Shown piece by piece: positions 1 to 64,000 of a stretch of 64,000 nt of DNA. A model generated the notes under the pieces. That model searched no databases and had not been told where the DNA came from. It saw nothing but the letters and a program-made list of their open reading frames with translations. The DNA is from Perna viridis (Eukaryota). Position 1 is the stretch's first letter; each line of letters starts with the position of its first letter. The position numbers and the translations under genes were made by a program. Where the stretch lies: assembly GCA_037379345.1 (NCBI GenBank), contig CM074517.1, forward strand, positions 31,496,001 through 31,560,000, read 5' to 3'.

Positions 1-2114
1 ATACGATACCACTGAAACAATCAAATATCCTTTAAATGAAATAAACTTCTATTACAAAATTCAACTGATCTACAAGAATGCCCAACTATATATACAAAAG
101 TTAATTTTTTTAAGCACACTGCCCTATTGCCAAAATGAAGTTTGCTTATAACTTGAGAGATAGAAGACGCTTATTAAACGACCTCATTGTATCTCATAAA
201 TTGGCAATAAATTTCACTATTACAAAAAGCTTAAAACAAAGAAACGATTGTCTTTTATCGCCACTTTTTTATCCTTTGGACAAGTGTAGCTTCTTTGGGC
301 CAAATAAATTAATATTTTATCATTAACCCCTTAACGATATCCCTGTTTTTGATGTGACATTTTCTATCAATTTGACAAAGAAATTCATCACATAAACTTA
401 ATTTTATATCATCTTGTATAATTAGGCAATTTGATCAATTACTCATCTTGTGTACCTCCTGTTAGTCAGAGGTACACGCCAGGTGCGAAAAAATGTTGGA
501 ATCTCCTTCCCTCTCTTTCAGTGTTATTGCTGCAATAACAAATTCAGTGCTTCTTTAGTTCAACCCACAAAGTTATTGGTTGTATATGTTCGTATATCCG
601 GTTATCCGTTCATCTGTCAAATTCATGTTTTGATTTACCATTTTTTCCCTTCAATTATACATTACATAATAAGTTACACCATGAATTATAAAGGATAAAA
701 AATGGAAGTGCGGTTTAATCATTCTAGTCGAATATGACCAGCCATGCACAAGTGGGTGAGACGCATTTTGACGAAATCAATTGTATCAGTATTTAATAAC
801 ACTATGGGAGTAGCAAGTGTTGTGGTAGGACTGCAAACCCTCTTTGACAGAAGTTAAAAGTTTTGAAAGAGGTTTGGTGATACATTTTACAGATCCACCT
901 ATGTAACGTTGTTTGTATGGATTCTTGTGGAGTTTAGGAATCCAGTACATAGACAGTCATCGTCCTTGGTAGAAAGACCAAAAGAGGATAGCAAAGATTT
1001 ATGGTTTGTGGTAGCAGTATAGGTCTTATCACTGCTATTATTTTCTACGTCTTATTGACATTTTCCTCAAATCTTTACCTTAAAGCAATTTGATTGGTCG
1101 AAATTCAGTATTCAAGTACATTCTGATGCTTAATGTCAAAACCTCTTGAAATATTAACAATCTGTAAGTTATTTGGTACGGTTTGATTTGTATCCAACCT
1201 AAAAAATGACATCAACGCCCGAGTCAGGGACGGCATTGCTTATATATTTTGGTCTTTCAAAGGGCAATTGATAATGACCTTCAAAACCAAAGCACTATTT
1301 TCGGGTTCGATCGATCACAACAAGGTTTTTGCTCCATATAAAACACACAAATGTTAGGACTATACATTAAATTGGTGAAATCTAGAGTATATGTAAACAA
1401 CCCTCGGTCAGTTTCTGTGAATTATGGACCTTTTACGGCGTAATAAAAACTATTTGTTCTTTAAACGATGTAGATTATAATACATCATCTCTGTAAAGAT
1501 GAGAAGACTGTCTTTGGTCATTTCTCCGTATCTACTTGTCATTTTTATTAATTTTGTTGTTTCAAACAACCATAACGTCCTAGCGCTAACTTCTTTTCTT
1601 GGGAATAGTCGTTAAACTAATAGCCGTAAGAGGTCAGCGCATCATTTCCTGTCATCACGTTACGATTCAAGTTGTCCATTTTATGTTGTGTTTATGTGTG
1701 TAGTTTTTCTGTGTGGTGGATTGATGGTTTTTGCTTCAATTATTTCAATTATGACTACGTTACTATTCATTTTCCGCCATATGATGTGTATTTAGTAAAA
1801 TGGTGTTCGCATAACAATAAAAATTTATATACATTATATAAGATGGATTGGACAATAAAAATGTCCCGTGTTAAATTCGTAACATCGGTTTTATTTATCG
1901 TTAAACTTTCCCTTGACTTCAACGATTGACAACACACGGTTGGCAACTGAGTCTAGGAATCTTACTCAGTTTGAAACACCCGCTACGACTCTGCGGACAG
2001 TAGATTATTTGTCTGATTGAATTAACAATTAATTAGAGTGCAACAAACTTTTAAGGAATAATATATACAGGAAACCGTACTACACTATTCGAAAGTTGCG
2101 CTTAATTCCTTTAA

Positions 2115-2629
2115 GACCCGTGCAGGTCCGGGTGTCAAAAGAATAGGCCTGTTGCAGCGCTAAGCTTGTCGTAAAAGGCGACTAGTTAGTGCTCAGAACT
2201 CTTGCCGGGGGCTAGGGCGCTCTGCCCACAGAGCAACTGGGCTGTGTGCCCCAGGTGGTGGAATGGGGTACCCCTGGCGTGTTAAATGCTGGGGTTGTCA
2301 GGCTATAATACGGAAAACCTGACCTCAAACCATAGTGGTGCACCGTGTTGGGAAAGATGCCACGTTCCTCGCACGTTAAAAACCCTACTGTGGTATTCTC
2401 CCGGCGTTGGAACCATAGGGCTCCGCCACAGGAGGCTAAATTGCCCGACCCTACCCACCTCTCCCTATTTCCAGTGGCAATCAAGAATTTCTCGACCCCA
2501 TTATCCTTGTACCCCATCCCATTTTTCATTTCATCATCATTTCATGTTCATTTTATCATCCACTTCATGTTCATCGCCTGAATATAGCTGCTCGGGCGTT
2601 AAACCCCAACAAACAAACAAACAAATTAT
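2115..2629 (+). mobile_element. Full-length SINE-like non-autonomous retroelement with non-tRNA head, Deu/Nin-like middle and (CAAA)n tail
   Basis: GC-rich ~515-bp island flanked by an 11-bp TSD TTCCTTTAAGA (2106-2116 and 2630-2640). The 3' end CATCGCCTGAATATAGCTG..CTCGGGCGTTAAACCCCAA(CAAA)n recurs at 36305-36367. The middle CCGTGT..GCACGTTAAAAACCC resembles Deu/Nin SINE cores (from recall). Confidence 0.8.
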
Positions 2630-5409
2630 TTCCTTTAAGAATGGATGTTTCACTGCTAAACAGAGGTAGTACTGATCTAACGTACGAATTAAATATACTT
2701 TTTTTTATAATGTATTCATATTTATTAATTGATCAAAAAGATTTCTGATCAAATACATGTATTATGGATGTAAAATCAGTGTCGCACAACAGTGCATCCT
2801 TCGTCCACTTCATGTTTCTCTCCAGATTTGTACAATAATGAGTCATATATATTCTGAAACTTTTTTTTGTTTTTGTTTTGTTTTGTTTTAGTTTTTTTAT
2901 ATTATTCTTGGGAGAAGACTTCATACGTTGGTAAAACTTGTGTTCTATTCCTTTTGTGAAGTTAACAAATAAAATCGTTGTAAACTAAACTGGAATGCTT
3001 CGATATCGACCTCGAACGAGTTTTGAAAGATTTGACTCCATAACACAGTGGTTAAACATGCAAAACCTGCAGAATAAACTATAGTATTATCTTCTAAATG
3101 GTTTTCTTAACTAAAGGGATGACCATTTGTTGGAGTGTTGTTGCAGTTTTTAGCAAATAAACAATTTTAATATCACTTTGAAAAGTAAGGAATGACAATT
3201 TGTCTACTCGTTCACACTTCTACGTCCACGTCCCGGACCGTGTCAGGGGTATTCAAACTTCGCTGTACTTTTATTAATTCTATGACTGATGAAGACTTGT
3301 ACAATCCTCATCATGGCTTGTCCTTGTCAGACGGGCAAGGGTCAAACTTCCCCGGACATTAATCGTGTAGGCCTGACCGCGTCATTAGCACATAATGATT
3401 TAAAACAAAGATAAAATAACGAGAATTCTTGTGGTGGATTATTTATATTCTGGCTTAAGATAGAGGACACAAACAATAATGAAAATAAATGATATTTATC
3501 ACAAGATGTCGTTTTCTCGTGTATATTTCTCGTACCCTATATGTTTTGGGAGCGTATTTTTGACAGGATGTCATGTTTTTGATAAAGGGTTCATTTTTCT
3601 GTCAAAACGAACAGCACTTGTTGATTTTAGGAACTTGTGACTTTTATATTTTTGTATCAAATGATCTTTTTGGAGTTTTTTTGTCCGTATCGAAGTGACC
3701 ACTTGCGTGTGTGGTCCTTCAGCTCCAATTTTGATTTGACTTGAAGTACACTTTCGCGAGATAACGTTTCCCCAATTGCTCTAGCCACTGCTAGAGTTAA
3801 TTGCTAACTGTTATACTTACTTTTTATTCTTGACTTGGGTATTTAAAAACGGTTTTGACTTTTTTTTCATGTATTAATGATTTCTTATTTTGTCGTTCGA
3901 TAAATGTTTTTCTTCCCTTGGCTGATGATTATCGCGGTTTTAATAAATGAATATATTCACGGATATGAATTTAATTGTATTGAGAAAAAAAATTATTATT
4001 ATTATTTCGTATTGTAAAATAAAAGTTTCGGGATAAATATTGAATTACATCGATTGTAGATTTGTGCTAAGACACATGTTATGATCAATGATCCAAATAG
4101 TAGTCTTCCAAAAAAGTGGCTTCGTTTTCAAGAAGTTATATATGAACCATCGATTTTATTCATTTAAATTGAACATGTTATATGAATTGAGTTTCGAAGC
4201 AAGCCAATGTAAAGGGATCTTCAAAAAACTATGCCCACTTTGACTGAAAGCGCTGTAAACACTGGATTTATTACATAACCGTCTTTTTACCATTTTTGAA
4301 ATTTCAGTTACAGGGGAATAGACCTGTTTATATAATTGTAAAATTGTAGTTATTTGCTAGCAGTTACAAGCCAGTGTGAAAAGTGTACTTTGTAAAACAA
4401 ATACCAAAGAAGATAAAAGTTTTTTTTTCATGGAAATTTCATGGGCCATTGTGACTTAATTAAACGTTAATCAAAACTTTTTTGGGGCTCATTTTCAAGG
4501 ACATAATTATCTTAGACTATGAGAAATATCATAATAAACAATTTCAATATACATTCAGATTTACGATAATTTTAGGGCCAAATACCACCATTATCATCTA
4601 TGGTTCTTTGTGGAATAGAATAAAGTAGAATCAAAATTTGAATATTGTAGACTATATACATTCATGCATGTGGTTCCACAAAATAGAGATTTTAGTGGAT
4701 TGTTTGATCAGAATGCAGGACTTCGTCCCATATAATTTCTAACTAATTAAGCAGATTATCCTCTAAATAGAAAGCATTTTAGCGCCTGCAAATCAAATAA
4801 TGATCTAAGAAAAATATGTGATAGTTCATGAAAAACATTGACCATACGTTTAAGATATTTGAAGACAAATTAATTATGTCTGGAATATTGTAGTTATTTT
4901 GTAATGCAATGTCGTACAAATTAAGTATTAAAGCGTATCTGATACAATCTGTTGTTTTTCTTTGATCCATCATGTAAGGCGTTAATTATCTATAATTAAG
5001 ACAACATCTTATCACTTTAAATTATCCGTAGGAAATTTTCCAGTTTTACGACAATGCCCGCCGGAAGGAACGAATTACGGAAATCATGATTGTTAAACCG
5101 AGTGTGAGAAAGTATTATTTACATCTCCTACTGAATTGTAAGATATTTTGTAATTTTAACATTTCCTGAAAATGTGCTTTGACTTGCCTTGAGAGTTCAA
5201 ATTTACTTTAATTTATTACAATTTTGCAATTAAGTATAATTTTTATATGCAAGATTACTGAGTTGTTTTTGGTGTGTAGTCGTCATACGATTGTTTGTGC
5301 ACTGTGTATGTTTTTTTTTTCTTTGAATTGTATCTTTTTGGGGGCTATTACTTGTTAGTTTCAATAAATGTTCAATGTTCGCCCTTTTTCACAAAATAGT
5401 TTTATTTTA

Positions 5410-5685
5410 TAGCTGGTCGAGTGGTCTATGGCGCTGGACTTTGTCAGATGGTGTTGCCATAGGTGTCACAGCGGTACGAGTAGCTCACGTTATCTTCCCT
5501 GTATCAATTTGATCCGATGGGGCAGTGTAGCGAATAGAGTCGTCACATTATGAGTCGTATACCTGAAAGATGTTAGAACTCAAATTTGCAAAGCAAATGA
5601 ATTTTTCAGACCCTTCTATACTTACATTATCTTCCCTGTATCAATTAAATTGATCCGATGGCGCAGCGTTGCGAATATATAGTCT
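5410..5685 (+). mobile_element. Rearranged copy of the tRNA-cassette direct-repeat element
   Basis: tRNA-like head 5410-5481 matches 15112-15183. The tail CGTTATCTTCCCTGTATCAATTTGATCCGATG occurs twice (about 5488 and 5625). 5569-5599 is the reverse complement of 15210-15242. Confidence 0.8.
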
Positions 5686-6863
5686 ACAGTTATACAAAAA
5701 CATGTAGATATACGAGTCTTGGCCAACATGAACCTTATTTTTTTCAAATGTTAAGTACAGCTCTGCCAGGCAAACGCTTATGATAAGTGATTCATGCACA
5801 TCTTATTCCCAAATACTATTTGATTGGTTTTCATAGAAACTGTATTTGACAATAGGAGCACAAATAAAAGTTGGTTACCGGAGGAATTAAGACTTGAAGT
5901 TTTGTTACGTTCTATTATAAAAAAAAAAGGAAATTCCCTCAGGATTTTTACATTTAAACCAGTCAAAATTATTTCGCGATGTATAAAAGATCCAAGAAAA
6001 TGTACGGAGTGAAAGTTTTTTCAAGATGCACCAAATGTGTTGAACAGTTGAGATATGATGACCCCACCCCGCTCCATCCCAACTGTCTGATTGTTAGACA
6101 GACCCATGCTTAATGATTTTCAAAAGATACCATTGGAAATATGAGGCAAGAGCTTTTTATCTGGGTTTAATCAGCTGATATTTTGTAAGGCGGTTATTGT
6201 TGTCGTAAAACAGAACGGATTAAAAGTCAAACGGAACTACTTGTGTAATAGCACTAAAAACCAGAAGTAATATGACCTACTATATAATGCTTTTACGACA
6301 TTAAAGTACCGAAATGATATAAAATTGCTTTATCTGCTCGAAAAGGTGTTACTATGATTGGATAAAATCGCAAAATAAAATTTTACGAGTTTTAAAATAA
6401 AACTTAACAATAACAACAACGAAATGTAAATAGTCTATTTTTCAGTAATGATAGTTAGTTTCTTTATTATCGCCCTGTGGAAATTGTAATAATTGAAAGG
6501 CCATGAACATCACATTCACGCAATTTGATTACATCTTTTCTCGCCTTCTTTTTAAAGATGCCGCGTTAGAGACCCCAATGACGGGAGACAACTTGGGGCA
6601 ATGATCGTTCTCTTTAAAGAACTGATGATAACTTACCATGATAAAACATGTATTTAATTCTATAAATTAAACAAATATTTTGATTACCTATGTTATTTAA
6701 CGGGACTCACCAACCATGACTGTTGTCCAGTTGCACAGAACGCTACTTTGTCTATTTCAAATAAGTACATATAAAGAATGAGCTTCAGCGAAAGAAAATT
6801 TTTGAGAGTTACACCAGGACTGTTTGTTCGAAATGAAAAGACTAAACTACATAAACACATGGC

Positions 6864-6993
6864 TAGCGCTGATCCAGAATTATTTTAAAGGGGGTTCAAT
6901 GTTGTTATTTGCTCATTTTACCAAGCTTTTGCACAAATATTTTTTCCCGAAAGTAAATGAGATCATCCGGGGTCGAACCTGGATCCGCCACTG
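6864..6993. mobile_element. Short MITE of the GGCGGATCCAG...CTGGATCCGCC family
   Basis: Degenerate TIRs GCGCTGATCCAG / CTGGATCCGCCACTG. Related ends at 23670-23812, 36648-36825, 45743-45890 and 51004-51153. Confidence 0.6.
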
Positions 6994-8159
6994 GCATGAA
7001 CCTTTAAAGACTTTCTCCAAGTAAATCTACTTGGCAACCATCATCGAACACTGAATTCCTCTCATGATTTGGATTGAATAAAGTATAAGACCGAAGAAAT
7101 GTAAAAAGAACGGGGGAAAGCCTTAGTAAAAAAGGAGTGGATTCAAATAAGTCAGTACTTTTTTATTTTGTAATTTCTGCGCTGGACTTTTAATTTGTCT
7201 CTCTCTATCACGCGCACTTATCTTACTACTATACTATACTACTATATACTGGGTAATATTATGCAAAGAACGCGAATAATATTAAAGACGAATGCTCTCT
7301 CACTTTCCCTGATTTTGATCTTATTTTTATTGTTTTATAATCCACATGAGAAATTATTGCATTGTTATTACATATTATGATACCAATAAAGTGTTTCATT
7401 TACAAAGTGTTAATTAGAAATATAAATATATGATGTTTATCTCCCCTTCTGAGAATCATTTAATAAGAAAATGATAGGGTTACCCTCTTTTCCTAATTAT
7501 ATAGATTTGAAAGCTTTGAATAATTTAGAGATTAAGACCAAGTTGGAGTATTGTACGTGTCTGAAAAGTATGACCATTGCAACTGTTTCTACTAAGCTGG
7601 TTTATGTCATTGTGTTTCAAAAATTTCCATATTATCAGTCACAAGAAGCTATGAAATAAGAGAAGATGCGACTTAAACAACTGAACGACTTAAAACTCGT
7701 TTTTCTTCACACGGGTACCGGTAAGGAATGTGGCCTGATTCAGGTGGTGGTTGGAAAAGGGGTTCCGATCCGGAAATTTATTTTAAAAAGGGGAGTCCTG
7801 TTTATAATGTGCTAATTTTTATCATAGTTTTGCATTACTCTACAAAATTTGTCAATCAAGAGGTTAAGTGGGGGTTTGATTTGTCAATTTATTTGAATTT
7901 TCTCATCCTTTTTGTGCCCAATATATCAGCAGATATGGTGTTATACAGTAGCAGGGACCCTCATCTCTTAATTTATTCCTTTTTAAATTTTTGAAGAAAA
8001 CATTTATAATTGGTTATAACAGAATCATCGAACTGATAAATTCTAGACAAAAGCAAAAACCAATAGTCAAAAAGGAAAGTCCGTACATAGATGTGTATAT
8101 GGTCCGTATAACAAATGGCAATGTCTAGGGAAAACCGGAAAGTTCGAAACCACCGTAAT

Positions 8160-8220
8160 TGGTACAGGTATTTCCGGTAAAAACGGTGGGTTAAACCTGG
8201 TTTTATAGGCTAAAAACCAC
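8160..8220 (-). mobile_element. LINE/SINE 3'-tail fragment (CR1/L2-type by recall)
   Basis: GTACAGGTATTTC..GGTGGGTTAAACCTGGTTTTATAG is the reverse complement of the related segment at 59905-59980. Confidence 0.45.
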
Positions 8221-11200
8221 TAATTCCACTTTCCATAGGCTTCTATGCTAATTTCACAATATTCAATGGCTTCTCTGGACTTTACCTTAACTTTAACCTG
8301 CAGAGGACTATATATCAGCATGATTCTACATATGTCAGCTCACAATCCTCAGAATGGCATGTGGGGTTAGCAGACTTGCAGTGCAGTACTGGTCACCGGA
8401 AGTGAAGGGTCTATAAATAGCATGGGAAATCCCAGTGTTTTCACAAGATAGGGGTATATTTAAAAATCATTATGGAGATTAGGCTTCACATCACAAGAAG
8501 CAAAATGCACCTATAAAATGTACAGAAATGTTTTTCCTTTCAGAAACTGTTTAAATTTTTTAAATAAGATGAGAACTTTTTTCACAGCACTATGAGGAAC
8601 AGGGGTAATTTCTGCGTAGGACTATTTTTGCGTACGTTCCAAATGCTCATTGGTTGAATTGGTGGTCTGTAACCTATAGCGCATTTGATTGTATAAACGT
8701 TCGTTTATGCACATGGGCTTGTTCTCACTAACAAATATGCAGCCCCGCCAGTATAGGTTATATTCTAATGGGACTGCAATTTGATAGTGGGAGCAAGCCT
8801 CTGTGGTTTATGCAATATTTAAAAGTACTGCATCGTTTTTTACAATTGTGAAACAAAGAAGACCCATTTAGGTAAGAAAAAAATGGCGGGAAAAAGAAGA
8901 AGACAGTGGTCAGTTAATTGTTTTATCGCATTTACATTACTTATCGAAAGTTATTAAATCATGGCCAAACATTATGGCAATGATAGTCTGTCCGCCATGT
9001 TTTATTGCTGTCTTTCACACCATGCTGTCCGTTTCAGGTAATATAAATATATCAATTTTAGATATTTACACTTCTTATTAGTTTAAACAATATAAATACC
9101 CTTAATATACCATGTCTGGCGTCATCATATGCCATCATTAGTCTATAATTTCCCCACAGGACTTTATAACCTAGCAATTCTAACCCCAGACCACTTAGAC
9201 CTAGATAATTTGCATAATGTAAATTAACACCTATACCTGAAGATATTTACTTTCAGACAGGTAGCCAATGTCACCCACGTTCATGTTAATTAGGTAACTA
9301 CTTCATTACGTCTATGGCATATGTCATTAGATTCTGGGCCATCTACGATTGTAACAATGTATTTTTCCCTCGATCCATCCGTTAGCTTCTGAAAAGGCAA
9401 AATACACAAAGAAGTTACAAGGGTCTAATTTTCGGACCATTCCATGTATTATATAACATGTAGTCAATTATATAATGTTCATCTTTAGAAATTAAATACT
9501 AAACACACTTGTCTGTCAGTCTGTTTGTCAAAATAAATTGATTGGAAGTACCTATATATCTTTGGTATTAAAACTGCCACTTTTTTATTTATAGACCCGG
9601 GGATTTTTAAGAAACACGACTGCATGCTTCCCGTTTGTGAATAATATCAAAACACACACATTTAAAACAAGTACACTTTGATATTCAGCTACCATAGGGC
9701 CTTTTGTATCCGAAATGATATTTTATTTTTCTGTGGTGACTTAATTTCGAATTGGTATATTTCCAGCTTAGCTTTAGCGAGATGTGTTTTTCCGGTCAAC
9801 TCTTTTCTCCAACCTTGAATTGCTTGATTTCTTCTTGGTTATCGAATACGAACGTAAAAAGAAGGAATATCTTAAAATTATACATAGGATGATACATACA
9901 TGATGAAAATTTTTGGGGGAAGTTGGATATGAACATCTGTACACATTAAATGGACCTTTGGGCACAGCTAAGTTAAATACGTCTAGTAACTGCTTTAAAA
10001 TAAACATGATACAGCAAACTTCGAAATGTAAAACCGATTCGATAGGTTTGTGTACAAAAAAGTGAGTGTTTATTAAAATGCATATATTTTCGTAAAAAAA
10101 ACCTTTTATATCAACATGATCATACGAAAGACGCTGCTGTGCTATATAATAAAGTCGGTATGCTGCAGAAATCAGAATGTAAACTATAACGGCGTTTAAA
10201 TGTCGAATTTAAGTTATTTCAATGGGCTCTATCGTGATGTCCTAATTTCTGTCTTTGTTTTGTTTGGTTTTTTTTGTGCTTAAATGTCTTTCTACTGCGC
10301 CCAAAATTATCACACGCATATTTTTTTTTAATGACAACAAGTGTCAATTGATTGCGATGCTGCGTTGAAACAATGATCTATGAGTGACAAAGAAAGACAA
10401 TATGCACAAACGACCAAAATATACTGTTAACAGCGTATTCAGTATCCAGTATGAAACTCACACACTAAAGCTTACATCTAACAGTATGAAATAAATATTA
10501 CAGTGGGAAAGCTGATGGTCGTAACCGAAAGTAACCATTTAATCATGGCGGGCGCTTCTGTCGGTTAGTGATATTTCTTCATTTTCATGCATTTACCATC
10601 AAACTTTCTGTGAAATAATTGATTGAACCTTCGAATTCTGATCATCATTAACCGTAACACCGGAGTTTCGAAGTTGTACAAACCCACAGAAGTAGTAACT
10701 AAAAAATAAAATGGTCGTATTAAACACATTAAGAAATTGCTAAGTTATTTTAATTCACAACCATACAATAGTTTATATATCTGTAGACGCGTTTTGGAAT
10801 TTTGGACGTAACAGGCTTTTATCAACAAAATCTACTATTTTTTTCTCGAATATTTAATTACACTTTCCCTTGATAAAAACACCGAGGAAAAGAATATTTA
10901 AAAAATAAATCCAAAGTTGTTTTTTGTTGTTGTTGTTTTTGTTTTCTATTTGTTGAACTAAGAGACATACCGAACTTAGAACAGTGTGTTTTAAAATAGA
11001 AATAAAAAAAACAAAAAACAAAGGTCATGCATTTCTGAAAAAAAAAACATCTTCAGTCTCCGATCCATCACTAGATGGCGACTTGATTGACAGTTTATCA
11101 TGTGCCATTATTCTGTATAATTGTATCTTAATGTCCACTTTTAGGTCTACGTATCTTACATATGTCACTTATAATGAACACATTTATACAATTAATACAC

Positions 11201-12000
11201 CGTTTATTCATTTCAGCCTCTCCTTGTCACAAAGTTCTCGTAAAAACGTGGACTGTCCGAGATTTTATGGTGGTCATGTGACAGATTTATTTTTGTTTTT
11301 GTCACATTCGAGTGATCGTGTGATCGATCATTATTTACCATGAACTTCTGTTTTACTGACAAAATGTCACATAATTACAAAACTGAGTCTTGTACAAATC
11401 GTGTATTGAGTGGTAACCTACTTTATGATGTGTTATGGAAGACATAATGAACACGGACAACAGTTCTTCGTGTTTTTATTTCATTTTATTGATTATGGTA
11501 CTCAAGTTTATTTGCTGACTCCGGAATAAAGCTTTTTGCCTATACTTCAAGAAACAAGACGTGTGCTAACCTTTTTAAACATCATATTGAGCAGATATAT
11601 GCCGATGAATTCGAAAAAAATATCGTTCAAATGTATAAAGGTCAACCAAGCATCGATCCACTAACAAGAACATATGGTCAAATATTCCAAGTTTTAACGA
11701 ATAAAGAACGGGAACTAAGTAAAGTCTTGATAAAATAAAATATGAAATAGAACTTGTCAAATTTTCAATGAAAATCATTCTAATTTCAGATTAAAGTCAC
11801 TGCACTAAATGCTGAATATGTCTTTTGCAACTTGATTAAAAAAACTAAACAAAAAAAAAAAAAAAATGTTATATGCATTATATATGAAGGTGTTCACATC
11901 AATTGCTTTAATTAAATATAAACTTATAAAAGTATTATAATTTTACATCTAAGATAAACAGTTTTGACTTTATTGATTTCCAAAGTATATGTGTAGTATA

Positions 12001-12526
12001 TCGCAACTTTTCAACACCGCATCGATTCTAGAGTTGGAGTGTAGCTTTGACTTGATTATATATGTATACATGCATCCTTGTATTAACATACTATGTTGAT
12101 CCTCACCGTGCATGCTATGTATCTACATAGTAATGCACTAACAAGTAACATGGTAGCGTTGCCACATCCCATTAGACTTCTTATATGTATTATATACTTG
12201 GTGTGGCTGTATTTGTATAATGTTGCAGATCGTCTACTATCTAACCCGATACCACCAGAGGTTGCCCTATTCAGTTACATCATGTGCTAATGTTCGCGCT
12301 CTGAATTTACTTACGAGAAAGTATCACTCGGTTAACGAAAGCTGTATTTTTAAAGCCTAGTTGGCCGAGTGGTCTAGAGCGTTGGACATTGCAGGCGGTG
12401 TTGCTATAGATGTCAGAGAGAAGGGGTTCGAATCCCGCTGAGGGAGTAACTATATTTGCATCGCAAATTTGCAACCTTGCATCGGCTCTAGAGTTGGAGT
12501 CAAGCTTAGACTTCATTATATATATA
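12001..12526 (+). mobile_element. Direct-repeat element with internal tRNA-like Pol III cassette, TA-repeat associated (subfamily B)
   Basis: 60-bp direct repeats at 12001-12060 and 12461-12520 (49/60 identical), each running into TA repeats. A-box-like TGGCCGAGTGG at 12362 and B-box GGTTCGAATCC at 12425-12435. Confidence 0.8.
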
Positions 12527-12962
12527 ATATTTGTTTATTTCTAAAGTAAAGGTAAAATTATCGAATAATCTCTACACAAGATATTAATCTTCTGACTCTG
12601 GCATTGAAAAAAAAGAACGGATATTGGGAAACTCAACAAATGCACCAGCGTACAACCTTAATAGAGAATTTTAGATACTTTCAGAGAACACCAAAAAGTC
12701 TTCAAAGCTAGTGTAAACACACCTGTTGTTTGTTGAGGTATTTCATGAAGATAATTGAATGTATTATTGTACAAAATTTTTGATAAGTTTTGTTTTGCGT
12801 GTAACATTTGGCATTTTTCTCAAATATTTGTAATTGGAACTTGTCTTTTCTTAATGTTTGTTCTTTATCCATCAATAATTGTTATTATACATTTTTGTTT
12901 ATTTTTAAAGAGACAATGATAATTAATTCAAGATGAAATATATAAAATTTAGTATCAGTTTG

Positions 12963-13007
12963 ACCATGGAAGTATAATATCTAGTTTAGTCATTATAATT
13001 CCATGGT
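12963..13007. repeat. Short imperfect palindrome (mini foldback)
   Basis: ACCATGGAAGTATAAT...ATTATAATTCCATGGT inverted arms. Confidence 0.6.
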
Positions 13008-14862
13008 TTGACATTGACCATTGTCAACACTTTAATCATTTTGTTCAATTCTTCAAAATATCATTTTAAAAATTATATAAGATGTCAAAGTTTCAGTTTT
13101 CTTGCATTTTCCTAAGGGCACTAATTTGTCTGGAACACAGACACATTAATGTTACACGAGGATTAAGTTTTCAATGTCGAATGGGGCAGTGGGATTAAAA
13201 ACATATTATCTCATGACATGTAATTGAAAAATAGTATTGAAATATGAACATACAAGCAATTAACAAACATAAACTGACAATTAATTACCTACAAATTGTG
13301 ATGAAAATAGTATTTTATCACTCAGTTGGTTATATGAAATTTTCAAAATGACAGAATGACAAAATATAGGGATTAAGTCATCATTTTATTTGCAAGCAAA
13401 TAGTTTTTTGTTATACATTTCCAGTCCCATTATAATGATATACAGAAAAATGTATAGAAAAGGTATGGATTTACAAAAGATAATGGCTGTTTTCTGTCCC
13501 CAAGGAAGACTATGGGAAATAATTTATGTATTTACTGAAATGAATGAACTATTTTAAAAGAAAGGGTTTCCTGTTCCATACATTCAGCATTTAAAACATG
13601 TGATAACAATGAAGAGTTTTCAATTATGTCAAAACGATAGATATGCATTCAAGTGCATATATTGGGTAAATAATGAAAACAAGAGTTGTGAATGGACAAC
13701 CTTGTCTCATCGTTTTTTTTTTTTTTGTTTTTTTTTTGTAAAGGAAGGAATTAACGAATACATATTAATTCAAGTATTTCTTAAATGCTCGAGTTTCAAC
13801 TGAATATTACAGCTAATCAAATGTTCAAAGTAGTTTTTAAATTAAACATTTTTCGTAAACCTTTTTATTTTTGTTTAAAGATATAATAATGGGTTTCGGA
13901 GTGTATCAGGGAAATATTAACATCCCGGACTTTGTGGGAATGTGTTATTATTAATTTATTGAAATAAGAATATATCATTATGACATTCAAACACCACAAA
14001 CTGAAAGAAAATAGATTAGTACATAATAAAGGAATTGTTTCTGAAATCAATTCTCACATTTGTCGAACAGTTACATGACATTCGCGGTAATACATCAGCT
14101 CTGGTCGACATATCAGCTATGACGACACAACTCATAAGGTGCAGTAGTATGGGAAAATTGTAGCTAGCTTTGACAGATCTTAAATCATTTAATGAAACGT
14201 ACAAATTACTAGTGATGGACACTGAATTATGTGACACTAGGTCCTACAATGTTAAGCGTCTTGTAATATTTCGATTAACAACGATTTTACACGATATGCT
14301 CAAGGCCATTAGAGGATGATAATGACGTACTCATGCCTTTATCAGAATGTTTGGTGTTAAAGATAATATCTAATCGACAACATAACTGTTAATCAAGATA
14401 TTCGTCAAAATAGAAATGAGCACTTCGCTTTGTATGATAAAAATATAACTTATGTTTAAAAACGCTACAAAAATATGAATATTTTTCTGTTCACGACAAA
14501 TAGAAACATATTTTGTATAAAACAGTATACTAGTATATTGTGTGTAAACAAGCTTAAACGCATGGATTCGTGGAATCATGTATTCCACTGGTCAGACGTG
14601 AAGTGTTCCTTTTTCAATGATTTATGTAAATAAAAAATCTTTTTATATCTCAACTTAAACCAGTGAGTCATGGGTTGTAATTGAAACAAACTCAACCTTG
14701 TTGATTATCAAAAGCAAAAGCAGCTAGGTTTTAGTATATGTGCCATCAAAAAGACTTTAAAATATAAAGATCGAAGGAGTTACGAAAATGTTGATATGCT
14801 CGACTGAGCAAAATAAATTCGACGAATTGCGTTTATTAGTTGTTTATATATATATATATAAG

Positions 14863-15347
14863 TTTACGTTATCTTCCCTGTATCAATTTGATCCGATGGA
14901 GCAGTGTAGAGGATAGAGTCGTCACATTCTGAGACGTTGTATAATATTGATTTGTTGTGACATGCATCATTAATTTGATCCTCTATCCTAAATAATAACA
15001 CCCAGATGAACTGTCCCGTACTACCATACATCGTGTACTAAGTTACAGCCCTAGATTAATCCTACGAGGAGGAATCACCCGGCCAGCGAAAGCTATATTT
15101 TAATATAGCCTAGCTGGCCGAGTGGTCTAGGGCGCTAGACTTAGTGCAGGCGGTGTTGCCATAGATGTCACAGCGGTACGAGTTCGAGTCCCGCGGAGGG
15201 AACGGCAAACATTTGCTTCGCAAATTTGACAGTTCTAACATCGTTGGGTTTTTTTCAGACCCTTCTATAAATTTACGTTATCTCCCCTGTATCAATTTGA
15301 TCCGATGAAGCAGTGTAGAGAATAGAGTCGTCACATTCTGAGACGTT
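14863..15347 (+). mobile_element. Direct-repeat element with internal tRNA-like Pol III cassette inserted in (TA)n (subfamily A, intact)
   Basis: 76-bp direct repeats at 14863-14938 and 15272-15347 (73/76 identical, period 409), with (TA)n on both flanks. A-box TGGCCGAGTGG at 15115 and B-box GTTCGAGTCC at 15182-15191. Confidence 0.85.
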
Positions 15348-16153
15348 ATATATATATAATTACGGAAAGTTTTGGTAATGCTAGGCTGTTGCGCAATATT
15401 TGTATTGCAGACATGTTAGCGACATGCATTACTAATGATTAAATTGTTAATGCTTCTTTTAGTTATAATTTCTAAGTCAGGCAAACGATTAGATAGGGGT
15501 TTCCAGTGATACACCTTGTAGTTACCTGATTTAAAAAAAATATTTCCCATGGTCAATTTCTGGTATTATATTTTTGTATGTCAGTGTAAAAACTTTCCGA
15601 GTAATGAAAAATAAAAAATGACAGCAAAGCAATTTGCTGTCGTTAAAAACCGTTTATGGTCATTCGGAAAACAATAGAAAGAAATCTTCACACATTTAAT
15701 GTAATCCTTATGAAATATGTTCAGATGTCAATCAAGATTTATGTAGCAATAATAATCAATAACAAATATATACTTGGCACGTTGATCCCTAAAATTGATT
15801 TTGACCGCAATAAAAATGTTCGGTGTCAAACAATCAAGGACATCTTTGCGTAAAACGTAAGATATTTAAAAAAAAATCCCAAAGAAATAGGGAAAAAAAA
15901 CACTTAAAAAAATCCATACGCCACAAAGTTTTTTTTTATCAAATATTCGAGTAACTGAACATAATAAAAACTGCATTTACAGCTTCATTCAACTGTCTCA
16001 ATTTTGTAACTGTATAATATGCAAATATAGTGTGTATGTGTGTGTGTTTGTGTGGTAACACACTTAAGTCGATGTGCCTCCAAAACTGTAAGATTAGGGA
16101 AATTCTCCCAGACCCACGGAGGCTAGAGCTTAAACACAGAGGCCCAGCCGATT

Positions 16154-16291
16154 TTAGGACATACTCAGATCGAGTTCTTCAGTCCGGTATCCCGATGACT
16201 GGGCTCCGCCACCAACATCTGTTGATTCATTAGTAACAGCAGCTTCTAACAGAATTCCCACCAGGATAGTCAAAAGAGAAAAAATCACCAT
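16154..16291 (-). CDS. Candidate 45-aa secreted micropeptide or signal-peptide exon (MVIFSLLTILVGILLEAAVTNESTDVGGGAQSSGYRTEELDLSMS)
   Basis: Acceptor TTTTTTTCAGCAG 16-19 nt upstream, ATG in AAAATGG context, hydrophobic 20-aa N-terminus, and GC-richer than its flanks. Too short for the ORF track; no homology recognised. Confidence 0.4.
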   Translation of the reverse strand: MVIFSLLTILVGILLEAAVTNESTDVGGGAQSSGYRTEELDLSMS

Positions 16292-16719
16292 TTTAATGAA
16301 GTTTAATCTGCTGAAAAAAATACACAGTAGGTAATTGAATGGTTTTGAGTGTAAGTTTTTAGTTTTGTCATTTTAAGTGTACACATGGCGCAAATCAAAA
16401 AATGATCATAATTAATCTAAAAATATTAATACCTAGTGATTCTTTTGAAGGCCTTGAAATCATGTAACAACAAGCTGAAGTACATGTGATTTCATTTTTA
16501 ACAAAACGCTAATAATACGTACAGTTTTGGTATTTTTCAATTTAAGATACTCTTAATTTTGGTTATTTTTAATGTATTCAAACTTATATTTACGACAAAA
16601 TTGCTGGCCTTACACATTTCATTAATTATTCGGAATTTCTTTTTGGAGAATATATGCATGCACATGCATGCACATGTTCAGTAGTTGTTAAACATTGAGA
16701 TAAGCTTATTTCTGGTTAG

Positions 16720-16925
16720 GTCATAAACCCATAAACCATATAGAAGATAGTCTCAATTAGTTTGTGGCTGCATTCAAATGACTTTCACACACAGACATGT
16801 AATATGTTGTCATGCCACGAGCGCTGTCAATGATTGTAAATGACCATAACAATTAGTAACTAAACAATCCATGTTTCTGTCCTGTAAACATCGTGCCAAC
16901 AAGTTGTGAAATATATGATTTATGG
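16720..16925. promoter_or_regulatory. Candidate Hox/Pbx/Meis enhancer
   Basis: GTCATAAA (16720), CCATAAA (16729), Meis-type CTGTCA (16824) and an exact Pbx-Hox composite TGATTTATGG (16916-16925) within about 200 bp. Motif match only. Confidence 0.35.
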
Positions 16926-19493
16926 TGTCCTAAGTTTTAGAAATAAAATGGGTTGCATTATCCTCAACGAAAAGGCTGAGTGAGTTATAATTTGAAACAA
17001 AATTTCTTAACATCAAATCGCACTAATGTTTTATACTACAATGTACATTATCAGGGTACTAGTAATTGAGCAGACTTGATACAGGTGTTTTAAAATTTCG
17101 TAGTTTCTTATGAGAATTGTAATTATATTTTATTTTCGAGAATACAACAAATGACTTTAATAACTAATTAAAAACAGAGCAGTCTTTGTTTAAGTCTGTA
17201 TGGTGCATTATATATTTTAATGATGACATTTTGCATTGCTTTATTTTCTCTCCCTAGGGTACACATTTGAAATAGCAACACTTTGTTTACGACTTGAGGT
17301 TAACATCTTCTGTCTCCCCTTTGTCATGCATACGATGTTTTTGTTCACGTAGGAATGCTGGGATGAAACCAAAAATAATGGGAACGATAATGTTTCTTCA
17401 TCCGCCTTATTATACATAATAATGTGATATTTGTTGTCTCTAAATGTAACACATTTTTCACCTCCTGGCAAACTCATGTAAATAATAATGTCAAACTCTT
17501 AGTCGTAATAGATTGTAATGGTCTCGAATCGACATGATATATATTCTTTAAAGCTTTTATTTCATTTCCATATAGTACGGGCACAAATGGTTTCAGTCTT
17601 ATGATATTTGATTTGAAAGACCATAATTATGAAACCGTAATAAATGAGGCTTAATGTAGCTTGATGTACTATTTTGCTTTTTTTCTGAATTGACAATGAA
17701 CATACAGACAAGATAATAATTATAATTGTTTAACAGTCAGTAGCACAATTGGCAGTTATGATTTTAAATACTATGATAATTTCAAATGATACTGGGAATA
17801 CGACAGGGTTGTCCATTTAACGTTAGTTTTTTTTCACAATTACGCAAGCATGGGTCTGTTCTATACACATTCAGCTCATTTTAATAATGGGAAATAGAAG
17901 ATCAGCCCGGAAAAAAATCAGTAGCGCAAAAGTCAAACCGTTTTGTATATTTTTAGTTCATTTTCTGATTGACTGTGGTCATTTTGAACAACGCAGTATT
18001 CTTCTGAAAAGGAACCTTATTTTTATTTGACTTAGACCTTAGTGCCGTTATAGTTAATTATACTACTTTAAAACAAAATCATGTGAGTTAATATTTCGTA
18101 TCAAAAGACCGATGTGCAACAAGATCGTTTAGTCTCGTTATATGTTTCTAAACAAAGAGATGTATGAAATAAAACATTTTAAATCCTTAAAAACGATAAC
18201 AACAGGAGAATTACACATGCGTCCAAGTGCATTTGTTCCCAGGGCTTTTTCACAGGTACAAGAATTTATTTGACAACCTCTTTACACAAATAATATGAAT
18301 TATGGTAGCTATAAGCGATGTTGCGCCATCTGAACCGACCCTCATTTTTCATCACTAGAAAATGGTAACAATTAATCGTTAAAGACTTTTTTGTCATTGT
18401 TTTACTCGCTATTCAATCTATTATTCTGGTGGGTAACAAATGCACCTAACGATGTAGACACCATGATCATTTTTCATTTCTGAAAAGGCTAATAAACGTT
18501 AAATCAGAAGTTCATCATGTTTATAAGGCAGCAACTGTTATTTCAACACGTTTTCTCAACTTTATCTGTAACCTTTAATTGTCTGAAAGTGGATGTTTGA
18601 AGCAAGGACTGCACGGTCATTTATAGATTAATTACATCTTCAAATTGTTTTCAATTTATGGAATGTCTAGCCTGTGGTTTATTTGTTCTGGTCGTTTTAG
18701 TTTTTCACTGTGGTCATGGAGAACATGTAATTAAAAAAAGACGAAAGAAGTTGAGGCAACGCCTTTAATACCGCATCATCATACACGCACTTGGTCTACA
18801 AACTTGTTAGTGTACTAAAATTATTTCATTTATTTATTTATTTTTAAAAATTGTAATGGTTTCATTTTTAATTTTATATAATTGAATCGGACGTTCCAAT
18901 GAAAGTTAGGGGCTGTAAAACATGGCTTAAAAGTGAACAAGCTATGAAGCAAAGACGATCTACATACACAATGTAACGAACCAAATTAAAAAGATTACAC
19001 ATAAAAACTTGAGATAAGGAAAACAAGACGTCACAGAAAAAGAAATGCAAAAAAAAAAAAATAAGAAACAAAACAAAACAAAACAAAAGTATGTGTGCTA
19101 CTACCAACCTGGAAAGTATGTTAAATGAGCATTCTGAAGAAACTGAAGAACGCCTATAGCCGAAACGTTTCTCCAAAGTGTCAAAATCGGCAAAGACAAA
19201 GATAATTCTGTCACAAAATCAGAAATCACTGCCAAATATATATTCAAATACAGCATGCGCTTTCATATCTACTACCATATGAGCTACTGTTTTCCTTATG
19301 TTTTGGTAATTGAGAATGCTCATTCGAGTTATACCCCTTCTGATTGGTATCAGAGGCACCTGTCCGATCATTTTTTCGTTACGAGTAAATGTAAAATACA
19401 ACACATTTAGCTGTTTTAAACGTTTTTGGTCATTTGCAATACTTCACTTGCTCTGAAAGGGAGTACACTGTTTTACAGTTTTCTCAGCAACTA

Positions 19494-19507
19494 GTTGCCA
19501 TGACAAC
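19494..19507. promoter_or_regulatory. RFX X-box-like palindrome
   Basis: GTTGCCATGACAAC, 13/14 match to GTTGCCATGGCAAC; TTTTATGG follows 12 bp later. Confidence 0.35.
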
Positions 19508-19640
19508 TTGACATAAGCTTTTATGGATGCCCCAAATTGTGGGGTTGATTTCCGTTTTGGCCGAAAACAACCTACCGCTTGACGACTCGGTTTATATTTG
19601 GTACGTAAGTTGGGGTGCGGGTATCACTTATGGGCGTCGG

Positions 19641-19644
<4 letters not shown>

Positions 19645-19703
<59 letters not shown>
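19645..19703. repeat. (CT)n microsatellite, about 29 units
   Basis: Direct reading. Confidence 0.98.
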
Positions 19704-19706
<3 letters not shown>

Positions 19707-21029
19707 TGTGCTTGGTTACTTTGTTTCATATTTACAACTACTACAAATGTAGACCTTTAAAAAGCATCCGCTTTGGTAGTGGTAGTACTATTAAATTTTC
19801 CAATCATTTGTTCGTATTGTCTAAAAATATCTTTGAGTGTTTAGTATATTCCATTAAATGGACTCTATTGTTATAATGACAGATGTTATCAGACATAAGT
19901 TCTCTAATATTCCTCGTATTAGAGGTGTAAATGGTAATTTCACTCAATTAAACATTTAATCACTCCAATATTTTAACATAGTCATTCCGTTTTTATCTTA
20001 TTCATTTCTTATTATTTTCTCGCCGTGAAACATCGAAATTCACTCGCGACGTCCAGGGGGTCTCCAAAAACCCATTATCTGGACATTTGGAATGTCCGAA
20101 AAGTGACCAACGCACATGATCGGAAGATTTTTGCCGATAGATGTCCAGTAAAAACCTCTGAACCTGATCGACAATCATTTGCTAACCATTTTAACAATAG
20201 AGAAAACTAATTTAATTCCCAATCTCATTTCTCTACGTAATTATCGGCCGTAAAATAAACTATTTAACAAACGGTCGCTGAAAGCTTAAATAGAAGGCTT
20301 TAATCGATTTCCAAACATAAAATGAAAGAGGCCTAACTCGCATTTTCCATCTTGCGTAATATATCATTATTTGTAAATGTTTATAAATAAAACTGTATTG
20401 CCCATCTTCAGTAATGTTCTAAATCCCTTTGATCTTTCAGGTGTGCACTGGTAATTTACTATTAGTCGGTTTAAACTTGTAAAGAACCGTTATATTCGCT
20501 GGCCTGTTCACTTAATAGTCTCCCTAAGGTTCACGATTGTTACCGATTTGTCTCAAATTAGATATATGAATTTCATAAAATGTCTTATTTAAAACGCACG
20601 ACGGGGCAATTCAAATACAGCCACCTGGGGTAAGAGCAGAGATGAGTAAGTAAAAATAATTGACCTGTCAATGTTGCCCTGTATGAAAACGGGGGACATC
20701 GACAACTAGCCTTGCAAGCAGGAAATATATAAGTAAGATTCCATCCCATACTTCATTACCTGCTACTCCCTGTTTCTCTCAAGTTTTCTCCCGAACTTAA
20801 TTTGAATGTGCTTGACTTCCGTTACAAGAGCAGAAAAGTACGGCGCTTAAATAACAAATGTGACAGTTTATTGGTAGCAACAATGGTAAATCATGAAAAC
20901 AAAAGATTTCGGTAGAGCTTCATGAACATCTATCAGGGTCATTACTTTTTCTTTCAAGTGCAAGCTGTTTCCAGGAAACCAACATAAACCCACGCGTTAT
21001 AATGAAAGTACCTGATATCAGTTCTGACA

Positions 21030-21340
21030 AGTTAAAGAAATTTTTGCATCGTGCCGAACTTCTTACAAATAAGCTACTGAAACAAGATTTTGTTGCCACA
21101 AGGCTAAAGTCATCATTTCAAAAATTATAAACTCGTTAATCGTTATGATGTGGCCTTGCATCTCCACCTCCTCGTTAGGACCAGATTTGTTCTCAACGTC
21201 ATATAGTTTCCTTCTTTCGTTTTAACCCGGAAATGACATCAGATGAGCAATTCGACGGTGTTTCTAGAAAAGCAGACGACGCTTATTCTGCCTATGCGTC
21301 TGATTCTTATCTTTATACAGTTTTAATAGAGTTCTGTTTT
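21030..21340 (+). mobile_element. Penelope-like retroelement RT C-terminus and 3' UTR remnant
   Basis: Translates FLHRAELLTNKLLKQDFVATRLKSSFQKL*, followed by the shared 3' motif GGTGTTTCTAGAAAAGCAGACGACGCTTA. Homologous to 24355-24855, 44008-44410 and 61826-62270. Confidence 0.7.
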
Positions 21341-21457
21341 TTTTTCATTTATATTTAGTAGTTTCTTTGCGTATTCATGTAAGTAAAACATGTATTAATT
21401 ATTAACTTGGTCTAGACCTAGTGCCCGGATCACGTATATAATGTTCCTCGTTCTAAT

Positions 21458-21517
21458 CGAGACTTGAAAAGAGAATAGACCATATATAACCATGATCTAT
21501 TCTATTTTCAAATCTCG
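21458..21517. repeat. 60-nt near-perfect hairpin
   Basis: 26-bp arms CGAGACTTGAAAAGAGAATAGACCAT / ATGATCTATTCTATTTTCAAATCTCG with an 8-nt loop and 3 non-Watson-Crick positions. Confidence 0.75.
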
Positions 21518-22951
21518 TCTTGTCGTCCGATATTGCATTAACACTGTTTTATGACATTCGGGTCTCTCCGCTCGAGACGGTGAAATGGAGTCAAGATAGT
21601 GTATCATTTGCTTTTTTTTATGCAGGAGTCTGATGAATGCTTATAACTACATACACTTTCATCACCACCGCTTCCTATGAGAGCCCAATTTCTACTTTAC
21701 TTTTAGTTATATTCTTTCTTCACGTTACTGCGCCCAAGGGTCTTCAAAGAGGCAGATGGCTGTTTAACTTTACTGTGTACTTTTCACTATGTTGCTATTC
21801 TTCCAAAAAAATACGACGTGTCTTTTACCGGGTTGCATTCCACAACTGTATTTAGTAGCTATAAAATCGGTGATTCATGGAAATTACATTGTATATTTGA
21901 TGTCATTAGTAGCTTGAACTTTTGGTCCTTTCATATGATACAAATAATTTAAAATTGATCGTGGAACTAAGTAAAAACTGAAATTTTAAAACCATTAATT
22001 TTTTGGTCATGATTTTCATCATGAAAACAGATGTATAGAGGACGTAAGAATTCATTTCTGAAAATTATAAATCTTTTCAAGAGGCCTAATTCAGTGTAAA
22101 ATTTAAGTATCTCCCAAAAGTTCTAACCAAGAGGCTGACTAAATGATGCTTAAATTTAAATGTATTTTGTATGTTTCTTTATATCATAAGTTAAATGGTT
22201 CCTGTATGAATGGGACATTTATCTTTCAAGTTTACCCTTTGAAGATTATATTTTGTAAAAGGATAAGATGCATCAAAAATAAATATTATAATTACTTTTC
22301 TATCTCATTGAGTATGTGTGCATGCAATCATGTTGATTCACCACACGACGCCAGTTAGTGCAGACACTATGATTTTTCGGCAAGGGCATAATCTAGTTAA
22401 CGAAACTCTAAAAAAGGTACCTTGAATTGTGAAAAGCATCGATCTAGAAGCAATTTTCTTTCTTACTGTTGAAGTTGCACTTGTTTTGAGGCGAAAGAGG
22501 TTCGTGTAACCCGACTGTTATGGAAAAGCAACTTTATACTTGTAGAAGTACACTGTAATGGTAGAAGTTCTTAATGTGATGTTGGTACTGACAATACAAG
22601 CAGATGTACATTAACAATTATGCGATAAGTGTATTGATAGTATCTAAACCTTTTTTTTTTTAAGACGGACTTGATAGTGGAAGTCTGATAACATACAAAA
22701 GAATCATGTCTACGTAAATTACCGAGTTCAACACCCCTAAATGCGGTTAACGTGCATCCTGGTTAGGTTACTTTTAGGTTACAAAATCTATGATCCCCAT
22801 GCATTAAGGGTTAATGTGTGTTATGTTCCCTGTTCATATTTTACAAGTAAACATTCCATGCCCAGTTAAATAATGTCAATATAACACGCTATGGTGCACT
22901 AAACACTACTCTTGTTATGGTATTAAGAGGTGTCAATAATGGAGAGATTTT

Positions 22952-23104
22952 AATAGACCCTTTTGTGGCAAGTTTATGAGCATGCTCAATGTACACTTCC
23001 GCAAGGTTTGGCTTGGGAAATGAATTTTCCTCGCGGAAGTGTATATCAAGCATGCTCTACGCATGCTCATCTACTATCCCACAGTTAGCATAAAAGGGTA
23101 TATT
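22952..23104. mobile_element. ~150-bp MITE, copy 1
   Basis: TIRs AATAGACCCTTTT / AAAAGGGTATATT and internal inverted ATGAGCATGC / GCATGCTCAT. Second copy at 58793-58928. Confidence 0.75.
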
Positions 23105-24354
23105 GTCATCGTTATAACTTTCATATTTGTTTCAAATTTGCGTTACACAAAAGGCCAACTCGTAAAAAAACCAGAGTAGATGAGTATTTCAATGATCTAA
23201 TGGGAAATTTAAAATGGTTCATTCGAAAATACTATTTTAGTAGTATAATTGCAAGACCAAAATAAGTGTTAAAACGGAAATCACTCGGAACATCCTCGTG
23301 TGAGGAGAACTTAAACTTCAAACAAACACAAATCTTAAACATATGCGAACCTCTCTTTTAAAGAGTCGCATCTTTTGAAGGAATAAATATTGTTTTCAAG
23401 GTTTTTCTCTCTGAAAGCAAATGGAATCAGTCACGAAAAAAGAACACTGATTTCATGTGACCATTGATTTAAACTATCCGTTGTAAATTTTGTGGATTTG
23501 GTACATAAAATATGTCAGTTTTGTGAATAATTACTTGTGTAATTGTTTTTTGCTCATTTCTACAATCTTTCCAAATGTTCGTTCTTTGGTTCGTGTGAAC
23601 TCTTAATTCCGAAAATACGAAAGTGTAATTCATTTATCAAAGCGTTCTAGAACAGAGTAAAATACATTATAGGCAGATCCAAGGGAAAGCATGAAGACGT
23701 TCCCTATATGGTGGAAAACTTTGGTTAGTTTATAGAAAAATATAAATTAAATCACAGGAGCTGAAATGAAAACAACGTCCCCCTTTTGGGGGATTTCCTG
23801 GATCAGCCTCTGATTAATTTCTGCTATACGATCATTATTTGTACATTAAAGTATTAAATATCAGGTTAACCGCTTTATTGAAAAGTAGTTGTTTCCACAC
23901 CCTACAAACAAATAGGTTTTACAGTGAAAATCGTCGAATCTTTTTAGACAAACTAATTCTCATTATAAGCATTGAATTTATAGTAGCGAATCACGAAATT
24001 CAGTGTCATTTTGTCAAATGTTTCCAGTCACAAATTTTTAGTTGAATTTAATTTCTCATAAATGTTTTCGATGAAGGGGTCCATTATTTTTGGAATGTAT
24101 TTAGCAAGTCGAAAACCCCAAGTTAAATGGGATGGAAAACATATAGATTATTGACTATTAATGGTATGCTCATAAGAATCCATAAGTATATACTCAAAAC
24201 GAACATTGATAGGTTTGATCAGGAATAACATTCATCAAACGAAAAACACATCTTAATAATCCAAGATAACATCAATAAAGAAACAACGAAACAAAGACGT
24301 TTTGTCGAGATTCGGTATAAAAATAACTTGTACAATAAGCATCATATTCAAGAC

Positions 24355-24855
24355 TTTACTAGGCTTCTGGAATAAGGTTATGTTGCTGCAAGATTGAAGT
24401 AATCACTACAAAAGTTTTATGGTCATCATCACGAACTCGTGGTTCATTATAGTGTATCCATATGGGCATGGTTTCACGAAGCACTCTGGAGACTTGCGTC
24501 CACGTTAATCTTTAACAAACTAATGAGACTTAAAGTGTACGCAAGTCTTACGTAAGCTTTGTGAAACGATACCCAGCATTATGAGAACCGATTTGTTCAC
24601 TGTGCACTTTTCCTTTCCTTTAAAAGGACGTAATATTTCATGAGCAAATCGGTGGATGTTTCTAGAAAAGCAGAGTATGCATACCAAACCGGTGCAGCTA
24701 GTCCATGCTCCCAGTATTAAGTGGAGACCATGTTGCTCTTTGAGATTTGTTTCCTTATTTCATGTTCTTTGCTTTGTATGTCTTTCCTGTCTTGTCGTAT
24801 CCTTGGAATATATTCGTTTGATTTCCGCTTGAATCGTGGTTCCCTTGATTACTCT
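24355..24855 (+). mobile_element. Penelope-like RT C-terminus and 3' UTR remnant, interrupted by a MITE
   Basis: Translates RLLE*GYVAARLK*SLQKFYGHHHELVVHYSVSI; shared 3' motif GTTTCTAGAAAAGCAGAG..ACCGGTGCA..GTCCATGCTCCC. Confidence 0.75.
24463..24576. mobile_element. ~110-bp foldback MITE nested in the Penelope-like remnant
   Basis: TGGGCATGGTTTCACGAAGC / GCTTTGTGAAACGATACCCA TIRs plus inner AGACTTGCGT / ACGCAAGTCT. Absent from the homologous fragments. Confidence 0.7.
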
Positions 24856-27188
24856 TTTACTAAATAGGTAGTTTGATCGTTGAATATTGTTTGAAGATAC
24901 ACTGCGCAGAAAAGGAGCTTTTTCACAACCAAATATGAACCAGCTCTATGTCTAGCTCGGGTAAAACAACAAAACAAAAGCAAGTTTACAAACGTAAACC
25001 AGCTAACTGAACACATTAACAGCCTATATATACATTGGAGAAAACAAGAGGCTCACATGTTATATACACTAAGTAAGTCCAAATGCCATGTAGCAGTACT
25101 ATGGTTTTAAAGGGTGGCTGCATGAAAAAATTCATGCCTGGCTCAGCTCGTCTTTATAGCTTTGAGATATGAATGCAAAATGCATGATAAACAAATAATG
25201 TTTGAAAGACAATGGTAAATTTTTCATGTAATGCATGTGAAAAATCGTCAGGGGCAATCAATGGTATCCATAGTACATACATGCATTTACTTCTTTTATG
25301 AGAATTTTAATTAGTCTCAATCTTTCCAGGTTTAAAATTTTTGGAGAAAAAACAGGATGAATTTAATCATTTGAAACCAAATCGGCGTCAAAATTCTACA
25401 ACTATTTTCAAATCTAAGATTTTTGTTTGATTGTAATTGCAGATTAAATAGTGAGTCAAAACTTCACTAATTTATCAAAGGTTATAAAGTTTGAAACCAT
25501 TTTCTGATTATTACGTATAACCAAAAAAAGGTACCTCCTCTGTAGAAAGCTCATATTAATATCGCAAATAAAATCTGATAAAACGGATACTAATCGAATT
25601 ATATAGTTCAATTTTAGGCGAAAATCTCAGATCAAATAAACCTATATCTGCCAACAGCACATTATAGAATTTTTAAAAGCTATTTGGTAAATGTTGATTT
25701 GATTTTTATAGATTTCCCATGTTGATAGCAAACCGTCATCATCGAGAATCAAAGGAAGCCATCATGGTTTTAGTCTTATCCTTTTTATGCCGGACGCATT
25801 TTTAAATTAATGTTAATGCATATCAAAAATTATTAAGTAGCTATTACACTCTTCAGTGAACAGATGACTTTATTAAGGGATTTTAAATTCAAATTAGGAA
25901 CGGTGTGCAAAGAAAAGTTTTGTTACTCGATGACTAATGGCTTTCTAATATCGTTGCGGAAACAACCAGAAGTCCCAGGCGATAATTGCGGGGACAAAAA
26001 TTCCATTGCAATCTGGCACATTTAAAACCGTAAAAATTTTGTAAAATGTTTTAACATGTAGGCATAAATGAGTTTCATCAATGCATGTAGAAATAATTTG
26101 ATATTAAAGTACAACTTGCATTTGAGGAAGTTCAACAAATTCTGTGTTCTTGAAAAAATTTCGAATGTGCATGTGATTCGGAAATTTAACGGGTTTTTGT
26201 GAAAATTTTCTTTATCTTTTTTGGTTCTTCTTTTTTACTCTGGTAACTGAATTTTGATTTCATCTTTTTATTGAACGCATAAAAGATTGTTTTTTTCTGC
26301 ATGAACAATTACATTTAGTTGCAAGTAAGATTATCGTAATGAAAACCCTTAATTGCTTAGTTTGTTTATTTGAGTTTTGCTTCCTCTCGCCTTACTCCAT
26401 AAGAAAGTCTGCTGACCGAACAACGCACTGTAAAAGTTCCCACTAAAAAATGATGTGACAATCATATGATAACAGGATATTGTGTCTCTGGCATAACTAC
26501 ATTGTACTTTCGAAACTCACCGGGAAGTAACTAAAATGCATTATACATATACGTGTATAATGACATGCAAAAGGAACATCCAAGGTCTATCAAGGTCATT
26601 TCAACCAAAAAACCAAAGGAGATGATTTTGACATAACAGTTGGTATTATTGTGTAATGAATCAACAAAAAAATATTTTGCTTTATTTTGTATTTTTTTTT
26701 ATTTAAATTGGGTCGAAGTTAATCATGCCCTTTGTTTATTTTATCGTGTGCGTGTTCTTAGTCGGCAAAATTTTTTTTTGGGGGTTTTCTGTTTTAATAT
26801 ATACATGTTTTTAAAATTTTGACCTCGGTCATGATAGTAAACTGTAGATTCATATAAAAAATGCCTAGAAATATATCAATTCAAAATTTTAATTATGATT
26901 CAGTAATGGATCATGAACATGTAACAAAATCACTATGTACAGAAATATTTGTGTCTCTCCTGCAATTTCTCTGACGCACCGAGAGTATTTTTTTACATGG
27001 ATTTGCTATAGAAATACATACCCTGGATTTGGCGAATGTTTAACAATAATTAACAAAATCAACTATCAGACGCCTTTCTCGCAGAGACACAAAATTTACA
27101 ACAACAATCACACACTCTTACATATTTAGTTTCACGAAGTTATCACAATCAATTGTTTGCACTGTCATTATATTGTCACTATGTATCA

Positions 27189-27839
27189 TTACGACCTTTC
27201 AATTTCCGGTTTTGAAAGCACTGGTTTGTGCAAACTCAGGGGCGATGCTGATGACAGAAAAGCAGTAGCTGGTGCTAGTGAAGATGAAAGTCCTAAGCTA
27301 GGTACACCACATGTGCAAGGTTTTCCGGAAGCGATACCACAAACACCTGAAGGATGTGCAGATTCCATCCAAGGGAAATGCATTTTTGGGACGGAGGCAA
27401 TAGAATGAGTTGGTGTCGAGCTTGACAACGGTGAGCTAGATTCTGCTGTAGATACTGGACGGTGGAGTGATTCAAGGCCGGGTCTGTATATAGGTGAACT
27501 AGTGTCGAAACCGGGTACTGGTCGCAGGGGGGAGCTAGTATCAAGACCGACGAATGGACGGTGTAACGGACTGTTCATTGATTGTAGAAGGTCAAGGCGA
27601 GGCTGAAGTGGACTTGACAAAGGTGTGAAAGCTGAGTTTCCAGAAGACGGAAGTCCACCGAGACTAAGGCTTGGATATGACATAGCAGCAGGATTTGGAA
27701 AGCCATAAGGGTATGATGCTTGGGCGGCGGCAGCAGCGGCAAGATAGGCGTAGACCTGTGGGTCAGCTGGGATTCCGTACGGCCATGTCATTGCCATGCG
27801 TTGCCTCTTGTCTTTCATGCGTCTGTTCTGGAACCAAAC
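27189..27839 (-). CDS. Evx: even-skipped (Evx) exon 3: homeodomain helix 3 and Ala/Pro/Ser-rich C-terminus
   Basis: Acceptor TTCTTCAG|GTT; [26 protein letters not shown] followed by poly-Ala, as in Eve/Evx proteins; stop at 27189. Confidence 0.97.
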
Positions 27840-28088
27840 CTGAAGAAAAAAAAAGAAGATAAGTTTCAATCGTCTATCTGTTCAAAAACGTAAACCTTAC
27901 AGCGGCATTTGTTTCTGTTGTTAATTTAGATATCACATTCCATTTCTACATTCTGATATTGCTTCTTGTCTTTACCTTGGTAAAATGTTGCTTCCTGGTC
28001 CTCGAGTTTTGTTTTGCTTTTCATATTTTAATAAACAACTACTAAGTGAACTACAAATAATTTATTGAAATTATGTCATAATAAATAC

Positions 28089-28249
28089 CTTGATTGTGCT
28101 TTCAGACAAGTTGAGCTCTGCAGCAAGTTCGCATCGTTTAGGCCTGGATACGTAGTTCTCCTTAAGAAACTCTTTCTCAAGTCTATTCAGCTGTTCTTTT
28201 GTGAAAGCTGTTCTGTATCGTCTCAAGTCTCTCTGGTCCTGTGTGCTTT
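28089..28249 (-). CDS. Evx: Evx exon 2: homeodomain helices 1-2
   Basis: TTTTACAG acceptor and AAG|GTATTT donor; 161 nt, phase 1 to 0. Translates [54 protein letters not shown], with the Evx-diagnostic ENYVSRP.RCELAA. Not in the ORF track. Confidence 0.97.
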
Positions 28250-30742
28250 CTGTAAAAGTAAAAAAAAAACATCAGGTAAAAATAAAAAAGGTTGCATTTT
28301 CACAAGTGCAGTTTAACTATTATGGCAATATTTAGTAACATGTGTCGTGTTTGAGAGTTGTTAATCAGTAATTTTAACGATAATTAATGTCAGTTTGTTA
28401 AATAAGAGTATTTAATTTCATCTAGTGTTGTTTCGTTTCAGAAGTTTTCTTCTTTCTCTAATGATGCACACCCGTTTAGATTACTATCTGGTCCGCCATC
28501 TTTGATGCTCTCTTTGTACAAATTTTGCACAAGTGGTAATCGTATTAAGACAGAACGCATTTTCTTTAGATCATCTTACATGCTAATGTGTGTTAAAGAT
28601 TTTAATGCGTTATGCCAAAATTTTGAAATAATTCCTTTTAAGCCAAATTTGATTACAATTGCATTTTTGCTGCAGTACGGACTATTTATTTTAATTTTAA
28701 ATTTTGGAGGACTAAGCACGGATCAAAGAACCGAAATATTTTACGAAGAAAGCGCCAGAAAGTTTAACAGTTGTTTTATGGGTGTATGTTGTAAATGACC
28801 AGAATAAAACCAAGTAAAAATCAATTTATTTGAAACTTGACATATGTTTAACTGGTGCATATGAACATTATAAGCGCGTGCTGAAACGCTAATAATATTT
28901 TGATAATAGATTTTCGCGAATTAAATGAGGTGAAAGTCTTTGATTTTAAAATTGAAACCTTTTCATTTTTTTCATTTGAATATCAATTTATGCAGGTGTT
29001 TTCACTTGTTTTGGCCACTAAAAACTCATGGCGATTGAAAAACAGCCTCCTCCCACGAGTTCAATTGGTACGTTCCAGCTTCAATTTACTGTATTAACAG
29101 TTTTAAAGTCCTTTTACAAATAGATTATTACCCTGTTTAAGTTTGCAAGAGACATAAAAATCTTGTTAAATGTTATTAGTGGAGGGATTTAATGTCCAAA
29201 GGAACATTATAGTTTTCAATTGAGAAATTCAGTATAGTTCATTGAATCTTTTGCAAATTTGACATAGGCCCATTAAGTGGAAAACATCAAAAGACAGACG
29301 GTATATACAATTTAGAGTGTGGTGAAATTAAGGAATTTTGTGTTTGTACACAATGTAAGAAATGCCAAGTATTAAACGAAAGATGAAATAAATGTTTTCC
29401 ACTAAGAATTTTATGATGATGATGAGAGATACTCCCCTAATGCCTTTGTTCGGAATACCGTTTGATCTATGCCAAAGACTTGCCTACCCGAATTCCAAAT
29501 TTATCATTAATAGCGAGCAGTGGGCTAATCATTTAATACTTTTGGACTTCAAAACGAATTTTATGGATAACATCAATAATCGAATTGACATAAAGAAAGT
29601 AATGAATTCGACTTCAGTTGATTAATCGTGGAAGCTCCCATAAATTCTTGGTAAAAGACAACAAAATAAAACTAACCAGAGTTCTTTTTTTTTTTCGTAA
29701 ATTATTGTGGTCTTGTTTTATAATAATTAATATTGTCTTATAAAAGTAAGTGGTTAAATCTCTCATTCATAATATTTTATTTTGTCGATGTTTGCGTCAA
29801 TTGAAGTGACGTTAATTGAAGTAATCGTCCCCAAACTGTAATTATAAACTTTCATAATTGTAATTGATTACAAAAATTCAAACATGGTTTTCGTTTTAAG
29901 AAAACACGAGAAAATGATTTCTTTCACATGCTTTTCTTAGCGGTCAAATTTTAAATCACGCGTAGAAATTTTAAGATGTGCCATTTTGAATTATAAAACT
30001 GAAGGGGAAAATGTTTCAAATTGAATGCTATTTACATGAAAAGGGAAACGGGTCTATCGAATTTGTTTTCGCTTAATTTCCCAAAGCATGTGGTTCTTTT
30101 CTGAGTTTGCAAATCATCAAAAGATTTTGTTAATAGAATAACATTTATTCAAACCTTTTGGGGTATTATATTAAGATTTTATAGGTATTTATTCATAGAC
30201 CATTTAACTTAAATCATCTAGATTTCTTTCAGAAGAAATTCACTTTAAAACGAAGGCGAAAGCGTCTAAAATGTATCAATAATGACAATTTGTGGAAAAT
30301 TCTTTCGAGCAAAAATCCCCCAATTTCTTAAAGTTGGATGGGATTTTTTTTTCATTACAATCAACGTTTGGGCTTGTTAATTATAACTTCATAGATTTTT
30401 GTTTTGTTTTTGTTTTTGATTTTTTTTTTAAATGCACTGTTATGTCTTTGTGTTATATTAGTGGACATTTAATCAAAACTTTAACTGCTACATATAACTT
30501 AAATTGGGACAATTATTGCATATGTTTAATATGCGAACAATCATATGAATGTTCAAATAAATTAGAGACATTCCGCATAGACAGGTAAGCATAAATTATT
30601 CTCATAAGATCTAAAGGTATATGTTAGGAGACTTATTTTAAAGAATAAATAATATACCTAAAATACTACATTTAGAATAATATTAGATAAAAGCTAAAAG
30701 ATGAACAAGTTTGATATTGGTAAAGTAAGACATATTAATTAC

Positions 30743-30965
30743 CTTTATATTTTCCAAAGCAAGATTTTTCTGGTGTTGACCCATCGCCATTGGAACCATC
30801 AGAGCATTCGGACTGTGGAGAGTCTGGAAAATCTATTCTTTTTTCCAAAGAATTCGAGAGTTTTCTGCACGGATCAGAAATCTTCAAACCATCTTCTGTA
30901 ATAGATGTATCACTGAGAGACATGTTCGGGGAACTGTTTGGTGAAGTGGGTAAAGAACCTTGCAT
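30743..30965 (-). CDS. Evx: Evx exon 1 coding part ([13 protein letters not shown]...CFGKYK)
   Basis: ATG at 30965 and phase-1 donor G|GTAATT at 30743, compatible with exon 2. Joined CDS 223+161+651 = 1035 nt, 344 aa. Confidence 0.85.
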
Positions 30966-31324
30966 GTTGTATAAAGGTATAGTGTCCACAAACACAAACT
31001 AATAAAATGTTTAGAGTCCACAAAATTCACGCACTGCGTCAATAATAAAATGTCCTTGAATATTTCAGTGATGCGGAAAATATGCAGATCTTAGCCGATC
31101 AAAGAGATTATTACAAAATAATGTTTATCCTTTTGAAAGTCACTAATGTACTGAGGTACAACTGATGTGGAAGCCGTTATAAACCCTCTTGGTGTTCAAT
31201 CAGGCGTGAAAATCTAAACAACCCAATTGAAGAATTAATAGCTGTTTCAATTGTCATAAATAAATCAAATTCACTTGTTTGAAAAACATCTATTCATTCG
31301 GTAATTGATAATCCTTTAACGATC

Positions 31325-31430
31325 ATCATGGGCGTGGTTAAACAAATGGTGTGAAAATAGGCGGAGTTTAACAAAATTTGCCCAAAGCTGATATACGATT
31401 GGTCAAAATTAATGAGCCGTGTCCAATGAA
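31325..31430 (-). promoter_or_regulatory. Putative Evx proximal promoter
   Basis: GC-box-like GGGCGTGGT and AGGCGGAGT plus two CCAAT boxes (ATTGG about 31398, CCAAT about 31423), 360-460 bp upstream of the ATG. Confidence 0.5.
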
Positions 31431-34400
31431 GATGTCGAACTAATTTCTTGTCAGTGTCATGTAGGTGTCTTCTTCATAAACATGTAAATGAGTTCACCTG
31501 TCGTGTAATTATGTCAATTTTGTTTTTAATGATTTGTTGCATTATTACAAAAATGCATTGGACAACAAATAGTTAGTACCCTTATTCTAAGACATGTCAT
31601 TTTATATCTCTGTGGCATGAATTATGTACATTAATGCGAGAATCAGAAATGCCAAAAATATAGGACCAAAAATAATAAAGAATGGATTATATGTTACAAA
31701 TTGTGACTAATTATTTTTCCACCTCTAAAATGTTAACAGTATTTTTTTTCTTTATAATCACCGCGTAAACAATTTTTATTTTGTTATTTTGAAATAAGGA
31801 GTTAAGCCATAGATTGGCACAATCCATTTTTCCCTTTGGAGTCAACATTACGTACGAATTGAAAGCATCCTAAAATTGAAAGCAACAAGTAAATAATATT
31901 CAAATCCAAGTGCCACTCCAAATAGAGGTTAGAAAAACTATTAGGGATGTTTTTATTGTTGGTTATATATATATATATATTACGGAATTAAGATAGGTTA
32001 GGACAATTTAGGAGTACATTTTTTTTTATTTTTGAAGAGTTTTTGCAGATTTTTTTCAAGCTAAACATGTACACCGTTACATATATGTGTAAATTAAACA
32101 AGAGAATTATCTCTTACATGTCTTATACCAGAAAGTTCATAGGTTAATACCTATATTTATATACATCGACTCGCGAAAACCAATTGTGAAGATGAGACTA
32201 TTATGGATAGGTTTTTATGAAAAAATACTTGACAACTGATATTTATAACATACATGTATATCTAGTCCATGTATGCTACAATATTCTGCCATTGGTCTGG
32301 AGGACGTTCGGGTGATATTATATTTTCTTGTGCACATGACAAATTTGTGTGGATATCTTACATTGCATGTTATTACTTTTTCACTCGATTTTACCTGTTT
32401 TTTGTAGCCCCAATATTTAATGATCCGGGTTTGGAATTAGACCTATTTTGTTTCTTTTTGAGCTATAAGTTGTTCTATGTTGTATACATACCTACATGGA
32501 TATATATCATTCATGTACATGTAGGATGATTTCTAATTTCTTAAACATGCATAACTTGTGTCGCTTTTTGGTTACCATTTTCCTCAGAATTGCAAGTAAG
32601 ACTAAACATTATGTCTACCATATACAATTTAGTACAGACATGATTAGAAATGAAAGTAAAAACATATGAATTTAATTTGAAACTCCCATTATTTTATGGT
32701 GGAAACCCTGACGAGACCACAGTCAATATTTAGGGCCCTAATAATACAATACGCCACGGAGTATCTACTATTTAATCATAAATGATGCGTGTTTAGCGAT
32801 ACTCTGTTTGAAATATTGTACAATTATTACCCATAATTGTCAATAAAGTTTTATTTTCAACACGTATCTTAAATTAATATCGATTCACTACTATGAAACA
32901 TGAAACCCTGTGACCAGTATAAATTAAAACAATGTGGGGATTCTGCGATCTCAGACAGTTTTAGGGTCATAATTAATTAGATAACTGCAGATTAATTCAT
33001 TAACACATAGTTGGTACATTTCCTCAATAAAAGAGAATTTCCCGTCAATCTGGGCAGGGTTTCGGCACATCTAATTAATTTTGACCAGAAATAAAGTTGG
33101 CGCAAAACATTAAAATTTATGACTCCTTTTTGAGAATTTTACCAGATCCCGTTGCATATTTTGTATTTCTCTGTGTGAATATTGCTTTTCTAGTGTGAAG
33201 ATAATGATTTGAGATACTTAAGCAATCAATAAAAATGGTCAACTTCAAAGTCTTGTCACTAAATATTCATGAATAAAGTTCTGTTAAGTGTCTTTGATCT
33301 TTACGGTAAAATTTTCAAGAGGTCGAAAAGAGAAACATTTCCTTTGTACCAAATTATGTATGGAATTCGAAATAAACAATTGAAATTTTGCTGAATATTA
33401 CGCACCTTTAGAAGACCATAGTCTGCACAGGAACATTTTTTAACCATTAATTCAAATTGTATACAAAAAAAGTTATGGGAAGGAGGTAATGATTTTTTTA
33501 AATTAAATATTGTACTCTAATGGTATTGATTGTCTTATAGAATGTAGCAACAAAAGATATCAAATAAAGTAAGAGCAAAACGAAACAAAAATAAACTAAC
33601 AAACAATAACAATACAAAAAAACACAATTAGTTCTTTGAATATGTAACAATATCTATAAACTGATTTATTTCCACAGAATACAAAACTGCATTGATTTTA
33701 TGTATACAAATTTGTTGTTGATGTTGATATGTTTGTATAATTGTTTGTTTGTATGAAAACATACTATACGTATGAGAGGGTGATATGTTTTCCTTGGAGT
33801 TAGAACCCTAACATCAAAATCCGATTAAATGAAGCTTATTAGTTTTAATTTCACGAATTCTCATCGGTATTGTATTTCAATTACTGATTCTGTAAACCTA
33901 TCTTGTAAGCCCGCAGGACAATGATTGTTCTTTATTCTGAATGATTATTTAATATGAGTATACAATAGAAATCCTAACAAGCGTTTTCTTTTTTCATCAA
34001 TTTGTTTTTGGATTTCATTGTTATTTATTTATGTTTTCTGATTGATCTTTTGTAAACAATTCACACACTCAATATTCGTGACTTCAAACGGTAACACATC
34101 GGAGTGCTAAATTTTGATCGTGATCGGGACGGGATACCATATTTAGGTATAATTTCATGAAATAAAAACAATTTGCTCGTCGAAAGAACCTTAATTATTC
34201 CGCTAATGTAAAATAAATGAGGATTTTTGTCGGTATAGAGAGTATTAATTGTATTGATCGCTCGCCAAATTAAACATAAATATTTTTGCTATTTCAATTC
34301 TATATTTTAGCTAAAGAAGTCGCTCCCATTAGACGCAAAAGAAATCATAATAATTACTTTTTGTCAGAGGTTTTATTTGATAAATAAATTTATTTCAATT

Positions 34401-36304
34401 TAACTGTCTCAAACCTTTTACCCTGGATATCAGGGTGGGTTTTTCAAATCTATCCTGAATTGAAAAAAATGAAAATGAAATAAAATTATTTCAGACTATA
34501 TCTAAAGTATACATTTCATGATTAAAGCGCTTTTTCGTATTTGAAAATTGAATCCCTGGAAAAAAGAGTCAGAATAAATACTTCAGTTGTCTCACATAAA
34601 TGAAATAAAGACATGGAAAAGACACTTGTGTAAACCAAAAAGAATATCGAGAGAAAATTCAAAATAAATAACGAAGAAAAGAAAACAAGTCCTGATTTCA
34701 TTTGTACTAAAATTTTGATATTATGAAAATATTGTTATATGCTACGAAGTCATGCCAACAATACACGCGAAATAAAGTTGTATGAAGCACAAAAAACTTA
34801 TATTATTGGAATGCTTATTATTCATAGTATTTGTTGTTGAACAGATGTTATAAACATCAAATGTTTTCATGCGACTATGTTTTTCTATAATTCTGACCAA
34901 TATTTGCAAACAAATGGGGGGGGGGGGGGTTGTACTCAATTTCCATTGAAGAATTTTTTTTAGAAACATTACAATTGAGTCAGATATTCATAACTTTATC
35001 ATGAAATTAAAATCATTACATTTTATATAAGTAAACAGATACGTTATTTTAGCTAAGGATAAAGATATGTTGAATTAAAAATTGTTTGAAGCGCATTAAA
35101 TCCACTCTTTTTCATATAAAAAAAATCTATTGGATTAAATCTAAGGTATTTTTAATCTTACAAGTGAACAACCATTACTCGGGTTTTTAAAACTGGAAAT
35201 GGCATTTCCAGAAAAAACACAACCGAGGCGCGATCTGATTTAATAAAATCGGAGCAAATACTCAATTTCAGAAACAAATTAAAGGAACAATTATGTGTAA
35301 TTCTTCTTATTTATGAGACTGTTAAAATTACTCCATTAATTCGACAATTTTTATGTTATCTATCTAAAAGTTAATTATTTTATAACAGTAATGTTACTAA
35401 TGTAAAAACATCAAACAGAATTTGAAAACAAGATTTTCAATGTATGATCCTGATAAAAACATGCCTTAACATGGAAAAATTATTGAATTAGGACAATGAT
35501 GAATATTTATCAGATATTGATGAATATTCAGTAATTTTTACCTATCTAATTATTACATCAAAGAATCTACCGAAACTTAAATTATACGGGACAATACGAT
35601 AATTGGTTAATTATTGTAATTCACTTAGATCTACACGATAGCTGGAATAATACATTGGTTTACAAAATTTTCTGGAGGCAAAATCTATATCATTCTCATG
35701 TGAAAAAGAAAATATTTTGTGATATGCCTGTTAATCGAATTACTGGATTATCAAGATAGGTCTGGAGCAATATTAAACGTGTAATAAATGTTTTCACATA
35801 ATTGTCCACTATTCTAACCACACGCACTTTTATCTTGTAAAGTTTTTCGAAGAAATTAAAAAAAAAAAACTGATTTCCAAATTAACTACACATCAAGTGA
35901 AGCATTATAAAACTATTCCGCCCAATTTTTATTTTTACAGTGTAATAAAATTTGATAAATATCCTAAGGTGAGACGTGAGAACCCTGTCTTGGAATAACG
36001 GTTATACATGTACAATTTAAACCAAGATGATGGACAACGATTGCGACTGGTATTCAGCACCCGGATTTGTTAGGAACGACGTATTGGACCAAAAAGTGGA
36101 CAGTATGCATGCCGCGTAAAAACTTTGTTGGTCTTTTTTTGAATTTCAATGTTAATTTTTGGAACGGTATGCCAAACCAAGGATTTATATAAATATATTT
36201 TACTCCTTGGCCAAACCTATGAAAATGTAGGTACGGGTGCTGCCGTATCTGCCGTGTTACCCACTTCGCCCTTTGCATGATGGGATTCGTGAACTTCTAC
36301 TTAA

Positions 36305-36367
36305 CATCGCCTGAATGTAGCTGAAATATTGCTGCTCGGGTTAAACCCCAACAATCAATCAATCAAT
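36305..36367 (+). mobile_element. 5'-truncated tail of the same SINE/LINE family as 2115-2629
   Basis: CATCGCCTGAATGTAGCTGAAATATTGCTGCTCGGGTTAAACCCCAA(CAAT)4. Confidence 0.75.
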
Positions 36368-36647
36368 GTATTTAACAAATTGTGGTCATCAAAAATGCAC
36401 AATCAAGTCAATATTCTCCAAATCTGATGCAGGCAAAGATCTAGAAATCTGACAATATATATTTTCACTCAAATTTTTTTTATTTTATTATTATTTTCTT
36501 ATTATTATTATTTTTAATTTTTTTTTCAATTCGAAATCTATGCTATATTTGTCCTATTGTACTCTTATTTGTCAAAGATTTACACATATATAAAAAAAAA
36601 AATACCAGGCCATTCTGATTCGTCTGACCTGTAGTTTTGTTGGTACC

Positions 36648-36825
36648 CAGCGGCAGATCCAAGTGGGGTGTGCAGGGGATTTGAACCCCTCTCTTGTTTT
36701 ATCGAAAAACTTGTCATTTTCATATGTGAAATTGACAAAAATGGTGAATAATGTCCTACCACTCCCCTTTTCTAAGTAACCCCGGTTGGCACCCCTCCTT
36801 TTCAAAGTGTCTGGATTCGCCCCTG
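36648..36825. mobile_element. MITE with 5-bp TSD
   Basis: CAGCGGCAGATCCA...CTGGATTCGCCCCTG flanked by GTACC on both sides. Confidence 0.75.
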
Positions 36826-37139
36826 GTACCCGTATGACCGTATGAGTTTTTGCATTCCTACTACAGCATTTCGACCAGTTATAGTAAATATGAATGTCAT
36901 AGGCAGGTTAAAGACAAAAGAGGGGCTCGAAAAGTTTGGTGAATTATATAATCCGGACGGGGTGCCTTAGACAGTCATCGCCCCACCCATTTGAGAATAT
37001 CTGGAACCGCCACCGAATGTACATGTAATCGCTAAGACCTACATGCATCCTAATAGTTTCAAAAATTTGACTGCGTCGATCGCCGCAGAAAACAACGAGG
37101 AGGAACTTGAGTTCGAGAAATATGCTATGGCAATTAATT

Positions 37140-38950
37140 AACAAAGAGGCTCTCGAAGAGCCTAAATCGCTCACCTGACAAACCATGTACTATTAACTAA
37201 GCAAGTAAAGGTATCATGCTTTGTTACAATGTTTGCCTAAAAAAATGCCGAAAAAGAGCATATATTGGAGAATGCTGTAAGTTCAAAAGAGTACCTAAGG
37301 CATTGTAAAATGTTTGAAATGCCTTCAAATTGTTTTTAGAATCACTGGAAAAAAATTGGAGAGGAGTGCCCTATGCCCTGTTATTCCACCAAGTCTGAGG
37401 GGCCATTATCCCAGTATAGATTTGCTGAAAAAGAACATAAAATGAGGTTAAACCACGGCTGTCCAAAATTTTCATCATCACCATTCATATCAGGAGACCA
37501 TGTTTACTCTTTAATACTCTTTAAACCAATTATCGTTGAAACAAAGCAAGTACAAAAATAAAGATTGTTCTTAGCGGAAAAATGGCCGCCAACAACAATC
37601 TTTCGCCATCACCATTCAACTTCAAACACCAAGTTTCATAAAGATGGAATCTGACCAACTGATGAAAACGGTCGCAAAATGGCAGCCTAAAAATAATTCA
37701 ATACTGCCGATCAACTCAGAATAGTATGTTTATCTTATGGGTAGTATTCATTTTCATTATTCTTCAACAGTTGAGGGAAAAAAAAGCAAAGAAAAAAAGC
37801 ATTTTGACCCTATGTTCTATTTTTAGTAACGACTGCCATGTTTTTTTTACTGATGAAAATTTTAAATGATCAGTTTGTGGAAGAAACCATAAAAAATATG
37901 CCAACTTTTATTTAATTTTGTTGCAATTGGTTTCAGAGAGTTGTACATTAATACGACTAAAATCTGTTTCAGGGGCCATAAATCCTACAATAGGCAACAA
38001 ATCATTTTGAAAATTTTGGCAAAGGTCCGTCTGCTGATGGTGAACAATATCACTCTCCATTAGAATTTGACTAAACTCAACGGTTTTTGAGTTATTGAAA
38101 AAAATGTATTTCGACCTCTTCGTTCTATTTAACAACAGCGGCCATACTTTTCATCGATCAAATGGTCATTTTGTGCAGGATATACTAAGAAACAGTATTA
38201 TCAACTTCCAATAAATTGTGTACAGTAGCTTCTCAGGAGAAGATTTATTTAAAGCAACTTCAAAGCGACAAAAAAAAAAACGTCCAAAAGGGCGGTAACT
38301 CCAATATGGGTCAATAGATCTCCACCAAAATTACATCACAGATAGAACTCATCATGGTGAACACTTTTACTCCCGTGTCAGAATTTGGTTAAACCTAACA
38401 GTTTTGGAAATATATGCAAAAAACTGCTGTCTGACTTTTATGTTCTATTTTTTAGAAACGACGGCCATGTTTTTTCATCGATCAGAAATACAAACGGTCA
38501 TTTTGTTTAGGATACCTTAAAAAAAGTAATATCAACTTTCATTGAATTCTGTACAGTAGTTTCTGAGAAGATATTTGAAGAAACCAATAACATCAAAAAC
38601 AGCAAAAAACGTCCAAATAGGGCAATAACTCCAACATGAGTCATCAGATCTTCACCACGAAAATTAAATCACAAATAGATCTCATCATGATGAACTCTTT
38701 TACCACCTGTCAGAATTTGGTTAAACTTAACGGTTTTGGAGATATATGAAAAAAAAACTGCTTTCTGACCCGTATGTTCCATTTTTTATAACGGCGACCA
38801 CCCAAACAGTCATTTTGTACAGGAAACCCTATGGAACATCATATTAAGTTTCATCCAAATACATTCAGGGGAGAAGATATTTGAAGAATGGTTAACGACG
38901 ACGACGGACGCCAAATGATGGCAATAGCTCACCTGGCCTATGGCTAAAAA
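37140..38950. mobile_element. Non-autonomous Helentron/HINE-type element carrying a ~325-bp tandem array
   Basis: Left end AACAAAGAGGCTCT-CGA-AGAGCCT..ATCGCTCACCTG; right end (GAC)n GGACGCCAAATGATGGCAATAGCTCACCTGG..CTAAAAA. Internal unit anchored by CGGCCATG at 38139, 38462 and 38792. Confidence 0.8.
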
Positions 38951-40917
38951 GTAAATTGCCTCCATTTTTCATGAAATGTTCACAACTTGCATGTGATAAT
39001 TTGGTGCTATTATTCAATCGTAGCTGGTGTATACAAGACGGATTGTAATTTTTGTGTTAGATGACTTAATTTGATCATTTCTTAATGAGCGGAGAAACTA
39101 TGAAGTTTTTTAAGGATGGATCTGTTTTTTTTTAATTAGTGTGCTATTATATTACTACATGTAGTATATATAGCTTAATATCAGAAATGGGTATATCTAC
39201 AAATAATTTAGATAGCGTGTATTATGTTTCAGTTGTGTATATTTGTGGTATGTGACACTATAAAAATTAATTCTGATAGTTTTTTGAAGATGCTCATTTA
39301 CTTGAAGTTAGACCTTTTTTTGTGTATTGCTACATGTTACCGCCAATGTCTTCGAGCTCTCGATTTCAAGTAATGCATGGACAATAATTTCCATTTAACC
39401 GCGATTACCATTGCTTACACTTTTAGTTCATCCTCTTGGCTTTGTATTGCATGAAGCAATTAATTGCAATACACACATGGATGAGAGATGCTGCTTATCA
39501 CAAAATCAATCAATCCAATCAGTCTCCAGACATTTCGCAGATTTTTCTTTTGTTTTGGGGTCTTCCGCTAATTTTGAGTATAAAAGAAACGACCTAACCG
39601 GAACGAATTAAATATTCTGGTCCAAAACACCTGAAGTTCTCCCAAGCACCTGGGTAGCACAATGGTATCTTCAAACGACTATTTGTTGATCATTACCACA
39701 AATTTTAAAACGACAATATCATTAACAGGGATTGATAAATCTACCATTCTCTAGTGTAGGGAAGAAATTTATACAAATTAGCAAATATTTGTCCCTCCGA
39801 GTGTGAAAATACGTGAAGACAAACATCTTTTATTGCCAAGATGACGGAAACCTATACAAAAATTTGCAACCTTTTCTACCCAATCGCTCTGTCTATTGCC
39901 ATTTTGAGAAGGTTGTTTGTAAAAAGTAATCCTTTGATGTTCCCAAAGAATTTAAATCTATTAATACTGATTCACTCGTTAATCTTTCTGTTCCAGTTTA
40001 TATATTTCAAAACATCCACTTATTACAAAGACCAGCATCTATTTATTTTAAAGTTTGGATCACGTTTTGGGCCCTTGCCGGTTGTATTTTGTTTAATGGG
40101 TCACCCAAACATCGGACCCTCACAGGTGCGAAATCTCAATATTTGTATCAAATTAAATTTCCGATAAAACACACATACATAATTATTTGAAATTCTTTCC
40201 TGTACCAGATATCGCGTTGTGACACCGCAATGTGTTCCCCTCTCTATCATGGAGATAAAACTCCTCAAATCATTAATACTGTATGAAAGTCAAAAAGTGT
40301 CTAGATTTCGTTCACGAGTTTTTAATATCTACAGGTATCAGCTACACCACTCAGTAGGAATTATGACTGAAAACCTAATATAAAAAGGTGTAATGTCAAT
40401 TGGTACTGCACGAAGGAACTAACGTGCTGAAAATCTATGGTCTGAAATATTTTATAATCAGAAACCCTAGAGCACGATATGTCAAGTCTCAGAACACTTA
40501 TACACCGAGATGAATGTGCTTGTTTTTTATGGACTTTGAGACAATGTGTGCCTAAATTTGTCCAAGATTTAGTGTATGATTGTTTGTGTTATATCCTAAT
40601 CATTCACTATTTTCAAATAATTTCTAATGTTGAAAAAAAACAAAAAAAACAAAAAAAAAAAAACATTTTAATTACGAATTCATCTGCATGCTTGATTCTT
40701 GGCTGTAGATTTGTGACATGTCTCAAAATGCCATGCAGCATTTGATTGTGGAACTTTGTGGTTTAGACTTTCACCTTTCTACTTTAAGCAACAGCACACA
40801 CATTTTGAATTGTAAAAAGACATATTTTAATTTAACACATAAATTGTTATTTCGCAAAATTCATTGTGAAAGAACTATAATTTGCAGAATTGGATATTTG
40901 TGGTAGACTTATACACA

Positions 40918-41025
40918 GGAAAAAAACTAGAAAAAATCCTGATAAGATACAAGCAGAAGAATACAAAGGAAAATAAAACTAGAAAAGATCCAGATAAGAT
41001 ACAAGCAGAAGAAAATACAAAATGA
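40918..41025. repeat. ~52-bp tandem duplication
   Basis: AAAACTAGAAAA.ATCC.GATAAGATACAAGCAGAAGAA present twice. Confidence 0.8.
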
Positions 41026-42880
41026 AAAATATGTGTATTGCGGAAGCAAGTCCAAGGATTAAAAGATCATTGATGTCATACAGAAACAAGACACTAATAC
41101 AGAAAATCTAAAATTTAATCCTAAAGAAAGATATCAAATTACTAATACAAATGAAGGGATTAAAAAGTGAATAAGTTAATAATATGTTGATCTGAAATTG
41201 ATGTCTGATTTAACTGTTAATTTTATAGAAACAAGTAATTTGGTATTGTTTTAACGGAATGCACATAATTACAACGTCTGACAAGTTAATCCATATGTAC
41301 AAATGCTGAAGGCAAAATAGAACATGACAGTTGTGGCGGAAGGGGGATAACTCTAAAACAAAAAAGTGTCTTTGCATTACAAGAAATGTACAATTGCACA
41401 TGTTCTCTTTTATTATTGCATGCACATTAAACATGGTAAGGATAAGCCTATTCGATATTCATATACATATGTTAATGTTTAGTTTTGGTCCTCCATTTTA
41501 ATTTTATAAAAACGAAATATTTTTAAATTTACTGTTTTCTCTTTTATTCAGTAGACAAAATAAATAAACACATGCATGTATACTACATATTGATATAAGA
41601 TTAAAAAAAAAAAATAACAGCAACATTTTAGTTACATCACAATACACATATACTACAAAAGCTGTCATTATGAAAAAAATAAAAATAACAAATACAAAAC
41701 CTGAGCTTGGCAGGATGCTGTATTTAAACCCTGAATACTATGAACAGTTAAGAATATTTACTTTTGTCTGAATTGTAGACTATATTTTAACAAGTAGTAG
41801 TCATTATAAAAATCAGCCAGGAGAGGATTCACACTTGTCAAAAACTCACCTCCAATGTAATCTAATTCAGAAACAGTCACAAAACACATAAGTTGATAAC
41901 CAGTCATAGTTTGTCATTCTGTTGTAGCACTTTTGAGATAAAACATGTATAGAATGTGTATGAAATTGGCACCTTCCATGAGTTATTGTTCTTGAATTTG
42001 ATTGATTTGGTTGATTTAAGTGAGAGATGAATGCCCGCATGAATGTATGGTTAAAGCTTTTCTTAAAAAATACAGACCTGTATACAAATAGAACATCATT
42101 ATATAAAAATGTAGCTCATAAAAAAGGCATTGTGTGTTAGGTGTTTTTCCAATGCAGTCGATATTGAGTTTGCTTTGACATCACATGACATCCATGATGC
42201 TTAACCATGGCAACCTAACCGATGTAGCTTACAACCGTGCATTTCATTGGACAACTGAGATAGTAACTGTGAAATTTAAGACTACATTGGGGGCATTGGT
42301 GTCCGGAATATTTTCTATCACTTCTCTGTATTGAAATTGGAAATAGTTTTTTTGTTGGACCAATAAAATAACTGAAATATAAAACATAATAAAAAAAACA
42401 AAATTCGAATTTAAAATGATCACACAGTTCACCAAATACAATCTTAATCAGATTTGGGTATTAACAAAGCAAACAATATGTGTTGGCTAACTTTTTTTAA
42501 CTTTACTATAGGTATCTGAATTTCATACAGAATGGTACTTAAAAACACCTTAACTTTATATTATAATACTCATATAATGGAATGAAAGATTTGGATTTGA
42601 TTTATGACACCACTGCAGAAGCCTATTGGTTTTTTTGATATTTTTGATTATTTTCTGATATTTTAATATACTGTAATACATGTACAGCAGTTAAAAGTAC
42701 AAATAAATTAAGATATGAAGATCTCATTTCATAACTGAACTATACACTTAATATTCCAAATTTCCCAATTTAAAAAATAGTGGCACATACATAACGCAAA
42801 AGAGGAAGGGTTAGTTCTAAAAGTTGCTTATAAAATCATCATCACTGGTATGTTATATATTGCAGCATGTCTTTAAATCT

Positions 42881-43804
42881 TCAACTCATCAACCTCATGA
42901 CCGCTATCATAATTGCCGCACAAGACACAACAGTTCCAAGACAAGTTCTTATAACATCATTTCTATATTGTTCATAGATAGTTTTCAAGTTTGCAACATC
43001 AGTGTCAATTTTATTTCTTATCATCTGTAATTGTTTCTCATTATTTGCATGAGCTTCAGTAGCTCGACTTCTTTCTAAGTTCACATCAAGTTTAACATGT
43101 CCTTGAAGCTTCGAAATTTCATCACTAATGTAAGTCTTAATTTGCTTGATTTCAGCAGTTTGCTTTTCATTTTCATTTCTCAACATTGTGAATTCGCTCT
43201 TTTCAAGAATGACCATGTCCTTCTTCACAGTTGCTATTTGTGCCAATAATTGTTGCACCATTATTTCTTGCTCTGGCTTTGTCACCATATTTTTTGTTTG
43301 ATGTTCAATTGAAGTGTTCAGGACTTCAACAAATGCTTCGACCATGCACACAGCTTGTTCTCGTGTAAGTCCAGCATCATTAAACTTATTGGCAAGGGTC
43401 AGTGTATCGAAGTAAAACATTTTGACTTCTTTTGTTGCGGCTGGGTTAATGGATCTCCATGCTTCATCAGATTTTATTTTTTCAGTGTTAGGCGGCATAA
43501 TTACAATGTCAATGGGCTTTTCAGTGACTGGTGCATTTTTTGTTTTTGAAGATGTCGCTGGTGTTGTAATTGGACTCTTAGATAAAGTCAAATTTTCACT
43601 TACTTTACTATCTAAAATCCCAGACGATTCATGACAATATAGTCTTTTTAAAGTTCTGAAAGTACTTTGAAGTGCACCAATGTCATAATCATAGGAAGTC
43701 TGATGCAACCGATTGTGAAGAGAACGTTTTGTCCCCTTACCTAAAAACTGCCTTGTTAGATTACACGTTTTTGTCACAAGTTGATATGGTGTAATTCCAT
43801 TCAT
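42881..43804 (-). CDS. MCUR1: MCUR1/CCDC90-family mitochondrial coiled-coil protein (DUF1640), 307 aa
   Basis: FYFDTLTL..F..AGLTREQA, KKDMVILEKSEF..LRNENEK, KLDVNLERSR and KIDTDVANLKT motifs, plus a C-terminal TM helix and a basic transit-peptide-like N-terminus. First ATG at 43804; acceptor TTTCAG at 43908 suggests a 5'UTR intron. MCUR1 versus CCDC90B not resolvable. Confidence 0.92.
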   Translation of the reverse strand: MNGITPYQLVTKTCNLTRQFLGKGTKRSLHNRLHQTSYDYDIGALQSTFRTLKRLYCHESSGILDSKVSENLTLSKSPITTPATSSKTKNAPVTEKPIDIVIMPPNTEKIKSDEAWRSINPAATKEVKMFYFDTLTLANKFNDAGLTREQAVCMVEAFVEVLNTSIEHQTKNMVTKPEQEIMVQQLLAQIATVKKDMVILEKSEFTMLRNENEKQTAEIKQIKTYISDEISKLQGHVKLDVNLERSRATEAHANNEKQLQMIRNKIDTDVANLKTIYEQYRNDVIRTCLGTVVSCAAIMIAVMRLMS

Positions 43805-44007
43805 TTTATCGTTTTTTTTTAAGCCAAACGATAATCTTATACAAGCATTTGCAGTTTTGTGACAACGGTAGCAGACTGCAGACACAACACATTTACAGCT
43901 GATTGATCTGAAACTGTAGTTGAAATAAGAGGGATAGCTTGTGGTATTAAACAGGTAACCAGTTAAAAAAAACAGTATGCCATTTCGTAACTGTCCGCTG
44001 AAATCCG

Positions 44008-44410
44008 GAGTAATCAATGGAAGGGAAAACAATATTCTAGCGGAAATCAAAAGAATGTAATCCAGTGACAAAGACCAGACATGGAAACAGGCACATACAA
44101 CAAAATAACCAAGATAGTACGTACAAAGCTATAAAAGTATATGAGCAACTCGGACTCCATTAAAAACTGTGAGCGTCGACCAGGTGTACCGGTAGGGTAA
44201 GCGTCCTCTGCTTTTCTAAAAATACCAAAGTCAAGTCCGGGGTAGACGAAAGAGGAAATGAAAACTATGACACATTGAACAAATAAGTTTTCATGGTGCA
44301 GATGAATAAATACACCGTAACGATCCACGAGTTCACGATGACGACCATAAAACTTCCTAAGTGATGACTTCAATCTTGTGGCGAAATAACCCTTGTTCCA
44401 TAAGCCTAAT
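44008..44410 (-). mobile_element. Penelope-like RT C-terminus and 3' UTR remnant
   Basis: LWNKGYFATRLKSSLRKFYGRHRELVDRYGV followed by AGAAAAGCAGAGGACGCTTACCCTACCGGTACACCTGGTC. Confidence 0.8.
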
Positions 44411-45742
44411 TGTATCACAGAAAACTGTCGTAGTCAAGAGGAAATTTTCAGTAATTATATACTTTTAAGTGATGGAAACACAGCTCTTTAATCATCTGAT
44501 AGAAATTAAGAGACCTATAAATCAATCAATAACACAAAAGAAGCCCGAGTTAAATTTACTAAACAACTCGAAACCGGTAGTGTATATAAAGTCCCTGCTC
44601 GAAACTAAATGGACGGAACCACAGACACTTGCTTCATATAAAAAAATTACCCCTTCCCTTCCCTTTACGGGAATTTTATAATACTAATATTATTCTAAAT
44701 GTGGATTTTCACATGCTATTAGAAATTGACAGATAACACCTAAAACCAAAGGATTTCATTTGTCATAAGCCAAATAACCTATTCTTGGAGTTATGTGTTT
44801 TTTTTCAAATCACAATTTTGATTACATATATATATATATATATCTGTCAAAACATCTCTAGCATTACCACATTTTTTGCATCTTTAGTTAGTGTAAAGTG
44901 CTCTTCATCGTCTATTCCATTCACGGGGTTGCATTTTCGGCTGAATTATCAACATATTAATCTATGCATCAGAGGAATATTCCCTTTGCAACTGGGTCTA
45001 CATTTCCATCCATTTGTCTACCATAGGGTATGGAAAAACAATTTCTGGAAACGGACCAAGGTTTTGAACTACCAGAAGAGCACCACCGGGTCCAGACTAG
45101 GTACAACAGAGATTCAGATGGACTAATTTCATTAACATAATTAGAGACATAAATATAATGTCTCTGAAATAATTAATACTGTTCAAAACGATTCGAGTAC
45201 GGAGGCTATTATGGACCCACGAATGTAATTAAGTCGAAATTTCGACTTTTAAAATTGAAATAATTTTTGTATATCTGCCGAGGTAGAGCTATCACGTACA
45301 GTGTTAAAACAGAATGATTTGAATAAGCACAAAATACAAAATCTATTAAAATAAATCTTTCTATGTTAATTAAATTATCTATAAAGATATACACCCAGAC
45401 ATACATGTAGCTGTTAATAATTCTTCCCAAACTTTATGTTTCTGTTATAAAAAAGTAGTTTTTCTCATCAAAAAGGGATGGGAAAAGATATCCCGTTCCA
45501 AGACCCGACAAGCACAAGGGAACAACAAAACCCATCCCATACAGCAAATATTTTAAGTTGTGTATCATGGTTATAAAAAACCGAAACAAGTGTTTCTGGG
45601 CCACATTGAAAATCAAAGAATGCCACCGACCGAAGATGCTAATTCAGTACAATCTCTAAACATACAAATTATACTGAACATAATCAACAGAGTTTATATT
45701 AAGCATCAACTGTGCTTGATTCTAATATAAGGTAGCCTTTTC

Positions 45743-45890
45743 CAGTGGTGGATTCAGTTTTTTCAGGGGTAGTAACCCTCTTTTTGCTATGGAATTTTGT
45801 TTATTTCTTGCAAAATTTTGGCAAAATAGTAGCCTAGATGCCCTTCTGTTTTTTTGGAGGATACCTTTGGAATCTATGGATCCGCCCATA
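45743..45890. mobile_element. MITE with 5-bp TSD
   Basis: CAGTGGTGGATTCA...TGGATCCGCCCATA flanked by TTTTC on both sides. Confidence 0.65.
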
Positions 45891-46928
45891 TTTTCTATTT
45901 CGTCCTTCAGAACCGGATGTGGCATAGATCCATATGTTAGCCATATAAGAAAAGTGCGTTAACCAACTTGATGTACTATGAACGCACATTCAAATATGGT
46001 ATCCTTCGGATTTGTCTTCTGATCTCTATTTTTGGTTTGTTTAAATTATTTTGGGGTTTAGATTCTCCCGTATATTTGCATGTTTCTGATGGTGCTGACT
46101 GGTTACTTCGGAACACGTGTTGGCATAGTCATGTCGCAACTTGCTATATCATTATAATCGTAATAATTGACAATCTACATTTAGAGCAAATTTAAATCAA
46201 CGACATATCGATTTTTACTGTTTACTTTATGTATGTATATATTTTTCCATTACCACATTGATCGGAAATTCTTAGGTTATTTTTAAATGGAATATACCCC
46301 AGTACCTGTTGCGCATTTGTAAATAAGGCACATTTACTTCAAGGTAAGCTTTTCTTTTCGAAGAAGTGAGTGTAGACATTTTAAAAGGGGTATACAGCAA
46401 AAAAGGGACTCCAAACTATTATTTGCACAAATTGTCCATGAAATAAACAATGTTTATTCCAACCCCTGGACCCCGGAATCTACCGCTGAAGGTGGGCCCA
46501 CGGGGTATGGAATATATATGTCATACTCAAATGTAAGCTAGCAATAATAATAATAAGTTTGTTAATAATAATAAAACAATTTGCTAATAATCAAATAAAA
46601 AACAACTGGCTAATAAACAAATACAAAGACTAAATTACTATAAATCGATACATGCATGACTTTTCTGAATTCCGATTTAATAACAATGATTAAGTAAGTT
46701 TCGGATTCATTTAAAGCAAGTTCTTTCTCCGAAAAGGTTAAAAAGAACCATTGTTTTTCGAAATGCTTTTTCCTAGCTCTATTCCATTCTACTTTCTGAC
46801 TACGTGACAGGGAAAATCCTGTCAGTTTTGTGAAAGAACTTTGGTAAATTGTCTGAAATTAATCATTTCAGAACTTAATGCAGAAGACAGAACAACAAAC
46901 ATAACGCAGAGTAGCACATACAATTGTC

Positions 46929-47840
46929 ATGAGTATGCTCTCAGATACGGTTGCTGTAGATGACAATAAAATCGAAGATAGTTTCGAAGAAATAGATTTC
47001 GAAGAAATAGATAAACACAAGACAGAAAAGAACGATCTTGGCGCATGTGACAAGGAACATTCTGATAAACTTAGTTTCAAGAAAATGGTAAAATTCAATA
47101 TCACTAAGCTCTTAGAGGCGAAAGCGTGGATAAGTAGCATGGATACTCTTCCGAATGGTCGAGTTGTAATGGCAGATTTTAGTAATAATAAACTTTATAT
47201 ATACAGCCAGGATCTCGAAAAGCAAAAATCAGTGATTGTGCCTGGCAAACCATGCTGTCTCACAGTCTTAGACAATGAAAAAGTCGCAGTTACTTTGCAG
47301 GAGAAAAGTTCTGTGGCTGTCATTAATATCATGACTAGAAAAACTCTTCGATTTTTGAAAACGCCAGACAGTTGCCATGGTATCACATATTGTGATGAAA
47401 AAATTGTTGTAAATTGTCTAGAAAGTGGATTACAGTTTATGGACACATGTGGTAAAATTAAGACTACCGTTTCCGATGTGACTGGAGAGGCAAGTCTTTG
47501 TTCTTGTGGAAATGAGTATATTTACTGTTCAGTGTACTGGTCGCATAAAATATTGTGTTATAACAATCTCGCGGAGGAAATTTACAGTTTTTCGAACTTG
47601 ACAATTAAATGCCCTCGTGGCATTGCTATACATCCGTCAGGACAAGCTTTAACCACAGAGTTCGCCAAGAATAGAATTCATGCAATTAACACAGAAGGTA
47701 CGAAATCAGCTGTTGTTCTGTCAAAGAAACATGATATAACTAATCCCTTGTGCATTTTATTCAACATACACGATGACTGTCTGTATGTGGCTAATAATGA
47801 CGGCGAGTCAGTGACGATCTACAAATATAATAAAACCTAA
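46929..47840 (+). CDS. Stand-alone NHL-type six-bladed beta-propeller protein (like the TRIM-NHL C-terminus), 303 aa
   Basis: Blade motifs LPNGRVVMADFSNNKLYIY, PCCLTV, CHGIT, CPRGIAIHPSG and NPLCILFN..LYVAN, with an acidic N-terminus. Plausible 5'UTR intron 46344-46871 (AAG|GTAAGC ... TTTCAG). Confidence 0.85.
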   Translation: MSMLSDTVAVDDNKIEDSFEEIDFEEIDKHKTEKNDLGACDKEHSDKLSFKKMVKFNITKLLEAKAWISSMDTLPNGRVVMADFSNNKLYIYSQDLEKQKSVIVPGKPCCLTVLDNEKVAVTLQEKSSVAVINIMTRKTLRFLKTPDSCHGITYCDEKIVVNCLESGLQFMDTCGKIKTTVSDVTGEASLCSCGNEYIYCSVYWSHKILCYNNLAEEIYSFSNLTIKCPRGIAIHPSGQALTTEFAKNRIHAINTEGTKSAVVLSKKHDITNPLCILFNIHDDCLYVANNDGESVTIYKYNKT

Positions 47841-48361
47841 ATCTTATTTTTAAATTCATTTTTTTTAGAACCAGCTCGATTGGCATTACCGAATGTAAGT
47901 GGAGGTGGTTTGTTTGGACCTTATTTTTGTTATTCTTGTGCATATTTGAGGCAAAAATTAAACCAATAATAGTCAGGAACCTTTGTTTTTTTTGTTTTTT
48001 TTTATATAAATATTTGCATCCTCAGAAAGATCACAGGAACACCAACTATATATATCTCAAAAGTGGGCAAAAAATTTGTTGTATTATATTCTTTAATCAG
48101 GGAAGGTATGGTTTTAAATTCATTACATGTTGGTAATATCTGCACTATCAAAATAAATATGGAATTCCTAAAAAATGTACACACAACATGCAAAGTTGGA
48201 AGAAGAATCGAAAGCAACCATTGTTTAACGTTACCCACAAAATAAAATCAAAAGCCGTGAATGAATTTAATTTGTGTATACAGAGCAAATAAAAGTCAGG
48301 CACACATAGTAAAAACATATGCATATACCAGAGAAACATATTAACACAAGTCAGTAACCTA

Positions 48362-48838
48362 CGGAAGCCCATTAGTGCTAGGTGTTCACTTATTTTTATG
48401 TCGTTATAACGACTTAGTATCTCGTTTAAACGACTTATTGTCTCATTTAAACGACTTAGCATCTGGAAGACTTTCAATTTCTACATTTTTAGCTTTTTTA
48501 AAGGGCATAGTTCTCAAAATTGTAATGACAAAAGTGAAATATTTCAAATTTCAATTTGGTCTGTCTTTGGTGGTGAATAACAATATAACCAAATTTGAAA
48601 TAATTCCATTGAGATTATAAAAAAAACACGCAAGATATGTCGTTATAACGAGATACTAAGTCGTTTAAACGAGATACTATGTCGTTATAACGAAGATACT
48701 AAGTCGTTTAAACGAGTTAGCTATGTTGTAAAAACGAGATACTAAGTCGTTTTAACGAGATCCTAAGTCTAAAAACGAGATATTAAGTCGTTATAACGAC
48801 TTAAAAATAAGTGAACTCCTGGCACTAATGGGCTTCCG
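48362..48838. mobile_element. TA-TSD MITE (Tc1/mariner-like) with subterminal ~21-bp repeats
   Basis: TIR CGGAAGCCCATTAGTGC.AGG.GTTCACTTATTTTTA / TAAAAATAAGTGAACTCCTGGCACTAATGGGCTTCCG, flanked by TA; arrays of AACGAGATACTAAGTCGTTTA. Confidence 0.9.
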
Positions 48839-48840
48839 TA

Positions 48841-49417
48841 GAAGCCCATTAGTGCCAGGTGTTCACTTATTGTTATGTCGTTATAACGACTTAGCATCTC
48901 GTTTAAACGACTTAGCAAACTCGTTTTAAGTTTAAACGACTTAGTATCTGGAAGACTTTCAAGTTCTACATTTTTAGCTTTTTAAAGGGCATAATTCTCA
49001 AATGACAAAAGTGAAATATTTCAAATTTCAATTTGGTCTGTCTTTGGTGGTCAATAACAATGTATCCGAATCTGAAATAATTCCATTGAGATTATAATAA
49101 AACAAAAACAAACAAAAAAAAACAAAAAAAAAAAAAACAAAAAAACAACGCCAATTATGTCGTTATAACGAGATCTTAAGTCGTTTAAACAGGTTAGCTA
49201 TGTCGTTTAAACGAGATACAAAGTCGTTTAAACGAGATACAAAGTCGTTTAAACGAGTTAGCTATGTCGTTATAACGAAATACCAAGTCGTTTAAACGAG
49301 ATACTAAGTCGTTATAACGAAGATACTAAGTCGTTTAAACGAGATGCTGTCGTTTAAACGAGTTAGTTATGTTGTAAAAACGAGATACGAAGTCGTTTAT
49401 AAACGAGATACTAAGTC
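48841..49417. mobile_element. Second head-to-tail copy of the same MITE, right TIR missing
   Basis: Starts GAAGCCCATTAGTGCCAGG directly after the first copy; same core, longer 21-bp array. Confidence 0.85.
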
Positions 49418-50049
49418 TTATGACGTATGACGTAAAATGCCTTAACAAACCCTTTAAATATAGTTTATGATATTACGTCGTCTGTCAATTCTGTGGTAAC
49501 TTTAAACAAAAATACTGGCATTCCACATGACCAATAGACGAAGTGCTTAATGATGGACCCATTTAGAGAAGACGGATTCCATACGATAGTAGCTCGTAGA
49601 ACATCTCAATACTCAATGGTATCCAACTGAAACCTTTGCTCTTTCAACAAACGTTATCAAATAATGCTATGCTGACTTTTCGTCTTCATTGACACAAAGC
49701 TTCCGCGCTTTGATTATTGTAAAATTGCTCTTTACTTATATTTGTTCAAAACAATTTAACGCATTATTAGACATTGCGCAATTTTCATATGTTATGCACA
49801 AATGAGTTTTATTTGAAGGTTTTGTGTGTAAACAATCTTTTAATTGTTAAAGTAAGAACAATCCTATTTATAGATATTCACAATCGATATTTCAAGATGT
49901 TTAAACTTAAAAAATAAGTAATAAAAACAATTCTTCCGTATCTACAGAAAACAATTATTTAATTGTTGATGCGTGACGATCGGATACCAATCGCCGGTGT
50001 TAAATTTCCTTAAATCATTTCCTTTTTATCAGGTCTTCCTTGTTAAGAA

Positions 50050-50119
50050 ATGCGAGGTGAAGCAGTTCCATATTCTTACATACCTTGGTATTTTATAATT
50101 TGTTTTAATTTTCAACAAG
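50050..50119 (+). CDS. CTLD-mucin receptor coding exon 1 (signal-peptide-like MRGEAVPYSYIPWYFIICFNFQQ)
   Basis: ATG at 50050 and phase-1 donor G|GTCAGT; an upstream acceptor TTTTATCAG at 50032 implies a 5'UTR exon. Confidence 0.6.
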
Positions 50120-50786
50120 GTCAGTTATTACATACATTAAATAAGCTCTATTTTTTCGTTGTCATTTTTCTATATATGAATTGATTATTAACACACCAAA
50201 TTAATCGTTTAACTGTTAATTTTGTACCCAAGTGATACATATGTAACTCAGGTTAAACATTCACCCCCTGTCTATGTATGCAAGTAGTTATAACACCTTT
50301 TATATGCTTGAGATACTAGAGCAAAAACTGATTTTTTTGTTTCGACTTGTTAATTCAGCGCTATTTATGGAATAATAATTCTTTCGAAAGCATAAAAATG
50401 AGATGTTTTCTTTTTTCATTCATCACATTCATTGCAATATCATGCATGCATGGTGTATCTTAACACAAATTTACATTAAATTCAGCCTAGCAAAAATAAA
50501 TTGGATTATTTAAACAAGGTCTCAAAAACATCTGATGAACTGTTCTGTGTGTTTATGTGTGTTCATTGCTTTTTTTTCATGTAAAATTAAGTTTTTGTCC
50601 ATTTTTTATGGACAACACAAGTAATGTGCCTAGTCTGCATTTCCGTAGGTTTTGGAGAGTCCCTGATTCCGAAGTTTCCGTATCAATCGTCAACGCTCGG
50701 GTTAATCAGCAGTTACGCACAGCATTCGGTTGTACGCATTGTTTAACGAATCGTTTTCTAATTAGCACTGGGAATTATATTTACAG

Positions 50787-50954
50787 GAATCCATACATTA
50801 TCAGTTCAATATGTTAAAAACAACGTAACATGGTTTGAGATAGAAGATTTTTGTTCGGCGTTCAATGGGACTGCTTTGAAAAGAAGCGATTTGTATACGG
50901 ATGCCGTTAGAAATAACATCTATACCACTTCCTGGATAAATGGAACTGGTGAAG
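50787..50954 (+). CDS. CTLD-mucin receptor exon 2 (N-terminal half of the C-type-lectin-like domain)
   Basis: TTACAG acceptor and G|GTTGGT donor, 168 nt, phase 1-1. Encodes NVTWFEIEDFCSAFNGTAL...SWING, matching the CTLD W...C..G..L and WIG-like pattern. Confidence 0.75.
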
Positions 50955-51289
50955 GTTGGTTTGATAGTTAAGCTCTTTCTTATATCGATGTATGTAGGGA
51001 GTCACAGGGCCGGAAGCGGTATTTCATGTTAGGAGCATTAGTGGAATTTTTTTTGGTGGTATTATTTATGAAAAAAAATCAAGATTTCATGCAAAAAATT
51101 TAGTTTTTTTAATTTTAGGGGACAGACACGCCTGCCCTTGGATCTGCTCCGGTCTCCAACCGATTACCACATGAACATAGACAGAAAAGTAAAAAATAGG
51201 AAACACTAAAGCAGTCAAAACACTACGAATAACACAAATATTAAATAAAAGAATACACACGGCAACTAAAAGAAACAATAAGCAATACA

Positions 51290-51372
51290 GCCTTAACATT
51301 GGAGCCTGTTCCAGGTACACTGATAGAAGAAGCGTCCTCTGTTTTTCTTGACACGTCCGCCTACTTGCTCCA
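51290..51372 (-). mobile_element. Diverged Penelope-like 3' UTR fragment
   Basis: Reverse complement reads GAGCAA..GTGTCAAGAAAAACAGAGGACGCTT..CAGTGTACCTGGAACAGGCTCC, matching the shared 3' motif. Confidence 0.6.
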
Positions 51373-52477
51373 AACTCTAGAAGCAGCTCTAGTTCTGTAC
51401 CATCGATGTACCCATTTATCCAATTGTGCAATTAAGCTCCAAACAACGGTGTTTAAGTCTTGAATAGGAAGACAGATCGCTCTTCCGGAGCTTGCATATT
51501 CAGGAGTTGCAAAAATAGTGCCATGGCCAATGCTCTGGGGTTAGGGGTTACCCATATAATGTCCACACCGGATTTAACACGAACAATTTCAGTGCTTTTG
51601 AGACCCCGAAGGTACGAGAACACAATTAATTCCCCTTGGTTTCCGTTGTGTACGAATATAGTTCCAACTTTGGTAGTAGGTACCTTCCACATTTTTTCAT
51701 ATTTTTACTGGAAACTTTTTTGCTGAAGTTTTGCCTCTGATTGGTAGAAAATAGGTTAAAATTACATGGGATATTTTTTATTAATCAATTCTAACTAAAA
51801 GTTGTAATTTGGTGCAGTGGAAGAAGGTTAAAATTTTGGACTTTTAACTCGGTTCATTTCTCAGTTTACCCCACTTCTGGGTCATATGTATTCATATCAG
51901 AAAATGATGGTAAAATTTTCAAATATTTATCTATAAAATCCTGTTTGTACATATCTTTAGGCCAGAGAAGTTTTATTCATTTTGCGCCGGTGGAATGTTT
52001 TAATCTGCTCAAATGTGTATATTGAAATGCACTTGAAAATTAATTGTGGTCTCATGCCCGTAGACATGAAAAGTGACCACTGCCAAATGTTCTAAATTTT
52101 TACCTACTTCCATAAGACCAATTCACAACTTCCACATAAAATTACAGAATGAAAAAAAAATTCCTTGTAAATTTGATCCTTGCCCTACATTTCTGCAGTA
52201 AATACTAAGCAATAAAGTTTATGACTGCAAAGAAAAAAATCAGGAAGAAACACACCAAAAAAAAAGGAACTATAATCGTATACAATAAAAAGTCAAGGGG
52301 AATTAATTGTGATCTCGTACCGCCAGCATTTTTTTCAAGAAGTAATTCTCCTTTTTGCATCCGAGATTATTTTTGTAGAGGAGCGAAAATGGCCGAGTAG
52401 TCCCGATTGATGATAACGTTCACCTTTTGACCTCCAAATTGTTGCGGATCAAAATCTAAGATAAGAGGCGCACAGTA

Positions 52478-53772
52478 CGGGGCGCCGAATGGGGCTCTTG
52501 TAGTTTTGTACTCACAATTCAATTTTGTACAGACAAAAGTCGTTTTTTTTTTCAACAAAAATTAATTCCGATTGACAAAATTTATAAAATACTACAAATT
52601 TTCAACTTTCAAAAGTCAATGCTGTGGCACAAAATTCAACTTTGTGAGACAAAATTCAATTTTGTGTCACAAAAATCAATTTTGTCAGACAAAAGTCAGT
52701 TTTGTGTCACATTTTGTGTTTGCAAATTAGTTTACAGAATTCTTTGAATACGCAAATGAATTCTGTCATCACGATTTTGTAAGATTTCTCATTGGAAATA
52801 GTAACCTCAGGTTTCCGATTACTTCGAGCAACGCAGGACGGTTAAGGCCGTTTTAAGTGAAATTTAAAAAAAAATCTTATAAGTTGTTTCTACAGTAAAA
52901 CTGTTTTGAAATGACTAAAATTGCTATTATACTTTTTCTGTGAGATTTGTTTGAAAAATCAGGTTTTAGAATACGCGATTTTTCTACTTTCGATTCATTG
53001 GGATTTCTCCTGGTGAATCATGTGATCATTTCCTGACATCTTTCAACTCAACTATAAAATGCTTTGCCCGACCTGTTAATCGTAATCAAATTTTTAAAAA
53101 TTTGACAAGATAATTTGTATTTATATATTTGTCCCAAATTTTGCTGGAAAAAGAAATGAAATATCAGATTAGCCAAGAAAATCATATTAGAAATGTGTTG
53201 TGTGGTGAAATTTGTTATCTGTCTAAGTCGGCGAAAGATTATTTGTTCCACTATCCCTCACGATTTTTTGCCAGATACAGATAGATTCCTTATTTCATTC
53301 CGATTTTATTGATGTACATTTTGTATGACACAAAAAATTCGGTTGAATGGAACAAGATAAAGTGACACAGTGGGTTATACAATTACGATATCCAATATTT
53401 CTTTCACCTTTCACTTATGTGCTTTATTAAAACCGTGCACATTCGAACCATATCCACTGTATTGCAGTGACTGCTTTAAGTTTGTAATACACGTGTACAT
53501 GATGCTGCACATTTTGAATTAATTTGCATATCCAAAGGATTTTGTAAACTAATTTGCATACAAAGTTGACTTTTGTGACACAAAATTGAATTACGTCTCA
53601 CAGAATTGAATTTTTTGACACAGAATTGAATTTTGTGACACAGAGTTGAATTTTGTCTCACAGAATTGAATTTTGTGACACAGATCAAATTGACTTTTGG
53701 GACATAGAATTGAATTTTGTGACACAAAGTTGATTTTGATCACAAAAAGATCAAGTTCCATTCGGCGCCCCG
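52478..53772. mobile_element. 1.3-kb TA-TSD non-autonomous DNA transposon with subterminal ~20-bp repeats
   Basis: Perfect TIR CGGGGCGCCGAATGG / CCATTCGGCGCCCCG flanked by TA; inverted arrays of AAATTCAATTTTGTGTCACA at both ends. Confidence 0.88.
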
Positions 53773-53984
53773 TACACAGTGGGAATAGGAAATGAAGATT
53801 TTGTAAAAATTTCATTAAATTCTATTCAGTGGTATAGAAGGAGTAACGGATAAGAGATAAGAGATTGGTACGTCTCTGCGTAAGGGAAGTAGGGACGGAA
53901 AGAAGGGTAATCACTATCACTTACATTGGGGGGGGGGGGGGTTAAAAAAATGTCTATATACATGTGAATTTTCAATTTTTATAG

Positions 53985-54074
53985 GTAATTGCACAGTTGC
54001 GAAAGATATTAACACCAACTTAACTCTGAGTTCAGTCAGCTGTAATGAGTCCTACCCTGTCATATGTAAAGTTG
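53985..54074 (+). CDS. CTLD-mucin receptor exon 3 (C-terminal half of the CTLD)
   Basis: TTTTTATAG acceptor and G|GTAAGT donor, 90 nt, phase 1-1. Encodes GNCTVAKDINTNLTLSSVSCNESYPVICKV (C..C.......IC). Confidence 0.8.
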
Positions 54075-54666
54075 GTAAGTAAAATCCAAAAATCCAAGGC
54101 CATTGCTCTCGTTTAAAATGGTAGCTATTTATCAAATACTGGTTTATGTTTAATTGAGAACGGATATTAACATACTTGTGTTGGGCAAATATCTGCTAAT
54201 GGCCCAAATAACATGAAGGGTGATAGAGAATATTACTGTGGTGTAAAGTAACACACTTTTCATTGTAAATTTATTGGATAAATATCTTATTATTTAGAAG
54301 GAACGAGGAAGTACTAACACAGCCAAAAACTGGGTGATTTTAGTACGATAGAGTTTTAACATAAGTAATTGTATAAACATTGTGCAAGTAGCGGTATTTA
54401 AAAAAAAAAAAAAAAAAAAGGAGGTGATTCATACACGTCGGAAACCCACAAAATTTACTTTTATTTCTTATTCAGAAACTTTTCAAGGGTTATCGTGCTT
54501 GATTTGTTTTAAATTGGTTTTAGTGGAAGATTAATGTATAATTTTCTCAAAAGTATGTGGATATCAATGTAAAAAAGACTAATGTTCCCTTAAATACAGC
54601 ATCTGAAGATCGAAAAAAATGTGTGTTCTGTGTGTGTTTTCTACACTATGAATTACCTGTACCATA

Positions 54667-57608
54667 CAGGGGCGTTGCTACGTAAGGCTAGTTCAGGCTT
54701 GTGCCTGTACAAAATTTTGACTATTTTTTTTCTTTTTTAATATCTGATGGATGCATATAAAACGAGTACTGTACAGTAAAGGCTGATATTACTTTTTCAA
54801 TTGCGCTTCAGTGTAGCAACATGGAATCGGAAGTCCAACGTCATTTACCCGTTATCGGTTTTCTACTAATCATTCCAACGTTCCGATAACTTCTATAAAA
54901 GTAGATTTGCGATTTCCGCAAAATGGACAAGTTTATCATTCGACCAAAAAGAAAAAAGAAGAGATGAAAGATCAGAGGAAGGCAGTATTGAGAATGAGCT
55001 TTCAGTGTGTATTCTATCAGATACTGAGCCAGCGACCACTGCCAGTATTAATGATATTCGCACAGATCCTTCAGAAGTGCCATCAAATTCAAGTAGCTCT
55101 AGGTATAATACCACTATTAAGGGGAACCAGTCGCCTGCACATACCAGAAAGTAGTCCGTAAAAAACAAAGTAGTTCTTAGGATGCATTGTATATTTTTTG
55201 TGATTTAGCCAGTATATGCAAACTTGGTATCATCTGAAAGCTTATCATGTCAGGTACACAATGAATACAACAGTTTTGAACTCTGATGCAGAGAATAATT
55301 TGTCAGAGTCTAGATCTTAAGCGCATTGATTTGTCAAATTTCAAAAGGAAAGTAGTATTTTTAGTACCTGTCTACAGTTACACAGTTCCAACCACCATAC
55401 CCAGATGAAGCTAAACTTCGAAGCCTCAGTGAAATATCTGATACTGACAAACAACCAATTTTGTGCTCCAAATGGACGAATGCCTTCAGCTACCCTTTCC
55501 CTGCAAGGTTAAGAATCAATTTTTTCACCTAATAAAAATAACTGGATTTTACCAACCGTCCCTCAGCCCAAACTACTTACCCTATTTTTTGTTGTTCCTT
55601 TTTTACCTAGATTCTGCCATCGCTAATTTTTAATTATTGGTAAAGTTTGCCGTGGGAAACTCCGAGAAATATAATGATTTTGGTTAAGCAGCGTTAACTT
55701 TATTTTTAAAAGTCACGATATGTGCCCCATTGAAGTCTATAAAATGATTTTGAAAAACAAAATAATTTACCTACCCTATTTTTTCAACCCGAAACAGGCA
55801 TACTTATATTTTGTATTGGCCTAATACGACTTTCCGTTTAATAAAACTAGTGTAAATGTCTGAGCTACATGTATATGTTCCCTGGGCGTGAACGGTCCAG
55901 CCGTTTGAAATATCGTTATCGAAAGTTGACCAATGTCCATGTATACAAGAGGGGTAGACAGGGGGTTCCTGTTCCATTTTGCTATCGGGTTCCAGATCTC
56001 CCTCACTTGTTTTCTCTCATTTACTCCCATTGTAATATCCCGACAAGCTTGCACCCTAACTCCCATTTCTACCTCCCCTTATTCCCGGGTTCCTGTCTCC
56101 GTGTCCAACCCCTCATAAATGATTTATAAAGAGATAATTTGATACAAAAATGAAGTTAACTTTGTAAATAGAAAAATAAATAAAATAATGTTCATAATAT
56201 TAAAATGTACGTGTACATATTAATATAAAAAGAGAGGATATGGAGTGAATGTGCGTATGACAACACTTCACATGATATATTGAAAATATCACATTGAAAC
56301 TCAAGGAACAGGATTTTATTCCTGTTCTGCATCTTGATATTGTACAAGGGTCTTCAACAATGAACAGTTAGTTCATATACCCTCAAACAAGATCAAGAAG
56401 GCCCCTAACGTGCACTTAAGTGGAATTCTTTATAAAAGTAAGCCTGTCTAAACATTTCTGTCAGTAACTGCCCCAAATTGACATGAGTTATATTTTCAAA
56501 TACATTTAAATTGTTTCATTGCACAAAAATAGATAGCAACCAAATTTTTTTTTCAATACCCCCGTTCCGATAATCGAATGGTTACCAGTATCTACTTGTA
56601 ACCATTCGATTAACGAGAGGGGGCAATGAAAAAACAGTATCTACTTGTAACCATTCGATTAACGAGAGGGGGCAATGAAAAAACAGTATCTACTTGTAAC
56701 CATTCGATTAACGAGACGGGGACAATGAAAAAAGCTTTCTTTTAAATAAAGAGCTCATCACTTAGCCCGATTTTTAGAGTAAACACGAAAATATTTTAAA
56801 AATTAGGTACATGTACTCTGTACTCGAAAACATCGCGATTTCTACAAGTGCTCTATGTAGATATCAGTTTCCTGTCGGTCCTTCGAACAAAAAGTTGTCC
56901 CCGTAATTTATACGACAGTCACATTGAAATCTCGTCCCCGTAATTAAAACATTGAAATTTACCAATGATGTACTAAAATGCCTGCCTAATATTCACCCAA
57001 TATTATTAGAAGACGTGTCAGGAATGCGAGTTTAATGTTGTCTATCTGTCCGTTGGTCTAGAATATGTTGTCTTCATTGACAACGTCGAAAGCCTTTGTA
57101 ACAACTGGATCTATCATTTTAATTTTACGATTTTATTGGAAATGATATATATACCTTGACAACACTGTTGACGTTTTTGCCAGTAGAAAAAAATCGACGT
57201 CTGGACTTCCCATAAACAAGATAGTATTCAGAAGGAAAAAAAAATGTAAAATAATTACAGAACACCTTAAATTTCATGACCTTTTTCTTTGTGAATTCTT
57301 CCATATTGAATAGTAGATTAGGACTACCTTTTTGAAAACAAAATGGATATGGAGTAACGCAACATATGCACACTTAAACTGTAGTATTTTTTAACTTTCA
57401 CGTCCAACTTAACCAAGACAAACATGTATATATGAAGAAATGATTCAGCCTTTTAGGTGTACGAATCAGGCAAAACATGCATTTCTTCATCAAAGAAATG
57501 CGATTGATTTTACCTAAAACCGGTGAGCTTCGGTGGGCTTTGCCCCCCACCTCCCGGGCCCTTGACCCACAGTGCCTATATATCTATCAATATCTAGCTA
57601 CGCCCCTG
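54667..57608 (+). mobile_element. 2.9-kb hAT-like element with a degenerate transposase N-terminus
   Basis: TIR CAGGGGCGTTGCTA / TAGCTACGCCCCTG, flanks CCATA / TCATA. Frameshifted MDKFIIRPKRK.. ORF at 54923 and an exon-like segment at 55378-55507 (..ISDTDKQPILCSKWTNAFSYPFPAR). Confidence 0.6.
56547..56733. repeat. Palindrome whose spacer and right arm are triplicated (49-bp unit x3)
   Basis: Left arm TTTTTTCAATACCCCC..TAATCGAATGGTTAC; unit CAGTATCTACTTGTAACCATTCGATTAACGAGAGGGGGCAATGAAAAAA at 56586, 56635 and 56684. Confidence 0.9.
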
Positions 57609-57932
57609 TCATAGGCAGTGCTAGAATTTTGTTTGGACTGGTGCTTACTAGTTTTAAATACTCAACATCAGATAAAACGGAAAAAGAAAAAAAAAACTAG
57701 ATGGTTTTCTTGACCGAAGCGGTTGTACGATTTACTTTTGGGACAAAGTAAAGAGGAAATACTAAAAGAATTCCGAAAAATCACAAGCTTGAACTTCGAC
57801 AGTAGTATACCAGAGTTTGATCTTGAATTAGTACATTATTTCGTAATTTTCTGAGGATGCGTTATATTTATTTACTATACTGCAAGACATCATTCATTTA
57901 TAGTCATGCTTCACTATTTTTATATTTGGTAG

Positions 57933-58394
57933 AAGTTTTTGATTCACGCAGTACTGACGCCTTACCTACTACACTCAGTGCAAACGACTTTCCTGCACTC
58001 AAAACTGAAGATGTGTCTACTACACTCAACAACCTTACATCTACTCTCAAAACTGACATTTCTACTACACTGAAAACTGTTGACATCCGCACTACACTCA
58101 AAACTGACGAGATGCCTACCTCATATAGAACTGACAAATTTTTTACCACACTCAGCGCTGACAACCAATCTACTACACTTGAAACAGACTACTTCCCCAC
58201 TGCACACAGCACTACTGATGAGATGACATCGGTTGCAACCAAAGCGTTCGGCTCATCGTCTTTCTTTCCACTAGAAAATGAGACTGTAGCATCATCGATC
58301 TTAATCTCTGAAATAACAACATCAACGTCGGAAAACCGGACAGAAATGACGACAACACATGGTAACACCAAACAGGAGAAAAGCAGCGGTGTAG
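57933..58394 (+). CDS. CTLD-mucin receptor exon 4 (Thr-rich mucin stalk, ~9-aa TTLKTD repeats)
   Basis: TTGGTAG acceptor and G|GTAAGT donor, 462 nt, phase 1-1; lies within ORF 57857-58414. Confidence 0.85.
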
Positions 58395-58792
58395 GTAAGT
58401 TTGTTATAAATTAACTTACGATAAAACTTCTTCTTAAAGACTATTTAAGATTTATTTCCTGTTATCAAAGGTAAAATTTTAATAATACACCTACGATATT
58501 CAGGAAGTACACTGTAGTATGTTATCAAATGGGAAATGAAAAGACTTTATTAAAACCAAACCGAACGGTTGTAGTCCAGTCCTAAATTGCTGTACACGAA
58601 TGTGCACAAGAAGTCTGTCGGAAAACATTGAGTGATCATGGTTGTATTCTCAGAAGGTTTGTTTCTTTGTTGTGCTATTTGATATGTTCGAAATGTTTAA
58701 CCCGGAAGAATAGGAATTTTAAGATATTAGAGTCTAATCCAGACATAGTTGACAAGGGGAATGTTAAAGTAAATCATGTTTGAAAATTACAA

Positions 58793-58928
58793 ATTAGACC
58801 ATTTGTGGTAAGTTTATGAGCATGCTCTATGTATACTTCCGCGAGGTAGGGCTTAGGTAGAAGAAAAGAACTTTCCATGCTCCACGCATGCTCATGATTT
58901 CCGAAGAGGTAGCACAAAAGGGTCTATT
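58793..58928. mobile_element. ~140-bp MITE, copy 2 of 22952-23104
   Basis: TAGACCATTTGTGGTAAGTTTATGAGCATGCTC...AAAAGGGTCTATT. Confidence 0.75.
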
Positions 58929-59904
58929 GACTTATTTGTCCATGTAATATATTACACAAACTTCTCCCTGTCAAATACAAATCGGAGGAGTTATCACAAA
59001 CAAGGAGAAGTTTGTGCTCATTTCTCCCTCTAGATTAGGCTATGAGTATAATTTATCAATCAATTTGATTAAATCGTTAATGGCTTAAACATGAATTGTT
59101 TATTGATATTTTGTCTACTCTTGCTTTCAAAGAATGACTGACAGTAGCAATGAGTGTTGGGTAAATTCTTAAAATGTTGAAAAATGAGAAAAAAAATATA
59201 TAGTGTTGTGTTATTGGTTTTCCTTATTTACTTAATAGAAATCGGTCCAGAAAACGATTTTTTCTAAATGAAAAATATGACAAGCTCCTTGGTAAGGCCG
59301 GAACACCGCATAACGTTAAATGTAAGTGTTTGTAAGAATCAGGCGAAATGGGAAAAGAAACGTGCATGTCAAAATCCCACCAATCTGACAATATAATTAC
59401 TTAAGAATGCTTCCTCTGTTTGATCTCTGCCTCTTTGGATTTGCTCATAAAATTTTTAATAGAATGCTAGAAAAATGAGGATTTTGACAGTGCTATTCCC
59501 TATGAAATGTTCATTTTCTGTGCATTTTAATAAAATTATAACTGAATTTACCAATATGATACATGTATGGAAAATCTTGCTTTTTTTCATTGATTGTGAT
59601 GGTGGAAATAGTCAAATCAAACTTTAAAAATGGATTTTTTTCACGCAATGTTTCACCTACTGCCGGTTTCTTACAGAGACTGTCTTTTAAAAGTATACAA
59701 GTATGTCAATAACACTAGTTCAGTACTATATTACAACCCACTTACCAGAAATATCAACCGAATTTACCTTCAAATACCTTGAAATTGAACTTCTTACATA
59801 AAAATTTGAATTTAGTAATTTACATGTTATCATAATGACCTATATAACCACCTATTATCCAAATAAAGGAAGTAAATCATATTTAGATCCACGCCGCAGT
59901 GGAA

Positions 59905-59980
59905 GAGGTTTAGCGCCGTGCTGTAAAACCTAGATTTAACCCACCATTTCGCCAGAAGTGCCTGTATCAACTCAGGACCA
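59905..59980 (+). mobile_element. LINE/SINE 3'-tail fragment related to 8160-8220
   Basis: TAAAACCTAGATTTAACCCACCATTT..GTGCCTGTATCAACTCAGGA. Confidence 0.45.
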
Positions 59981-60245
59981 TTGCAGTACCAGGTGCTCCG
60001 GTGGTATAATATCTATTTTGCCAGATTTATTTTGGATTTGACTTGATTATGAATCGGATTAGTAATTTTGTTGTTACCATTATTTAGATGAGTAAATTTT
60101 AATACGTTTGAAAGTTAATGTGGTCCATATGGACTCAACTAGCTTTGGTTCTTATTGCCATAGGATAACGTTCACCATTGGGCCTGAGTTTGATTAGTCT
60201 ATTATGAAAAAAAATAATGTTTGAAATTAATTTATGCATTTTTAG

Positions 60246-60321
60246 GAGTGGTCCTTTTCGGAGTAGTAGGCGGATGTTCCTTAGTTGCTCTTCTTGTTCT
60301 TGTGGCAGTATGCATTCGAAG
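60246..60321 (+). CDS. CTLD-mucin receptor exon 5 (transmembrane helix)
   Basis: TTTTTAG acceptor and AG|GTTCGT donor, phase 1 to 2; encodes GVVLFGVVGGCSLVALLVLVAVCIRR. Confidence 0.85.
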
Positions 60322-61650
60322 GTTCGTATATTTCAATTGAGCAATTTTAACTTGTGCTTGAATGTATGATTAACACAGCCAGTTTTTGGCTTCGAGAACC
60401 GAACTGTAAAAATGAAAATGGAACAACTACAATTAATATTCATGAAACTGTGAGCAGTTCGAATGGTAGTATATTGGCGGGACGGATTTACTTTTATTTG
60501 AAGAGTGAATGTAATATTTTACGGTCTGTGAAGAATTTCAACCACAATGTGCACACTAAATAACCCACGTAGCATGTTTTCAAGTCTGCACTATGGGTTT
60601 ATTTTGAATAGACGGGGAAAAAAGTTGAATAAGAGACATTGATGACGTCACTTTCTTGTTGTAAAATAGTGCCAGTAAGACGATACAACTTTCATCTAAA
60701 CAAAAAACGCGATACTTCTACAATTATTAAATTATCATGATATAGATGCTGCTAAATAAACCCTTCAGATACACGAATTCCTTACGAATAGTCAATTCGT
60801 ATTCAATACATATTTAATTCGCCAGAATCCATGAATAACTCAATAACATCTCATACATGCGTTCGCTGACATTCGTATCAATTCGTTTAAGAAGATGGAA
60901 TTTGTTTTATCATTCGCATAAGACTCTTTCCGATTCTTGATGCCTCCGTTTCATACATTATTTTTTCTACCGAATCCTTACGAAACCAAATTTACAAAGT
61001 TCCATAAACTTACATGAGTTTTTGCAAATAAGCCACAAGTGATTTGCTAGTGCTTTACAATTGGCCACGTGTTTCAACAATCACTTCACGATTTAATATG
61101 AGTGAAAGTCGATGAATTTATGATGAAAGTTCACGATTCAGAAATGTTAGATACGAGCAATTTACGAATGCAAAGAGTGTTTTTATAATTATTGTGAGTA
61201 CAATATCCATTGTTACGATTTGATCCCAGCTTTAACTAATAATTAACAAATATTTAACGGTAAACCAATGAGCTTTTACGAATATTTTACGAATATTTAC
61301 GGTATAGTTATGAGTGAAAAACAAACGGAAATGATTGCTTTTAATAGGATTGTATTCACTCGTAAAAATGCTAGGCCATACAGCCTCATTCATTCTTCAG
61401 TTAAATATTTCGGAAAGAAAATATTCAGAAAAATGAGACGCGTATTACGAGAGAAACAAGTTAATATTTTATCAAAACTTTGTGCGACTCCTTCTCCCAC
61501 TGGCACAGAGGGATGAAGAAGAATCCGCAACAATGAAAGCATGTTTGTCGGAATGGGATGATGCACAGTGTGCTCGAATGAGGAGAGAAATCTAGCCAAC
61601 CAAGATTCGAATGGTAGTAAAAACGACTAGATGACAGACAAACACAAAGT

Positions 61651-61824
61651 NNNNNNNNNNNNNNNNNNNNNNNNNNNNNNNNNNNNNNNNNNNNNNNNNN
61701 NNNNNNNNNNNNNNNNNNNNNNNNNNNNNNNNNNNNNNNNNNNNNNNNNNNNNNNNNNNNNNNNNNNNNNNNNNNNNNNNNNNNNNNNNNNNNNNNNNNN
61801 NNNNNNNNNNNNNNNNNNNNNNNN
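61651..61824. other. Assembly gap (174 N)
   Basis: Run of N. Confidence 1.
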
Positions 61825-61825
61825 A

Positions 61826-62270
61826 ATTAGCAACCCGAACTTCCTAAAATCTGGGAGCATGAACCAGGTGCACCGGTAGGGTAAGCGTCGTCTGCTTTTC
61901 TAAAAACACCCATCTAATTGTTCAACAAATGCGACATTCGGGGTCGACGAAAAAGGAAAGGAAAAAGATGACATGGTGATCAAATCGGTCCTCATGATAC
62001 ATATGTATACACCATAATGAGAACATGATGACGAACAATAAATTTTTTGTAATCTTCGCTTTGTAACATCATAATCCTGTCGCAGAGGCCTTAAAGTAAG
62101 AAAGTTATCGCGGTACAAAAGTTTTATTTTGGCAAGACATAGCCTTTGAGTTGTGATATGAAAACTCCATTCGCAGGTGGTGAAGGTATGTTTACACAGA
62201 TGAAAGGAAAATTGAAGATACGCAACGAGAAGTCATCGCATTTGTCGTATAGTTTGGTTATCAGTTCATT
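61826..62270 (-). mobile_element. Penelope-like RT thumb region and 3' UTR remnant (longest copy)
   Basis: LITKLYDKCDDFSLRIFNFPFICVNIPSPPANGVFISQL, then YRDNFLTLRPLRQDYDVTKRRLQKIY, then GGGTGTTTTTAGAAAAGCAGACGACGCTTACCCTACCGGTGCACCTGG. Confidence 0.8.
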
Positions 62271-62647
62271 TTCCGTGAGCTCATCTTGATCCGAAAATCC
62301 ACCGCAAAACAACTACTCACAATTATTTGTAAATGAATCGTAAAACGATCCATTAGATAATTGTTCACGAGTTCTGGCGAATGCTCTACGAGTTTTTGCA
62401 ATCAGTTAACGATGTGTTACAATTGTTAAAAGTAGTTGGCGATCTCGACCTCTTTACGAATGAAATAATCAATAAAGATTAGTGGATATTCTTATCAAAT
62501 CTTTATCACAGATCCATATGATGTAAATCAAGGCGATGAAGAACTATAACATTTCATTGGACAAACCATTATCACATGGAAAACGTTTTTTCTTTATGCA
62601 TTTCCATTTCAAAGAAAAGCAATGCATATGATACAGTTTAATTTCAG

Positions 62648-63209
62648 GCACCAGGTTCCAAAACCAATACCAGCACATGGAAGACAAGAACCAGCACAAT
62701 TTCATAGGATAGACAGCAATCATAGCACGGTTAGTATAGACATGCAACCATTTGATGACCGACTTCACATACCAATCGATTCATCGGCTCCACGGGACAG
62801 CCTATTTACTGATTTCGGGAACTTCTTTCGCAAAAGTAGTACCCGATCAGCAAAATCATCAAAATCTAACGGGTCATTGCGAATGAAGAAGGCAAAATTG
62901 AAAAAGAAAGAAGAACTAGAGAAACCGTCATATTTAGACAGACCTTCGAGGCTAATGGCTGTAATGCGAAATACGTTTCGACGAAACTCAAAACAAAAAG
63001 CCAGAGGAAATCTTTCGGAAGATTATCCTATAGCAGACACGGAAACAGTGGACATTTCAATTCAAGACAAAAATTGTGTTGTGCAATATCATCGTGATAA
63101 TACAGACGCTTCATCATCAGAAATCGGTAAAAGTGATAAACAGGACAATTGTGATTCCGGAATAAATTGTAGCAGTATTGAGATTGTAGTAACTGAACAT
63201 AATAATTAA
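62648..63209 (+). CDS. CTLD-mucin receptor exon 6 (cytoplasmic tail to stop)
   Basis: ATTTCAG acceptor in phase 2, matching the TM exon; open to TAA at 63209. Joined CDS is 1428 nt, 475 aa. Confidence 0.8.
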
Positions 63210-64000
63210 TGGTTTTAAGTAGCGGTCTATATAAAAATCGGACAAAAGGTGATTTATGCATTTCAAAAACCCACTTAACTCACTTTCATTCCTTGGTCAG
63301 AAACAGCCACTGATCACAAAACCAGTCTTAGTTTTTCAATTGGAGGTTGCGCTATTGAGATAAAAATTATATAGATTGTACTTAAAATTTACATTTTGCA
63401 AGAGTTATCGTTCTTGATTTTGTTTGATTTTATTGGGAGATAAATGTAAGATTTTCCCAAAAGATAGTGTAGATCTGAATACAGAAACAAATATTTTTAT
63501 GTAAATATATATCATATGTAGATTGACAAAGCGTTGTTTGTTCGGTTGGTTTTTCTACATCATGAATCACTTTACTATTGGCAGTGTCTGAATTTTATGT
63601 GGACTGGTACTTAAGAAAAACAAAACATTGTGTCATTCGCCATACAAAGTACGGTACATTCCCAAAAGGTTTTATGCTCAGCACAGTAAATTGACTACAT
63701 GCAATGTACATCTTACTTTCTCAAGTTTTAATGTCATTAAGTATACGATCATCTATCATTAATTTATTTTATTCTTATGAAAATGAATGATTATTTCTTC
63801 AAATTCGTAAAATCCTTTCTGCAAAATAAAAGATGACAACTTAAATTCGTTATGGCGTGTGTAATGTACTGATAACTTGTAAATATGGGATCCTAGTTCA
63901 ACACTATGAGTTTTGACTTCAGGTCTTGTGTTTCTTAGAACTTTCTTTATATATGTACCTTTATTTTAAAAAGGGGAAGGGTATCACATTGAATAAAAAG

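Follow-up and report, generated by a model that had tools for sequence, protein, structure and literature searches.

The hairpin formed by positions 15074-15087 and 15113-15126 of the window, the 64,000-nucleotide stretch of the Perna viridis genome analysed here, is likely (probability about 0.55) the stem joining the 5' and 3' ends of a Pol III RNA one unit long, a structure that would enable the reverse transcriptase (RT) of a Penelope-like element to jump from the start of its template to the end. This reading builds on established features of the repeat in which the hairpin lies: its unit structure, the tRNA-Leu origin of its head, the intact promoter boxes, the inverted leader, the pairing shared by subfamilies A and B, two 3' ends, a cluster of 5' ends and a variable junction. 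More tentatively, and at slightly less than even odds, the element would be a ribozyme-free counterpart of retrozymes, in which Pol III terminator and start abut, the RNA ends are clamped by an antisense tRNA head, and the whole is copied as a pseudo-circle by the telomerase-related Penelope RT.

Units and copies of the repeat family

The A and B hairpins both sit within a dispersed, non-coding repeat, with unit lengths of 409 bp in A and about 460 bp in B. In the window, subfamily A is represented by 1.2 circularly permuted units between (TA)n tracts (14861..15358, plus strand) that include a direct repeat (14857-14947 / 15266-15357, 93% identity), and subfamily B by about 1.15 units at 12001..12530 (+). 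A rearranged A fragment at 5410..5677 (+) has a head that starts at the junction, without the leader. The junction pattern has at least 2,082 exact matches in the genome and a control pattern has none; head patterns match 2,130 times for A and 58 times for B. The best A matches are 96-98% identical and the best B matches 85-90%, and the family occupies about 0.5% of the 723-Mb genome (2,070 of 400,000 sampled bases). Outside the P. viridis genome, in a searched set without related animal genomes, one metagenome and two viral-contig pattern matches were obtained, all by chance.

Inserts are circular permutations of the unit, reach at least two units, often carry inverted 5' pieces and mixtures of A and B, and terminate 3' in (TA)n. 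The 3' ends of 90 A copies anchored on the head fall at unit positions 399-409 in 32 cases and at positions 74-87 in 24. Both preferred ends are AGAC...TATA motifs, 87 nt apart, that usually continue into (TA)n. The first lies at 15256..15269 (+) in the window, adjoining (TA)n; the second, at 15302..15350 (+), coincides in part with what may be a decayed minimal hammerhead, changed at three core positions. The window A copy has T7 at the internal T-tract 15249-15255, where most copies have T5.

The family combines properties of several classes of elements. It has the tRNA-related head with A and B boxes of tRNA-derived SINEs, the short tandem non-coding unit of non-LTR retrozymes, and the partial tandems, 5' inversions and microsatellite targets of Penelope-like passengers. 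The head-to-tail colinearity expected of SINE inserts is absent: 55 of the 86 listed A copies carry upstream unit sequence, and 3' ends are internal.

The window also contains a homeodomain C-terminal exon at 27189-27881 (-) (Pfam Homeodomain, E 9e-4), presumably of even-skipped to judge by its motif; long open frames at 42881-44128 (-) and 46905-47840 (+) with CCDC90-like (E 1e-47) and NHL/beta-propeller matches; and 21-bp and 20-bp tandem arrays at 48360-49425 and 52610-53760, in both orientations.

A tRNA-Leu head with an inverted leader

The heads of A and B align to the genome's own tRNA-Leu(UAG), and both promoter boxes are intact in each subfamily. In the window A copy the head spans 15108..15200 (+), with the A-box at 15115-15125 and the B-box at 15182-15190; the corresponding boxes of the B insertion are at 12362-12372 and 12426-12434. 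ARAGORN called no tRNA in the window, and where B has changed at the tRNA D-stem, its leader carries the matching change; both observations support an earlier proposal that the hairpin blocks tRNA-like folding. The tRNA-Leu genes themselves are organised in tandem arrays (G000:C6:6661035-6776058 and C7:14452028-14543562) with periods of about 1,087 bp and 700 bp, and some C7 copies (L200) diverge past the anticodon loop and are likewise uncalled by ARAGORN.

The leader repeats the tRNA head in inverted and degenerate form, with a side hairpin, Y, inserted in it. Its arm X (15028..15055, plus strand) has partners at 15126-15148 and 15164-15168, followed by hairpin Y (15060..15073, plus strand; 3-bp closing stem) and arm Z (15074..15087, plus strand), the 5' arm of the hairpin under study. 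The equivalent parts of the B insertion are Y at 12309-12322 and Z at 12323-12336. Pairing of the B leader with the B head gives 28 Watson-Crick and 7 G-U pairs and no mismatch. The leader probably arose as a fold-back copy of the head, and fresh perfect fold-backs are found at the leader-head site of two loci (L080 and L153). Leader and head alleles are linked across the junction in 34 of 35 A1 and 30 of 30 B copies, and A2 leaders occur with a B head in 1 of 74.

A fold shared by both subfamilies

The sequence-only reading that drew attention to the hairpin described its arms correctly: all quoted strings are present at 15074-15087 / 15113-15126 in A and at 12323-12336 / 12360-12373 in B, and so are the inner stem (15092-15109) and the CYTACGAG and CGAAAGCT boxes. 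Compared by folding with shuffled sequences, the hairpin has z -3.89 in the A copy (0 of 200 shuffles equally good) and z -3.63 in the B copy (1 of 200). Its description has to be amended by a C-A mismatch inside the A stem (15079/15121). Position 15076 is G rather than C in 90-93% of RNA reads, and C is carried by 9 of the first 100 listed pattern matches. The window A copy is a member of a minority sub-lineage, and since most copies have G at 15076, the third pair of the stem is broken in most of them. The inner stem of the window B copy has decayed to 3 bp; it is intact in most B copies.

Subfamily consensus sequences were built from 33 A1, 45 A2 and 34 B copies, and are predicted to fold alike across about 240 nt. 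According to these predictions, the hairpin is only the tip of a plus-strand fold kept in A and B, consisting of an outer helix, a long leader-head rod, side hairpin Y, the stem described above, a GAAA/CWA internal loop and the inner stem. The 5' arm of the predicted outer closing helix (15008..15015, plus strand; partner 15228-15235) has changed in sequence in B with its pairing kept, and the internal loop and inner stem (15088..15112, plus strand) hold the hypervariable junction. A short palindromic hairpin common to A and B is predicted at 15210..15227 (+).

When the A1 fold is mapped onto B, 69 of 81 pairs are kept, of which 58 are the same, 6 carry one-sided and 5 double changes. All six one-sided changes lead to G-U on the plus strand. 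Eight pairs are broken versus 18.2 expected (0 of 5000 shuffles as low), and four further pairs meet gaps. The reverse mapping is weaker (16 broken versus 24.2 expected, P 0.004), and double changes alone are marginal (P 0.036; reverse direction P 0.12). These values describe a single comparison of two lineages, below the grade of an R-scape analysis. In alignment-wide shuffles, which ignore relatedness and leave out arm X (one column out of register), the percentage of paired positions was equalled in 0 of 500 and the number of pairs with a double change in 353 of 500; neither figure is taken as proof. B favours the plus strand (-91.9 versus -71.4), whereas A is neutral (-98.5 / -101.4). The stem of hairpin Y shows double changes in B at two of its three pairs, and its 8-nt loop UACGAGGA is identical in A and B.

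We note a further conserved element, GATCCTCTAT at 14977-14986, which is identical in A and B despite divergent flanks. Its UCCUC could pair with GAGGA of loop Y (15066-15070) in a 5-bp pseudoknot; the predicted fold pairs UCCUC elsewhere.

It had been proposed that the leader is selected as RNA structure, and that read-through or circular transcripts exist. The plus-strand pairing kept between the subfamilies bears out the first proposal, with the leader recast: most likely it is the 3' terminus of the RNA transcribed from the unit before. For that reason read-through or circular transcripts, which may still occur, are no longer required.

Ends of copies and the variable junction

For the 5' ends of A, head matches on contig C1 were taken in list order, namely the first 30 plus 60 of the following 70, leaving out three segmental duplicates, the last seven matches and four further duplicates (n = 86). 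Fourteen of the 86 begin 13 to 6 nt before the A-box T (15102-15109) versus 3.2 expected, the commonest 5' end being -12, the A directly after T5 (15103). In the broader interval -22..-5 there are 21 versus 6.7 expected; seven lie within -22..-14, five of them blurred by adjoining (TA)n. A second, weaker group of ten listed A copies begins at -75..-58; with a background this uneven, a Poisson P of 7e-6 overstates the significance. A majority, 55 of the 86, reach past -23, and the B copies have no 5'-end cluster (4 of 29). TA microhomology was rejected as the source of the A cluster, as 1 and 0 ends, versus 2.7 and 1.9 expected, fall on the two remaining TATA sites of the unit.

The junction itself varies in length. 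It is off the modal length in 50 of 142 copies versus 9 of 222 at the unit's other T5; two more controls vary in 5 of 254 and 4 of 145 copies, and one further control in 80 of 214, of which 71 are a single lineage-specific indel. A1, A2 and B share the recurrent variants, which are T4, T6, T4 plus one base, and a start 2 nt later.

RNA-seq reads cover the leader-head junction, as the sequence-only reading had asked of its hairpin. Three runs contain about 2,900-3,500 family reads per 10-13 million, in both mate directions, with continuous depth across the junction and no pile-up of read starts or ends. Between 62 and 70% of family reads continue into unlike sequence. This pattern fits passive inclusion in host transcripts and is no test of the terminal stem. 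In short reads, the boundary between tandem genomic copies looks the same as that of a circle.

A probable terminal stem and its alternatives

The observations can be combined as follows. Pol III would begin transcription some 12 nt ahead of one unit's A-box (putative start 15103-15108, plus strand) and stop at the T5 of the next unit, the presumed terminator being the T-tract at 15098-15102 (12347-12351 in B). With start and stop at the loop, the two free ends of the RNA would lie there as well. If the unit is cut at the junction, its first 7 nt are predicted to pair with its last nucleotides, leaving four U unpaired. A terminal stem with a short U overhang is the anatomy of Pol III RNAs such as 7SL, 7SK, Y and vault RNAs. 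With nicked (TA)n as primer, the enzyme would begin at an internal TATA site and copy back to the RNA 5' end, where it would either stop, giving the 5'-end cluster, or jump to the adjacent 3' U-tail, giving a variable number of T and an extra base at the junction. Internal priming of this kind would copy head-side sequence only, unless the enzyme resumes from the RNA 3' end. A master copy can be transcribed only if a full unit comes after its head, so every successful lineage must cross the junction; only inserts that reach far round could be transcribed again, which would select for leader-head pairing. The jump would be favoured by a panhandle keeping the RNA's two ends side by side, which would account for the joint change of leader and head. 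Against this stand the RNA ends unobserved in the three RNA-seq runs and the missing 5' cluster of B. Moreover, a second T5 in the A unit, upstream of either priming site, would have to be read through under the model; the B unit has no other runs of T4 or longer, a difference that is not significant (P 0.15).

Alternatively, the panhandle may present its ends to a host ligase, the template then being a covalent circle as in animal retrozymes. We consider this unlikely. It accounts for the permuted and tandem inserts and the variable junction, and fits four clean dimers with identical, modal-type junctions; retrozyme circles are formed by RtcB in vitro, as far as the accessible text of PMC7229834 goes. 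Successive junctions within one insert can differ, however (L209, L267), and many copies stop at the junction. The ends of Pol III RNAs are also unsuited to RtcB: they bear a 5'-triphosphate and a 3'-OH and are not its substrates.

An equally poor prospect is that read-through multimers, from leaky Pol III or from Pol II, serve as templates, and that the loop is a true hairpin apex, nuclease-cut in RNA or cDNA or prone to slippage, which would give the 5' ends and variants. The unbroken RNA-seq depth across the junction and the many copies extending past -23 suit this explanation, the loop is an AT-rich palindrome, and A must read through one T5 regardless. Yet the commonest 5' end, at -12 on the purine after T5, is the start expected of a tRNA-type promoter, other hairpin loops are invariant, and the kept pairing is left unexplained.

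It is very unlikely that the stem is a neutral fold-back relic whose complementarity is kept by correction of DNA quasi-palindromes. Its fold-back origin is evident and only two lineages enter the comparison, but DNA correction would remove the plus-strand G-U pairs to which all six one-sided changes lead and which B retains alongside no mismatch, and both hairpin Y and the outer helix covary outside the inversion. The jump of the RT at a terminal stem remains the preferred reading, ahead also of the ribozyme considered next.

Search for a ribozyme

Least probable of all is that a new self-cleaving ribozyme, made up of the three-way junction, its invariant UACGAGGA loop and the GAAA/CWA loop, converts multimers to monomers: loops are unchanged while stems covary, the closest known elements use a ribozyme here and the B leader resembles a Neptune hammerhead, but no Rfam ribozyme appears at E<=10, there is no hammerhead core, that resemblance is equalled by 23 of 300 shuffles, and the ends centre on the loop rather than on CWA, where many B copies have A at W.

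The suggestion of a hammerhead-like core around the CYUACGAG box has to be abandoned, as no Rfam ribozyme and no CUGANGA box was found on either strand of the A and B units. The box forms stem and loop of the covarying hairpin Y, and its first bases lie in that hairpin. In its CUUACGA and CCUACGA forms it has U at the G5 position; mutation of G5 is a standard inactivating control for hammerheads (available text of PMC10085705). A hammerhead of classic or rearranged block order was rejected; a repaired box before the stem gave 18 genomic matches versus 7 for the control. Stems I-III also fail: with the sequence that follows CWA paired to the one preceding GAAA, stem I is missing. Nor is a type I hammerhead, the hallmark of retrozymes, present in each unit: only a possible decayed minimal core exists in A, and none in B.

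An Rfam scan for the unpermuted forms of HDV-like, twister, twister sister, pistol and hatchet ribozymes gave nothing at the gathering score or at E<=10, and supposed resemblances to twister sister and hatchet were dropped for want of Rfam support. On the minus strand an HDV-like reading, with Y resembling P3/L3, was rejected on inspection: it has neither P1 nor a catalytic C strand, and the minus-strand fold of B is worse by 20 kcal/mol. Derivation of the leader from a Neptune hammerhead was rejected on the 23 of 300 shuffled units that score as well. Processing of the RNase P type, also put forward earlier, is unsupported.

Two observations concern other hammerhead-like sequences. A module found only in A (14893-14938 / 15302-15347) reads as a minimal Penelope-type hammerhead with core changes at the U4, A9 and A14 positions. 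A different abundant repeat family (L109-L118) has a hammerhead-like core ending GAAACGTT; of the 776 pattern matches, most among the first 100 show it.

A candidate Neptune-type partner

A candidate source of the RT is an 897-aa ORF with an RT domain and GIY-YIG at its C-terminus (Pfam E 3.8e-6 and 1.5e-4, both just below the curated cut-offs), the nuclease domain being preceded by a CxxxCxxC cysteine linker. With these features the ORF marks a Neptune-type Penelope-like element, the clade features being those given in the accessible part of PMC8557442. Two alternative 3' ends, separated by about 85 nt and both of the form TTTAGACTT-TATA, are present in the Neptune family (L127, L138, L145), and A likewise ends at two AGAC...TATA sites resembling the Neptune motif. 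Beyond this short end motif, A and B have no homology to the Neptune 3' end. Direct fusions of A or B to Neptune are found at six loci (L032, L068, L076, L089, L129 and L146), and in L129 and L146 the A head begins at the junction. A or B pieces occur in 6 of 24 Neptune loci versus 10 of 120 random tiles (P 0.029); this co-insertion is a weak point of the terminal-stem reading, as shared (TA)n targeting would also give it; Naiad elements use the same target.

Relation to known elements and significance

Among the closest known elements are Sm-alpha and Sj-alpha of Schistosoma, which have a tRNA-derived internal Pol III promoter and a unit of about 300-450 bp (PMC6765202, PMC2770079; available text). 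According to the same text, they depend on tandem copies to propagate, one unit's promoter serving the unit after it, which the P. viridis element would have in common with them. Monomers of Sm-alpha are cut by a canonical hammerhead, and its head is tRNA-Gln; the P. viridis element has no such hammerhead, and its tRNA-Leu head is paired to its own antisense copy. Animal non-LTR retrozymes, including those of Mytilus galloprovincialis, are similar in their non-coding, 150-450-bp tandem units and highly paired RNA, and are proposed passengers of Penelope-like elements (accessible parts of PMC7229834 and bioRxiv 10.64898/2026.07.22.740005). They are defined by the type I hammerhead that is lacking here, and retrozyme-type circles stay hypothetical in this element; the preprint, in its available part, mentions neither tRNA nor polymerase III.

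Neptune, Naiad and non-autonomous forms such as MRC1 share partial tandems, 5'-inverted copies, (TA)n targets and alternative 3' ends (PMC8557442, available part). Unlike MRC1-type forms, the element is no deletion derivative of Neptune and brings its own Pol III promoter. Bivalve tRNA-SINEs also have a tRNA head with A and B boxes and a length of 200-700 nt; their head is 5' and their LINE partners are CR1, CR1-Zenon, L2 and Nimb, and neither Penelope nor Leu is mentioned in the accessible text (PMC11481361). The element works like Sm-alpha and retrozymes but fails their hammerhead test and the colinearity of SINEs. A literature search, with most subscription papers, Repbase and supplements outside its coverage, found no description of such an element.

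The element bears on how Penelope-like partial tandems form, by template jump, circle or multimer, and on whether their hammerheads are needed (PMC8557442, as far as available). As a passenger that is short, young and abundant, its ends predicted and its terminal stem covarying, it puts both questions within reach of a test, and it would widen the partners of SINEs beyond LINEs. If the proposed reading is true, the element would represent a third route, beside LTR strand transfer and ribozyme circles, by which a complete element is obtained from internal priming, and would be a natural substrate to study the formation of Penelope pseudo-LTRs.

What the first reader, a model, noticed from the sequence alone, without database searches (positions are those of the whole stretch)
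14863..15347. (TA)n-associated direct-repeat elements with an internal tRNA-like promoter: a circularly permuted SINE, possibly mobilised by Penelope-like elements
Seen: two diverged subfamilies (14863-15347 and 12001-12526) share one layout: tail repeat, 170-300 bp spacer, tRNA-like A/B-box cassette, tail repeat, (TA)n. The tails are different sequences but the architecture is the same. Established: ordinary SINEs start at the tRNA head, and an internal Pol III promoter cannot transcribe DNA upstream of itself; Penelope-like elements (PLEs) make partial tandem pseudo-LTRs and some target microsatellites. Inference: the unit (409 and 460 bp) is copied from a tandem or circular RNA template by a PLE-type RT, giving slightly-more-than-unit-length insertions. 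The left junction TATAAGTTTACG mirrors the internal CTATAAATTTACG, consistent with microhomology priming at TA. I cannot say whether repeat libraries already hold this family.
Basis: partly seen in the sequence, partly recalled or inferred. Interest (0 to 1): 0.78.

Follow-up and report, generated by a model that had tools for sequence, protein, structure and literature searches.

The report
tRNA-box parasite of Penelope-like retrotransposons
Two neighbouring repeats belong to abundant non-coding mobile elements that carry a tRNA-type promoter cassette, insert at TA microsatellites the way Penelope-like retrotransposons do, and end in the same short signal as those retrotransposons in this genome, so they are most likely their parasites and not ordinary SINEs.

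Summary
Window 14857-15352 (family A: 409-bp unit plus an 87-bp terminal repeat) and 12000-12526 (family B: 460 bp plus 67 bp) have the same layout, and both sit between TA runs.

Each family has well over 1,000 copies in the genome. A copies are about 95% alike; B copies are 80-88% alike and therefore older.

In 51 independent A loci:
- The 3' end is fixed at one of two sites 87 nt apart.
- The 5' end falls at any phase, giving insertions of 0.5 to 2.7 tandem units.
- About half carry a head-to-head inverted arm whose own 3' end faces outward onto a TA run.

This is the published geometry of Penelope-like elements (PLEs).

The motif AGAC-N0-2-TT-N0-2-TATA marks both A end sites, the X terminus and both X2 end sites (also 87 nt apart). 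A slightly looser form marks the B end. The motif has no match in 124 kb of the rest of the window.

No hammerhead or other Rfam ribozyme was found, and no discrete RNA ends. A circular RNA was not testable.

The scan had already found family A on other DNA of this genome. My verdict is a new variant of a known kind: a ribozyme-less, non-autonomous PLE with a Pol III-type cassette.

The parts
14845..14860 (.). 5' flanking (TA)n run of the A insertion
   Evidence: Read directly. The same junction, (TA)n-TATAAG|TTTACG, is seen at another locus, L024.
14857..15352 (+). Family A insertion: one 409-bp unit plus an 87-bp repeated tail (pseudo-LTR form)
   Evidence: family D1. At least 2188 candidate places in the genome, with the best 40 at 93-96% identity.
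14857..14943 (+). 5' copy of the tail (pseudo-LTR), the segment lying between the two 3'-end sites
   Evidence: The two 3'-end classes at unit positions about 407 and about 85 bracket exactly this segment.
14932..14947 (+). Internal copy of the terminal motif AGACGTTGTATAA ('site 85')
   Evidence: Motif scan, unit position 70. It lies at the apex of a predicted 80-nt hairpin at 14910-14989, z = -2.7; this structure carries low weight.
15027..15106 (+). Conserved leader upstream of the tRNA-like cassette, shared with family B
   Evidence: A/B alignment. The leader pairs with the 5' half of the tRNA-like part; 4 pairs covary between A and B.
15107..15201 (+). tRNA-derived Pol III-type cassette (A box 15115-15125, B box 15182-15191)
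   Evidence: Pattern search gives 2 hits against 0 expected. Not recognised as a tRNA by ARAGORN or Rfam.
15249..15255 (+). T7 run (T5 in the family majority), a Pol III terminator-like signal lying between the cassette and the tail
   Evidence: RNA reads show T>A at 15249 and 15250 in nearly all family reads (table 3).
15257..15270 (+). Terminal motif AGACCCTTCTATAA ('site 407'), the alternative 3' end of family A
   Evidence: Motif scan, unit position 395. Arrays and inverted arms ending here on TA runs include L006, L007, L025, L028, L039, L043 and L058.
15266..15352 (+). 3' copy of the tail, ending GAGACGTT|ATATA (main 3' end, 'site 85')
   Evidence: The 3' end lies at unit position 75-89 in 41 of 51 loci, or 43 counting two (TG)n-flanked copies that read to position 97.
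15348..15358 (.). 3' flanking (TA)n run
12000..12526 (+). Family B insertion: one 460-bp unit plus a 67-bp repeated tail. This is the older subfamily.
   Evidence: family D2. At least 1688 candidate places at 80-88% identity, with upstream partial tandems and inverted pieces at many loci.
12276..12445 (+). B copy of the shared core: leader plus tRNA-type cassette (pattern match 12362-12435)
12506..12527 (+). B terminal motif TTAGACTTCAT followed by (TA)n
   Evidence: The best local alignment to the 3' end of PLE X2 falls exactly here. The spacer before TATA is 3 nt, so it falls just outside the regex used.
12174..12185 (+). Second, internal motif copy in B (AGACTTCTTATA)
   Evidence: Whether B copies end here was not tested.
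5410..5677 (+). Decayed, internally deleted A-related copy (tRNA-head part joined to the tail, then a short unit and the tail again)
   Evidence: BLAST of unit A against the window, 82-93% identity; sequence read.

Best explanation
A and B are two subfamilies of a non-coding, non-autonomous retroelement. It is copied by the reverse transcriptase and GIY-YIG endonuclease of Penelope-like elements (PLEs) resident in the same genome.

Proposed mechanism:
1. An RNA spanning more than one unit is the template. It is transcribed from a tandem genomic copy. Whether the internal tRNA-type Pol III cassette or read-through transcription makes it is unknown.
2. The PLE enzyme nicks a TA microsatellite.
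3. Reverse transcription starts inside the RNA at either of two sites that carry the signal AGAC..TT..TATA. The UAUA there can pair with the nicked TA run.
4. Synthesis runs a variable distance towards the 5' end, which gives 0.5 to 2.7 tandem units.
5. Often both DNA strands are primed, which gives head-to-head arms whose 3' ends face outward.

It appears twice because the insertion is longer than one unit, which makes it a pseudo-LTR.

Shown here: the geometry, the TA association, the motif, and the co-resident PLEs with the same geometry. Inferred: the enzyme, the template form and the polymerase.
For: (1) Ends. In 51 independent A loci the direct arm ends at unit position 75-89 next to TA in 41 (43 counting two (TG)n-flanked copies that read to position 97). 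It ends at about 407 in 5. The 5' ends fall at all phases, and arrays hold up to 2.7 units.

(2) Inverted arms. About 27 of 51 loci have an inverted arm abutting the 5' end. The outer end of that arm is again about 407 (about 13 loci) or about 85 (about 5 loci), and in about 15 loci it abuts a TA run.

(3) Match to published PLE behaviour. PLEs make pseudo-LTRs and tandem/inverted insertions. Some clades target (TA)n and lack hammerheads (PMC8557442). A purified PLE cleaves and extends both strands and starts reverse transcription at two internal sites on multi-copy RNA, which produces an optional 'tail' (PMC11167929).

(4) Co-resident PLEs.
- Family X (L027:1991-3483, minus strand) and family X2 (L059 ORF 608-1066) encode GIY-YIG endonucleases. 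Pfam gives 9e-6 for X2. X and X2 are 50% identical, E 2e-47. The Atlas places X in GIY-YIG/HTH_animal clusters.
- X has at least 2920 candidate copies. These are 5'-truncated with a fixed 3' end, include head-to-head pairs, and one has an 843-aa open frame.
- X or X2 3' ends lie tail-to-tail with A copies across the same TA run in L005, L007, L027, L051, L053, L056, L059 and L060.

(5) Motif. AGAC-N0-2-TT-N0-2-TATA occurs in unit A only at positions 70 and 395, which are the two end classes. It occurs once in 1.5 kb of X, at the terminus. It occurs twice in X2, 87 nt apart, and X2 copies end at either site: L007 and L051 at one, L059 and L022 at the other. It has 0 hits in 124.5 kb of other window sequence on both strands. 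The B tail ends TTAGACTTCAT-TATATA.

(6) Family B shows the same partial tandems and inverted pieces.

(7) TA as target. Seven of about 20 simple insertions have TA runs on both sides, which points to TA being a pre-existing target.
Against: - Beyond the 13-17-nt terminal motif, the A and B tails show no significant similarity to the X or X2 3' UTRs (z about 0). No autonomous element with a matching tail was identified.
Other PLE families, and the copy with the 843-aa frame, could not be read.
- The reverse transcriptase domain of X/X2 was not seen directly; only the endonuclease-side part of the ORF was.
- A T5-T7 run lies between the Pol III cassette and the tail, so a Pol III transcript from the cassette should stop before site 85.
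- RNA-seq shows family reads on both strands and no discrete starts or ends.
- Part of each TA run could be added during integration and not be target; no empty site was examined.
Confidence: 0.8

Rival explanations
1. Same enzyme, different template. Unit-length RNA is circularised, as in a ribozyme-less retrozyme, and PLE reverse transcriptase rolls around the circle. That would produce seamless multimers of any length.
For: Arrays are seamless (408 joins to 1) and begin at any phase. The unit RNA is unusually structured, z = -5.5, like retrozyme circles (PMC7761336). Circular templates were proposed for PLE more-than-unit copies (PMC4209133).
Against: No hammerhead or any Rfam ribozyme was found, and my own minimal-hammerhead descriptor gave no hit. 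No known route would cut and ligate this RNA. Genomic tandem copies exist that could give linear multi-unit RNA, which is the published PLE model. The window copy already contains every junction a circle would have, so RNA-seq cannot separate the two forms.
Confidence: 0.12
2. An ordinary tRNA-derived SINE mobilised by a LINE with a (TA)n-type 3' end. Tandems would arise from tandem master copies and inverted pieces from twin priming.
For: A fixed 3' end, 5' truncation and 5' inversions also occur with LINE machinery. An A/B-box cassette is present. There is a modest excess of 5' ends near the tRNA head, 8 of 51 within positions 234-252.
Against: The conserved unit extends 245 nt upstream of the head in all copies. 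The inverted arms carry the element's own 3' ends outward, which is not the upstream-segment pattern of twin priming. There are two alternative 3' ends 87 nt apart, as in PLE X2. The terminal motif is shared with GIY-YIG elements. No LINE-like tail was seen, but LINE 3' ends were not surveyed.
Confidence: 0.05
3. A tRNA-bearing miniature LTR retrotransposon (Helenus-type TRIM), whose tandem LTR-internal-LTR arrays arise by recombination.
For: Terminal direct repeats plus a tRNA-like sequence. Helenus families occur in several animal groups and sometimes form tandem arrays (PMC10886601).
Against: The tRNA-like part is not inside the terminal repeat. There is no TGG-type primer-binding site after the 5' repeat and no polypurine tract before the 3' repeat. 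No 4-5-bp target duplications are seen. The 5' ends vary and head-to-head arms are present.
Confidence: 0.01
4. A DNA-level process: Helitron-like rolling-circle transposition, or dispersal of a satellite through extrachromosomal circles.
For: Insertion next to TA, no target duplication, tandem copies.
Against: Rolling-circle elements vary at the 3' end, not the 5' end. No 5' TC or 3' CTRR ends are present. Arms with 3' ends facing outward and a motif shared with retroelements point to reverse transcription.
Confidence: 0.02

Closest known systems
Non-autonomous Penelope-like elements, for example MRC1 and other non-autonomous Chlamys elements of Chlamydomonas (PMC8557442), and short non-autonomous Penelope elements of Heliconius butterflies (PMC6685494)
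   Same: Non-coding. They form pseudo-LTRs and multi-copy head-to-tail insertions, prefer microsatellites, and resemble autonomous PLEs at the 3' end.
   Different: Here the 3' resemblance is only a 13-17-nt terminal motif. The element also carries a tRNA-type A/B-box cassette with a conserved leader, which the papers I could search do not report for non-autonomous PLEs.
Metazoan non-LTR retrozymes (PMC7761336; bioRxiv 10.64898/2026.07.22.740005) and the SMalpha SINE-like hammerhead repeats of Schistosoma (cited in PMC8490949)
   Same: Small (150-400 bp), highly structured, tandemly inserted non-coding repeats regarded as PLE dependants.
   Different: Retrozymes are defined by a hammerhead ribozyme and are said to lack promoters. 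This family has no ribozyme by three searches and has a Pol III-type cassette. That SMalpha also has tRNA-like promoter boxes is from my memory of Ferbeyre et al. 1998, which I could not read.
Autonomous endonuclease-bearing PLEs: Naiad and Neptune-type clades (PMC8557442) and the Anolis Poseidon element PAc (PMC11167929)
   Same: (TA)n or AT-rich targets, tandem and inverted insertions, two internal reverse-transcription start sites giving an optional 'tail', and both strands extended.
   Different: A and B encode nothing. [quoted passage not shown]
Canonical tRNA-derived SINEs of molluscs and other animals (PMC4758252)
   Same: A tRNA-derived A/B-box region, high copy number and no coding capacity.
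   Different: The head is not the 5' end of the element. The tail is not LINE-like. No target duplications are seen. Insertions are partial tandems with inverted arms.
TRIMp3 elements (Helenus, Ajax, Cassandra): LTR-type non-autonomous elements with Pol III promoters (PMC10886601)
   Same: The same idea, a small-RNA promoter recruited by a non-autonomous retroelement of a class other than LINE-dependent SINEs.
   Different: A different class of machinery. No primer-binding site, polypurine tract, true LTRs or fixed duplications are present.

Membership tests
Non-autonomous Penelope-like element | Partial-tandem insertions giving pseudo-LTRs, with a fixed 3' end and a variable 5' end | tested here: met
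   51 loci: 3' end at unit position about 85 or about 407, 5' end at any phase, 0.5-2.7 units. Family B shows the same.
Non-autonomous Penelope-like element | Complex inverted (head-to-head) insertions | tested here: met
   About 27 of 51 loci have an inverted arm with its own 3' end facing outward. PLE X shows the same pairs, as does the PLE in L053.
Non-autonomous Penelope-like element | Optional 'tail' from two alternative 3' ends (two reverse-transcription start sites) | tested here: met
   End classes at about 407 and about 85, 87 nt apart, each on the motif. PLE X2 has the same two-site arrangement.
Non-autonomous Penelope-like element | 3' end similar to that of an autonomous PLE in the same genome | tested here: inconclusive
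   The terminal motif AGAC..TT..TATA is shared with X and X2, with 0 background hits in 124.5 kb. The tails do not align beyond it. Other PLE families could not be fetched.
Non-autonomous Penelope-like element | Autonomous reverse-transcriptase/GIY-YIG elements present, with the same target preference | tested here: met
   GIY-YIG ORFs X and X2. At least 2920 X candidates, one with an 843-aa open frame. Tail-to-tail sharing of TA runs. The reverse transcriptase domain itself was not read.
Non-autonomous Penelope-like element | Actual mobilisation by PLE protein | not testable with these tools
   Needs a retrotransposition or in vitro TPRT assay.
Non-LTR retrozyme | Hammerhead (or other self-cleaving) ribozyme in each unit | tested here: not met
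   No Rfam hit at E<=1 or at gathering score in 97 kb including the PLE loci. Minimal-hammerhead descriptor: 0 hits in A and B dimers, both strands.
Non-LTR retrozyme | Accumulates as circular RNA | not testable with these tools
   RNA-seq cannot distinguish a circle from a tandem here.
Canonical LINE-dependent tRNA SINE | The element starts at the tRNA-derived head | tested here: not met
   Conserved sequence extends 245 nt upstream of the head. Only about 8 of 51 copies start within 10 nt of it.
Canonical LINE-dependent tRNA SINE | Recognisable tRNA-related region with A and B boxes | tested here: met
   The box pattern hits only the two elements, 0 expected. It is not a tRNA by ARAGORN or Rfam.
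Canonical LINE-dependent tRNA SINE | Tail shared with a partner LINE; variable-length target-site duplications | not tested
   LINE 3' ends were not surveyed. Duplications cannot be discerned inside TA runs.
Helenus-type TRIM (TRIMp3) | tRNA-like sequence inside true LTRs; primer-binding site and polypurine tract; 4-5-bp target duplication | tested here: not met
   The tRNA-like part is single and internal. The sequence after the 5' repeat (GTATAATATTG...) and before the 3' repeat (..TCAGACCCTTC) is neither a primer-binding site nor a polypurine tract. The 5' ends vary.

The most novel reading that the evidence does not exclude
The tRNA-type cassette with its covarying leader may be more than a promoter. 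It could be the functional replacement for the hammerhead of retrozymes, recruiting Pol III and tRNA-processing enzymes to produce defined, stable (possibly circular) template RNAs. The AGAC..TT..UAUA signal may be a general initiation signal for reverse transcription that any RNA can acquire to hijack TA-targeting PLEs. That would make this the first Pol III 'SINE class' for the third major retrotransposon class, and it would give a defined minimal cis-signal for PLE reverse transcription.
Probability: 0.2. Interest if true: 0.8.

Novelty: new variant of a known kind. Interest (0 to 1): 0.6.

Why it matters
LINEs have SINEs, and LTR elements have TRIMs, including Pol III-promoter forms. For Penelope-like elements, the only dependants I found in the searchable literature are hammerhead retrozymes and a few deletion derivatives.

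A high-copy, ribozyme-less dependant with a tRNA-type cassette would show that PLEs also support SINE-like parasites.

The short terminal motif, shared by two dependants and two autonomous families and lying exactly at two alternative end sites, gives a concrete candidate for the cis-signal of PLE reverse-transcription initiation. Biochemistry has so far mapped such a signal in only one vertebrate element.

There is also a practical consequence. These copies look like short LTR elements or satellites to annotation pipelines, as happened with MRC1.

Tried and rejected
- Ribozymes: Rfam on the region at E<=1, Rfam at gathering score on the window plus 10 loci, and my own minimal-hammerhead descriptor including the U3-A8 variant. 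All negative.
- tRNA callers: ARAGORN found none in the whole window.
- Tandem Repeats Finder found nothing at 11000-16500, because the elements hold only about 1.2 units.
- Extended tail homology: local and global alignments of the A and B tails against the X and X2 3' UTRs show only the terminal motif.
- Same-species PLE DNA through the protein word search: only 7 distant hits at 32-72% identity, so this route was dropped.
- RNA-seq (3 raw-read runs plus one contig run): family reads on both strands at depth 100-500, flanks at zero, no pile-ups of starts or ends. It gives no evidence on polymerase, strand or circles.
- A sharp 5'-end peak at the tRNA head: only a broad excess at positions 200-300, confounded by how the loci were sampled.
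I did not try another tool for it, so the PLE with the 843-aa frame and further B copies were not read.
- Ferbeyre et al. 1998 is not held.
- Repbase and Dfam cannot be searched here.
- The organism is coded and I did not identify it.

Full report
**1. What is in the window**

- Element A (14857-15352) is a 409-bp unit followed by a second copy of its first 87 nt, at 94% identity.
- Element B (12000-12526) is a 460-bp unit followed by a second copy of its first 67 nt, at 82% identity.
- Both lie between TA runs.
- A combined A-box/B-box pattern matches only these two places in 64 kb, with none expected by chance.
- Neither ARAGORN nor Rfam accepts the region as a tRNA.
- The two elements share one core of 176-205 nt at about 78% identity. 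It starts about 80 nt upstream of the tRNA-like head. Their tails do not align.
- A third, decayed and internally deleted A-like copy lies at 5410-5677.

**2. Both are large families**

The genome is 723 Mb in 46 contigs. The window is C7:31496001-31560000.

- The A element has at least 2188 candidate places; the best 40 are 93-96% identical.
- The B element has at least 1688 candidate places at 80-88% identity, so it is the older family.
After removing overlaps they give 51 independent A insertions.

**3. Geometry of the insertions**

- The 3' end of the direct arm is fixed. It lies at unit position 75-89 (..GAGACGTT, then G/A-TATATA) in 41 of 51 loci, or 43 counting two (TG)n-flanked copies that read to position 97. 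It lies at about 407 (..CCCTTCTATA, then TATA) in 5, and elsewhere in 3.
- The 5' end falls at every phase of the unit. Insertions run from 196 bp to about 1.1 kb (0.5 to 2.7 seamless tandem units).
- The window's 'one unit plus tail' form recurs (L024), but it is one point on this continuum.
- About 27 of 51 loci have an inverted partial copy abutting the 5' end. The outer end of that arm is again position about 407 (about 13 loci) or about 85 (about 5 loci). In about 15 loci it abuts a TA run.
- The commonest composite is therefore: (TA)n | inverted arm | direct arm | (TA)n, with both 3' ends facing outward.
- Seven of about 20 simple insertions have TA runs on both sides. This argues that TA runs are targets and not only tails.
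- Only about 8 of 51 copies begin within 10 nt of the tRNA head. No ordinary target duplications are visible.
- The coordinates show the same upstream partial tandems and inverted pieces for family B.

**4. How this compares with published Penelope-like elements**

- Craig et al. 2021 (PMC8557442) describe pseudo-LTRs, complex tandem/inverted insertions and a microsatellite bias. The Naiad clade prefers (TA)n and lacks hammerheads. They also describe non-autonomous Chlamys elements such as MRC1, which form pseudo-LTRs and multi-copy insertions and resemble autonomous elements at the 3' end.
- Frangieh et al. 2024 (PMC11167929) show a purified PLE that nicks AT-rich DNA, extends both strands, and starts reverse transcription at two sites inside a multi-copy RNA. 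This explains the optional 'tail' seen in genomic copies.
- Each of these features has a counterpart in the A family.

- Beyond the TA run at the 3' end of several A copies lies, in inverted orientation, the 3' end of a protein-coding repeat.
- Family X (L027:1991-3483, minus strand; also in L005, L053, L056, L060) has an ORF ending in a Cys-rich CxxC..CxxC linker and a GIY-YIG-type core.
- Family X2 (L059, ORF 608-1066; 3' ends also in L007, L022, L051) matches Pfam GIY-YIG at 9e-6. It is 50% identical to X, E 2e-47.
- Relatives of X carry GIY-YIG and HTH_animal domains.
- X has at least 2920 candidate copies. They are mostly 5'-truncated with a fixed C-terminal end, include head-to-head pairs, and one has an 843-aa open frame.
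- L053 holds a PLE with an inverted 3' arm on a TA run followed by a direct arm. This is the same composite seen for A.
- I did not read a reverse transcriptase domain directly.

**6. A shared terminal signal**

The motif AGAC-N0-2-TT-N0-2-TATA occurs as follows:

| Sequence | Where the motif occurs |
|---|---|
| Unit A | Only at positions 70 and 395, the two observed 3'-end classes |
| 1.5 kb of X | Once, at the terminus |
| X2 | Twice, 87 nt apart; copies end at either site (L007 and L051 at one, L059 and L022 at the other) |
| B | Once internally (12174) |
| Remaining 124.5 kb of the window, both strands | No hits |

The B tail ends TTAGACTTCAT-TATATA, one base outside the regex. The best local alignment of every tail pair falls on this terminus. 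Beyond the motif the tails are unrelated, so X and X2 are not shown to be the specific partners.

Both A sites sit on TATAA, which can pair with a nicked TA run. It differs from the non-homologous initiation reported for the Anolis element.

**7. RNA**

- The unit folds much better than shuffles, z = -5.5.
- The conserved leader pairs with the 5' half of the tRNA-like part, with four covarying pairs between A and B. That is only two lineages, so the evidence is weak.
- Site 85 lies at the apex of a predicted hairpin, z = -2.7.
- No hammerhead or other Rfam ribozyme is present.
- Three raw RNA-seq runs of the same (coded) species give family-wide depth of 100-500 on both strands, zero in the unique flanks, and no discrete starts or ends.
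- Nearly all reads carry A in place of T at 15249 and 15250. The family therefore has a T5 run where this copy has T7. Either is a Pol III terminator-like signal between the cassette and the tail.
- Which polymerase makes the template, and whether circles exist, remains open.

**8. Rivals**

- A LINE-dependent SINE is unlikely, given the upstream conserved sequence, the arms with outward 3' ends, the dual ends and the motif shared with GIY-YIG elements. LINE tails were not surveyed.
- A Helenus-type TRIM (PMC10886601) fails on tRNA position, primer-binding site, polypurine tract, target duplications and fixed ends.
- Helitron-like or satellite explanations predict variation at the wrong end.
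- A circular template is a variant of the main reading. It is neither needed nor excluded.

**9. Novelty**

- Non-autonomous PLEs and retrozymes are known.
- Five literature searches found no description of a PLE dependant with a tRNA-type Pol III cassette and no ribozyme.
- Retrozymes are stated to lack promoters.
- Repbase and Dfam could not be checked.
- The scan's own earlier notes reached the same 'Penelope-style, no ribozyme' reading for family A on other DNA of this genome. I tested that reading independently here.
- What I add is family B, the co-resident PLE families, the dual 3' ends and the shared motif.

**Verdict:** a new variant of a known kind. Confidence in PLE-type mobilisation is about 0.8. 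Interest is 0.6.

Noticed in passing
window 15027-15126 and 12276-12375: The conserved leader pairs with the A-box half of the tRNA-like sequence (CGGCCAGC/GCTGGCCG in A, CGGTTAAC/GTTGGCCG in B). Four pairs covary between the two families. This fold competes with a cloverleaf.
   Followed up: partly
window 5410-5677: Decayed A-related copy. It starts at the tRNA head (unit position 249), jumps from about 321 to the tail, then continues with a short unit of about 155 bp and the tail again. It may be a deletion-derivative subfamily.
   Followed up: partly
RNA reads laid on window 15204 joined to 12454 (table 5c): Many reads continue from an A-like tRNA region through 'ACCAAAA' into a B-like tail start. 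At least one further subfamily therefore combines an A-type head with a B-type tail, suggesting modular exchange of tails.
   Followed up: no
G000 C10:39.72-39.93 Mb (includes L027): Eight or more copies of PLE X, most at 98% identity with identical truncation (query 21-257), spaced about 14-48 kb apart. This looks like a large tandem segmental duplication carrying the element, not independent insertions.
   Followed up: no
G000 C1:67575724-67576482 (minus strand): A PLE X copy, 92% identical to the query, lies inside an 843-aa open frame. It is a candidate intact autonomous element.
   Followed up: no
L059:1390-1480 (PLE X2 3' UTR): The 87-nt segment between the two X2 end sites and the A tail are of almost equal length. 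They share an isolated 8-mer (GATCCGAT) at a similar offset, but the overall alignment is not significant.
   Followed up: yes
window 42881-44071 (minus strand): A 396-aa open frame with a strong CCDC90-like domain match (1e-47), a host gene exon. The elements studied lie about 27 kb away from it.
   Followed up: no
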